From: Mytilus trossulus
Lineage: Eukaryota
NCBI RefSeq assembly: GCF_036588685.1
Contig: NC_086381.1
Span: 18,352,001-18,416,000, forward strand
Direction of reading: 5' to 3'
DNA: 64,000 nucleotides
Part shown: positions 1-64,000 of the stretch, in pieces
How positions within the stretch are numbered: position 1 is the stretch's first letter
Layout of the letters: every line of letters begins with the position of its first letter
The notes under the pieces: model-generated
The model's input: the letters and a program-made list of their open reading frames with translations, nothing else
Databases searched by the model: none
Told to the model about the DNA's origin: nothing
Program-made: the position numbers and the translations under genes

Positions 1-430
1 ACCAGTCTATGACTTGCTAAGTACTGTAATATTTTCCTTTGACCTGAAGGCGGGAAATAAAATTCGATCTGGGTCTTTTTCACCACGCGGATAGGGAGGT
101 ACATATCTTGTTTATGATTCAAAAGATATTTTTTCCTTCAACTGAACTTTTCAAAAAGTTTCAGTCTATCTGTAAGTACTGTTACCTTGAATTTTGACCT
201 ACTGACTAAAATGTACAAGACTTTTCCTCCCAAGTGTCACACTGAAATTAAGTGTTTGTTGAAAGTTATTTTTATGGTTATCATAAGACCAAAGACGGCA
301 GACCAAAACAAAGTATTTGAGCAAATTCTACTGAATATTGGTACTGCAACGTCAGTCTTCAACCCTTAAATGACACCAACACCAAATGATGTGTTTTTCT
401 TAGCCAAGGAGAGTTTCCGTATTTAATCAT

Positions 431-775
431 ACCATTCGGTGGTTTCGTGAAAGCGTGTTCGCGCCGAGTGTGAGGGGTCGTGGGTGCGAATCCCATTTTG
501 GTCAAACCAAAGACTTTGCGTTTTCTCTGCTAAGCACACGGCATTAAGGACTAAGAGCAAAGACTGGTGCACAAGGATTCAGAATAACTTGTCAAGGTAT
601 TGTGACATGTTTGCTTGTGGACAGTCCGACTGTTACCTTGTCAACAAGCAAAACCTTATCAGTTTGTCGGTCTTGTACACATTAGGGTAATAAGTAGTTG
701 CCAAACATGCTCTCGTTCTGAAATAATATTTAATTTGCCGCTGGACGATAAGCAGCCATCAATCATAATCACTAT
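431..775 (+). mobile_element. Degenerate tRNA-derived SINE with V-domain-like core
   Basis: Degenerate A/B boxes (ggtgcgaatccc), followed by ggtcaaaccaaagact...ctgctaagcacacggcattaagga..agagcaaagactgg, which resembles the V-SINE core of bivalves; short repetitive tail. Confidence 0.6.
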
Positions 776-1075
776 CCAACTAAAACAAATAGGAACGCAG
801 ACCACTACCTTTATCCAATAAAAAAGTACCTTGGTGTATGATGATGTTCACAGAGTACAAAATTGCGAAAGGGTGGACATAATTTATAAGTTGGTTAATT
901 TTTAATATCTCAAAAGGTTTTATACTAAAGTTTAACACCGACTAAGTTCTTTCTTAAAATAATCTATAGTCACTTATAATATAGCGCTCCTTTTTACGGC
1001 AGTGCCTCACATATACATTTAATCACGTGATTTGAAACCTACGGTGTACTTGATTATACAGGTGGACGTTACAGG

Positions 1076-1078
1076 ATG
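1076..1078 (+). CDS. ZP gene exon 1 coding part (ATG only)
   Basis: caggATG|gtaagt, a perfect donor; phase 0 fits exon 2. Confidence 0.65.
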
Positions 1079-4000
1079 GTAAGTACATGAAGTTTATGGT
1101 GAAGTAATAAATGCGTGTAGTATTTCCAATTATAAATATCATTTAATCAAATTGTATATTTTGTAAATGGTCAATAAATGAGCAGATTTTTTTTTCAATA
1201 CATGCTATGAATAATGCACACGTCAAGTAATAGATGGATATAAGAAGATGTGGTATGAGTGCCAATGAGACGACTCTACATCCAAGTCACAATTTGTAAA
1301 AGTCAACCAATATAGGTCAAAATACGGTCTTTAACATGGAGCGTTGGCTCACACCAAACAGTAAGCTACAAAGGACCACAATTATGAATCTCTTTTAACA
1401 AATAGTAGTGTATTGCCAAATCCTAACAAAATCGAGTTTGTATTATACGGATTTATAATGCAGTCATTAACGTAAATGAACACATCCACCAAAACCATAA
1501 TTATTCAAGAGTTGTCACTGACTCAGACGCACTTACAAATATAATTATTTTCTGTGTCTGTATCTTGCATTAATTTGTAGGATCCTTTACTTTAGATAAT
1601 TGAGCTGATCTGTAACAATAACATCTCCATGCCTTATATATCATGTACTGTAGTACGACCGACGCTAGATTAAAACTGACGAGGAAAGGTAACACATGAC
1701 CACTGAAAGCTTTATTATTGTGAAGCCCAGGAGGTCGTGTGGTCTAGCGGGACGGCTACAGTGCAGGCGATTTGGTGTCACAATATCTCAGTAGCAGGGG
1801 TTCGAATCCCGGTGAGGGAAGAACAAAAAAAATGCGAAAGCAAATTTACAAATCTAACATTGTTGGGTTGATGTTTAGACGAGTTGTATATATATATACA
1901 AATCTAAATTGAAAACTACGTTCAAACTATGATTGCGTTGGATAAAAACCGCAATTTTTATACGTGGACATGTAAAACAATTTGTGTTGTAAAAGGGTCT
2001 AAATACAGCACAAACAAAATGTCCCAAAAGACCAAAAAGTGAAAAGGTATATTTTAACAAAACGCATTTGACTAACAGGTCGAACAACTGATTTCTTTAA
2101 CTCTGTTGACTGCCATTGGCGATTGCCAAATAAAATTAATCACAAGATGTAACATAAAGATTATAATTTCTGATATTGTATAGATCTGTATAAAATGTAT
2201 ACATATTATTTGTAACCTTTAAACCTAATACTGAAGTGAAAAATTTTCAATTTTGTATTTTAGCTCTTTTGGACTTTATCGGACAAATGAACACATTTGT
2301 ATTATTTAATTTCAGCCCTTCACAACTCTGATTTGTGTCCTGTTTGTCTTCTTCATCAAGTCACAGGTATGTAGAATAATAAACAAGCAAGTTGAAAATC
2401 AGGTTCAGCGCGTCGGATCTAGGAGAATAAAAGGATCCTATTTATATTACTTTATGACATACATGTTATACGTTATTTGCCACTGAACGTTAAACAGAAA
2501 TTAATTCATGTGACAATTCATTCATTTTGAATAATTTCTTGGTATTTTGAATTGTAGTTCTGACTTATTCCTATTGTTCAAGACAAAGTCTATATGGTAT
2601 GTATGCAACAAATCTTCCTTATCGTTCAAAATTATCTTCTATTCGTTACAGATAGAAAGTCTACCCCAGGGCATTGTAGTCGATTGTAAGTTGATTTTAT
2701 CAAATATATTTACCTTTCACCTCCCTATTTTTTTTCATGTCAAACTCATTTAGAAAATTGTCTACATTTCAAACCAATCTATAGGAAATCGCTAAATGTC
2801 AAACTCGAGTATAAACAATTATTTAACTGTCAAACCCAAATATAGACCGTCATCTACATGTCAAGCCAGTCTGTAGACAATCGTCTCCATGTCAAACCAG
2901 AGTATAATCAATCGTATACTTATCAAACCCGAGCGCAGGACAAATCTGTCAATCGTCTACAATTTAAACCCAAGTATAGAAAATCGTCTACATGTCAAAC
3001 CAGAGTATGACGATCGTTTACATGTAAAACAAGACTATAAACAATTGCATCATGCAAAACCTAAGGATAGACAACAAATCTCGTGCCATACCCGAAACCG
3101 TCTATATATTAAACCAGAGTATAACCAAATGTCTTATGGAAAACCATAGTCAAGAAAGTTATCTCCTTTTGAACTTGAAAACTGACAATCGTCTGCATGT
3201 TAAACTTGAGTATAAACAATCGCCTTAACTCACACACCGAACCTATAGACAATTCCTTTCCCATACGTCACACTTGAGTAAAGTCAATCGTCTACATGTT
3301 AAACTCGAATATAGACAATTATCGTCTATATTTTAAGTTCAAGTTGAGTATTCCATCTGTTTAAGAAGATCAGACGAGAAAAAAACAGCTTGGTATATTA
3401 GAGACAAAAATGATTTACTTTAGAAAGCATCATAATCTTTGCTTTAAGGAAAAGGGAAAATGGTGTATAACTGAAACCTAAAAAAACAAAGGAGATCAAA
3501 AAAGGTACCATATATACTTATTTCCTTTTTTTTTTAAAGAATGTTTAAACCCCATTTGCAGTATCCGTTTTGCACTGAACATGCTTTATTTGAAGAAGTT
3601 CGCTGCTCTGTGTCTAAAATACTAGCTTTGTCAAAGACTTAAATGGTGAATTGATAGTACATATGTTATATTTCCTATTTTGCGAATTCGGAATTTCAAA
3701 ATATAAAATCAATAATTTAGATTAAAGTGCCAGCTTGGTTGACAAGACAAAATTGAGTGACAAATTAAAATGTTGTGGTCAGTTATGAAATTATGTAACG
3801 GGAATTTTCATTGGTAAAACGAAGGAAACCTGGGATCTCTAAGCACGTGAGCAACGACCTTTTTAAGCTAGTGTTTTGGGCTATTCGTCAGTTGCCATGA
3901 GATCTCAGTTGTAATAAAATATAGTTATTTTGGAATTCTTCGTTTTTACCAGGTAATTCATATTTAATATTTTAAAGCATTCTTTTTATGAAAATTACAT

Positions 4001-7000
4001 TTCACATTTACTTTTAATTAAGTTTTATTTATTTAGTTCAATTTATTTAAAATGAGCGTTTTTAGTTTATTACATTACGATTAAATAGATGATTTTTTAA
4101 GTGAAATATACAGTAAACATAAATTCCGTAAATGTTATTTATTTCATTAATTTTCATTATTACATGCAAATTTGTTTACAGGAGATTTGTGAATTCGACA
4201 CATAATTTATTCGTAGTAAAGTTTAATTCTGTTATTTGGTTATATTTAATATTCAACGAAGTTTAGAGAAATCTTTGTTTGTCACTTTGATTTACCTTGA
4301 CAACGCAACAGAACACAAAGAAACTATTTGTTGTTATATGTATATTGAAATCGTACCGATGCAGGATTTATCTCCAGAACAGAAATATTTGCGTATTACG
4401 TAATAGCAAGAAACATTTAATATATTACAGCTTGACATTATCTTTGTATGATGAACTATAAATATTGTGAAATATATTGTATGCATTTATTTGAAATTGT
4501 ATTATAGAGTTGCCATGAGATCTCAGTTGTAATAAAATATAGTTATTTTGGAATTCTTCGTTTTTACCAGGCCAGCTAAAGTCCAGACGACATAGGCTGA
4601 AAGTCAAGTACGACACATAAATAACTGAACTAAAATAAAGAAAGAAAGTGAAATGTTCCTGTCTTTATTTTTGAAATATGAGCCATTGATTTTTTTTTAA
4701 AGATTCTCTATTAAAGAAACATTGGCATCTGTTTTTTTTTTCTCCAAAAGCTGTAATTTTAATCAAAACTTAGGAATACGTGTGAATTAAATCTTTACAA
4801 AATGCCCTACACGCACTTGAACAGCAAAACTGAGGAACAGGGCTCACATTGCTTTTCTTTCTACAAATGCCAGATAAAAGCAAGCACATTATGCTATAAC
4901 AAATTTGAAAGACAATATTGTGTTTTCATCTGATTCTGAAATAGTTCGGAAATCCCCAAAATATATCTTTATCTTTTCATATCTGTCCTTAAGCTGCTTT
5001 TGAAAATTATAGGACCAAACATACCAATAAAACATTCTACGTAAGTTGGGAAATAGTGAAAAAGGGCCACTACAGTACAATATTCAAGGTTGTTTTTGTT
5101 ATTTTTGTTTCGCCTTGTCCTTGCTTTTATTAACGTTACATGACGAATGTATAATTTAACATGTATTTTCAACTATTTTATTCGTTATCTTTCGTCTTTA
5201 CTTCATGATAAATGATAGTGTAGTTGTGGAGAAAATATATAACATTTTCTGCAAACTATAATTGCAGTTGATATAGAGTGCGGAGAAAGTGTAAATGATA
5301 CAGCTAACATCACATTTCTGACCGACGTGGATTACATCACACCTGTGGCCTTATGTAATGGATCAGAAGTAATACTGACCCCTATTGATGATTTTCGATC
5401 AACAATCAATGCCAGCTACCCAGGAGGACAAGACGTCGGATGTATATTTTTGGTAATTTATTTATGCTAGAGGGATCAAATGGGAGATGTGAAGACTAAA
5501 ATCGACATAAAAGGCTACGTAAATTTATTTAGAAATTTTCATCTTATTTAAAGGACCATGTGTGCTTTTATTGGCTTTGTGAGTTCGTCATTCATCTGTT
5601 TCTTTCTAAAAAAAAATCTAAAAAAACAGATTGACACGAAAAGTAGAATTATTTGACGTGCTTGTTCCGTGACACATATATGTATAGTAGCAATACTCGG
5701 CAACAATTACCACATTTTAAACATACTAAACGCCGCTAGGTTGACCGGAGAATTTGCTAATCTTATATCTGTATATGTTACACTAAAACTAAGTCGAATT
5801 GGTTTTTATGTAAGCGTATCTATGTGTACTTATTACTCAATATTATATACTATAAGACTGTAAACGTGACCGTTACCTTTAGATTTGTAAATTCTGTAGA
5901 AAACTTAAGTCTGCATTATTCTTGCAATATATGAAAAAAAAATGTTAAAATATAATACTATCAATGCATTGGGCACGTCAAAAAACTGCAGTGCAGATTT
6001 ACTATTTTAAAGGGGTTATGCCCTTTGGAAATATCAATTATATAGAAAATAAAGTTTTATTTAACAACTTCATGCCTTCATTACTTGTAGAGTGTTATGA
6101 AATTTAGATCATAAGTGCATACGAGTAATGCTTTGACATGTTTGAAAATTAGTGATGATTAACTGTTTTTAAAAGAGTTATGCCCCCTGAAATACCAATT
6201 TATATATTTAGAAAATTGCAATTAAAACAAACTCAGATCTACATTATTTATATCAGTATTGTTATGGGATTTAGATCATACATTAAAATAAGCCATGTCT
6301 TGTGCGAGTTCAAAAAGCACTGTTGTCTATTGTTTTGACAGGAGATTTGTCTTTTTGGAATGTAATATAATTTATTGCATTGTATGCCCACCCACACCTC
6401 TATTTCTATTAACTATATTTATTACAAAAGTTTATAAATGAACATTGAAAATAACGATATATTGAAAATAGCAATGTTAGCGATCTCATGCCTATATTTT
6501 TTGAAAGACATTTATTAAAAGAAAACACTTTTTTTGTTTGAGTTATTGAATTTCAGCAGATCAATATGTACAACGCGAGGGACATGGAATACTGTTCTCT
6601 TATGTTGGGGTGTAAATGACGCGAGGGACATGGAATACTGTTCTCTTATGTTAGGGTGTAAATGACGCAAGGGACATGGAATACTGTTCTCTTATGTTAG
6701 GATGTAAATGACGCGAGGGACATGGAATACTGTTCTCTTATGTTAGGATGTAAATGACGCGAGGGACATGGAATACTGTTCTCTTATGTTGGGGTGTAAA
6801 TGACGCAAGGGACATGGAATACTGTTCTCTTATGTTGGGGTGTAAATGACGCAAGGGACATGGAATACTGTTCTCTTATGTTAGGATGTAAATGGCGCGA
6901 GGGACATGGAATACTGTTCTCTTATGTTAGGATGTAAATGGCGCGAGGGACATGGAATACTGTTCTCTTATGTTAGGATGTAAATGGCGCGAGGGACATG

Positions 7001-10000
7001 GAATACTGTTCTCCTATGTTAGGGTGTAAATAGCGCGAGGGACATGGAATACTGTTCTCTTATGTTAGGGTGTAAATGGCGCGAGGGACATGGAATACTG
7101 TTCTCTTATGTTAGGGTGTAAATGGCGCGAGGGACATGGGATACTGTTCTCTTATGTTAGGGTGTAAATGGCGCGAGGGACATGGAATACTGTTCTCTTA
7201 TGTTGGGTGTAAATGGCGCGAGAGACATGGAATACTGTTCTCTTATGTTAGGGTGTAAATGGCGCGAGGGACATGGAATACTGTTCTCTTATGTTAGGGT
7301 GTAAATGGCGCGAGGGACATGGAATACTGTTCTCTTATGTTGGGTGTAAATGGCGCGAGGGACATGGAATACTGTTCTCTTATGTTGGGTGTAAATGGCG
7401 CGAGGGACATGGAATACTGTTCTCTTATGTTGGGTGTAAATGGCGCGTGGGACATGGAATACTGTTCTCTTATGTTAGGGTGTAAATGGTGCGAGGGACA
7501 TGGAATACTGTTCTCTTATGTTGGGTGTAAATGGCGCGAGGGACATGGAATACTGTTCTCTTATGTTAGGGTGTAAATGGCGCGAGGGACATGGAATACT
7601 GTTCTCTTATGTTGGGGTGTAAATGGCGCGAGGGACATGGAATACTGTTCTCTTATGTTGGGGTGTAAATGGCGCGAGGGACATGGAATACTTTTCTCTT
7701 ATGTTAGGGTGGAAATGGCGCGAGGGACATGGAATACTGTTCTTTTATGTTAGGGTGGAAATGGCGCGAGGGACATGGAATACTGTTCTCTTATGTTAGG
7801 GTGGAAATGGCGCGAGGGACATGGAATACTGTTCTCTTATGTTAGGGTGTAAATGGCGCGAGGGACATGGAATACTGTTCTCTTATGTTAGGGTGTAAAT
7901 GGCGCGAGGGACATGGAATACTGTTCTCTTATGTTAGGGTGTAAATGGCGCGAGGGACATGGAATACTGTTCTCTTATGTTAGGATGTAAATGGCGCGAG
8001 GGACATGGAATACTGTTCTCTTATGTTAGGATGTAAATGGCGCGAGGGACATGGAATACTGTTCTCTTATGCTGTTCTCTTATGTTAGGGTGGAAATGCG
8101 CGAGGGACATGGAATACTGTTCTCTTATGTTAGGGTGGAAATGGCGCGAGGGACATGGAATACTGTTCTCTTATGTTAGGGTGTAAATGGCGCGAGGGAC
8201 ATGGAATACTGTTCTCTTATGTTAGGGTGTAAATGGCGCGAGGGACATGGAATACTGTTCTCTTATGTTAGGGTGTAAATGGCGCGAGGGACATGGAATA
8301 CTGTTCTCTTATGTTGGGTGTAAATGGCGCGAGGGACATGGAATACTGTTCTCTTATGTTGGGTGTAAATGGCGCGAGGGACATGGAATACTGTTCTCTT
8401 ATGTTGGGTGTAAATGGCGCGAGGGACATGGAATACTGTTCTCTTATGTTGGGTGTAAATGGCGCGAGGGACATTGAATACTGTTCTCTTATGTTAGGGT
8501 GTAAATGGCGCGAGGGACATGGAATACTGTTCTCTTATGTTGGGGTGTAAATGGCGCGAGGGACATGGAATACTGTTCTCTTATGTTGGGTGTAAATGGC
8601 GCGAGGGACATTGAATACTGTTCTCTTATGTTAGGGTGTAAATGGCGCGAGGGACATGGAATACTGTTCTCTTATGTTGGGGTGTAAATGGCTGGAAAAA
8701 TAAAACAGATAAAAACAACCCTGACATAGTTATTAAATCGATGCAATAATTGTCTTAAACATACAATAGTAACAAGATGAGTTGGTTTTTTTTTTATCAG
8801 AGAACTTACGGACCTGGAATAGATGTCTACAGCGTGAACATTGAAGTCGCTCACAACGTAAATGGTTCTCTTATTCAAAATGCTGACGATGTCTATTCTT
8901 TAACATGTTCGTTTGGAGATGAAATAGATGGACATGCTAATGCAAGGAAAATCGATGACAGGTATCATACTTCAATACCGTTTCTCTGTGAGGTCTAACA
9001 AATATACGAAAGATTATTAAATGAATATAAAATCCGATAACGTATGGTTTTGATTCAATACACCTAGAGGGAAATACACAAATTTGTAATCACTCATTTA
9101 ACCAACATCAGATCTAAACAAAAAGGGGGACCAACAGAAACAGGCAAAAAAATAGGTAGACACACATCATTAAATAATGTACTTAGGTTAATTAAAAAAA
9201 ACTGTTCATTGTGAGAGATTTTGTTCGACTTGCAAATATCTAGCTTATAATTTTACACCTCTTGAAACAAGACTTGACGGTCATTCTTTTGAAAACATTA
9301 CCTTTTAAATAATCTTTAAAAAAAAACCTAATACAATGTACCTATGATATAAAGTGCCTACAAACCTCTGTTTCAGTCACTTTCCTCCTAAAGCTTTAAC
9401 TGATATAAAATCAACAAACATAAGTACTAATTTGACACTTGATGTCGTCGACTACAGTGGAGTGTCATTAACAGGGAAATTAATACCACTCGGAAAAACT
9501 ATCCGGCTAAAAGGTGAAATATCAGGTAAGTGTATAGCATATTTTGAATCAGTTTGACAATCGGCAATCTGTAGGTGAATAAGCTCTTAATAACCGACAA
9601 TGTGTGGGTCAACAAGCTCGATAATTGGCAATCTGCGGGTAAATAAGCTCGTTAATCGGCAATATTTGGGCGAATAAGCTCCAAAATGGGCAATCTATAA
9701 GGTAAATAAGCTCGTTAGCTTAAACATATTTATTTATAGTGGATTGTGAAACAAGTTTTGCAACTTACTAGTATATTAATTAAAACCCTTTTCACTTTGC
9801 GGGTGCGAGTGCTGCCTTGTAGTGGCATAAGCCTGCTCTTTTTCGAAATCTACAAGGTTGTCTTTAACATGCAAGATATATGGCTCTCTCTGAACACGGT
9901 TCAGCCATTTTTTGTCCCCTTCTGACGGACTATCATTATTTCCTCAAGACCATACTGGCAAATGGTTTCAAGGGAGAGCCGAAAATTCAGTCCCTGAATT

Positions 10001-11824
10001 TTCAACCCGTAATGGTAATCGAACCTTTGTGATTGACAATCTGTGGGTGATTAAGCTCGTTAATCGGCTATCTGCGGGTGAATAAGTTCCTTTCTTCTAT
10101 TCGTTAGATGTAAACTCTTAAAATGTATCTTAAATTCTAAGATAACACTGGTTTGTGTTGATTTCAGCTACAAGTAACGAGACTGCCTTTAGAGCTTTCA
10201 GCTGCCAAGCTATATCATACGATGGAATTGAGACTTTAAACATTTTAATAGGCGGGTGAGTTAAATCTTACGAATGCATTTGAGAGTTATGGAAAAAAAT
10301 CAGTACGAAATAGTAAAACAAACAATTGGATAAAACTATAGTTTTGATGTCGTTAAACTCATATCTATATACGATCACTCGAGTTGAAATAGATCAGAAT
10401 TTTAATCAGATTGCCAAACAAATGACAAGATAAATTGATACATGTAATTTGTTTAAAAAAAAGTGTACAACAACACCAAAATTATCCCTATAACATGATG
10501 AATTAAAAATTACACAATGTTGAAAATACGAATATGGGACAACATGACAACGGTACTTGACACAAAAAAAAACACCGCCATTAAGTATAGGCCATCTAGA
10601 GGGTTTTAAACCACAGAGAAGATCATGCAATACCCATTTGAAAAATTCTATATTACCAGAATCTAGAACTCTGAATAAAACAAAGACTTTCAAAGTTCAG
10701 ACATCATGCCGAATTCCTGTAAATGACAAAATTGTAAAGACAACCGTTTACGAAGTTCTGGAGAAACGTATACACGTGTGTGTGTGTGTGTGGGTGGGTG
10801 GGTGGGATGGGTTGTTAAACTAGCCAGTTCATTATTTATTAAACTTGACAGCGTGCATGAAACCGTTGCAGAATGTTTATGTCCAGTGACGATCATGGTA
10901 TGCTCATTGTGAACTGATTAAAATTGTAGATGCGGCGATGGGCTCATTTTCAAGAAGACTAATGGTTTTACAACAACAGGAAGTGTTACTTTCAGTCCAT
11001 TTTTTAAAGCTTTCAGAATGCGAGGAAATCCGTATATAAAATTCCAGTGTCAGTTTACTGCTTGTCAGCAAGATGGTGGATGTAATGGGGTTTGTAGACT
11101 TGGACACTGATTTTTATGTTATAATTAAAAGTTGAAGGCAAATTTACTGGGTAAATTTAGAATGAATGCAATCTGATACTTTAGTCAATGATTTTAAATA
11201 AAACACGACGCAGTTGTATATATAATGGTTTATAATGATAACAGTAAATACATCGCCTGAAAGTGATCAAGACTGCCAGAGAAATCGAAACACAAAGATA
11301 TTTAATCATGAATATGTCATAGAGTACATATACAACCTACAGGCTCCTGATTTGGAACAGACGATTACATAATGTTGCGTGGTTAAACATGTTTATGAGC
11401 GATTAACCCTCACAAAAATCAAACTGTAAAAATCAGTAGCAATTGGATTGACTTAAAGGTACAAAAACAACATAAAAGAACGTAGGTCGAATCGGTGAAC
11501 ACAAACAGCTAGTGCGCCTTTAAGAACTTGAAAGAAAGCTGAAGATATTGCAATTATTATAAAAACTAAACTGAAATGTTTTGAGTCAAAGTTGTGCCTA
11601 GATATTTTTCTATGAAACAAACTACATCTTGGATTACAAAATAAGAATAACAAACCTATGTAACCGATTTTAATATTTTCTCTTAATAGTAATCTTATAC
11701 AAGAACAATCATATTTTTATTATACCTTCTTGTTTGTTTGAATATTTAAATAATGTTTGAGAATGTACAGTTTTCTCTGTTTTACTTATTACAGAGTACC
11801 TGTTATAAAGACGTTCAAAGATGA
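1076..11824 (+). CDS. Spliced gene (9 coding exons) for a 286-aa secreted ZP-module protein, vitelline envelope ZP (VEZP/VERL C-terminal-like) family
   Basis: Exons 1076-1078, 2316-2366, 2652-2685, 5268-5452, 8801-8961, 9377-9525, 10168-10255, 10930-11089 and 11795-11824. All are GT-AG with consistent phases, total 861 nt. Hydrophobic N-terminus MPFTTLICVLFVFF. ZP-N-type C34/C59/C88/C127 and ZP-C-type C207/C225/C264/C269/C275/C280, with motif ILIGGCGDGLIFKKTNGFTT..SPFFKAF..KFQCQFTAC..C.G.TC typical of molluscan vitelline-envelope ZP proteins. AATAAA at 11846. Confidence 0.85.
1725..1885 (+). mobile_element. tRNA-derived SINE-like element
   Basis: A box tggtctagcgg (1740-1750), B box ggttcgaatccc (1799-1810); ends in a (TA)n tail. 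Confidence 0.55.
2316..2366 (+). CDS. ZP gene exon 2 (signal peptide)
   Basis: tttcag|PFTTLICVLFVFFIKSQ|gtatgt. Confidence 0.75.
2652..2685 (+). CDS. ZP gene exon 3
   Basis: ttacag|IESLPQGIVVD+T|gtaagt; supplies the phase 0->1 link. Confidence 0.75.
2770..3330. repeat. Degenerate ~30-bp minisatellite
   Basis: Recurrent aatcgtctacatgtcaaacc.gagtatagac units. Confidence 0.7.
5268..5452 (+). CDS. ZP gene exon 4 (ZP-N, first part)
   Basis: ttgcag|DIECGESVNDTANITFLTDVDYITPVALCNGSEVILTPIDDFRSTINASYPGGQDVGCIFL|gtaatt. Confidence 0.85.
6573..8690. repeat. 46-bp tandem satellite (~46 units) in ZP gene intron 4
   Basis: Unit cgcgagggacatggaatactgttctcttatgttagggtgtaaatgg, with 45-bp and point variants. 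Confidence 0.97.
8801..8961 (+). CDS. ZP gene exon 5 (ZP-N, second part)
   Basis: poly-T atcag|RTYGPGIDVYSVNIEVAHNVNGSLIQNADDVYSLTCSFGDEIDGHANARKIDD|gtatca; lies within ORF 8777-8998. Confidence 0.85.
9377..9525 (+). CDS. ZP gene exon 6 (linker/start of ZP-C)
   Basis: tttcag|HFPPKALTDIKSTNISTNLTLDVVDYSGVSLTGKLIPLGKTIRLKGEIS|gtaagt. Confidence 0.85.
9558..10087. repeat. ~30-bp minisatellite interrupted by a SINE
   Basis: aatcggcaatctg.gggtgaataagctcgtt units at 9558-9717 and 10034-10087. Confidence 0.75.
9718..10026 (-). mobile_element. tRNA-derived SINE (Meta-domain-like core), 5'-truncated at the B box
   Basis: Homologous along its length to 12170-12510. Confidence 0.75.
10168..10255 (+). 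CDS. ZP gene exon 7
   Basis: tttcag|ATSNETAFRAFSCQAISYDGIETLNILIGG|gtgagt. Confidence 0.85.
10930..11089 (+). CDS. ZP gene exon 8 (ZP-C core)
   Basis: ttgtag|CGDGLIFKKTNGFTTTGSVTFSPFFKAFRMRGNPYIKFQCQFTACQQDGGCNG|gtttgt. Confidence 0.85.
11795..11824 (+). CDS. ZP gene terminal exon
   Basis: ttacttattacag|STCYKDVQR*; supplies the last ZP-C cysteine; AATAAA 22 nt after the stop. Confidence 0.75.
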   Translation, partial: STCYKDVQR

Positions 11825-11845
11825 TCGGTGAATGGGATTGAAAAC

Positions 11846-11851
11846 AATAAA
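11846..11851 (+). promoter_or_regulatory. Polyadenylation signal of ZP gene
   Basis: AATAAA just downstream of the stop codon. Confidence 0.55.
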
Positions 11852-12169
11852 GTGTAATGGAAATTAATTTAGTCTTAAATATTAATCGTCCAGCCAGTCC
11901 ACTGTCATCATATATATATATATATATATAATATTGAAGCAACGTATTTTGTGTTCTCGGACCTTGGACTTCTTTGTGATAATTTATAGCAAACAGTTTA
12001 GAACTCAACTTTCTTTAATAACATTTAAATAGCTGTTCCTGAAATCCAGATCAAATACCAAATGCTTTTACTATTATATGACTTTATAAAGTACTACCAA
12101 TAAGTTTTGCATCCGTTCCCTGTATCGGGAGTCTTTGGACCATTTTTACATTTCCAATGCTTTAATATA

Positions 12170-12510
12170 GTTTAAACATATTTATTTAAATATTGGATTG
12201 GGAAACAAGTTTTGCAACTTATATTTATCCCTTTCCACTTTGCAGGTGCTAGTGCCTAGTGTAGCGGCATTAGTCTGCTTTTTTTTTTTTTAAATCTACA
12301 AGGGTGTCTTTTACGTGCAAGAGATACGGCTCTTAACATGGGTCAGCCAATTATCGTCCCCTTCCGACGGAATATCATCGTTTGACCTTACTTGCAAATG
12401 GTGTCAAGGGAAGGCCGAAAATTCAGTCCCTGAAATTTTCATCCCGGAACGGGAATCGAACCAGACATCGTTGTGTTAGTAGTCAGATTAACCACTACAC
12501 CATGGCTCTC
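12170..12510 (-). mobile_element. Near full-length tRNA-derived SINE (Meta-domain-like core)
   Basis: Minus-strand A box tggtgtagtgg (12492-12502) and B box ggttcgattcc (12452-12462); other copies at 9718-10026 and 27574-27660. Confidence 0.75.
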
Positions 12511-12576
12511 AATTTTTTGATACATTAAACATCCGGAATGTTCCTCAGTATTATCATCTTGTTTATTAGTGAGTGC

Positions 12577-12829
12577 TTGCATCTTTTATATTTGAGTTAA
12601 TTTGCATCTTTAATATTCCAGTTAATTTGCATCTTTTATATCACAGTTAATTTGCATCTTTAATATTCCAGTTAATTTGCATCTTTAATATTCCAGTTAA
12701 TTTGCATCTTTTATATCCCAGTTAATTTGCATCTTTAATATTCCAGTTAATTTGCATCTTTTATATCCCAGTTAATTTGCATCTTTAATATTCCAGTTAA
12801 TTTGCATCTTTTATATCCCAGTTAATTTG
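12577..12829. repeat. 25-bp minisatellite, ~10 units, each with ATTTGCAT
   Basis: gttaatttgcatctttaatattcca / gttaatttgcatcttttatatccca units. Confidence 0.92.
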
Positions 12830-13799
12830 AAGTTAAGGTTTCCATACCGAAATTAGACATATACGGATCTTCATCGTAATATTAACACAGGTGGACGACT
12901 GTCATCAACCAAAAACACTCGCAAAAAGGTTACTGGGGTAAAAACTCATGATCACGATTGGTCTCCAAACAGCCTTCAAAACCCTCGTCATTTTGGTTGT
13001 GTTTGATGAATAAACTCATCAACCATGTCCGTCAGCATAGGGATGTTGAATGTAATGCCTTCTGACAAAAGTGTCCTATGCTTTATGCTATGCTTTATGT
13101 TTGGTAAATTTTTGGAACAACTCTCTGATTGTGCGTAGGTGACTAGTTGCATATCTGAATATGATCAACCTTTATATCAAGTTTCAGTCCAAATTTTCCG
13201 CCAATATCTCATTCGACATTCCTTGCTGAATTTGCAAATTGCATTCATAGCCAATTTGTACTCGTCCTGAAAGGCATGCACTCTTATCCACTGTACGTAA
13301 AGCAAACTTCACTCAGACGTAATAAATCATGAAAAATGTGACGATTAAGCTAATAAATTGTCAAGGAATTGTATATTCAAATATACAATTCCTTGCTATT
13401 GTCAACTTCCCATATCTATAAGCAGAAGCTTGCCAACTGTTCCATTACATGCAGTAGGTAAACACACTTCTCCATCAAGTATATACGAGGAACAACGAAT
13501 CAAATTGACACTGATATCACAAAGCTAGTTGCAATATTTCGGTGAAGAAGATTGTTTCTTGATTCGGCTTGACTTTTTGTTCTGATTTGTGGTATCAGCT
13601 ATTTAACTCCAGGTTGTACTATAATATGGATTTTCGAAAAATAAATTGTGGATCCTTTCTGAAGATTCATAAATTATCGAAATGTGCATCTTGTCCAGTA
13701 AAACTGTGGCCTTTAAATGTTATAACTTTGATTAGCTCGGCAACTCTGCAATAGGACTTTTGGTCCTCGATGGTATCACTATCCCAGTAGCTAATACTT

Positions 13800-14530
13800 A
13801 CATGCAGATATGACTCTCAATAATGACGACTTCAGTATGTATACTAAAGAAATTTATCCTGTTGAACTTACTATAAATAAAGCTAATACTAACAATGACC
13901 ACTGCCATTTCCTCGATCTTGATATGTATATCACTAACGGAAAGCTGAATACTAAAATTTATGATAAAAGAGATGATTTTAAATTTCGTATCGTTAATTA
14001 TCCATTTTTAGATGGTGACGTTCCCTTGTCACCATCTTAAGGTGTTTATATATCTCGTACGATTCGCTCGTGAATGTAACAATGTTTTAGATTTTAACGA
14101 GAGAAATTTATGTATTACTGAAATATTATTACACCAGGGTTTTCGAAATCACAAACTAGTCAAAACATTTACTAAATTTTATCATCGGTATAAGGACATC
14201 ATTCGTAAATATAGCTCAACATACAGACTTCTTATACGTTTAGGTATTTCACATCCATTTTTTTTGGAAATATTCTTAATAAAGCACAAAAATGTCAGTA
14301 TTCACCGCAGAAACTAACAGAACCTTTAAATAGACTTATTAAGAAGGGATATAGTTACGATACTGTTGTCAGGTCATTAAAGATTGCATAATTTGGCGTT
14401 ATTATTGATTCACTTATACGGTCTTTGCATCGGAACTAAACACATGTATTAAAAAACAGTTGTTGGCATGACACGGGTTATGTTTTTCTCATATATGTAA
14501 TGATGGTTTGATACTAAACCCCTAACGGGA
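13800..14530 (+). mobile_element. Penelope-like retroelement 3' fragment (RT C-terminal/thumb region, pseudogenised)
   Basis: IYPVELTINK..FLDLDMYITNGKLNTKIYDKRDDFKFRIVNYPFLDGDVPLSPS*GVYI..LVRFAREC..KTFTKFYHRY, with a stop and frameshifts; no GIY-YIG follows the RT. Confidence 0.8.
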
Positions 14531-14683
14531 CTTTGCTTAATTTCGCGCTGGTGAGTAATTTCTTTAAGGATTTTGACTGTCTTTTACTCTTAATAATTTT
14601 CTGTGTAGCAAAGGCTCTTTTCATTCTTTTATCGTTCATCAAAGTTAGTACATTTTGATATACTAGTATATGTTAGACTCAGA

Positions 14684-15243
14684 TCGACGTCCGGCCTCTA
14701 ATCGACGTCCGTTTCTAAAATCGACGTACGTTTCAAAAATCGATGTCCAAATCTGACGTCACATTCTCAAATCAACGTCCAATGTTTTGATACTCGAATC
14801 GACGTGCAATATTTTGATACTCTAATCGACGTCCAATATTTTGATACTTTAATCGACGTGCAATATTTTGATACTTTAATCGACGTGCAATATTTTGATA
14901 CTTCAATCGACGTGCAATATTTTGATACTTTAATCGACGTCCAATATTTTGATACTTTAATCGATGTCCAATATTTTGATACTTTAATCGACGTCCAATA
15001 TTTTGATACTCTAATCGACGTGCAATATTTTGATACTCTAATCGACGTCCAATATTTTGATACTTTAATCGACGTCCAATATTTTGATACTCTAATCGAC
15101 GTGCAATATTTTGATACTCTAATCGACGTGCAATATTTTGATACTCTAATCGACGTCCAATATTTTGATACTTTAATCGACGTCCAATAATTTGATTCTC
15201 TAATCTACGTCCAATATCTTGATACTCTAATCTACGTCCAATG
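14684..15243. repeat. 27-bp minisatellite (~17 units) preceded by shorter degenerate units
   Basis: aatcgacgt[c/g]caatattttgatact[c/t]t; the unit length is divisible by 3, which explains the repetitive ORFs on both strands. Confidence 0.95.
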
Positions 15244-15495
15244 TGACGGCATAACTTGCCAAAACTACGCCCGATAGATTGTTGTCGTCTTAAATCAATG
15301 TCCAATATCAATAAATAATAAATTATTGGTCACAGATAAGACTTTTAGTTTATTCGTTTGAATTGTTTTATACTGTCATTTCGGGGTCTTTTATAGCTGA
15401 CTATGCGGTATGGGCTTTGCGCATTGTTGAAGGCCATATGGTGACCTATAGTTGTGGATAGTTGTATATATATATATAAAGTCTCTGAATGATTG

Positions 15496-15600
15496 TATAA
15501 TAAAAACTATAACACAAATTCCCATACGTTTCGACTATTACGGCCTTAGCCGAAACGTATGGGAATTTGTCGTCATTTGTGTTATAGCTTTTATTATATA
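15496..15600. repeat. ~105-bp imperfect palindrome between TA tracts
   Basis: tataataaaaactataacacaaat / atttgtgttatagcttttattata, and inner acaaattcccatacgtttcg / cgaaacgtatgggaatttgt. Confidence 0.75.
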
Positions 15601-17000
15601 TATATTAAAAAACCTCCCACATTGTAGACTAGCACAACCTTAATTGGGACACCATGCATTCAGTATTACTACCGTACCAAAAAATATTAACTTAAATCAT
15701 TGATACAAGTCATTGTACATGTAATTATGATCGTCATACAACCGATAATAATGAAAACAACGTTAAAAGTCCTTAAAAGTTACGACCGAAGCGCTTTTCT
15801 TGATCGACCTTCTTATGGAACGCGCAAAGCTGAATATTTAGGGCCAACAACTTACAAAGAACAGATTAAAATGTTAGAGATGATCGTTCATAATGTACAT
15901 GAAATGATATATTCTTTAGCAGACATGATTGCAGAAAGTAAGAAGTCGTAGAGCAAAACAGAAAAAATGAAATCAAAAGAGATAATACACCGTGTATTGA
16001 GCCTTTTTATTGCTTAGAGTTCAGTAGAAAATATTTATACATCCTCAACCTAACCATACTATTTGACCTACTGCGAATTGTTCGGTTTTTACTGTTACTC
16101 CTTTTTCTCCTAAAATATAGGTGCTAGAAAAACCAGCAAGTAAAATGGCCAATATCAGAGCCATACGTCTGGTTTTGAAATGAATCTATTTATTTTGTCA
16201 TCCAATTTTTCACCGCTTACAACTTTCTGTCTGTGGTTTTATTTCATACTTAAACTTTTAAGTATCAGTATGTTTTCAATTCATATTGTTTCGTTTCGTT
16301 CCGCATCAATTTCGTTTCGCTTTTTACAGGTACCCCTCTTTTTGCCCCTTTTCTATTATTGATATTTTAATCAAAAATTTAAAAAATCAAACTTTCAAAA
16401 AGTGAAATAATCAAAATTGCACGTCAGGTTTAGGACTTTAAAAGTTTGATCACATTCCTAAACTTTAAAAATTTAAATTTGAAAACAATATTTAGAATTT
16501 TAATATTTAATAATTTGGTTAAAATTTCAAAATTTCAAAACTTTTAAACAATTTGAAATTTATATTTTAAAACTTTGATCAAAATTCCAAAAAATCTAAA
16601 ATTTCAAAACTTTTTAAAACTTTGAATTGATAAGTGTTACACGGACCCATTGTATGTTGTAAAGATTTTGTTTTATTCAATCACGTTTATAACCCACTTT
16701 CACTCAGTGACTTTGCATTGCATAACAGTTTGTTTGTTTATTAAATTTATTAGTTATTTCTCGGAAAATTGTCCGAGATCATTTCTATTTTAAAGTACAT
16801 TATATTAAGACAATCGACTTCAGTTGATTTTCAAGAAATATACCGTCAAGACAAGAAAAACCTTAAAATATGCATTATCTATAACATAAACGAGATATAT
16901 TTGTATCAACCGGATTAAATAACGACTTCATACTGGATGCACTCTAGATGTTAGGAAGATCCTTTTCGATTACATCATCGACATGACCGTGCACATAAAG

Positions 17001-17010
17001 TATATAAATA
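17001..17010 (+). promoter_or_regulatory. TATA box of the intronless orphan gene
   Basis: TATATAAATA, with an Inr-like ttatcaca ~30 nt downstream and the ATG at 17093. Confidence 0.6.
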
Positions 17011-17092
17011 TGGACATTTTGATAAATGTGTTATCACAAAGGACGAGGTTTCAAAGTACTTTCTGTATCTTCGTTCAAAATCAAGTACAGTT

Positions 17093-17539
17093 ATGGTTTA
17101 CGATATAAGGTATGAAGCATCATCGGACATAGCCAATGCCAAGAAAAAAGAATTGGACGAAGCTCGGGAAATAATTGAAGAGCAAGCACCAACTCATATA
17201 CTAGTAGATAAAAACAGTAAACCGAAAACATTAGTGAAAAAAGATCTTGTACGACTGGATCTTCAAGGACTATTTAACAGACCTGATGGAAAAAGATATG
17301 CCAATCTGCAAATCCAGCTTAATAAGCTAAGAAACAGTGAACTTGAAGAACAGTTGGACGAGTCTCAGGAAACTGACGATGATCGAGCGGGAGCGATGGC
17401 AGAGCTTGGTAAACCCAAAAGTACAACGATAGCTATTGTCCTTATGCCAGCTGGACAAAATATTCCGGAAAATATCTCAAGACAAGCTTTTGTAGGAAGT
17501 CTTAATAATCTGGGAAAGGCAATTATTGAAGAACGTTAG
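17093..17539 (+). CDS. Intronless 148-aa protein of unknown function (no recognised domain)
   Basis: Non-repetitive ORF with a real ATG and protein-like composition; TATA box upstream, AATAAA at 17833-17838. Confidence 0.7.
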   Translation: MVYDIRYEASSDIANAKKKELDEAREIIEEQAPTHILVDKNSKPKTLVKKDLVRLDLQGLFNRPDGKRYANLQIQLNKLRNSELEEQLDESQETDDDRAGAMAELGKPKSTTIAIVLMPAGQNIPENISRQAFVGSLNNLGKAIIEER

Positions 17540-18483
17540 AGCTCCAAAACGTTTTCTGGCTCGCATTGCTTAGAATAGACTTTTAAAATGGATTTTTCTA
17601 CATTTCATTTAATACAAACTTTCAAACAGATATGGATTTCTATTTAATACCAAAGATGTTTATGCATTTTTTTTAACGGAATACTTATATTACCGGCTTT
17701 TAGCTAGAAGAAATGTTCGGAAAAAACAAAAACTCAGAACTCACATTTAATTTCAAAATAGGAGAATGATGTGTTATGGAATTTTGAAAACAGTTATGCC
17801 TTTTTTGATTCATGTTGTCAATATGTATTTCTAATAAAAGAATGCAATCAGAAATTTGTTTATGAATTAACAAGAAGTAATGGAGGATAGAAGGTGTGCA
17901 TTATTCGACGGTAAGATCATAAAGAAATCAGTATGATATAAGCAGCACGACGGATGTCATTTGTGGAGCAGAATTTGCTTACCCTCCCGGTTTTCTGTTG
18001 GCTTCGTGTTGCATAGTCTTTAGTTTGTTATGTTTTGTATCATTTTGTTATTTTTTCGTTTTTTGCCAAGGTTTTGTCTTCAACTTATGATTTTGAATAT
18101 CCGTTTGGTACTATCCTCTTCTTTTTAACTTTTCGAATTCGAACATACAAATGATAATTCTATAAAATAACAGCCCAAGATGTTTCGAAGGCCTTTCGTG
18201 AGATAATCGGATATGCGTGGTAATTTGCAACACAACATTCCATAACATTAACAAAACTTCTAACGATACTTTATCGAATAGTGTACTCCTATTTCTCCAG
18301 AGGATGGTATGAATTAGAATTGAAAGTCAATTTTCAAAATAATTACTTTACTAAACATTTTGATCAGTGAATAATTCAGCTTATCATTTAGATTAATTCC
18401 GGTGGAAGATTTTTGTTCCCACGTCAGCTATCGAAAAAGACAGAACTTTATAGGTTGTTAGGAAGCTGTTTTAATTCTTTTGA

Positions 18484-18980
18484 AGGTACCAGTATTATGA
18501 TTTAGCATGCCAGAGGCACGTTTCGTCTACATAAGACTCACCAGTGACGCTCATATCAAAATATTTATAAAGCCAAACAAGTACAAAGTTGAAGAGCATT
18601 GAGGATCCAAAATTCCAAAAAGTTGTGCCAAATACTGCTAAGGTAATTTATGCCTGGGACAAGAAAATCCTTAGTATTTTCGAAAAATTCAAAGTTTTGT
18701 AAACAGGAAATTTATAAAAAGACCACATTATTGATATTCATGTCAACACCGTAGTTTTGACAACTGGGCTGGTGAAACCCTCGGGGATGAAACATCCACC
18801 AGCAGTGGCATCGACCCAGTGGTGTAAATAGTTTTCAAAGGTACCTGGATTACAATTTAGTACGCCAGACGCGAGTTTCGTCGACATAAGACTCATCAGT
18901 GAAGCTCATATCAAAATATTTATAAAACCAAAAAGTACAAAGTTGAAGAACATTGAGGATAAAGGTGTGCTAAATACTGT
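18484..18980 (-). mobile_element. Non-LTR retrozyme, family A, ~1.4 monomers (355-nt period)
   Basis: Two hammerhead motifs 355 nt apart: 18507-18550 (mutated) and 18862-18905 (core intact). Confidence 0.85.
18862..18905 (-). ncRNA. Type I minimal hammerhead ribozyme (core intact, stem I mismatch)
   Basis: gcttca CUGAUGA guc..gac GAAA cucgcg UC uggcgu. Confidence 0.7.
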
Positions 18981-19879
18981 TTCAAAAGTGTTTGGGTGCA
19001 TCAGTTTGTTTATTTGTCTTTGCACTGTTAACTTTCAGATAAATTCAATCTTGATATCGTTTGTCCGTAAATGCAACAACTTAAAATGACATATGAAACT
19101 AAAAATTAAAACTGGTCTCAAAAGTAGAGGGACTTGTCTCACGAGTATTTATCAAATGTTTGAGTTTGCCTGGTATTACCGATAAATTCATTGAAACAAT
19201 TTCAAGAGAAATCAGTCACATACCCCTTTCAACGAGGGATAGTCATACCTTCCTCGTTTTTCTTTTTAGTTGTTCATCCTCCTATTTGTTTAAGAAAATC
19301 GTCAAGCATTGTGACTCAAATATATTTGAAATTGGACCGATGATCGAAAAGGCGCTTCTTGTACAATTGGCTATTTTTAAATAGTTGTTAATTAAATATA
19401 AAAATCCACATACTTTCGTCCACGAAAAAACTGTAAAGAATCTGAATAGAGGAACTAAAACGAAACTGGTGTTATAAATGCGTTAAAGACAAATCTAAAT
19501 ACTAATAACTTTTTTTCTCCAACATTTGGTTCTTTTGTTTTTAAATAGTATTAAGTATTTAAATAGTGTTGATTATTTAATTAGCATATATTATACTTGA
19601 AATTACCATAGTAGTTTCTGTTTTATTGCGCGATATAAATGAACACCTAAAATTAAAATAAAAGTGCAAGATTTAAAATTCATAAGGATAAGGATAATAT
19701 ATTCTCGGAAACACTTGTATCACTTTTCAATGGCTATAGCCAATCATGTGAAGAATAAATATCGCAATAATACATCCTGCATGTCATAAACATGAGTCAA
19801 CGTAATAGAAGTAAAATATCACGAATGATATGTAAAATAAGCTTATTGAAATAACCACATGTATGTGAAACAAATGAAA

Positions 19880-20103
19880 TAGTTATCAAAAGTACCAGAA
19901 TTATCATTTTATGCGCCAGACGCACGTTTCGTCGACATAAGACTCATCAGTGACGCTCAGATCAAAATAGTTAAAAAGCCAAACAAATACAAAGTTGAAG
20001 AGCATTGAGGACCCAAAAGTCCAAAAAGTTGTGCCAAATACGGCTCAGGTAATCTACTCCTGGGGTTAGAACATCCTTAGTTTTTCGAAAAATTCAAAGT
20101 TTT
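19880..20103 (-). mobile_element. Retrozyme family A fragment
   Basis: Homologous to 18484-18980; contains hammerhead 19913-19956. Confidence 0.85.
19913..19956 (-). ncRNA. Type I minimal hammerhead ribozyme (core intact)
   Basis: gcguca CUGAUGA guc uuauguc gac GAAA c gugc g UC uggcgc. Confidence 0.8.
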
Positions 20104-21143
20104 AATAAAACCCATTGTATATAATATCCTGTTAATCAAAATCAGAGTATACGTGATAACTTGGTAACCAATTTTTTTGTAACATTCGGAACGCTAGCTT
20201 TCATATACTCCTACGAGATAGAAAATATATTAACACACGTTACTAATGCTTTAAAGCAACAAATAATTGAAGTTTGAAGAGTTAAAGATTTGAATAATTT
20301 CGTGAGCATAGTAAACTTAAAACAAAGTTTACACCAAGGCTATATACTTGAAATTTGAATTTAGTTTGATATTGAAAAAAAATAAAATTACCGATCTCAT
20401 TTTTTTCGTTCATATTTGAAAAATGAAGTATTTGCATTTAAGGTTTAGGCAAATAACTGACATTAATATTAATGAAAAAAACCAAAATATTCAACCTAAA
20501 GAGATTTTTAAATTCAGTGTTCTAACATTAAAGAGGACACACAATATGTATATCGTTGAAATTTAAGAGAAACCAATTTTGTTTTGAAACGTTTGTAACT
20601 GATAATACGTAATTAATGTATATGCAAAGACAGTTGCATGAAGGAGTTGAAGAGTTGAAAACATTATCAGATTGTTTTTGTGTTTTCATAGATTTAATTT
20701 AAGAGTTTAACAAAATTGTTGTTTATTACTTGAATATCTTTATTCCTCTCGTGTATACAAATTAACTACGACTCAAATCTGTTATCAAATGTACTGTTAA
20801 AAGGTCTATCTAATCATCGCAAATGGTTTCGGAGTGTTTTATTTTTTTTAAATGTGCCAGAATGTATTTTTATTTTGGTGCGCATTCGATGTTGTTTTTA
20901 TGATATGATTAGAGTATTCCATCTATTGGTCAGGTTTGTATTATGCTGAGACTTACATGCAGTAAATGGATTCAATACTTAAATGGAATGTACACATCTA
21001 TCTTCACAAGTATATTTATAACAGTATTCTTAACCATATAATCATATACTTGAAAAATCTGATAGAAAATCTGCTAACCCTTCCAGAGCACCTGAGATCA
21101 TCCCGTATTTTTTTTTATGGGGCTCAACCTTTAGTGTTGAGTG

Positions 21144-21144
<1 letters not shown>

Positions 21145-21174
<30 letters not shown>
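21145..21174. repeat. (GT)n microsatellite inside a Penelope-associated 3' repeat (21060-21272)
   Basis: About 14 GT units; flanks share cttcc[a/g]gagcacctga with 63070-63350 and resemble 17940-18122. Confidence 0.85.
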
Positions 21175-21176
<2 letters not shown>

Positions 21177-21541
21177 CTATTGTTTACCTGTTGTTTTTTC
21201 TTTTGTAACAATTGCGTTGTCAGTTTAATGCCGACTTATAAGTTTGAATATTCCTCTGGTATCTTTCACCTTTTTTGTAAATTATATTACAGACCCTGTT
21301 AAGGCATTTCGAATACAGTATCTGTTTTCTAAGAGTGTATTGAAATTGAAAATCACTTGACTTCTGAAAACACCTAAAACTTGTTACTGCAGGAAATTTG
21401 GGAACCTGTTTTCTTTAATTCTTGACCATTCTACTTTTCTGGGTCCATTGTCTAAAAAAATCATGACGTAGTTGTAAAAGATCTCAGTATATGGTTATCT
21501 ATTGGTCTTAACTTAAGCACAAACAAATTCACTGTCGTATT

Positions 21542-22610
21542 CCTCATTTGGTACAGACATTTTCTTATGTAAAAAAGGTGGATTAAACCTGGTTTGATAG
21601 CAAGCTAAACCTCTCACTTGTATGAGTGTCCCATAAAATTCCTTCATATTGACAACGAAGTGTAAACAAAACAAACAGACATAATAAGTATAAAAGTCAA
21701 AAATAGGGACCCAGCAGTCAAGATTGTGTTATTATCGTAATCACTTTCAAAATAAACATTTGCCATGTCACAAATACACAATAAAGGGATGTATAAGTAC
21801 AGATTTATGTCATATGTATTAAAAAAAAACAAGACATATAGACAAAGCATATCAGCGAAATTGAAAGATAAGAATACAGAAATTATCATTAAGTATGAAT
21901 TACCTCATTTAGTACAGACATTTTCCTATGTAAAAAATGTGGATTAAACCTGGTTTTATAGCAAGCTAAACCTCTCACTTGTATGAGTGTCCCATAAAAT
22001 TCCTTCATATTGACAACGATGTGTAAAAAAACCAAACAGACATAATAAGTATAAAAGTCAAAAATAGGGACCCAGCAGTCAAGATTGTGTTATTATCGTA
22101 ATCACTTTCATAATAAACATTTGCCATGTCACAAATACACAATAAAGGGATGTATAAGTACAGATTTATGTCATATGTATTAAAAAAAACCAAGACATAT
22201 AGACAAAGCATATCAGCGAAAATGAAAGATAAGAATACAGAAATTATCATTAAGTATGAATTACCTCATTTAGTACAGACATTTTCCTATGTAAAAAAGG
22301 TGGATTAAACCTGGTTTTATAGCAAGCTAAACCTCTCACTTGTATGAGTGTCCCATAAAATTCCTTCATATTGACAACGAAGTGTAAAAAAACCAAACAG
22401 ACATAATAAGTATAAAAGTCAAAAATAGGGACCCAGCAGTCAAGATTGTGTTATTATCGTAATCACTTTCATAATAAACATTTGCCATGTCACAAAAACA
22501 CAATAAAGGGATGTATAAGTACAGATTTATGTCACATGTATTAAAAAAACAACAAGACATATAGACAAAGCATATCAGCGAAAATGAAAGATAAGAATAC
22601 AGAAATTATC
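21542..22610. repeat. Tandem triplication of a 361-bp unit of a dispersed repeat
   Basis: Units start at 21542, 21903 and 22264 and are nearly identical; the unit start is related to dispersed copies at 30195-30480 and 61000-61470. Confidence 0.93.
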
Positions 22611-22794
22611 ACAGAACAATGACGGGATGTATAAGTACAGAGCCACGTGATTGTAACAAAGAACATTTAAAGTCATATAGACAAAACATATTATCAAAGA
22701 TAAAAGATATGAATACAAAAATTATCAAAGACCAATGACATAATGATGGGAAGTACAGCGTCAAATAGATACCACCACCAACAGAATAAATAGG

Positions 22795-23201
22795 AAAGCG
22801 ATTTTAGTCTGCATAAGACTCATTAGTGACGCTTAGATCAAAATTGTTAAAAAGCCAAACAGGTATAAAGTTAAAGAGCATTGACGACCGAACATTCCAA
22901 AAGGTTGTTCCAAATATGGCTATGGTAACATCTGACTGGGGTAAGAAAATCCTTAGTATTTCGATTAATTCATAATTTTGCAGACAGTCAACTTATGAAA
23001 ATGACCATATAAGAGTTATTTATGTCAACACCGAAGTGCTGACTACTGGGCTGGTGATACCCACGTGGACGAATATTCAACCCAGTGTTGTAAATAATTA
23101 AGAAAGATACCATGCTTATAGTTTGATACGCAGGATACACATTTCGTCTGCACAAGACTCATCAGTGACTCTCAGATCAAAATTGTAAAAAGCCAAACAA
23201 G
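22795..23201 (-). mobile_element. Degenerate retrozyme family A dimer, truncated by an LTR element
   Basis: Decayed hammerheads at ~22797-22832 and 23128-23171; the sequence switches to LTR at 23202. Confidence 0.75.
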
Positions 23202-23609
23202 TGTAATGTTTATTGGTTATTAAGGTAACAAACAAAAAAAATCTTGTTGTATATATGCATATTTCATGTAGAAGGAATCGCTGTGTAGATTTAGAAGTTT
23301 GGCGGGAGAGTCCGTGGTTGGGTCCATTGGTATGGGGGTGTTTGAGAGGTACCCATGTGTTCGGTATCGGGAACATTTAGAGAACACCCCTATTTATTTT
23401 AAAAATAGTGAATTCGCCCTAAAGTATATAAGTGGGGGAGGAATACAATTCGGGTTATGCCGACCGTGCAAGGGCTGTATAGCCAGTCAAGGTCGTTATA
23501 AACTTCCATTTGTTGTATTCGGGTTATGTCGATGTTCTTACAGAAGAAACTGGCTTATAATAGTGAGTACGCTACATAGCTGTAAGTTTGAAAGGAGGAC
23601 AACTTGTAC

Positions 23610-24275
23610 TTGTCCAAGAACATCAAAGGGATTTGGATAAGTATATTCCCTTTGTTATGATGGCGTATAGGGATTCCGAACATGACACAACTGGACAGAT
23701 TCCAAACAGTCTTATGTTTGGTAGGGAAAGAACAACCCCGTTAGATATCTTGTATGAAATGCCGCCGTCTATTAAAGGAATACCACAACATACATGGGCT
23801 TTGGAACTAAAAGAAATTTTAGATGATACACATTATTTTATTGGGTAAAGAATGCATGGAGAAACGAGGAGATAAAAGAGGTATCATGATTTCAAATTAT
23901 CATATGAAAGTTCAAGTACATGTCTACTTCCCTGTAAGGAAAACGGGAACATTCCCCAAACTGACTTGTTTTTGGACAGGGTTTTTCATAATTTTAGAGA
24001 AAAGTGGTGACCTAACATATAAGGTTGACTGTAGTATCCGAGGGACCTCACAGATCATTCATGTGGATAGGATAAAACTCAAGCACAAGCAGGTGTTGAG
24101 AGGGGAAATGTATGAAGACATTGATAATCCCCAAGTAACAGAACCACGTGAAGCTGATATACTAAAATTATTTGTTAATGTCATAGATCAGGATGACAAA
24201 ATAGGTATAGAAGAAGAAAGTGACCGCCGTGAAAGGAAAAGACAAGCCTGGATGGCTGATTATATACTTGATTAA
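23610..24275 (+). pseudogene. Gypsy integrase C-terminal remnant
   Basis: ORFs 23588-23848 and 23823-24275, joined by frameshift. Confidence 0.85.
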
Positions 24276-24329
24276 GTTTTAGTTTAATGTTGTATATATA
24301 TTTAATGTTTGTTGTTTTTATATTTGCAG

Positions 24330-25126
24330 AATCAAGCTGGCTAATACAAAAATTACAATTAGAAATAAAGAACACGGGAAATTTGGATTTTGTCCATCGT
24401 CATTTGAATGTAAAGAGGAAAGGGATAAACATCTGACTTCCTGTGCAAATGAAAGATTGTTTTTGTACTGAAAGTGGCTGTTTTTATCATACAGACAAGT
24501 CGAAGAACTTGCTTAGACACATGAAATCCAAACATCAGAAAGACGATGATAGCGAACGTGATAAAGAAGAAAATACTAGCAAGAGATAAGACCTGCTCAA
24601 TGATTCATCAGAGTCCGAGTATAAGAATGATTGGAAAAGTCAGGATCCAGGAGACACACTTGGACAAAACAGTGATGAAAGTGAACAAAGAGAAAAGAAG
24701 GATACAGGATTAAAAGATTCTGAAAAAAAGAAAGATGACGACATGTTGACAAGTATTAAACTAGTTGAACATTCTGTTGTTTGTAACAAAGAATTATGAC
24801 GGATAATAAGACAAAAGACAACGCCCCGACTTCCAGGGGTGAGAAATACTATCCTGAAAGGCTTGGATCAGAGATTATTGCAGTTGGCAGTAGGAATACC
24901 GAAGCAAAAGGATTATCAATTGACAGCATACAAAAACAAACTGACAAAGGGGGAAGTAAAGTTAATGATAAGGAAAGTATTGCCCTCTGTGCAACATGTA
25001 AGAAAAGAAAAGCAAGCTTAGTTTCGTGTGGAGTCAATGTTGTTTACCAAAACTCTAACAACTGAAACAACTCATCGGGATGGTCCAAAGAAGATCCGTA
25101 TAGTGAAAGTTAAAGAAGCCTACTAA
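24330..25126 (+). pseudogene. Extra 3' ORF of the Gypsy element: zinc fingers plus acidic/basic tail (decayed)
   Basis: Follows acceptor ttttatatttgcag (24329). Reads GFCPSSFECKEERDKHLTSC, then (frameshift) CTESGCFYHTDKSKNLLRHMKSKH, acidic DDDSERDKEE..DWKSQDPGD, RIIRQKTTPRLPG; has internal stops. Confidence 0.6.
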
Positions 25127-28005
25127 AGCTTTTCAGACATTGAGTGGACATCCATTATAAACCAAAGATATTGGTTGAATAAAGTATTATTTATTATATT
25201 TTAGTCTTATTTAATCATGCCAGGCGTGGGTTATGTAATGTTTATTTGTTGTTAAGGTAACAAACAAGAAGAATCTTGCTGTATATATGCATATTTCATG
25301 TAGAAAGGAAGCGCTGTGTAGATTTAGACGTTTGGCGGGAGAGTCAGTAGTTGGGTCCATTGGTATGGGGGTGTTTGAGAGTTTCTCTTGTATTCGGTAT
25401 CGGGAACATTTGGAGAACAACCCTATTCATTTTAAAAATAGTTAATTCGCCCTAGAGTATATAAGTGGGTGAGGAACACAATTCGGGTTCTGTATATGTT
25501 CTTACAGAAGAATGACTTACAATAGTGAGTGCGCTACATAGGCTGTAAGGTGGACGACTTGTACTGAGTACAAGTTGGTCTAACATTGAAAGTTTGTAGA
25601 GAAGACTGTCCCACTCTGAGGACAGACTGCAACAGTCCACCTTCGTTGTTAGTGACAGACTGTCCCACTCAGATGACAAGTTGTACCAGCCCACACTGTC
25701 TGGTAGTGACATACTGTACCAGCCCGCACTGTCGTATAGGACAGATTGTTCTATTAGGAGAGCAGGCTGTGTTATAATTATATTTTTGTGTATATAAAAT
25801 TGTTTATTGTTCATTGTTACTTTGTATCGGCAAGCTGCTAGTGTGCATGGGATAGATAGTTATAGTTTTTAGTATGGACGTATTGTTGGTGAAGAAATTG
25901 AATCCAAGTATTTACTGGAACGTTCGTTTAAGATTTAAAAGTTGTATTTTAAAAGAAAAATGTATCTTATAGCTATTAAAAATCACTTGCTGTATCTGTA
26001 AGATTTTTTCATCATATTTTTTTTGTCTGAACGGTTATCAGGTATTTCTTTTCGAAAGTTCGATAGAACACTAAAAAAAAATTCACTATTTTATGAAAAG
26101 GCAGACTAGAATATGGCAGAGAATGAAGACGAGATACCTTTGTACAGAGATTTTTGTTATGTTTAGCATGGGATCAACACAAGGGTACATTATCCTTGAA
26201 AATCTATTTAAAAGTATTTGAAACTACCGTTTGCTTTGTTAATTGTGCCTTCAATTTCAAAAATTAAAATATCTCGTAGCTTCATACTTACAATTGAGTA
26301 TAAAACAAGTATATAAGTTTAAAAAAGAAATTCTTAGATTAAACACCTACATTTAACTTTAAAATGTCATAACAGTTTAAAACAATACAAATCTACACAC
26401 ACAAAAAACTGGCTTAATTTCAACTGGTTATCAACCAGAATCGCTATAAGATCATAAATAAGCTCACCTGTGTCGAGGGGTCGTGTGAGGTTCATGTTTT
26501 GTCCTGGCGTCCGCATTTACCAAAAGATCTATTTCTGAAATTACTCGACCAAATTTTACCAAATGACTTTTATGTTCAGCAAGCAAGATAACCAAAGATA
26601 TAATCCTGTCAAATATGAGCTGGGAAAAATATTTCAGAAAAGAAGATGGAAATGTGAAAGTTTCCGTGCGCCAGGTGCAACAGCATACGAACAGCTAACA
26701 TGCCTCGTCAGGGCGGACGTTAAAAAGTCCACGAAAATTTGATTTAAAACATTTATTTGTTCCAACAAAGTTATTGTGATTTTGTTGAGGATTTAACCAT
26801 CTACGACAACAAGAATGTTTTTTTTTTAGAATTTACAGCTCTTCTATAAATATATGCAAAGCAAACCATTGATCAAATTGCTTGCTATGATTGTTTGGAT
26901 GTTTGTAAATGACAGGTAAGTAGTCTGTTTACTATATACTAGAACTACTACAGGGTTAAAAATGAAAAGTTTTGATGGAACGTATTTCAGAAAAAATATC
27001 AAGATTTAACATGAAACAGAAGTTCCTTAGAGATTTCTAGAACCCACATATGGTTAATACTACTACGCCAGTAACCAGATTCGCCGTATTTCTGAAGACT
27101 CTCTTTCACTGCCGACTGAAATTTTGTTAAATCTAATATGTCTAATGGACAGTTCTTTATTTATTTTGTTTTTTTTGGCAATAAGTTTTTTTTAATAAAA
27201 TTGAGATTGGAAATGGGGAACGTGTCAAAGAGACAACAACCCGACCATAGAAAAGACAACAGTAGAAGGTCACCAACAGGTCTTCAATGTAGCGAGAAAT
27301 TCAGCTGGTCCCTAAACAAATATATACTGGTTCAGTGATAATGAACGCCATACTTAACTCCAAATTGTACACAAGAAACTAAAATTTAAAAAAATACAAG
27401 ACTAACAAAGGCTAGAGGCTCCTGACTTGTTAAAGGCACAAAAATGCGACAGGGTTAAACATGTTTATGAGTAATGCATATCTGATATAGTCCAAAACAC
27501 ATGGTCCGGTCAGATGATAAACTAAGCATTGAAATGATCCATTTTACATCAATATCATACTGAAGAAGGTTTAGTTTAAACATATTTTTTTTATAGTGGA
27601 TTGGGAAACAAGTTTTACAACTTAAATTAATCCCTTTCCACTTTGCGGGTGCGAGTACTGAAGAAGGATATCGTTCAACCGAAATATGTATAGATACTTA
27701 CATTTAATGTTTCCATTTTAAATATTGGTGTTGTTATCTATGCGTTTTTAGCGTTTGCATGTGGTTTGTTCTTCCTTTCTCAAGCTAGAACAACCAATTG
27801 ACTAATTACTCTTTCCATTGTAATATCTTTTCTTATCGATGAAAAGAGTCACAGTATAAATAAATTTTGACACACACTTGTAATAAATTGAAAAAAAATC
27901 GTTTATTAAAGGAAGTATACATATGTGTACATGTATGACATGAGAACTAAATTGCCGGTAAAATTTATAATGCAACATAAAAGATTTAAATAAAACAGGT
28001 TAATT

Positions 28006-28112
28006 AGTTATCAAATGTACCAGGATTATAATTTTATACGCCAGACGCGCGTTTCGTCTACATAAGACTCATCAGTGACGCTCAAATCAAAATAGTATAA
28101 AAAGCCAAATAA
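28006..28112 (-). mobile_element. Retrozyme family A fragment downstream of the TRPM-like stop codon
   Basis: Contains perfect hammerhead 28038-28081. Confidence 0.85.
28038..28081 (-). ncRNA. Type I minimal hammerhead ribozyme (intact)
   Basis: gcguca CUGAUGA gucu uaugu agac GAAA c gcgc g UC| uggcgu: stem I 6 bp, stem II 4 bp, palindromic stem III, GUC cleavage triplet. Confidence 0.88.
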
Positions 28113-28914
28113 ACTATGCATGTCATTAAGGATAAATATATCATAGTAATCTATAAAAAGGTATAAAACACTAATGTTATAAGGAGTTAGAAATGAAATT
28201 AAAACGATTTCACTTTAAAATGATCTAATTAAACGTATTTGAATAATGATAAAATGGTACAATCGCTCTTACAAAGATTCATTCGTTGGACATTGAAAAA
28301 TATGGGAACATTTACATAAACCTTTAGATCGTTATAAAAAGATTTTTTCTTTCTTTCCTGGAATGTAAGCATTTTCATTTACAAACATTTACTTTTCCCT
28401 GTTTTTTTCCCTAATGTATGCAGTATGCATTTTTTTAAAAGCGAAATATCCTTGTAACAGAATATTCGAAGCTTTTGTTACGTTGAATTCTGTTGTCTAC
28501 CTGCTAAGAATAATGAATTTTGTATACCAACATCGTGAATAAGTATATACATTTTAAGATATTGTAGGTTCTTCTTTTATTTAATACTCGAGCATACAAC
28601 TTATCCCAAACATATACATTAATGTATGATTTTTTTTAAATAGACCGCCTCCCCCTCCTTCAAAAATTATTTTCACCCTAAGAGTCTTAAATTGCATTCG
28701 CTCAGAGTTTTTCAATATAGGTTGAATCTTTATTATACTGATGTCCCCTGAAAATTGTTAACCAAATGTAGATGCAATAATAACACAATCTAACAACTTA
28801 TCAACACGTAAAAAAGCGGAGTATAATGTAAAATAAATACTAATACTGTTCAATTCAACAAATGAACAACTAAGACAAAGAAACCCTTTTCGAAAATTCT
28901 TATTCTACATGTTA

Positions 28915-29000
28915 CTAAATGAGTCCATCGTCCTTTTCTTCCTCTATAATGACTCGAGCAAATTCTCGCTGCCGCTGTAGCATTTCATCAATATCATGAC
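28915..29000 (-). CDS. TRPM-like terminal exon
   Basis: ttttttag|GHDIDEMLQRQREFARVIIEEEKDDGLI*. Confidence 0.7.
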
Positions 29001-32000
29001 CTAAAAAAACAATCGTTTTATTTATTTACTGATTACTCAAATACATAAGACTCAGAGAATTTATCATTTACACATTAAAAACAAGTGAAACTGCGAGCTA
29101 CTGCTCACTGATGATACCCCCGCCGCAAGTGGATAATATTAATAGTGTAAAAATATGCAAGTGTTCGGTAAACAGGAAGTTGTCGAGTGATGAATCTGAA
29201 AACGCATCACACGGTATAGTCCTTTTTTTTGGACATCTTATGTTGCTTCTGATATTAAATTGAGGTGAGAATTTGTATTGATTTATATTAATATTATTAA
29301 TTTGTATATTTTAACAATTTTGATTCGTTTAGGGATAGTCACATGCTAAACTATATTTTCGAAGGTAGAGAGAAAACGGCGGATAGCAAAAAGCATATTG
29401 ACCGGCAAAAAGCATATTGCACGGTTATTTTTAGAATATCTAAAAACCGATATACTTTGAGACGTCATGTAATGAATTTCAGGATATTGTTTAACGTTTT
29501 GAAACAAATGATATCTGTGATCGATTATTTGACGAAGAATATCTTCAGATACATAAGATGTAAAAAAAAAAAAAAAGTTAAATGAAATAACAACTAATAC
29601 GTTGTTATTTTCAAGGAGATAATGTAATATCTATAAAGTTCCAACAAACCTAAATGACGATTTTAAAACAAACATGGTCGGAAATTAATAATATAACAAA
29701 TATAGCCTTTGTATAAGGTCAATACAGGATATATCGACCCAAAGAAGTATATCGACCTCGGACTTCGTCCTCAGTCAATATACTTCTTTCAGGTCAATAA
29801 ATCCTTGTATCGACCTCATACAAAGGCTATATTTGTATAATATCAATACTAATTCTCACCTCAATTTAATATGAGAAGCAGCATTTTAAAATTTGAAAAA
29901 CAGTGTTTGCACGATTCACAAGGTATTGATTACTTATATGCATGGAAACAACATCAAGTTTTTTTCCAATCAATTACGGGTCGAGTTCTAAAGTCAAGTG
30001 TAATAATAGTGAAGATTCAAATTGACTTTACTATGTAAGTATTAACGACATATCAACACTCATTGATTCTCAAGTTATTGCACGAAAACGATTCACAGTG
30101 CAACTTTCCAATCATTCAAAGTACATAACTTCTGAAGGGAAAAATAAGAAATCGTCAACATCGAACATTACCTACATTGTATGACCACATATAAATAGTA
30201 AAATCACAAAAATACTGAACCCTGAGATAAATGTACAACGGAAAGTCACTGATTAATGTCAAAATCAAATGATAGAACACATCAAACGAATGGAAAATAA
30301 CTCTCATATTCCTGACTTGGTACAAGCATTTTTCAAACATGGAGAATTGAACCTGGTTTTATAGCATTACACCTCTCACTTGTATGACAGTCGCATCAAA
30401 TTCCTTTATATTAACAACGATGCATGACAAAAACTGACATTATAGATGAAATTGTCTTATTAGGAGTACTACAGTCATCACTGTGTCACAATCTCAGTAA
30501 GAACAAAAACAAACATTGAAACTTCAACTTGAAGATCATTTTTTCAACGATTTACCAATAAAAATTATGCACCTGTCCTAAGTCAGGAATCTGATGTATA
30601 GTAGTTGTCGTTTGTTTATGTAATTTATACGTGTTTCTCGTTTCTCGGTTTTTTATATAGATTAAACCGTTTGTTTTCCCGTTTGAATGGTTTTCAATAG
30701 CTTGTTGTACGGTGTGAGCCAAGGCTCCGTGTTGAAGACCGCGCATTGACCTATAATGGTTTACTTTTATAAATTGTTATTTACACGGAGAGTTGTCTCA
30801 TTGGTACTCATACCATATCTTCCTATATCTATTGAAAAGGCATCAATAACAACAATATTATTGAAATTTGAAAATCATTGATTAAATCATTCCCTTGTAG
30901 TTCGTAGATATAAATGATACCACATCCTAAACCCGCCAATCCGCTATACCACAACCCATAACCGGGAAGCATTGATGCAATTGCTTTTACACATATGTAT
31001 ATTTTGGTTCTTTTTTCTATGAAAGACGATGTATGATTACCGAACGATACATTTGAAATTTTCAAAAAAAGGTTTAAGCTATTTAATGAGACAACATTAA
31101 CAAGATACTTAGATTAAATAATAAAATTAACGGTACCAATTTTCATGCACCAGATGCACATTTCGACAATACTCTTCAGTGATGCTTGTGGCCAAAATAT
31201 TTGAAATCCAAAGCTTATATAAAAGATGAAGAGCTATAATCCAAAAGGTCCAAACAGTATAGCCGAATTCGTGAAAGGAATCAGAGCTTTGCATGAGGGA
31301 GATACATTCCTTAATTTATAATAATTTCTTATACTTTGTAGCAGCAAATTTTAATAACACAAAGAATTCGTATTTTCATGCCAGTACCGAAGTACTGGCT
31401 ACTGGGCTGGTGATACCTTCGGGGACTAATAGTCCACCAGCAGAGGCATCGACCCAGTGGTATTAATAAAATTAACGGTACCAATTTTCTTGCACCAGAT
31501 GTGCATTTCGACAATACATGTCTCTTCAGTGATGCTCGAGGCCAAAATATTTGAAATCCAAAGCTTATAAAACATATGATAAGTTAATGAAAGACACAAA
31601 TGTTAAAAACAATTCAATGTTACCTCGAATGGTTTCCTCTGAATACTCATTGCATAAGTAGAAAGGAAGATAACACATAACATAAAAGAGAATAATGAGA
31701 ACTCGAAACGGAATGTTCAGAGGGGAAGGTATCTTATGTTCGTATTCAATCACAACTGAGTGTCGATGGTAACGCCATTTCTGACTGGATTTTGTCTTTA
31801 TCAAATCAAATCGTGCACTAAAATAAAAAAATATATGTAATCAAAATATAAAATGAACATATGAACACCATAAGAACAAGGGAACCTCACCATCTAAAAA
31901 TCATCTCTTTGATAATAAATTTGGTATTAATGTAAATTTGTACAGAACTTGTTTGTATTAATGATTTATTACTCATCATACTCCCTGATAACAGACATAT

Positions 32001-35000
32001 ATACTTGATAATTTATCACAGTTTCGAATGTTGAAATAAAAATCGCCTTCTTTTTTATATTTTAAGTTGTCGCAGAATTAAAATCTATAATTTGTCGAAA
32101 CAAACGATTATCTAAATGAGGGTTAATTTTAACAAATAGTGTGGAAAACAGTACAAAATGTAAAACCAAAAAAAATAAACAATAAAAACTAGAAATGAGT
32201 TATTAAACCTTCATAATTAGTTTATGTTTGGAGTCTACCTTTTTTAAGTATTTTAATTTCAGTGTGAACTAGATTGACATATCAAAATACATGCCAAAAA
32301 GCTTTATATTTTACAGTGTTGCAACGTTGTGTTAATGTAATTTTTCCAAGTTTCTTTATATAAGCCGGTATTTATTAGGCATTCCACATAAAAGTAACAA
32401 AAATTTGTTTTACGATGCTAACGTTTATTTTTTTTTTGTTAATTTTCAAATACTAGTATAGTATAAATGTAGACACACCCCAATTTAACTTTAAAATATC
32501 ATCTGAGCATTGTCTGGTAAAAATAGGATCTTAAACACAACTGGACACAGCAAGGTTTGAAAGTTTTTATTTGCGTTAACAGTTTTCACCCATCAAATAA
32601 TATCGAATAATTTTTTAGCTGCATACTTTCAAACGAAATAAAAGCTACAAGAAAAAAGACATATTACCCGATTTAACCATAAGTATTCTCACCTAAACAT
32701 TGCGATAACTATATTCAGCAGCAACCAGTTCGTTAACATCATATAAGTAGCAGCGATTACTGGGGGAAGCCAGTCAGATGTCGGGCATCTGTTTAAGGAC
32801 GGATCGTTCATCCATAATGTACTATTAGTTGTGCATCCAGTATCATCTGAAGCTAAATTTCACAAAACTTAGTTCAATCATACAATCTCTGTCAAGTGAT
32901 CATTTTTTTTATTTGAACATTTTGTATCAAACGAAATGTTTTGCGCCTGGATATTATTTTGACCGGACCGGATACATTTATAAAATAAAACGAAAAATCG
33001 TCCTTCTTAGTCCATATTTTGTATTGAATTTAAGTAATTGAAATCATGAAAACTGGAAAATAAACATTTTAAAAAGTATTTAACATTAAAGATTAAATAA
33101 AATATTTAAAACAAACTCGTCATAGATGCCAGAACTTAAATAGGTACATTAAACTGTCAGCTAAATACTTATATGTGACACTAGAACCAGGCATAAATGT
33201 ATAAAAGAAGCAGAATAGAGTAAGAAGCTCTTCAAAAAAAAATTGTAAATGTCACTTGCATCATTTGAAACTCAAGTATGACAATTTTTTGTGGAGAAAA
33301 TTGAATGAGCATACAGAGATGAACTGTATGGTAGCCACTTTTAAGCAGTTGGAGTTAATTCTAATTGAATATATTTGAATTTACCAATACCAGTTTTATT
33401 TTCAGTGTTATTGGTTATACCAACATCTAATACAATATGTATAATCCAATCTAAAAAGAACTCTCGATAGTTAAAATGCTAAGATAAAATGAAATCTTTT
33501 AATTAAGAATTGAATGCTTCTTTTTGTAAATTCATTGGGGTTTAAAAGCATTGACCGAAGTTCAATTCTAAAAATGTGCGCACGATCAACGCTTTACAAC
33601 CTATGAAGTTACAAAAAATAGCATTCAATACTTATAATTAAATTTTGTAGCTAGGATCATGAAAACACGAATTTTATCCAGTTTTTTATTTAATTCACCT
33701 GTGCACTTTTTTGTGGGACCTCGTGTGATCATGCATGAAAAGTTTTATTGAGTAATACAATTGCTTAAGGAATAACATGTGATGTGCAGTTAGCCAATCA
33801 GAATAACGTATTATAGTGAAACATACATCTAATGTTATTAGTGATTTGGCTGGGTACCAATATTTTGATTGTAATATTTAATAATTTTTAATTGCATATT
33901 ATGTAATTATGTATTCATTGTGTTTTGTGACACTATAATAAATTATTCTGATTCTGATTCTGTTATTATTACACATTCAACTTTATCACATTTGTTTTTA
34001 GAAAACATCGGATTTTGCAAATACAATAATAACAAATTTGCCATAGTCATATTTCTGCACGGATCAAACATCATGTTATTGTGCCCTGTTATGACTTCAT
34101 AATGGTTTCTAACATCAATGACGGACGAGGAACATCTATTAAACTGACAGCAAAATCATTACATAAATAAACCCAATAATTTAAGAAAATCTGACTTGAC
34201 ATTCAATGACTTTAAATTAGTTTTGAACACAATTAGAAAGCTTCATAATAACAAAGTTATTTTAGTAAATGACAACAAATGCACGATCTTATCAGACAAA
34301 ATGATCAAAAGTATTGCTATTATTTTAATCATATGTGCAATTTGTGATCAATATCTTATGATTTCGAGCCATATATAAGCCCTCAAATACCATTTTAGGA
34401 TGACATGGGAGAAGTTGAATGATACTAGGGCCGATATGAAAAATGGGATGTTATAATATATTACTATTACCCAAATAGGCCTATCTGAATTCGTATTTTA
34501 TAAATTAATATTGCTATCTGTTCACAGCAGTACACATATAATATTGAGTTGAGTTGTCTATACTGGATGGGTTTCAACAAAACATGTGTATGCTCCTTTG
34601 TAAAAATTGCATTATGTACAATGAAAAAAAAAAGAATGTAAACCTTACGGATAGGAATCGCTATGTTTGCAATGTACAAAATAATAAACACAAGCTATTA
34701 TGTGTAACAAGACCAGTTGAACACCATAGAGTTAACGATTTCAAGTTGGTATTAGATTAGTACCTAACTGTCACTGCAAGCAATCCAGATTAAACTTTTC
34801 ATTACCAATCTATTGATCCATCTTTGTAGACTTCTCATGGTTATTCAATACAAATATGTCTTAGAATCAGAAGGGTTATATGTACCTGTATTAGTGAAAT
34901 AGGTATATCTTATATATTTAGCAAACCTTCTAGAACATCCAAATACAACTCTCCGTAGACCTGCCAGTAAGGTATTTTTAGGATTGACCAAATTTGCCAG

Positions 35001-38000
35001 TTCTGTATGTCTCTTGGAAACGCTGTAACTGTGTGATTTGGGTAAATATTTGCGTGGTAAACTATACCAGAGGCGAACATCAGTATGATAAGAATCACTA
35101 AATATTCACCGAGATCCACAAGCTAGAATACAAAGAACATATAATTGCCAAAAATTTCATGTTTAATGCTCTTACATGTAATATAAACTGCAGGTTCTTC
35201 TAGTGCAGCATGAACTATTAATCTTTACAGATCCGGAAATAGCTCCTCTAACAATTGTTGTGATTTTTATTTAATGGTTGTCTTTCATTGTTATGTTACC
35301 ACCAATCTGCCAATAAATAAGACAAACCGCTCATTGTTAATACTCATGCAATGGAATGACACATCCAATCAATGATTATATTATTTTTCTTCTTCTTGTA
35401 AATGGATAGAACATATTATTTTGACAATATTTTAACCTTTGATATGGTCTCTTCATTACCATTTTATCAAACACAACCAATAACTTTATCATGATTATAT
35501 TCGTTAAATAATAAGAATATAAATTTGATTAAAATCAAAATGGAATTATTATTTGAATATGCAGTTTATATGCATAAAACAAAATGTGAAGTGTACCTAA
35601 ACCAGGGACCAAACTGACGAAAAAGAATAACAGAGATATATTTGTTGCAAAAACAACAATATGCATGTGTCCTTACACCAAAACAACACTTAACCGTGTT
35701 TTGAATACTGATTAAACGATTTAATGTAAAAAAAAAAAGATGTTTTGTTTTTTTAAATTTGAACAACTCACCATTTCTTTGATCATTATAATGATAATAC
35801 CAAATCGTTTGATCAAAAGTAATAAGTTTAACAAGCGTAGAAACATTATGAACAAAGCCACGCTGTAGATTCGTCTAGTATGCAAAAGCAAATCAGGATA
35901 ATAATAGTGTAATCCAAAGCCGACGATGTATAAAATGAAGCATACAAAATCCAAAATGTTCCACATATCAAACAAATGCAGCAATACTCTTTGAAAAGAC
36001 CAGGAACAATCTTCAGGTCGAATCTGTAACGATTTTATAAGAAAGAAAATGTCAACACAAAATCATGGTATATATGTTTGATATTTTTTTTAGCATTTGA
36101 TTACGACATAATCTTTTATGTTTCAAAACAAATGGCCTACACTTTTCAGCAATTTTGAAGTCTTAACTTCTATAGTGTACAACTAATATTATTGCAGGAT
36201 AGCTAGAACTACCTCGATTTTTCTCTTTTAGTACAATGTAGATGTCTTTTGACTGCAATGATACAACTTTTCAACATAGCTCAAATAAAGTAGACGTTAG
36301 AAATAAAAGGCAATCGTACTTTTTTTTAATGAGATTAATTTGTCATCGTTTGTTTTTCGATTTGTTCTCGGAGGCAATTACCTCTTTGTTATTGAAAAGA
36401 TTATATTCATCAGTAGTTGCTTAAATTTAATTAATTGAAATTAGAAGGAGATGTATGATGAATGAAAATAAACAACTGGCCAACAAAGACCAAACAAACT
36501 TTAGAACTGTTGGAAGCTAAATTGTACCTGTTAACAATGCAAATTATTACCTTTTCCCGCCAGCCTTACACTTTTTTTTATTCCAATTTATGAATTCTAT
36601 ATACGCAAGTTTCACAAACTTGACATTACAATCCCTTAACAGCTTGTTGTTCGAAGTTAGTCAAGGCTCCGTGTTGATTGCGTACGTATTACTTATGCAA
36701 ATTGTGACTTTAATGGAATATTGTCTCATTGGCACTAATACCAATTCTTCGTTTATTTAGGTAGAACATTTAAGGAAATGAAATTGACTCACCATACTCC
36801 ATAGCTCCTCCAATAAATCGCCACACATATAAAAGAATATCATCCCTTCTAATATCGAAATCTCGGTTTTTAAGTCACGGGTGAGAAAAAAGCTGAACAT
36901 AACTAAAGCCGTAACAAAAAATATCTGAATAATCAAAAGTATTGTTATGTATTCATAATTTTTTTTTAAATCGTAAGATTATGATAATTTGATCATTCTT
37001 AATTGTATATGTATAGTGAAAGTTATGTTTTTATGCACTGTGACGAATGAATCCTAAATGTTTGAATTTATTCATAAGAATAAGCACAAGTTTCAAACAT
37101 AAAATGGTAAAAGAAATTCCAAATTCAACAATGTTTAACTAAGCAAAACATTAGAAGGATGTGTTGAACATACTTGCTTCTATACGTAAATAAATACTAG
37201 AAGGAAAGAGAACATCGTGCTTGTGTTGGAATGATATATTCACTAATTCAGAAAATTTCTTTCTTTCAATGGTCTGAGGATTTTGTTAAAATCTACTGAC
37301 TAATAGCTTATAAAAAGTACTCTCTATTTTAATTATATTTAATAACGAGACTTCACAAAACCTGTTAGGTGTGATATATCTGATTTTCATCCCAATCATT
37401 AAGTCTGCTTTATTCGTTATGTTATCTTAAACTTTGGTATATCCTTGTTCAAGTTACCGGTTACCGTTTTGGTAGCTGCACTGTGAATGTTATTTTTCGT
37501 GTTTTTTTAGTTAAACGATAAATGGTTCTAGATAGGAAACCAATGAATTATTTCTCGATGATCATATGCATCTGATTGTATCAAACAACATCATAAGTCA
37601 ACTTTTCTGGATCATGTTTTGTCTGTTGTAGTTGGCCTGTTCAATATTCCTACATCAGGCTGTTGTTCCTGGTTGATTTGCTTACGTTGTGTGTTGATGT
37701 ACTTTGTTCTTTCTTTTTATTAAATGTGTTTTCATTACACATGGATTACTATTAATTGAAACATAATATATCTTAACTAATAATTTTGAAATTAAGTGGA
37801 ATTGTTCCAAATGAAAATTATGAAAATACACGTGATATATGTAATAGTAGAGTGACAGATCAAGAAAAGGGTGCTTAGTTTACGAATTTAAAGACCGACA
37901 TACCTGCAGGCTAAAAATGATATTTTTGCAAATCCAATACCTAAGCTAACTTTTTTGCCCGGCCGTAGACATTTCATGCGGTGCATTTTCTCTTATAAAA

Positions 38001-41000
38001 TGGAAAGACAAAAACTTGGATTTTTTTTTCAAATTTCAAGATTGGAAAACAATTGAATTTTGATACTGTATTTTGGTCTTTTGACATGATTTTGCCTTGT
38101 GTACAGAGTTTAACTGTTTATTCATAATGTAAAACTAGAATTCCTTATTTTGTTTCTAAATTTTGTCCATTTTCATTCAGTTTAGCGAAAACACACTTTG
38201 TACTAAAAGAAGTGGCTACAATATTTGTAAATTTAGATGACATTGATAATTTCATGATTTTCCGAATTAAAATGTTTTAAACTTCCTATTGTAAAGTTTC
38301 GAAGCCATTGCAAGTCAGTGTTTTTTTGAGGATTTTATCTTTGCATTATAGTTCAATGAATATGATATGGACCTCCTCGTTATTCTGATGCTCATTTAAA
38401 GATTGTAGTTATGTTTCTAAACTTCTTGTCGACAAACTGCATAAACCTGATAACCCCATTTCGTCTTGCTTCGGCATTACAATTACACCATGAGTTTGGC
38501 TCTAAAAAATTAATTGAAAATCCAAACTCTTACATTTTTTTGTGCATCCATTTCTGAGATACAAAGATATCGGACTAGCAAATTTGGAAATAGACAAAAT
38601 CCAAGACATGTCCTATGTATCTAATGGTATTGCTGTATTTAGAAAAGGTAGTCTTATTATACAGGAAGCAGCAGAACATATAGACTTAAATGCTGAAACA
38701 ATCGATGGTAAAAACACATTTCACTTCATGGCTAGATTTGTATTTCAGTATCAAAACGAATCATTATATGTTGTTGCTAGTCAGAATTCCCTTTAATATG
38801 TGCATTTGGTGGTTTCATTATTTTCAAATTAAGATAATATGAACTTACGACGTGGAAAGAAAGCTTTGTAACAGGTGCTTTTATTAATGTCCATGCTGAA
38901 TCTAGGTGAAGATGGTCCTAAAATATATATGTATTTTATACCAAAATGACATTGACTGTTATTGGATAATATAAAAAAGAAGATGTGGTATGATTGCCAA
39001 TGAGACAACTATCCACAAAAGACCAAAATGACACAAACATTAACAATTATAGGTCATCGTACGGCCTTCAACAATGAGCTAAGCCCATACAGCATATCGT
39101 CAGCTATAAAAGGCCCCGATAAGACAATGTAAAACAATTCAAGCGAGAAAACTAACGGCCTTATTAATGTAAAAAAATGAACGAAAAACAAATATGTAAC
39201 ACATAAACAAACGACAACCACTGAATTACAGGCTCCTGACTTGGGACAGGCACATACATAAATAATGTGGTTGGGTTAAACATGTTAGCGGGATCCCAAC
39301 CCTCCCTCTAACCTGGGACAGTGGTATAATAGTACAACATAAGAATTAATGCTCATCAATCATATTTTTCTCCTCAAAATAAGGTCAAATAATTGAAAGA
39401 GTGCCTCCTATCATGTGATGTTGCATCAACCATAACATCTTTGTATAAACCAGACACCACCATTTAGGACAGCCCCTTCCTGGTTGTATCTAATATAAAA
39501 CATCAAATAGTAGTCAAACAGTGTTTATCGATATAAGCACTTTGTTCAGAAAAAAAAATTCTCTGACATGAGTATCAAGATTTTAGTCTGAAACGATAAT
39601 TCGTATGTTCAAGTTCTAATCGACGGAATTTACTGCAAATAAAAAATAGTAAGACTTTTCAGACTTTCAGACGCTGTTGCAATTGATTGTGTGCAGTCTA
39701 AGCAATCAAATTTAATACAACATTTAAGCATTTCAAATTTCAAAATGCTAGTTCTACTTTGTTATTCTGGAAATGTCGGAAAAGTACGGAAAAAATATAT
39801 ATGTTTGTGATGTCATTCGTAATTTGTAAAAAAATAATGAAAACTAGAACAAACCCATTGTATTCGAGTTTTCGTAATTAAGTGTATATATTAATTTGAG
39901 CTCTGAACTTCATGTAATACGTATATATAATTATATAATGGTTTACTTTTATAAATTGTTATTTGAATGGATAGATGTATCATTGGCACTCACACTACAT
40001 TTTCCTATATCTATATCCATATTGTAATGTTTACTGGTACTTTATTAGTAATGTTATCTGTTATCATGCATGATTTGTTATTATAAAACACATGCTAGTA
40101 TTTTGAATATATTAAAACCTTTATATATGGCAAACATTCCCGACTTTTCACATTCTTTGAAGTACTTCCATCTGTTGGTTTGTTCATAGTAACTGTAGTG
40201 TCTTCCTCGTTGACGTAAGGGTACATCCGTTTGCTGGCATCTTTCTGCGCAGATGGATGAGATATAAATTCTTCCATGTTGAATTGATGTCCGAAATGTA
40301 AAGGACTTTCTTTATGATCCCACACTTCGGAAACATAGTCAAGAGCTTTAGTAGCCATTGTTTCCTTGTGAATAAACAATTTGTCTAAAAGTTTTACAGC
40401 ACGCGAGGTAAATTTTCTAAAAATTAAAAAAAAGCTCTAAAGCATTTAAATAAAGTAACGTGAATTATGTTTAAGAAATAATACTATAGTTGATTCATGC
40501 TCATGATGAATACTGCGAAAATTGAGCATGGTTGTGAGGTCTGATCTAGACAATATGATGATATGCTTAGGGATCACAGTTATGAACGAACTTTTATAAC
40601 CGAACTATAGAAGTTTGATACTGATCTTATCTCAATAATATAATTAATTAAGTAAACATTTATAAATGTAAAAACAATATCAGATCTACAACAAATTTGT
40701 ATTTATAGGGATATTATTTACGCCTTCCACTTCTGTAAGTGTCTGTTCTACGTTAGGAGCTTGTAATTCAGTGGTTGTCGTTCGTTCGTTCATGTTTAAC
40801 ATAATTGTTTTTCGTAAATTGTTTTGAAATGAATTGGTTTATCAGTTTTCTCCTTTAATTTTTTTTCACATTTTCATGTCAGGACCTTTAATCGCCGACT
40901 ACATGTTTTATAATTTGTGTTTGTTGATGAAGACCGTACAGTGGCCTATAATTGCTTGCATTCACTCCTTTTGCACTCTGATAGATACATGCTGTAGTTG

Positions 41001-44000
41001 ATTTATTGGCAATCAGACCATATCTCAATATTTTATATATACTTTGAAATTTAACTTGGCCTTTCGATCTTTGAACTGATTCCTTCGATGAAGGAATATT
41101 TCGGTATATTTTTCTAAACAAATATATATTAGTTTTACCTAGAATGTGATAAAATATCAGCTTGAAGTGTTTCCTCAAACAGCTGTTCTGCTTTATCTGC
41201 CATAGCAGAGAGGTAAACGTTTGAGACAAGAGCTGTAACTAAATATTTGACACAAATAAGTTTATTTTTTTTTTTTTTTTTTTACTGAAACGCATTTTGC
41301 GTATCAATATAAATTTATGATTAAACTGTAAATTCGACAATTTTTAAAGCAACTTCTGTTTTATTATACCGACTGCATAATGGAACGACCTTTTGACGTC
41401 TGTAGCGGAACTCGCTTGTTCTCTGTATTGGAATTTTAAGAAAGAAATTATTGTGTGTCTGATAATTTTTCGTTTGAACAACGAAGGCAGACTCTTACTG
41501 TGAATATATTGAGAGATATTGTCGGCTTAAAATCAATTTCCGGGTTTTGTTTGTTTTTGTTTGAGATGTTACGTGTTACAAGAGACTAAAGTGATGTTCG
41601 AAAAGAAAAACAGAAGCAAACTAAAGGCTTTTTTAAAAGGCGTAACATAATTTATCTTTTTTTTCAACCCAGAAACACAGTTAATATATTTTCTAAACTT
41701 AGATTCCGTTGGCTACAACGTTAAAACAATGTTACTCAAATGTAATTCAAATGTTTACATAGGGGTGGACAACATTACAGTTGAATGCATTTCAATTAAC
41801 GAAGAAAAACCTTTTGATTTTGTTCTGATTATTATAAAGCCTTTAAATGTTGCTGTGCACGGACTTTTCATTCATTCTGTTCTGATTATCATAGTTATCT
41901 AGTCTTCTTACTGTATGGAGAATGACATTTTGATTTTGTTCTGATAATTACTTTTTTTTCTTCCTCTACCTTTTTTTTGCAACAAGATTTTTTTTCGAAA
42001 GACGTTTCTCATATATTTATTTTAAGAATAAAGCACCCATAACTTTAAAACACCCACTGTATTAGCATCGATATAACTATTCGATCATATTGAAAATTGA
42101 CCTAGGGTCATAAAATAAAGGTATTTGCTTTTTGATTATAAAATAGAGTTCAGGGTCATAGACACATTTGACCTTGTAGTGTCTGACCTTTGCTATAAGT
42201 TCATATTTATACATGACTAAGCTGCAGGGTATTTTGCATGAGATTGGTAGACCTATATCCGGTTTTGTTCAGTCGGAAGAGATCTTTAAATATCGTTTTA
42301 CGATTTATTAAATGTGAATACAGCACTTCCGTCAAGTTTCTGATATGCACGTTTCGTCAATTTTACAGTTTAGGAGTCTGGAACTACGACGACCTAGAAA
42401 ATGACATTTGTTTAGGTGCCATTTTTCAAACATTAAATCGGGTCCGAGAAAAGGCAAAATTTAACTATCAAAATCGAACATGTTACGTGAGTGCTAGGTT
42501 TTTAAAAAATAAACTGATGTTTATTTCTTCTTCCACGCTGACCAGATTTTTAACTGTTTAGAGCAATCTACGAAACTGGTCAAGTGAAAAGTTTGGATGA
42601 GTCGATTGTTTACAATTTGCAGTCTGTACACACATCACTATATATTGTAATCAGAATATGTGTTTTGACAAGCCCTGATTATTTTAATGTGGATAACGAA
42701 CTTATGGGAGCGTAGACCATTATTGTCACAAAAAACTTAATTGGTTTAATAATTTTCAATCAGAAAAGGGAATTTGCCCATATCCGATTGGTTTTTTTGG
42801 ATAACGTTCCATATAGGGAGCGTAGAACAACAGTGATACTGTTTAGCAGTTGACAAATGCATCACAATCAGAATAGGGATTTTGCCCACAGCTGATGACG
42901 TTTATTTGGTTAACCTTCCATTCAGGGAACATGAACCATATTTATTGAAACAAAATGTGAGCAATGTGAATCACTATAAAATCAAAATTAGAATATTTTG
43001 ACCTTGTAGTGTCTGAACTTTGCTATAAGTTCATATTTATGCATTGGTAAGCTGCAGGGTATTTTGCATGATGTTGGTAGACCTATATCCGGTTTTGTTC
43101 TAAATTGATCCTAAATTAACCGAAAATAGCCATTTACACCGAATACAATGAATAGTACGTACATAAAACCACATTGGTTTAGAATCAGTATGAAAAAATA
43201 GATATTATAGAAAATGAATGTTTTCAAACCCTAAGTTGCAAGTTATTTCAAACAAAAGTAAATAGTACACTATATCATTGGATTAGCTAAAATATGTTTT
43301 TTTGTGTCACCAGACGATTTTCTACCAAAATTGAACAAAAGATGTTTTACTTTTTTTTAATCAATATGAGACACCAGACATACCAATTTTGATTAACATT
43401 TTTTTTTTACCTTGAAGTAAATTTGGAAAGACCTTCGTTTGTTTTTTTACATGTAACTATTCGTTTTTGATTTATATTTTTTTCCAACGTGTTTTTTCTT
43501 GCAAGATGTATCTTATATGTTCAAGTATATGAACACGAACATGTTATACACTTTTGAAACTGACACTGTTCAACCATAAGTGATTGAGACCGCAGGTCTC
43601 TTGATTTGAGGTCATTGGTCCACAGAAGAGAATTTTCATCCAAATGATGACCTTGCTTTTTGACATTTAAATTTAAGTCAAGATTAATGGTAAACACTAT
43701 ATTCTAGATATTGACCTTTGCTTTAAATGCACATTCTATATGTTCAAGCAATGGGTTTTATGTATAAGATTTGTTGGCATATTTTTAAAAGGTACTAAAC
43801 ATGTACCTTTTAAGAAATTTTGAAAACAAAGGCGACTCTTTATAACTCAATGATAGGAACGTCTCACACTGCAATAAATTTATACTAAATTAATATTAAC
43901 AGAAATTGTCTAGAAGATATGTTTTGTATTGAAATATTGCCAAAAATGAAAGTCGACAAGCAAAGAATAAAATCTTACGCATTGGATTATCACTGTTGCT

Positions 44001-47000
44001 CCACAATTCAGCTGCTAGTTGAACATCGTTACCCATAATAGCAACTCTCAGCGACTCAATGACAGGAATTTTCTCCGGTAAGTGCACCAGTGCCTCTTCA
44101 TCAGACTTCTTGGACTTTCTGCAGCAAGTTACCAATCCAAGTTTTGAAAAACAGAGTCCTAAAAATGAAGATTCAACTTTAACAAATTATCGATATAACT
44201 CAACCGTTCACAACTTCACAGGCAGAAGTACCCAAATGAAAGAAAATAAAGGAAAGTGGTTCTTTATTAGATAAAGTTTAATAAATGTGCATAATTTGGT
44301 ATTGTATGTATCTTGTTTACTCGTTTTCCATGAAATAGAACTTCAGGATATCTGTTAACTCTTAAGTAATAGACAAATGCACTAAACAGTCGATTGCGTT
44401 AGTTGCAAATACATGCTGATCCTTTTTGTGCATAAGCATACACCAAATATTTTTCTTACAATGATTACTGGTGTAAATGTGAATTCCGTAACTGCAGTTA
44501 CACATATATCCTAAGATGTTGAACGATGTTTCATTATGTTTTTTGTAGGTTTGTAATAATTATTTTTTATTCTTCTGTATTTCGTTTCCCTTTTTCGAAT
44601 TGCTAAATTTGAAACTGAAATACTCAGGGTTTTTCCTCATTTCTAACGCTGAACGGAGAAATTAGGAATTAAAATAACGCGTTGATATAGGTGACTGAGG
44701 AAGATAAATTGTCGCTGCTATAAGTAACCAAAAATATCAATATCCGTAACTGTATTCCTAAACATTGCGATTCTCGTTTGACCTGCACTTAAAGTCTCTG
44801 GTTATCGTGTATGTTATACATCGTAATTTATATTGTTCTTTAAAATCTTTATAATATTGTCAACATATAAATGTGAGCAGAATAAACACAATACTAAGAA
44901 GAAATGTCAAAAATTGGGGTACAACAGAAAAATATTGTTTAAAAATCTTAATCAAAGTACATGAGCACACAACAAATAAAAGACAAGGGTTTAGAAAGGA
45001 CCATAGGACGATGACAAAATGGTGGGATGTATAAATACCAACGCACGCCAAACAGTGTCCTTCCTCATCTACATCGGTACTACAACTAATTGGTATTTAG
45101 ATTTTCCAAAAAATGCTGTCAGTTATACCGTGAAACTGTTTACTCACGTAGTGGCATTAACCATTTGTTGATTCTAAAACAACTCTCTAGTGCTTAAGAA
45201 AAATTTCACATCTATATCTTTCTTTGCTATAACTTCTATCAAATCGATTTATTATATCGTGATTTTACCACGGGTTGGCCCTTTATGACAAATATTTTAC
45301 CCTGAGCGTTAGCGAGGGGTAAAATATCGGCATAAAGGGACAACCCGTGGTAAAATCTAGATATATTCAAGCCCCCATGAATTATTTCGATTCTAATAGG
45401 ACAAATACGGCAATTCGTTTGGATCAAAGCGCTCTAGGTGGAGGCAAAGATTTGCCGTTCTCATAAATAAACGCACTATTAAATTGACGTAAAATAACGG
45501 AGCAAACTTAATTAGTGAAATGTTTTAACTATTTAAAATAACGTATTTAGATAGTTTTGGATGAATTTAAATGATAATTTACTTATATGTCTAACATGTA
45601 TAAAAAATTAGCTTATAACACATTTTATCATCGTTTGTTTACGTTTTGCATGTTGTGATGATTTTCGGATTCACAAGCGTGAATTTTCTCGTAAAATGCT
45701 TATATTCTTACGTCATCGTTCTATGACGTCGGGTTCCTCATTCATTAAAAAACATATGACGTGGGGGTACAATGGGAACAGCCCATGAAATATATTCATA
45801 TTTTACCACGTGTGTGTACTCAAAGCGTTTGAAGGACGTCATGTTAGAATGGTTTTTATACAACCGTTAGGGGTTACAAATCTTCTTTCAGAAATAATAC
45901 ACAATGCTTTTTTATATAAAAATAGTAGCATACGCATTATATATTTACTTATTTTCCATACGGCAGTTTGTTAATAGAAAACAAAAAGGTAAAAACATGG
46001 TACATAAAAAAACAGTATAATATTGTTATATATCGGCCTATAGTAAATGTTCTGCAACTATTTTTATGTGATTTTAACTATTTCCTAAACTACTATCACT
46101 GAATGTTTCGTAAACTTTTGTGATAAAATATAGGATAAAAGTGGAGTTAACTGTTTTGGGATGTAAAGAAATCTTTGGATGTTCTAGATGAATTGCGTGC
46201 TTTTGATGAACCATTTGATTCTGTTGACAGTTTGATTTTTTCTACGCTTTACACACTTTCACACAATCTTATCAAACATCAGTTTTCCTATTTAATTCAG
46301 TGGTAAATCTGAATCCAAATACATTTGCTGAAACTCACTTAAAGCCTTCTTCTCTAATGAGAAAGGTGCATGTGCTAGATATACCTACTGGAGGTGTGAT
46401 GAGATAACTGAGGCTGTTAATTTTCTCCTTGATAATATTCCTGTACGTTTTGACAACGAATTTTTATCGAAGTTGTTGGTTGTAGATATTCATATGGGCA
46501 CACATTGGACTCATTTTATAACACACTTGTTTTTGTGCTGTTATGAGGTGTATGACCCAACACAGTGAAGGCCTGTCTCAAATGCATTGAATTGATACAT
46601 TCAACAACACTCGTCGTTATCTTGATGATATGTTTTAAATATCGTTAAATAATTTACAATTATCTACAAATACTGCCAAAGTTTACCCAAAGGAATCTAC
46701 TTTAAATAAATAAAAATATGTAGACGATAATCACTTTCCTTTCCTAGATTTAGATATTTCGATTTTACATGGGAAACTTCATACTTATATTAACGACAAA
46801 AGGGACGATTGTTCGTTACCTATTGTTCATTTTCACTATTCAAGTATCTGTTGTGACGTTTTTGATTTATACGAAGATAGTTTATGTATTTTTGTTAAAT
46901 TAATAGCCAAGGGATTTTGTTTCAATAAATCGCTTAAAACCTTTATAAAATTCTTTCATAGAAAATTTGGTTATGAAGTTTAATGTAACTGTAACCAAAA

Positions 47001-50000
47001 CTTATCTAAAACGGGAAATCACCTTCTTTTTTTTTATCAATTCTTTAAGTAAACTTACAATGTCAACACTGAAATTAGATCTTTAAATGTGGTTTTTATT
47101 GGTATTAATATTAACTTTCTTATCAGCAAATTAAAAGAAAACTAAATATTATTGTTTTATACATATGGACATGCATGGCTACTTTTAACACTCACCTTGA
47201 ATGAGTTTATTTGATATGCTCCTTATGGCATCTTGTGTGTCTTTAAAACCTTTTCCTTTGCCATTTGCCAAATATGAAACCGCATCTGGGTGAACATTCT
47301 GGAATTACAAAAGTGGAAGTTTGCTAGTGTAATTGTTTGCAAATATTTTAATTTTTTAATCTTTTAAACTAAACCATAAGGATGATATGCTTCATAATAC
47401 AATGAATACAATTTTGAACATACCACACGTTCGTGTAACTGTATCATTTCAGTTTGATGGTAAAAGTCTTATTGTGAACTTTGTGCAAATTACATATATA
47501 TATTGTTTTTCGGTTATATAATCAATGATTTAACATGTTTAATCCCACGTGGCTGTAGAGAGTTATATTACAAAGTCATCATTATTGTCTGTGTTTTAAT
47601 GTAAGATGTCGTTATTGGTTTCGAGCGTCGTTTGTTTACTGAAATGTGCAAACATCAGTCAAATCTTTTATTGACAATTGCATTACAACATCACAAATTA
47701 AATATTGTTGTTTAAAACTGTCACCCATAAGCCCTTTCCCACCTATATTTTGAACTGTAAATGGTAGGCTTTGAAAGCCGGTAACGTATGATTTGTTTGT
47801 ATTTATTTTGAACAGTTTATGCTTAAAATCCTTTATTCAAGAATCTATCATTCTCGTCCCCTTTTACTGTGAAGAACAAGTTTGCCAATTTATTGGTTTA
47901 TTTATAGACTGTTTCAATGATATATTCACATGTTGAACATTTATAGTAAAACAAAAACAGTGTCGAGGAAGAACAACAAAATTGAAAAATAATGACTTTT
48001 CATGGTTGCTCTTCGATTGTTTTTTATGCCCCACCTACGATAGTAGAGGGGCATTATGTTTTCCGGTCTGTGCGTCCGTCCGTCCGTCTGTTCGTTCGTC
48101 GTACCGTTCGTCCCGCTTCAGGTCAATAAAGTTTTTGGTCAAGGTAGTTTTTGATGAAGCTGAAGTCCAATCCACTTGAAACTTAGTACATATGTTCCTT
48201 ATGATATCATCATCTTTTTAATTTTCAAGCCAAATAAATTATTTTACCCATTTTCCCGGTCCATTGAACATGGAAAATGATTGTGCGAGTGGGGCATCCG
48301 TGTACTTTGGACACATTCTTGTTATCTTTCATTTTCCCTTGGCTATAAACCTGTATGTATTATATTACACAGTATACACTGTAATTCAAGTTTAAGTTAT
48401 TTATCATTCAGAATACTGGAAGTCAGAAAAGTACGTACCTCAAGTAATTTAAATCCGTTCTTGTCATTGCCTGCTGGTGTGCTTATTGGTGACTTCACTA
48501 CCTACAATATAAATGGTTGGAACCACAGCAATATATTTAACATAATGAACAAACAAAATAAGCTTGCAAATGTTGACACATTTTGCCCCCTTTTATTTTC
48601 CCCTATCAATGGTCTAGTAAAAAATCAAAATTAAGTTCAAAATGTTAAAGAAAGATGACACGTTTGTTTATTGGTCATCATTATAAAATAAGGAGAAATA
48701 GTATGATTAAATCATATATAATGATTAAATTAACTGTGTTATGAAGTAATTGTAACCCTTTGAAATTTTTTCTTCGGCTCTGTGAAAAAACAAAAGCATT
48801 CTAAATTATCAAATAATTCCTATGTAAATTTAAATTGAGAAGATGGAATTTTGCGATCGAAACAAGCATGGATCAGTAGTGAATCTGCTGTCTTTTGATG
48901 GTCATGGTACTGTACAGACTGTAGCATTACCGTTTATCTTAATACATAGTTTGACTTACTTTAGTTTGATTTTTTTTTAATTTGTTGACCTAAAAGTGAT
49001 AATCGGTCGTTTGTTTTATACGTAATTGAAGTGTACCTTAAAACATAATTACCTCCTGACATAATGCTGTGAATTGTTGTTTAGATAATGCAAAATGTTC
49101 GTTGCTGCTTAGTATTTGTTTGATTATATCTGTTCTTTTCCCAAGAAAAGCATTTACAAATGTATGCTGAAAACAAAACAAATTAATTCATACATTACTT
49201 TTGATGTGATTCCAAACATTTGGAGGAGCGATGAATAATCCCGACACATTACATATAAAAAAGAAGAGGTGGTATGATTGCCAATGAGACAACTTTCCAC
49301 AAGAGACCAAAATGACATAGATAGGAACAACTACATATCACCGTACGGCCTTCAACAATGAGCAAAGCCCATACCGCATAGTCATCTGTGAAAGGCCTCG
49401 ATAAGACAATGTAAAACAATTCAAACGAGAAATCTAACGGCCTTATTTATATAAAAAAATAAACAAACGAAAACCACTGAATTACAGGCTCCTGACTTGG
49501 GACAGGCACATACATAAATACTGTGGACGGGTTAAACATATTAGCGGGATCTCAACCCTCCCCTTACCTGGGAAAGTGGTATTTATAACAGTAAAATATA
49601 AGAACGAAATATAAAAATCAGTTGAAAAAGGCTCAACTCATCAGATGGAAAGCCTCTTTTGAACAAACCTATTAATCCTTGATGAATATATATCAAGCCT
49701 TATGTTTTTTTTGCCGTCGTTGACGCCTCTAACCAAACTCACTTTGGCCAGGAAAGAAGGACATCGAAGATCTAAACAAGGTTACAAGATCAAAAAAGGC
49801 ATGGACAATCATCTGCTTAAGATGGTATATCTCGTCATTGTCAGAGCTATTAATACCTAACAGAAAGTTAACCGTTGTATATACCAGAAATTTATAGACA
49901 CAATTACTTTCTAACGATAGTGTTGTTGCCTTCTGCTATGCAGTTATGATTCGCCATGTTTTATTCTCACTAAGAACAACTATGTATCACAAAAGGGTAA

Positions 50001-53000
50001 AAAAAAATCGTTAAATTTTCAGATAAAACGAACTTTCTGGTATGTCCAGATTTCATGACCGTATATCACTAGTCCATAGACTAATGACTATTTGTCCTTG
50101 AAAGGCTATTTATTTTTATAAGCTTTAAGCTTTGACGCCATCCTGTGACGTCATAACGTCGAACTATTTTTCAATTGGATTTTGAGAAATAATTTAATGC
50201 TATATATAAACGTCAAGCTGGATTCTCCACTAAACTCGGTAAATTCGACGGACCTGAATATCCGGCCAGATAAAATAAATCAAACATTCTAGAAAACGGG
50301 TCAAATTCTACTGAATTAGTTGCAACAAAGTTGCAATTTATTTTATACTCTCCTAAAGTGAAATAAGTTTAACTTAAAAAAAAACCGGAGAATATTATCG
50401 TCAGCATCGGATCGAATTGCAAATTATTTTATCATTAATTTGGGAAATTATTTGAAATATTTTAACACAAACAAACCCATAGAATATACAAATTTGTGTA
50501 CATGCACACATTTCTAGTCGTTAATTAAACTTTTATTGCTAAATTAGTTCTTAAAGGTGCGAGATACATCTCCTTCACAGTCCATCCCCACAAAAAAATT
50601 GCTTCAGCGTTATGAAGTCACATGGTGCTGTCAAATCAACAACAAAAAATATCCGTTCGAGACGTCATAACTAAGGATTTTCTTGTCCAAGGAATAGATT
50701 ACCTTAGCCGTATTTGGCACAACATTTTGGGATTCTGGATCCGCAATTCTCTTCACTTTGTACTTTATTATGAGCGTCACTAATTAGTCTTATGTAGACG
50801 AAACGCGCGTCTGGCGTACTAAATTATTTACACCACTGGGGCGATGACACTGCTGGTGAACGTTTCGTCCTCGAGGGTATCACCAGCCCAGTAATTAGCA
50901 CTTCGGTGTTGACATGAATATCAATGATGTGGTCATTTTTATAAATTTCCTGTTTACTAAACTTTGAATTTTTCGAAAACTTTAGGATTTTCTTGTCCCA
51001 GGAAGAGATTACCTTGGCCGTATTTAGCACAACTTTTTGGAATTTGGATCATCACTGCTTTTCAACTTTGTTCTTGTTTGGTTTCATAACTATATTGTAT
51101 GAGCGTCACTGATGAGTCTTATGTAGACGATACGCGGGGCTGTCGTACTAAATTATAATCCTGGAACTTTTGATTACTATTATTTGGACTACGTATATTC
51201 AAGTCTTCCTCTTTTAGAGATAAAATAAACACACATCATATCTGTCAATCAACGTATGGTGGTGACCATAAATTGTAGTATATAATTTTTGATTGCAATT
51301 GCTAATTCTGAATAATTTGAAACTGATATAATCCGTATAATGTAAAACGATCGTTTCTTATGAATTGATATACGTATACGCTATGCAATGGAAAGGGTTA
51401 GGTTTCATGGGTATACTTTTGTTGTCGGTTTTATTTAATTACTAGACGTTATAGAATTGACTATGCAATATATTGATATGTGTATATCTCTACCTGAACA
51501 TGCTGAATGTCAGTTGGACTTTTACCCTGTGTTTGCATATCATAGCCACCAAATAATTCCTTCTTCGATAAACTGTCTATTTCAGCGACATACTTAGAAA
51601 TAAAATCTATTTGGCTCAAGTTCATAAGATCTGTTGTCAGAAACGATTCATCTGCAACATAGATCGAACAAAATGATTTTTAACCCACATCTCCATTAAT
51701 TTATACACGTATCAAAATTGGTATAAAAAGCAGCCAACAAAGATTTCTTAAATGACACCGGTTTTAGATATAGCTATGGCCATAATGTATTACTATGTAT
51801 TTAGCTTGTAGTTCCTTAAATATATTTTTCTGATTACCATGTTAATACTTATACACATAAGCGTATATAATCACAACTTATTTTTGAATTATTCACTTTT
51901 CGCTAAGTACCCAGTGACTAATTTGAAACAGATAAACACGACACATTACCATACCTCCTCTTTTTAAATAAATTTAAATGGGCTAAAAATATAATCTTTT
52001 GCCCTTACTTTGATGTTCCAATACGTCATAAATCTATGTATTCGGCCTCAAAAACATATGGTTTGAAATCAGCTGTTCATGGCTATTAAATAAATATATG
52101 GTATATAAAGTTTGCACATGAAGTACAAGACTGTCCTTCCTGGATCATATCGATGACAAATGTTGTGCTATTCGCAGGCAAAAAACTTGTATTCCTAACA
52201 TAGAGCACAAAAGCTGCTAGTCAACCAGAAAATACAGAAAACCACATTGTTAAATTCTCCAGATCAAAAGGGTTTCTACCAAAATATATGCATTTGGGCA
52301 GCAACAAATTGACTATTTAGTTCATTTTTTTGTCGAACATAATAAGTGAAGCTACATGATAACGGAGGTCACAGCATCAATGTCTCACGATGGAGCTATT
52401 AAACGACGGATGGTACAGTGATGACATCATTTGAAATTGTAATTAAGAGTATAAATAACAATTTGTGTTTTGAAAGTGTTATTTTTAAATACGCAACTTT
52501 TGTATAATAGCACCTTTTTTCTCTTCAAATGACCATGCTCGCATTATACCATCGGTTAACTTTTCCCATAGTTCCTTATGACTATTTTTCTTTACATTAA
52601 ATATTGAGATCTGCAACAAAAGTTAAATCATATCAAAGTATGTTCACAAATATGATTCAATTCACATTAGATGGGAAATGACTGCACTGACTTGCAAATA
52701 AACTAATCATAGATATCAGGACTAAATTTTGTATATACGTCAGACGCGCGTTTGGTGTACAAAAGACTCATCAGTGACGTACGAATAAAAAAAAAGTGAA
52801 AAAAGACAAAATAAAGTAAACGTTTTGCTAAATACAGCTAAGGTAATTTAATCTTGAGGTAGAAAAGCCTTAGTATTTCAAAAATTCTATTAAATTTTGT
52901 AAACAGTTAATTTATAAATATAACCATATCAATGATAATTCATGTCAGCACAAACAGGGTTTAAAATAACTAACCATTTACTTATATGAATCATATGGAT

Positions 53001-56000
53001 ATGTCTGTTTTTATAAGCGATGATTATAAAATGTATTCAAAAACACTTAAAAAACAGTTTTAGAAATAACATGTTTTACTTTTTCTTGTGATTTAAGGTT
53101 ACTTAAGATATCCAATATATCATATTATCGTTTGACAAGTCTGTGTTGCCATCTCTATCTCAATAGGGATACGATATTATAGTTTGTTTTCTTCATATGT
53201 GAAAAAAAATATAACCACAAATGACATATAAATCCTATATTTCGAAATAAAGAATTAGTATTCCTTTTGGAACAATGGATTAGTTTTTGTACTCTTGCAT
53301 TAACTTTATTATAATTCGGTTAATATCAACAGTACATCACTGGTATTCTAATTGCTAAGTTTTTTGGTAAACTGTTGTTTGTTTGCTGTTTAATTCTGTT
53401 GGCTTAAGCTCTGTATTCAGGTATTTATTTACTCGTGACTTTTAAATTTGTCATTTACTGGTAAAGTTATCAAAGTTACCAGGATTATAATTTAGTACGC
53501 TAGACGCGCGTTTCGTCTACATAAGACTCATCAGTGACGCTTATATCAAAATAGTTATAAAGCCAAACAAATACAAAGTTGAAGAGCATTGAGGATCCAA
53601 AATTCCAAAAAGTTGTGCCAAATACAGCTAAGGTAATATATGCCTGGGATAAGAAAATCCTTAGTTTTTCGAAAAATTCAAAGTTTTATAAACAGGAAAC
53701 TATTTATAATTTACAACTTATAATATTGCAATATTTTTTTTCAGTAGACAAACTGCTGAAGGAAAAAATTAACTTAAATCTAAATGTTAAACTAAACTTG
53801 TTTCTTAACCGTTTTATTTTGTTTAATGGCTTTTTATTTTTTTGGAGATGAGTCATGTTTTATCCATATATTTACAATTGAATGGCGACTTGGTAGTTTT
53901 CTGTATTGTTTATGAAATTGTTGTTTGAATCCTTCTCAGATGTAGGGCTACTGATCTTATTATGTTTGAACGACATGATGTTATTTTTAATACCGACTGT
54001 AACCATTATGCTAAAATTTTAAAAGTTTTCAAATACCATCCAATCTCTCTTGACAATTCGATTGAGAATTTCTTCAACTTTTTCATACATGTCATCACTA
54101 AACCGTTTTGCAAACATTACTGGTAATTTTCTTTTCACTTTTGACATGCTGAAAATATACGTAAAGATGTTTGCAACAATTATGAAGTATCAAACAAGGC
54201 ACTGATAAACTTCTTATAATTCAACTTCTCTGAAAGAGTAAAACGTATTTCATAGTGAGTGATGCATGAATATGCATTAATGATCTGTATGATACTTTAA
54301 AGTATATAAATACGAAATAGAAAACCAAAGGAAACACACCATGTAATTCCGTATTACAATGATCACTATTTAACCACTGATGGCACGAACTTCAATTATA
54401 CAAGTCGGTTGTACTATTCATATGTGGATATTTGAATCCCTTGTGGTATATTTCAATACATACATTATACATTCTACATTGTCTAGTGGTATAGGAGAGG
54501 GTATATATATATATAGAGAGAAAATGAGTAACCCCAACGCTTCAGGCCTTTGTTAGTCTTGTACTATTTTTTGGTTTCTTTTAAATATTTAGGAGTTTAG
54601 TATGATCTCAATTATCACTAAACAAGTACACATTTTTGTTAAGGGCAAAGCTGAAGCATGCCTAAGGGTGTGGGATTTTCTTGCTGTATCGAAGACTTGG
54701 TGACCTTCGGCTGTTTTCTGTTCTTTGGTCGTGTCTTTTCTTGAATCATTCCCATTTTCATTCTAAATTTGATTACAAATGTTAGTATAGATTATAACAT
54801 GCCCTTTTCCATATTGGCTCTGGTATCATCCCGAGACTCCCATATCGGCCTCGAGGCTTTAGCCGAGGGCCGATATGGGTCGAGGGATGATACCCGGGCC
54901 AATATGGAAAAGACATGTTATAATCTTTTTATCACATATTTAAGTTCTGCAGAAAAGAGAGAAAAAAAAACGTCAATTACATAAAAGGTAAAGTCTTAAG
55001 GGAATTATCACAAACGTGTTGTTAAGGATGCAATGACGTCACGTCATTAGGAACAGGGCACAATATGGATATGTCTTTTTTGCCCCGGGCAATTTTGAGG
55101 TTATTGCATATGCAAAACCCGACGTATTCGTTACAAATATGTGATAATGAATGTTACATTCATTTAGCTTGAAATCGATTTGCCAAAAAATAATGATACA
55201 AAATTGGAAAATATTTTATCAAAATTCATAAAGGCATTACAATGTACATAGCTATAAAAAGATGTGGTATGAGAGCGTATGAGACAACTTCCCATCCAAG
55301 TCATTAGTTATACAAGTAAACCATTACAGGCCAAAACACGGTTCCAATACGGAGACTTGACTCACACCGAACCGCAAGGTATGTACATTAAAATGTTTTT
55401 ACTCTAAAAGGCAGCAATTGTATTTATTTATTAGATACATTTAATGGCACATGATATGAAACGATGATTCACTCCGGATTATCAGATATCAATCACATTT
55501 TTGTGGATGTCATGTAAGGACATTGTTGTAGTTTGTTGTAACAATATCTTACGAAGAACTGTATCAAATGCAAAGACCTTATTGATTGTCTGAACGATAT
55601 CTGTAGGTGCTGTTTCTTTTTCATATTTTTATTTCTTTTGTTAAATGATACAGATAACATCATTATGTATGAGCTATGCCGTTTAGATCGATTGTGAATA
55701 TATGTTTCTTACTATAACAAATTTGGATTTTGGAAGACGTGTTCAATGAATAAGAAATAATATCTTTAGAAAACTAATAAAGATTTGAAGAGTTTTTAGT
55801 TTTACTTACCAATTGGAATTATCTTTCATTGGTACAATTCCTTTATAATGAACTCTTTCAATCATTTCGTTGTAGTCTAAATTATCGTATGCACGCATAT
55901 CTAACATGTCTAATCATTTCAATTATATCTTAAACTTTACATTCATATTAAACGTTGTACCAAATTGATACTTGTAAACTATTGAGAAGTGTTAATGTTC

Positions 56001-59000
56001 GAGGAAAAACTAAACTAATAAACTTACTCTTTAAGACATAATGCAATAAGATCCGCTGTTCCGCCAGTGCCTTTAACAACTACAACCGATATGTTTTTGT
56101 AGATAGCTCGAATGACATGTTCTAGTGTGTCTAATCCACCATTTATTACAAACAAAACAACCGGAACTCTAATTTCTGAAAATTTGAGCGTAATGAGTAA
56201 TAAAAAAGACTCATAATATATGAAGTTTCATCCTAAGTTTAGTTTACAAGAGCACAATCATGTGTTTACATTTTGCCAGCACGTTTTTTTATATCCAAAA
56301 ATGGAGTACAATGAATTATTGTGAATTCCGATTGAATAATACAAGGTAATATCATTTTTAATTCAAAGCTTATTAGTGACATTTGTCAATGCCAACAATT
56401 AAATCAACATCCCTATTTTGTAACTTTCATTTTTATTTAAAAAAATCGTCAACATTAATGTTCATGACATCATTCATAATTGACACAAGTGCAATCGCAC
56501 ACGATGTACGACATATTTTAATGTATGATTCTATATTTAATGACAGTTTCATCAAAATAGATATTTTTCATTTTTCAATATATTTTTTTCTTCTTTTTTC
56601 TTTTTTTATCTCCGACGCCACCTTTTGATGATTTGATGGTTGCAATTGCTCTGCGAACACATCGTCAGTAAACTTAATTACGACCATCAAATCAACATTT
56701 TAAGACGTCGGTACTTACAATTCAATACAGTTATCTCCTGACTTTTAAAGATATGGAAAATATATTCATTGTTTTAACAAGATGACTTAAGAATTGATTT
56801 GCCTAGTTTAGTATTTAAAGATAAGAATATGAAGATTTGGTGTGATTGTCAATGAGACAGCTCTCTGCCAAAGACCAAATGACTTTAGGTTACAATACGA
56901 CCTTACAAAATAAGCAAAACCAATACCACATAGCCAGCTATTAAAGTCGAAGATTACCAACAACGTCATAGCAAATGTTCTTTCTATTAATATGTAATAG
57001 CAGTAAATTTTGTGAATTCTTTATACGTGGAATGCTGTTCACCTGTCCTTGAATATCAAAACAAAAAAACTAATATACCTTTGAAAATCCCAGATGGTTT
57101 ATTTAAATTTTCTTTTTCTCTTAAAGTTACATCTTCGAATTTAACTCTCCCCTCTGCATTGATGTAGTTCTCTATTTCTAAAAGCTAAAAAAGGTATAAC
57201 AAAAATGTTTGTTTTGCAGTAATTGCTTTATTCTTTCATAACTTGCTCCACTTTACCCAAAAATATTTTCAAACGCCATCTGAACTATCTTTCAAGATTT
57301 TCAAATGATTTTTTTAGATATACATCAATGCATAAGCTATTTTTATTACGTTCAATTTCAAATTGTTTTTTTCATACATGGAGGAAAGTATTGTGACGAT
57401 GTTGTGTGTATTTTGTTTTTATTCCAACCAAACATATTAATAATAAACTCGTCATAGATACCAGGATTAAATTTCGTATATACGCCAGACGCGCGTTTCG
57501 TCTACAAAAGACTCATCAGTGACGCTCGAATCCAAAAAAGTTAAAAGGCAAAATAAAGTACGAAGTTGAAGAGCATTGAGGACCACAATTATCAAACGTT
57601 AAGTCAGCTACTCCTGCTTTGTTCTCTTTATATATACAACAATTAGGTTATTTTTGAACGACTTGTTTTATATTAAAAAACAACAATATGTTGATTATGT
57701 ACCATGGCTAGTGTTACCTAAAATGTTAATTTTTTAATAAGAATTACTGCTAACAACAAAAACGTATAAGGAATATTCATTAATCACGGGACATTGAAAC
57801 TCTTGAAAGATAAAGGCATACCTGTAATTTGGTCATGGCTTTCTGATTCAAAATACTTTCCTTGTTTAACCTTATCTATTTCTAAGTGATAACTGTTCTT
57901 ATGATTATTATAATTGTAATAAAATGTAAAATGAGTATCAAATCAAACTTTTACTCTGCATGATAGTGGAGAGATTCATAGGTTTGCTTTCGTTTTTCAA
58001 TCGTACTTGTAACTTCTAGAATAGTAAACTTCTCACTTTTTTATCTGAGCGTCACTGATGAGTCATATGCAGACGAAACGTGCGTCGGGTGTATAAAGTT
58101 ATCAAAGGCGCCAGAATTATAGTTCAATACGTAAGACGCATGTTTTGTCTACATAAGACTCATCAGTGACCGTCAGGTCAAAATAGTTATAAGCCAAACA
58201 TGTACAAAGCTGAAGAGCATTGATGACCCAAAATTCTAAAACGTTGTGCTAAATAGAGCTATGGTATTCCAAGCTTATTTTAATTTTCTTATCAATATGA
58301 GTATTTTTGTTGTTTTCTATAGATGCTTACCTTCATTAAATCGAGTTTATCATTGTTTTCTGTTGCCTACAACGATAAATAGTAACGATAAAAAATTATT
58401 ACAACATACGCTTTAAAACGTCACCAACAAGACACGTTTGAAACTGCGTTTAACTCAATGTTTGAAGAAACCATGACTGAAATGAATTACAGGATAATAT
58501 CAAAAAGTTTGTCTTGAATAGAACAAAATGCAAAAATAAATATAAATCGATCTTTATTTTTTGTTATTCGATCTGTTACATGTGTATTGTCAAACTAATG
58601 CAACGTGAAACAGAATTAATGTTACAAAAATTAGTATTTAGTACCGTGGTCGCAAGACTTTTCAAACACATGTTCAGTGCATACATGTATAACCCTTAAA
58701 CCGCATCTGCATAGCATTAAATTAGTATGTCAGCTGTAATGGTCTAATATACAAATACAAAAAAGAGATAGGATTACTTAGGAGTAAACTAAATTGAACC
58801 TACCAGATAGCATATACAGAGTATGTAAACAAATATAACATGCATAATAAATACGGTTGTTTGTCTGTTGATATCTGACTGAATAGATTATATGCTGACA
58901 GACAATTGTTATAAAATCAAGTAAAGGATTTTTGTTTCATAATCATGTTTCAGATTTTATTGTTTTAATTACTCACTGTAACCTTTCCTGAGCCTGAATT

Positions 59001-62000
59001 ATTAACGTCTGTCTGTAATCATATAAATATTTAAAAGAATAGATGAAATGTATACAGACATATTATAGACTGTTGTACATTTGATATTATCGCAATACGT
59101 TTAATTGTACAACAATGTATTATACAAATACCCGAATTCACGGTATTACTTACAAAATAGCGACCATTCTGCAAATTATATTATCATTACCACGTTGTTA
59201 AGTAAATCCAAAGTAGGAGATGTGATACATAATGCAGCAAAATTTAGATTTTTTTTTATAGTTTGCCTAGACAATATATTTCTGCATTAGGAGCAAGTAA
59301 TTTTAATGTTTGCAAATTCGAAAAAAAAAGAAAATTTTAGCAATATTGAATAGATTTAGAGCAAACTGTTAAAAATTGATGGATTTTCAGCGTCAAGTAC
59401 CAACTAGTACACGCATATCTATGACCGATGTATGTGATACAATAATGTATATTGACGCTGCCGTAAAGATAACTTCCAAATTCCAAATTCCAAACGTTTT
59501 ATTAGAACCTATTATTGATCATATTACCGCAGCTGGGATATATGACTGGAACGATACCAATACCATGGTGTCATATAAAAGCGTGTTCTACTTACAAATT
59601 TATACCTTCTTTGGACTTTTTGATTGATATTCGTAGTCTCTATTTTTTTTCAACTGACTGATACCATTTTGTTTAAATATAAAAACTACTTTTTGAAAAT
59701 AGGTCCTTTCATTGTTTTTTCAAAACAAAGTGTCAGTGTTAAAATGTGAAAAATCAATAGGAATTTTTTTTCCGTAAAACTTTCAGCTGATTAACAAACA
59801 AAAGTACACCAATCTGTCATTGTTTCTATTCTTTAAGTTCCGTTGTTTTTAAACTATTAAAATATCCACTCCTCAATATGCTTAAATTCCTTTGACTTCA
59901 GACTATTAAATTATCACAGTCTGGGAATAAACTTTGTATACGACAGAGGAGTGAACTCCTTCAGGATGTTCTTACAAACCAAAAAAGTGGTAAAACTATC
60001 ATAAAAAGAATGGATAGATGTAAATTAGAGGATTATATTATATTATGTGTTTTTAAGTTATCCATTTCTAAATAAAGTTACCAATAACAGTGTATATAGA
60101 AATAGGTTGGAAAGGTATTTAAGGATGGCAAAAATGGTAAATTATAATGATTAATATCAACTGAATGAACTTCCGGATTTACGGATATATTTTTTTTTTA
60201 TGTATATATACATGTACATGTATGTGCCCTTGTCGCTTTGAGATTATTCAACCACGGTTCTTTATCAATTCAATATGGAACCTTCACATTAATGAAGTAA
60301 CAAGGACATGTAGTGAATGTTTCCGCAAACCAATAAAAAAATATCCCATAGTATTTCAAGTAGCCTTTTCTAAGTCATATCGCATGATTTATTTGTTTCA
60401 AACTAGTTTTTTTTTTAATTTATCTTCGGTTTGAGTAAAGTAAAACTAAATCCTATTGTTTTGTATCTTTTTATTATTTTGTTCGTATAATGATCATACA
60501 TTTTCATCTAGACCATTATAAAAACAGATAGTCAACGAAAATAGTTCAGTGCCTTTCGTGATAACTTACATCCTTTTTGCTTTTGGTAGATATTTTGTGT
60601 TACGCTTACTTTTATGTTGGAAGTGTATCCATACGTTAACTGTGGTAAACTTTCAATATGACAACTATCCCTGATGATTGTATTTGCAATTCTAATATCC
60701 TGTTCCTTGTAAAGAAATCCACATCCTATGATATAAAAAGGAATATTGTACATTTATGTTCCTTGTCATTGATATTATTAGGTAATGCTTTATTTTATTG
60801 GCTGAAATTGTGTTTTATTGAATGTCACTTGGAAAACAATTCAAATAAATTTAGAATGATTTATTGTAATAGAGTTGAAACAAATAATGTGAATGTTGAG
60901 TTTTTATTTTTGTTTCTAATTGTATATAATTGATCAAATACACGATAACTGAGTTTGATGTTGATTTTGGGCATACATTTTTAGTAGGTTCAATTTTTAA
61001 ATGTAAAATCACAAAACTTTCTAAACTAAACGAAATTTTAAAAAGGAAAGTCTCTAATCAAATTGCAAAATCAAAAGCTACAACACATCAAACGAATGGA
61101 TAACAACTGTCATATTCCTGACTTTGTACAGGTATTTTCTTATGTGGAAAATGGTGGATTGAACATGGTTTTATAGCTAGCTAAATAAAGGCAGCGGTAG
61201 TATACCGCTGTTTAAAACTCGTATATCTATGGACAAAAAACTAAATTAGGGTAACAAACTAAAACTGAGGGAAACACATTAAATATAAGAGGAGAACAAC
61301 GACACAACATTAAAATGTAACACACACAGAAACAGACTAAGCATTAGACAAAATCCGATGAGAATAACAAATATAACATCAAAACCAATTACATGAATTT
61401 GGGATAGAAAAGTACTCTCTCAATTTTTATGACAGTCACATCATGTTCCTTTATATTGACAACGATGCACTTTCTTTCATGATACGGGTTATGTTCTTCT
61501 CATATATTTTATAATGGTATACATTTAAACCCCTAAAGGGAGGAATTGTTCTTGATTTTTATTTGAGAATGACATAATCTTTCAATTGAATTCAATTTGT
61601 TTTATTTCTGCGTTAATTGCTACAATACATAACCGCTTTTAATTTAACTACAAAACAAATGAAAAAAAGCAAATAGGACTTAGCTAGTACATAGAGATAT
61701 ATATTTGTTCAATTAAAAAAGAAATCATTTACTTCCTGCATATCTTGCAACATGAGAGAGTGCTTCCTTTAACAACATCTTGTGTTTCCATTTATACGTA
61801 GGAATTAACTCATTGTAAGCGCCAATTAATGATATCAAAATTCTTGGCTCCCCTAATTTTCTGATATTATTCCATATTTCAAATACATCTCTTATAGGCT
61901 TCTTTTGTGAAGGAAGAGGCGGTGTAGTAGGTTGCTTTGGTGAAGGAAGAGGCGATGTAGTAGGTTGCTTTGGTGATGAAGGTTCAGATGGCACAGGCGA

Positions 62001-62347
62001 TGGTTGCTTTTGAACGATCGGTAGTTGCTAGTAAAGATAGTAATATTTGATGATTATAATTTTTAAATAAAAACAACAAAATACATTTGTTATGTCCGAA
62101 AAGTATTTATCAATGGTAAAATCAAGCCATTCGTATATTGACTATTCCATTATGTACAAACCAAAATTCAAGTATTTTATTCGCAACCAGCAACTATCCA
62201 GTTTCAATATTATTATCTTTTGTAATTTGTTAAAGTATTTTTAAAGGTTTAAAAAAAAATTTCACTGCATATATTTGCATCGTGAATGAATTGACATTAA
62301 TAACTTACAGTCTGTTCTTCAGGTGGGATATCTATCCATTCCTGCCT
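28915..62347 (-). CDS. Divergent TRPM-like (TRPM2-like) cation channel; >=26 exons, >=1100 aa visible, 5' end beyond the window
   Basis: Phase-consistent GT-AG exons: 62347-62309, 62027-61733, 60725-60610, 59012-58977, 58366-58331, 58015-57955, 57881-57822, 57625-57378 (interrupted), 57184-57079, 56175-56028, 54148-54037, 52610-52514, 51651-51494, 49166-49053, 48501-48439, 47298-47196, 44158-43979, 41238-41139, 40416-40119, 38917-38849, 36924-36793, 36023-35772, 35122-34927, 32852-32693, 31817-31624, 29000-28915. Motifs: SLOG (PRILISLIG; PVVLFVINGGLDT..VVVKGTGGTADLIA), APVTK pre-S1, S1-S6 (DMWNILD; LLLNIVIAMFS), pore PYWQVYGELYLD, TRP box WRYHR. Confidence 0.88.
29283..29841. mobile_element. 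Hairpin-bearing non-autonomous element
   Basis: ~150-bp palindrome 29691-29841; the body is bounded by short inverted repeats atattattaattt / aaattaataatat. Confidence 0.7.
30570..30830 (-). mobile_element. Copy of the abundant dispersed repeat family (aagatgtggtatgattgccaatgagacaact...)
   Basis: Reverse-complement homology to 38975-39345. Confidence 0.75.
31118..31570 (-). mobile_element. Non-LTR retrozyme, family B, ~1.3 monomers (345-nt period)
   Basis: Hammerheads at 31147-31185 (stem II partly deleted) and 31492-31535 (intact). Confidence 0.85.
31492..31535 (-). ncRNA. Type I minimal hammerhead ribozyme, family B (intact)
   Basis: gcauca CUGAAGA gaca uguau uguc GAAA u gcac a UC| uggugc. 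Confidence 0.83.
31624..31817 (-). CDS. TRPM-like exon, TRP helix
   Basis: ARFDLIKTKSSQKWRYHRHSVVIEYEHKIPSPLNIPF... Confidence 0.88.
32693..32852 (-). CDS. TRPM-like exon, post-pore loop and S6
   Basis: SDDTGCTTNSTLWMNDPSLNRCPTSDWLPPVIAATYMMLTNWLLLNIVIAMF. Confidence 0.9.
33504..33841. mobile_element. Hairpin-bearing non-autonomous element (hairpin centre appears eroded)
   Basis: Arms taagaattgaatgcttctttttgtaa / ttacaaaaaatagcattcaatactta, then a body with short terminal inverted repeats. Confidence 0.6.
34927..35122 (-). CDS. TRPM-like exon, S5 and pore helix/filter
   Basis: LVDLGEYLVILIILMFASGIVYHANIYPN...IPYWQVYGELYLDVLE. Confidence 0.9.
35772..36023 (-). CDS. TRPM-like exon, S3-S4
   Basis: FDMWNILDFVCFILYIVGF...RRIYSVALFIMFLRLL..FGIIIIMIKEM|gtgagt. 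Confidence 0.9.
36793..36924 (-). CDS. TRPM-like exon, S1-S2
   Basis: IFFVTALVMFSFFLTRDLKTEISILEGMIFFYMCGDLLEELWSM. Confidence 0.88.
38440..38796 (+). pseudogene. DNA-transposase fragment (possibly Academ-like)
   Basis: LQLHHEFGSKKLIE.. and EAAEHIDLNAETIDGKNTFHFMARFVFQ resemble large invertebrate transposases; decayed, and antisense within a TRPM intron. Confidence 0.45.
38849..38917 (-). CDS. TRPM-like exon, pre-S1
   Basis: DHLHLDSAWTLIKAPVTKLSFHV|gtaagt. Confidence 0.85.
38975..39345 (+). mobile_element. Abundant dispersed non-autonomous repeat (class not determined)
   Basis: Closely similar to 49258-49648; partial copies at 1241-1385, 27205-27470, 55258-55380 and 56828-56945, plus minus-strand copies. 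Confidence 0.8.
40119..40416 (-). CDS. TRPM-like exon, MHR4
   Basis: KFTSRAVKLLDKLF...WDHKESPLHFG..EEFISHPSAQK. Confidence 0.85.
41139..41238 (-). CDS. TRPM-like exon
   Basis: LTALVSNVYLSAMADKAEQLFEETLQADILSHS. Confidence 0.82.
42167..43100. repeat. ~104-bp direct repeat pair (42167-42270, 42997-43100)
   Basis: tttgaccttgtagtgtctga..ggtagacctatatccggttttgttc occurs twice, 830 bp apart. Confidence 0.8.
43979..44158 (-). CDS. TRPM-like exon
   Basis: ...PVIESLRVAIMGNDVQLAAELWSNSDNPM|gtaaga. Confidence 0.85.
45253..45850. mobile_element. Hairpin-bearing non-autonomous element
   Basis: Palindrome 45253-45365; body bounded by attctaataggac / gtcatgttagaat. Confidence 0.7.
46400..47145 (+). mobile_element. 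Heavily decayed Penelope-like RT fragment
   Basis: FLLDNI.VRF, RYLDD, YPKE, FPFLDLDI..NDKRDD motifs with many stops; homologous to 13800-14440. Confidence 0.75.
47196..47298 (-). CDS. TRPM-like exon
   Basis: NVHPDAVSYLANGKGKGFKDTQDAIRSISNKLIQ|gtgagt; phases fit. Confidence 0.75.
48020..48323 (+). mobile_element. HINE / DINE-1-like Helentron-associated element
   Basis: T-run, subTIR atgccccac, partial IR ggggcat, (GTCC/GTTC)n microsatellite, core, 3' subTIR gtggggcat and stem-loop gtgtac..ggacac. Confidence 0.75.
48439..48501 (-). CDS. TRPM-like exon
   Basis: VVKSPISTPAGNDKNGFKLLE, phase 0-0. Confidence 0.65.
49053..49166 (-). CDS. TRPM-like exon
   Basis: HTFVNAFLGKRTDIIKQILSSNEHFALSKQQFTALCQE. 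Confidence 0.78.
49258..49648 (+). mobile_element. Abundant dispersed non-autonomous repeat
   Basis: Homologous to 38975-39345. Confidence 0.8.
50670..51180 (+). mobile_element. Retrozyme family A dimer with both hammerheads mutated
   Basis: 50774-50817 (CTAATTA instead of CTGATGA) and 51103-51146 (GATA instead of GAAA). Confidence 0.85.
51494..51651 (-). CDS. TRPM-like exon
   Basis: DESFLTTDLMNLSQIDFISKYVAEIDSLSKKELFGG...; an alternative donor at 51526 is possible. Confidence 0.7.
52514..52610 (-). CDS. TRPM-like exon
   Basis: ISIFNVKKNSHKELWEKLTDGIMRAWSFEEKK. Confidence 0.78.
52697..52955 (-). mobile_element. Retrozyme fragment (family A-type hammerhead, mutated)
   Basis: acgtcagacgcgcgtttggtgtacaaaagactcatcagtgacg. 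Confidence 0.75.
53465..53700 (-). mobile_element. Retrozyme family A fragment; hammerhead 53497-53540 core intact
   Basis: One C-A mismatch in stem I only. Confidence 0.85.
54037..54148 (-). CDS. TRPM-like exon
   Basis: MSKVKRKLPVMFAKRFSDDMYEKVEEILNRIVKRDWM. Confidence 0.78.
54791..55147. mobile_element. Hairpin-bearing non-autonomous element
   Basis: Palindrome 54791-54924; body bounded by ttatcacatattt / aaatatgtgataa. Confidence 0.75.
56028..56175 (-). CDS. TRPM-like exon, SLOG/MHR2 core
   Basis: IRVPVVLFVINGGLDTLEHVIRAIYKNISVVVVKGTGGTADLIALCL. Confidence 0.92.
57079..57184 (-). CDS. TRPM-like exon
   Basis: LLEIENYINAEGRVKFEDVTLREKENLNKPSGIFK. Confidence 0.8.
57378..57625 (-). CDS. 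Putative TRPM-like exon split by a 144-bp retrozyme insertion
   Basis: ENKAGVADLTFDN [insert 57444-57587] LLICLVGIKTKYTQHRHNTFLH|gtatga; provides the phase 1->0 link between neighbouring exons. Confidence 0.6.
57482..57525 (-). ncRNA. Type I minimal hammerhead ribozyme (intact) within retrozyme fragment 57444-57587
   Basis: gcguca CUGAUGA gucu uuugu agac GAAA c gcgc g UC| uggcgu. Confidence 0.88.
57822..59012 (-). CDS. Cluster of four short TRPM-like exons (59012-58977, 58366-58331, 58015-57955, 57881-57822)
   Basis: TDVNNSGSGKVT; ATENNDKLDLMK; KLQVRLKNESKPMNLSTIMQ; KIDKVKQGKYFESESHDQIT. Canonical splice sites and chained phases. Confidence 0.6.
58040..58265. mobile_element. Two retrozyme fragments in inverted orientation
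   Basis: Plus-strand hammerhead 58049-58092 (core intact, weak stem I) and minus-strand 58129-58172 (GAAA mutated). Confidence 0.8.
60610..60725 (-). CDS. TRPM-like exon
   Basis: RCGFLYKEQDIRIANTIIRDSCHIESLPQLTYGYTSNIK|gtaagc. Confidence 0.72.
61733..62027 (-). CDS. TRPM-like exon, Pro-rich linker and start of SLOG
   Basis: QLPIVQKQPSPVPSEPSSPKQPTT...GEPRILISLIGAY..LLKEALSHVARYAG. Confidence 0.85.
62309..62347 (-). CDS. TRPM-like exon (most 5' found)
   Basis: ttttcag|RQEWIDIPPEEQT|gtaagt. Confidence 0.65.
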
Positions 62348-62474
62348 CTGAAAATTATTGTATGGCTAATGTGAGTTTCGTTTCAATCATAAATTTCTAA
62401 AAAACCAACGTACCATTGGTAGAACAAATCAATCTATACATACATGTACATATGTACATGCATACATGTTTATA

Positions 62475-62676
62475 CTGTAAATTCAGAAATTATTGCGTGC
62501 AATAATTATTGCAATTTTGTCAGTTTCGACTTAAATGTGATTTTTATTTTTACAATTATGAGAAAAATCCTGTTTAATTCATATAATATAATTCAAAATG
62601 CGATTTTATATTATTGCGTTTACAACTCGCATTTTTCGTAATATCAAAAACCTCGCAATAATTTCTGAATTTTTAG
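62475..62676. mobile_element. MITE with ~23-bp TIRs and TA target duplication (Tc1/mariner-like)
   Basis: ta|ctgtaaattcagaaattattgcg ... cgcaataatttctgaatttttag|ta. Confidence 0.8.
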
Positions 62677-62809
62677 TATATAATTTTTAGGTCTAGAATT
62701 CAGTGTATAATGATAGAACTGCAATTTAAAGCTGAAATTTGTGAATATCCTGTCATGATTTCTTTGATAATGTATTGCTGCTCACTGAATGCTATTAATC
62801 TAAGAATAA

Positions 62810-63350
62810 CAAATGGTGAGATTAAATCATTCCTTCGGAAATTTTACTTCCGCCATCAAGAGTTTGTTAACCGTTATGGAATAACCATTTTACAGATGAT
62901 TCGGATATGGAACTTTGGTCCTCAATGCTCTTCAACTTCGTACTTTATTTGGCCTTTTTATTTTTTTTAATTCGAGCGTCACTGATGAGTCTTTTGTAGA
63001 CTAAACGCGCGTCTGGCGTATATACTAAATTTAGTCCTGGTATCAATGATGAGTTTATTTCATTATATTCTTACAACCCCCTGCCCATTTTACGAATGTG
63101 ATCAACCGAATAGACTATTTACAGGGTTTGTAATAACATGAGCAATATGATGGGTACAACCTGTGGAGCAGAATCTACATTCTCTTCCGGAGCACCTGAT
63201 GGGGTTGCTAAGTGTTTAGTTTTCTTTATTGTGTCTTAAGTACTATTACATTGTATTTGTCTGTTTGTCGTTTTCTCTTTTAGTCATGGCGTTGTCATTT
63301 TATTTTCGATCTATACAATTGACTGTTCACAGGGTATCTTTCGCCATTAT
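62810..63350 (+). mobile_element. Penelope-like 3' end with nested retrozyme fragment (62909-63060)
   Basis: KSFLRKFYFRHQEFVNRYGITILQM C-terminus, interrupted by a retrozyme with hammerhead 62976-63019 (GAAA->TAAA); the PLE-associated tail then resumes. Confidence 0.7.
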
Positions 63351-64000
63351 TTGATTTCCGTTTCCACAGCGAGATTTGAATTTTTGCTGGCTAGATGTCA
63401 TCACCAATTATGCTGGCACGCTTTATCACACTAGCCATTTGATAAGGGACTTTCGGTGTTGAATTTTCATCTGATTTTTTTTTCTTTCTTGTTTTGAGTA
63501 TATCTTGTTCAACTGTAGATTGATTTGTATTGGTATGCATTCCAACGTCGTCATTATCATTATATAGAGTTGTAGAAACACAGTGCGATGTCACAATCCA
63601 TTGTCGAACTTTTCATAAAGATTACAAACCTGATCATTTTATTGAACACGTGATGATGCGGGCAAAATGAAATGAAGCAAACATAAACAAGATGTAAAAT
63701 TATACATCATGTTTTTACGGGTACAGGGTATTGTATTTATCGGTTTCAAAAGTGAATAAAGGTACCAGGTTGCTACCAATGCTTTATATACTATGAACAT
63801 GGTCTTATCGTAAGAATACAGACAACTTTGTTGATCCTTATAAAATGTATACGAGGGATTTACAATACAAAATTGCTTTGCAGATTTTTTTTTCAATTAT
63901 GTAACACTTTGTCGTGTCCAGACATTATATGCTGACGACGTGAAATTTGTTGATATTGAATTCCGCAAGGTGACCTATTTTTGTCTAAAATCCACGTCAT

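Follow-up and report, generated by a model that had tools for sequence, protein, structure and literature searches.

A nested stem-loop shared by Mytilus retrozymes and the starts of Naiad retrotransposons, a probable start signal for the Naiad reverse transcriptase

Retrozymes in a 64,000-nucleotide stretch of the Mytilus trossulus genome (contig NC_086381.1, positions 18,352,001 to 18,416,000; hereafter the window, numbered from its first letter) carry a 58-nt RNA module whose sequence and predicted pairing show homology to the start of Naiads, a clade of Penelope-like retrotransposons (PLEs). The module is a nested, bulged stem-loop, common to these retrozymes and to Naiad starts, that probably provides a dock for the Naiad reverse transcriptase (RT), with copying starting ~5 nt upstream of it. 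Retrozymes, Naiads and internal initiation were known before; what is likely new is the conserved structure, together with its likely role as a Naiad RT start signal taken over by retrozymes. Table 1 lists the features discussed below.

Table 1. Positions of the module, its stems and the associated elements in the window.
Feature	Position	Strand	Basis
Module core, family B	31401..31458	-	Sequence, shuffle folding, monomer folding; Naiad covariation by eye
P1, family B	31458-31452 with 31407-31401	-	
P2, family B	31450-31445 with 31417-31412	-	
CUGC/A internal loop between P2 and P3, family B		-	
P3, family B, followed by bulged U 31436	31439-31437 with 31422-31420	-	
P4 hairpin, family B	31435-31431 with 31427-31423	-	
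P5, 8-bp C(UUCG)G hairpin adjoining P1	31380..31399	-	Reads and pair counts
AUG after the hairpin, kept in A, A2 and B	31377..31379	-	
Type I hammerhead, family B, predicted cleavage between 31498 and 31497	31492..31535	-	Sequence
Spacer from cleavage site to P1, with the main 3' terminus register (31464) of family B insertions	31459..31497	-	
Second, terminal hammerhead and spacer of the insertion that carries the 31401..31458 module; stops 5 nt before the P1 position	31119..31186	-	
Module and hairpin of family A, with decay private to this copy	18742..18820	-	
Family A copy with deletion-shortened spacer	50835..50913	+	
Family A copy, module 5' half deleted, hairpin intact	23024..23086	-	
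Old B-like copy: hammerhead, spacer and decayed module, cut off within the UUCG loop	13659..13799	+	
C-terminal part of a broken, 5'-truncated Naiad RT with the beginning of its 3' UTR, fused to the old retrozyme copy in the same orientation	13813..14530	+	

The host elements belong to two families, A and B, with monomers of 355 and 350 nt that can be aligned end to end. Their units have the properties of retrozymes, being short (within the 150–450-nt range), non-coding (no ORF of at least 90 aa over 31119–31560), and terminally redundant or tandem, with a type I hammerhead in each unit; the hammerhead core is present in 16 copies in the window. The Rfam model Hammerhead_1 scores 22.6–33 bits on six A-type copies, under its cut-off of 34, and does not match the B hammerhead. 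An antisense hammerhead look-alike in A was rejected, as it is without A6 and is missing from B. The non-LTR retrozymes of Mytilus galloprovincialis (Cervera and de la Pena 2020, PMC7229834) are similar in the features compared, with a type I hammerhead, 350–390-nt units and two ribozyme families; according to the accessible text of that paper, mussel retrozymes cleave themselves, are ligated into circles and accumulate mainly as full circles, and PLEs are proposed as their partner, although that text specifies neither the family of the partner nor a motif for recognition. Two further observations concern hammerheads in the window. Reads coming loose at 31493 and 31534 belong to a further family with a B-type hammerhead core and other flanks, and two hammerhead copies at 58038–58290 stand head to head (58055, plus strand; 58166, minus strand), resembling inverted 5'-truncated copies of PLEs.

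The units are expressed. In three raw RNA runs from one study, 83–89% of the reads over the module have their first mates on the plus strand (1373 versus 235 and 1443 versus 308 for family B, 3139 versus 394 for family A on contig L024). With the usual library orientation, the RNA is thus the ribozyme strand; circles and tandems look alike in such reads.

The 58-nt block had been reported in a preliminary description of the window at 31401–31458 and 18763–18820 (both minus strand) and 50835–50892 (plus strand), with a partial copy at 23045–23086 (minus strand), and it was found at all these positions, as were the inner-stem variants of both families and the two C(UUCG)G hairpins. An additional, old copy, the fifth, is located at ~13754–13799 (plus strand). 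A model built from eight copies matches the window strongly at these five positions and weakly at three AT-rich ones (E 0.017–0.37), and the core CUGC-UGG-U-GGA ... UCC-CCR-A has two exact matches in the window and none in 100 shuffles. The earlier statement that families A and B differ over most of the monomer had to be abandoned, since they are homologous throughout, with 185 of 305 columns identical outside the module; within it, 54 of 58 positions are identical, so that the module is clearly more conserved than the rest. The spacing of ~35–45 nt between hammerhead and module stands for B, where the module begins 39 nt from the cleavage site, and is somewhat exceeded in A (47 nt). With the hairpin included, the shared block comprises ~93 nt, and family A reads come loose at its borders, at 31375/31376 and 31468. 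The covariation between A and B at the inner-stem pair 31427/31431 is real, and the suspicion that the GATG/CATC form reflects CpG decay proved sound: such decay, private to one copy, is its most likely origin, because in family A the inner stem usually reads CG/CG (L024; in run X22, 877 of ~1240 reads at 31427 and 31431).

Beyond the window, a metagenome scan for the module gave 24 matches, three of which are true, representing family A (L024), family B (L036) and a third subfamily, A2 (L038). Scans of viral contigs gave 1, 21, 0 and 43 matches; the single one (L001) and the 43 are due to chance on reading, and the 21 were assessed from the list of matches. Stems P1 and P2 separate the two groups, with 12–13 of their 13 pairs formed in all five intact retrozyme matches versus 4–9 in the 43 chance core matches from viral contigs (at most 11 when free insertion is allowed). 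The retrozyme copies at L036:700–1215 and L038:1–400 lie beside coding DNA of bacterial appearance; they come from contigs of marine metagenomes, the assembly of which is probably chimeric.

No module copy matches any of 4227 Rfam families at E values up to 1. In HDV-like ribozymes, P1.1, P4 and J4/2 are located between the 3' strands of P1 and P2, and inspection of both strands by eye leaves no room here for P1.1, P4 or the catalytic J4/2. Pol III promoters of tRNA-derived SINEs combine box A with a conserved box B further downstream; the box-B look-alike in the module carries G in place of T54 and differs from one Naiad to another, T-runs follow inside the unit, and this reading was rejected. 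Pairing of the module with the hammerhead was also rejected: the inner stem of A complements 9 nt of the A hammerhead, with no counterpart in B, and the module folds locally.

The predicted fold is a succession of nested stems (P1–P4, Table 1). On the ribozyme strand, the region 31376–31465 folds with z = −5.3, none of 200 shuffles being as stable (plus strand, −3.7), and for the two decayed A copies z lies between −1.9 and −2.5 whichever strand is folded. In both circular monomers, the module folds locally, with predicted probabilities of 0.75–1.0 for P1, P2, P4 and P5. The preliminary description had instead proposed a multi-stem junction built on a gcuggug/caccagc stem, which would reach ~−15 kcal/mol versus ~−26 for the nested fold and has a predicted probability of 0.00 in both circles, together with a possible pseudoknot and a GAUGCC/GGUAUC pairing; the latter turns out to be an ordinary nested stem. 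Nor are two crossing stems both kept, as they would be in an H-type pseudoknot, since the gcuggug/caccagc stem is formed in 62–63 of 91 cells among 13 Naiads compared by eye, with no two-sided change (chance controls, 144 of 301); part of its excess over the controls is due to bases shared with P1 and P2. The retrozyme copies do not separate the two folds (n = 8; 210 of 240 cells paired, 87.5%, in the nested fold, and 176 of 192, 91.7%, in the other), and P1, P2 and the core are invariant among them. Among the best 40 differences in the read tables (153 and 59 further ones lie beyond these), two-sided changes between A and B occur at 31381/31398, 31384/31395 and 31385/31394 in the hairpin and at 31427/31431 in the inner stem.

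The UUCG hairpin P5 is specific to retrozymes and covaries, with two-sided changes between retrozymes at three of its eight pairs; one pair is seen as U-G, U-A and C-G, and its U-G form pairs on the ribozyme strand only. At L024:537, variant reads amount to 34 of 2903 versus 29 of 282 (UUCG enriched in sense), a difference given no weight here because the expressed copies form a subfamily. The hairpin is not seen in the 50 Naiad starts viewed, where the ATG of the ORF stands in its place, and the AUG that follows it in the retrozymes probably derives from the initiation codon of the Naiad ORF. P5 itself would be a retrozyme addition that stabilises or insulates P1.

The evidence for homology to Naiads comes from supplementary data of Craig et al. 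2021 (PMC8557442), in which all 11 instances of the core 11-mer stand at Naiad starts and none is present in the Chlamys or Hydra files. Among the starts viewed (50 of 54 consensi; Hpol, Asuum, Ptep and Lpol were left out), 17 open with the core and the P1-P2-P3-P4 fold: 16 clear cases (nine bivalve, three hemichordate, one toadfish and three Acropora) and the ctenophore Beroe, in which one P4 pair is compensated. The module is doubtful in three (Scon, Ppla, 3_Chem) and absent from 30. A count by eye covered 13 bilaterian Naiads, with several closely related families among them (three from oysters and two from Mytilus). Pairing holds in 84 of 89 cells of P1, with two-sided changes at five of seven pairs, and in 72 of 78 cells of P2, with such changes at five of six; together 156 of 167 cells are paired, and each family forms 11–13 of the 13 pairs. 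P3 is nearly devoid of covariation because the core barely varies. Four Naiad families have extra sequence between P2 and the core, forming a hairpin in three, and in the two published Mytilus Naiads P1 is unlike that of the retrozyme module and a hairpin is inserted. Naiads differ from the retrozymes in that they encode EN-RT and, according to the accessible text of Craig et al., have no canonical hammerhead, whereas the retrozymes possess a hammerhead and the additional UUCG hairpin and lack an ORF. All 17 module-bearing Naiads are listed in the supplement as lacking a (TA)n target preference, and the Acropora and Beroe modules have a common motif in the P4 loop.

The window itself holds a Naiad remnant. 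Its RT fragment (13813–14439) has relatives 73–89% identical over 75 aa, two of them with the Naiad DKA motif. Over 13659–14530, the old retrozyme copy, cut in the UUCG loop, is fused to this fragment, possibly by a template switch or a later insertion; the junction is a single instance and by itself no proof. The remnant 3' UTR (14465–14530) contains what we take to be the 5' half of a truncated SECIS-like element (AUGA, then AAA). No RT domain was found by Pfam in the pieces of the remnant, and five of six window motifs derived from it have no match in the Craig supplement. Elsewhere in the window there are tandem arrays at 6424–8550 (46-nt units), 12502–12876 (25), 14655–15350 (27) and 21542–22611 (361), as well as decayed integrase-like and downstream ORF pieces at 23567–24275 that look LTR-retrotransposon-like by eye, the piece tested having no Pfam match.

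The 3' ends of insertions relate the module to reverse transcription. In family B, reads come loose at 31464 into unrelated AT-rich flanks in all four runs (86 reads in X22, 91 in X23 and 106 contigs in X1, with agreement of 0.38–0.44, and two contigs in X15), and in family A they do so at L024:612–614, likewise in four of four runs (at least 269–1056 reads or contigs per run, agreement 0.37–0.40). L024:613 is the register of 31464, and ends in both families lie 4–6 nt upstream of P1. Since this register holds across distances from cleavage site to end of 34 nt (B), 42 nt (A) and ~47 nt (A2), the insertion end follows the module, not the ribozyme. Within the window, five of the 16 hammerhead copies scored continue into a module and 11 are terminal, nine of these stopping 0–7 nt before P1 and two at −17 and −31. 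Three Naiad consensi that retain a terminal duplication (Naiad_Olur, Tgra and Pmar) stop short of the P1 position by 3, 3 and 7 nt, at borders set by curators. As copies stop a few bases before it, the module likely marks the RT start. The role of a cis-element for RT recognition, one of the options raised in the preliminary description, thus gains support from the constancy of the insertion ends as well as from the presence of the same module at the opening of autonomous Naiads.

On this basis, the following course of events can be proposed. Read-through RNA would be cut by its hammerheads and ligated into a 350-nt circle, and the Naiad protein would bind the near-invariant core, consisting of the CUGC/A loop, UGG/CCR, the bulged U and GGA/UCC. 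The Naiad endonuclease would nick AT-rich DNA, and the RT would prime in the U-rich stretch upstream of P1, copying the spacer first, then the hammerhead and the remainder of the circle, so that the module would come last. Short copies would therefore consist of hammerhead and spacer without the module, and copying for more than one lap would yield terminally redundant copies. In Naiad tandems, the module of the next unit would serve the upstream unit in the same way.

Borrowed RNA structures that recruit a partner RT are familiar from SINEs, which share 3' tails with LINEs; those tails are located upstream of a terminal start and form the first part to be copied, whereas the module would lie downstream of an internal start and be copied last. 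In telomerase, a structured RNA is located just 3' of the copied template, and the likeness of the module to it is an analogy only. Closer in geometry is Poseidon_Ac (Frangieh et al. 2024, PMC11167929), where, according to the available part of the paper, the RT starts inside the RNA, 3' of the hammerhead, and insertion ends mark the start. Reverse transcription in vitro begins there at +111–118 and requires RNA to +172, that is, ~55–60 nt 3' of the start; this arrangement matches the one proposed for the module and provides a precedent for an internal start. Poseidon_Ac, compared here by geometry, differs in belonging to another PLE clade, in having its element inside the ORF and, as far as that part of the paper goes, in having no defined conserved structure class. 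Li et al. 2026 (bioRxiv 10.64898/2026.07.22.740005) also relate animal retrozymes to PLE pLTRs; the portion available deals mainly with vertebrates and a Xenopus tree and includes no mussels, Naiad link, motif or mechanism. The motif is not mentioned in the accessible text of Craig et al. on Naiads (PMC8557442) or in the text supplements of PMC4918200, although the figures of the latter may conceal one, and the consulted part of a 2020 review (PMC7761336) describes the repeats of animal retrozymes as without a conserved motif indicating the partner. No published description of the motif was found in the literature covered, to which subscription papers and Repbase notes do not belong.

Four other explanations of the module were weighed. 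Its location ~10–25 nt before the Naiad ATG makes a role in 5' UTR translation or as an internal promoter possible, in which case its retention in retrozymes would serve transcription or reflect descent, and the insertion end would be caused otherwise. The AUG context is indeed retained in retrozymes, and promoters reside in PLE pLTRs (PMC8557442, available text); however, the module is far better conserved than the remaining monomer in retrozymes, which are non-coding, its covarying stems use G-U pairs valid on the sense strand alone, the end register is constant over three spacer lengths, and the box-B-like 11-mer is not conserved in Naiads, all of which makes an expression element unlikely. 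It is very unlikely that the module is an unclassified self-cleaving ribozyme which cuts a few nucleotides upstream of P1 and replaces the hammerhead in Naiads, with the RT starting at the cut end, much as HDV-like ribozymes process the 5' ends of R2. Such a cut would fix the end, and it would suit both the lack of an Rfam match and the position of the module at the very start of elements that are without canonical hammerheads (PMC8557442, in the text available). Nevertheless, the ends vary over 3 nt in reads and 0–7 nt in the window, no base is conserved at the end, the core sits far up the stem, and mussel retrozymes, mostly full circles, already possess a hammerhead (PMC7229834, accessible text). 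RNA ends show no pile-up in reads at the module-side end, and equally none at the hammerhead site.

The end could also be set at the DNA level, by a Naiad endonuclease recognising or resolving the module sequence in DNA or cDNA, and the endonuclease of Drosophila virilis Penelope is reported to require its own tail sequence (as given in the available part of PMC11167929). Against this, terminal copies are without the module in DNA, G-U wobbles and the UUCG loop point to RNA, and Poseidon ends have been demonstrated to be RT start sites (same source), so we regard it as highly improbable. Finally, it is very unlikely that the multi-stem junction or a pseudoknot forms, even as an alternative state acting in circle stability or ligation of retrozymes, for although its 7-bp complement is perfect in five of five intact retrozyme matches scored, shows one two-sided change (from the old copy) and survives in part in a number of Naiads (all seven pairs in Tgra, two of them G-U), the fold is ~10 kcal/mol worse, at least three pairs are broken in 5–6 of 13 Naiads, three of the seven 3' bases are already fixed by P1 and P2, and, by A-form geometry, a 3-nt linker would have to bridge ~12 stacked pairs.

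If docking of the Naiad RT on the stem-loop is true, the mobilising partner of these retrozymes would be a Naiad, which is unexpected, because PLEs had been suspected through the hammerheads they have in common with retrozymes and Naiads are without them. More tentatively, we can speculate that the module is an ancient RT-docking domain, present from ctenophores to fish, which alone fixes the internal start of a telomerase-related enzyme, and a portable 58-nt tag sufficient for the Naiad RT, with the hammerhead circles being parasites made of a ribozyme and a captured Naiad start; any circular RNA with this tag would then become a rolling template for the Naiad RT. Both the enzyme that mobilises animal retrozymes and the way in which Penelope-like RTs choose an internal start are described in the literature as unsolved, and a 58-nt structure at a fixed distance from the insertion end brings both questions within one in vitro assay. 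As Naiad RTs and telomerase RT have the IFD in common, the complex would also be a small model of template positioning.
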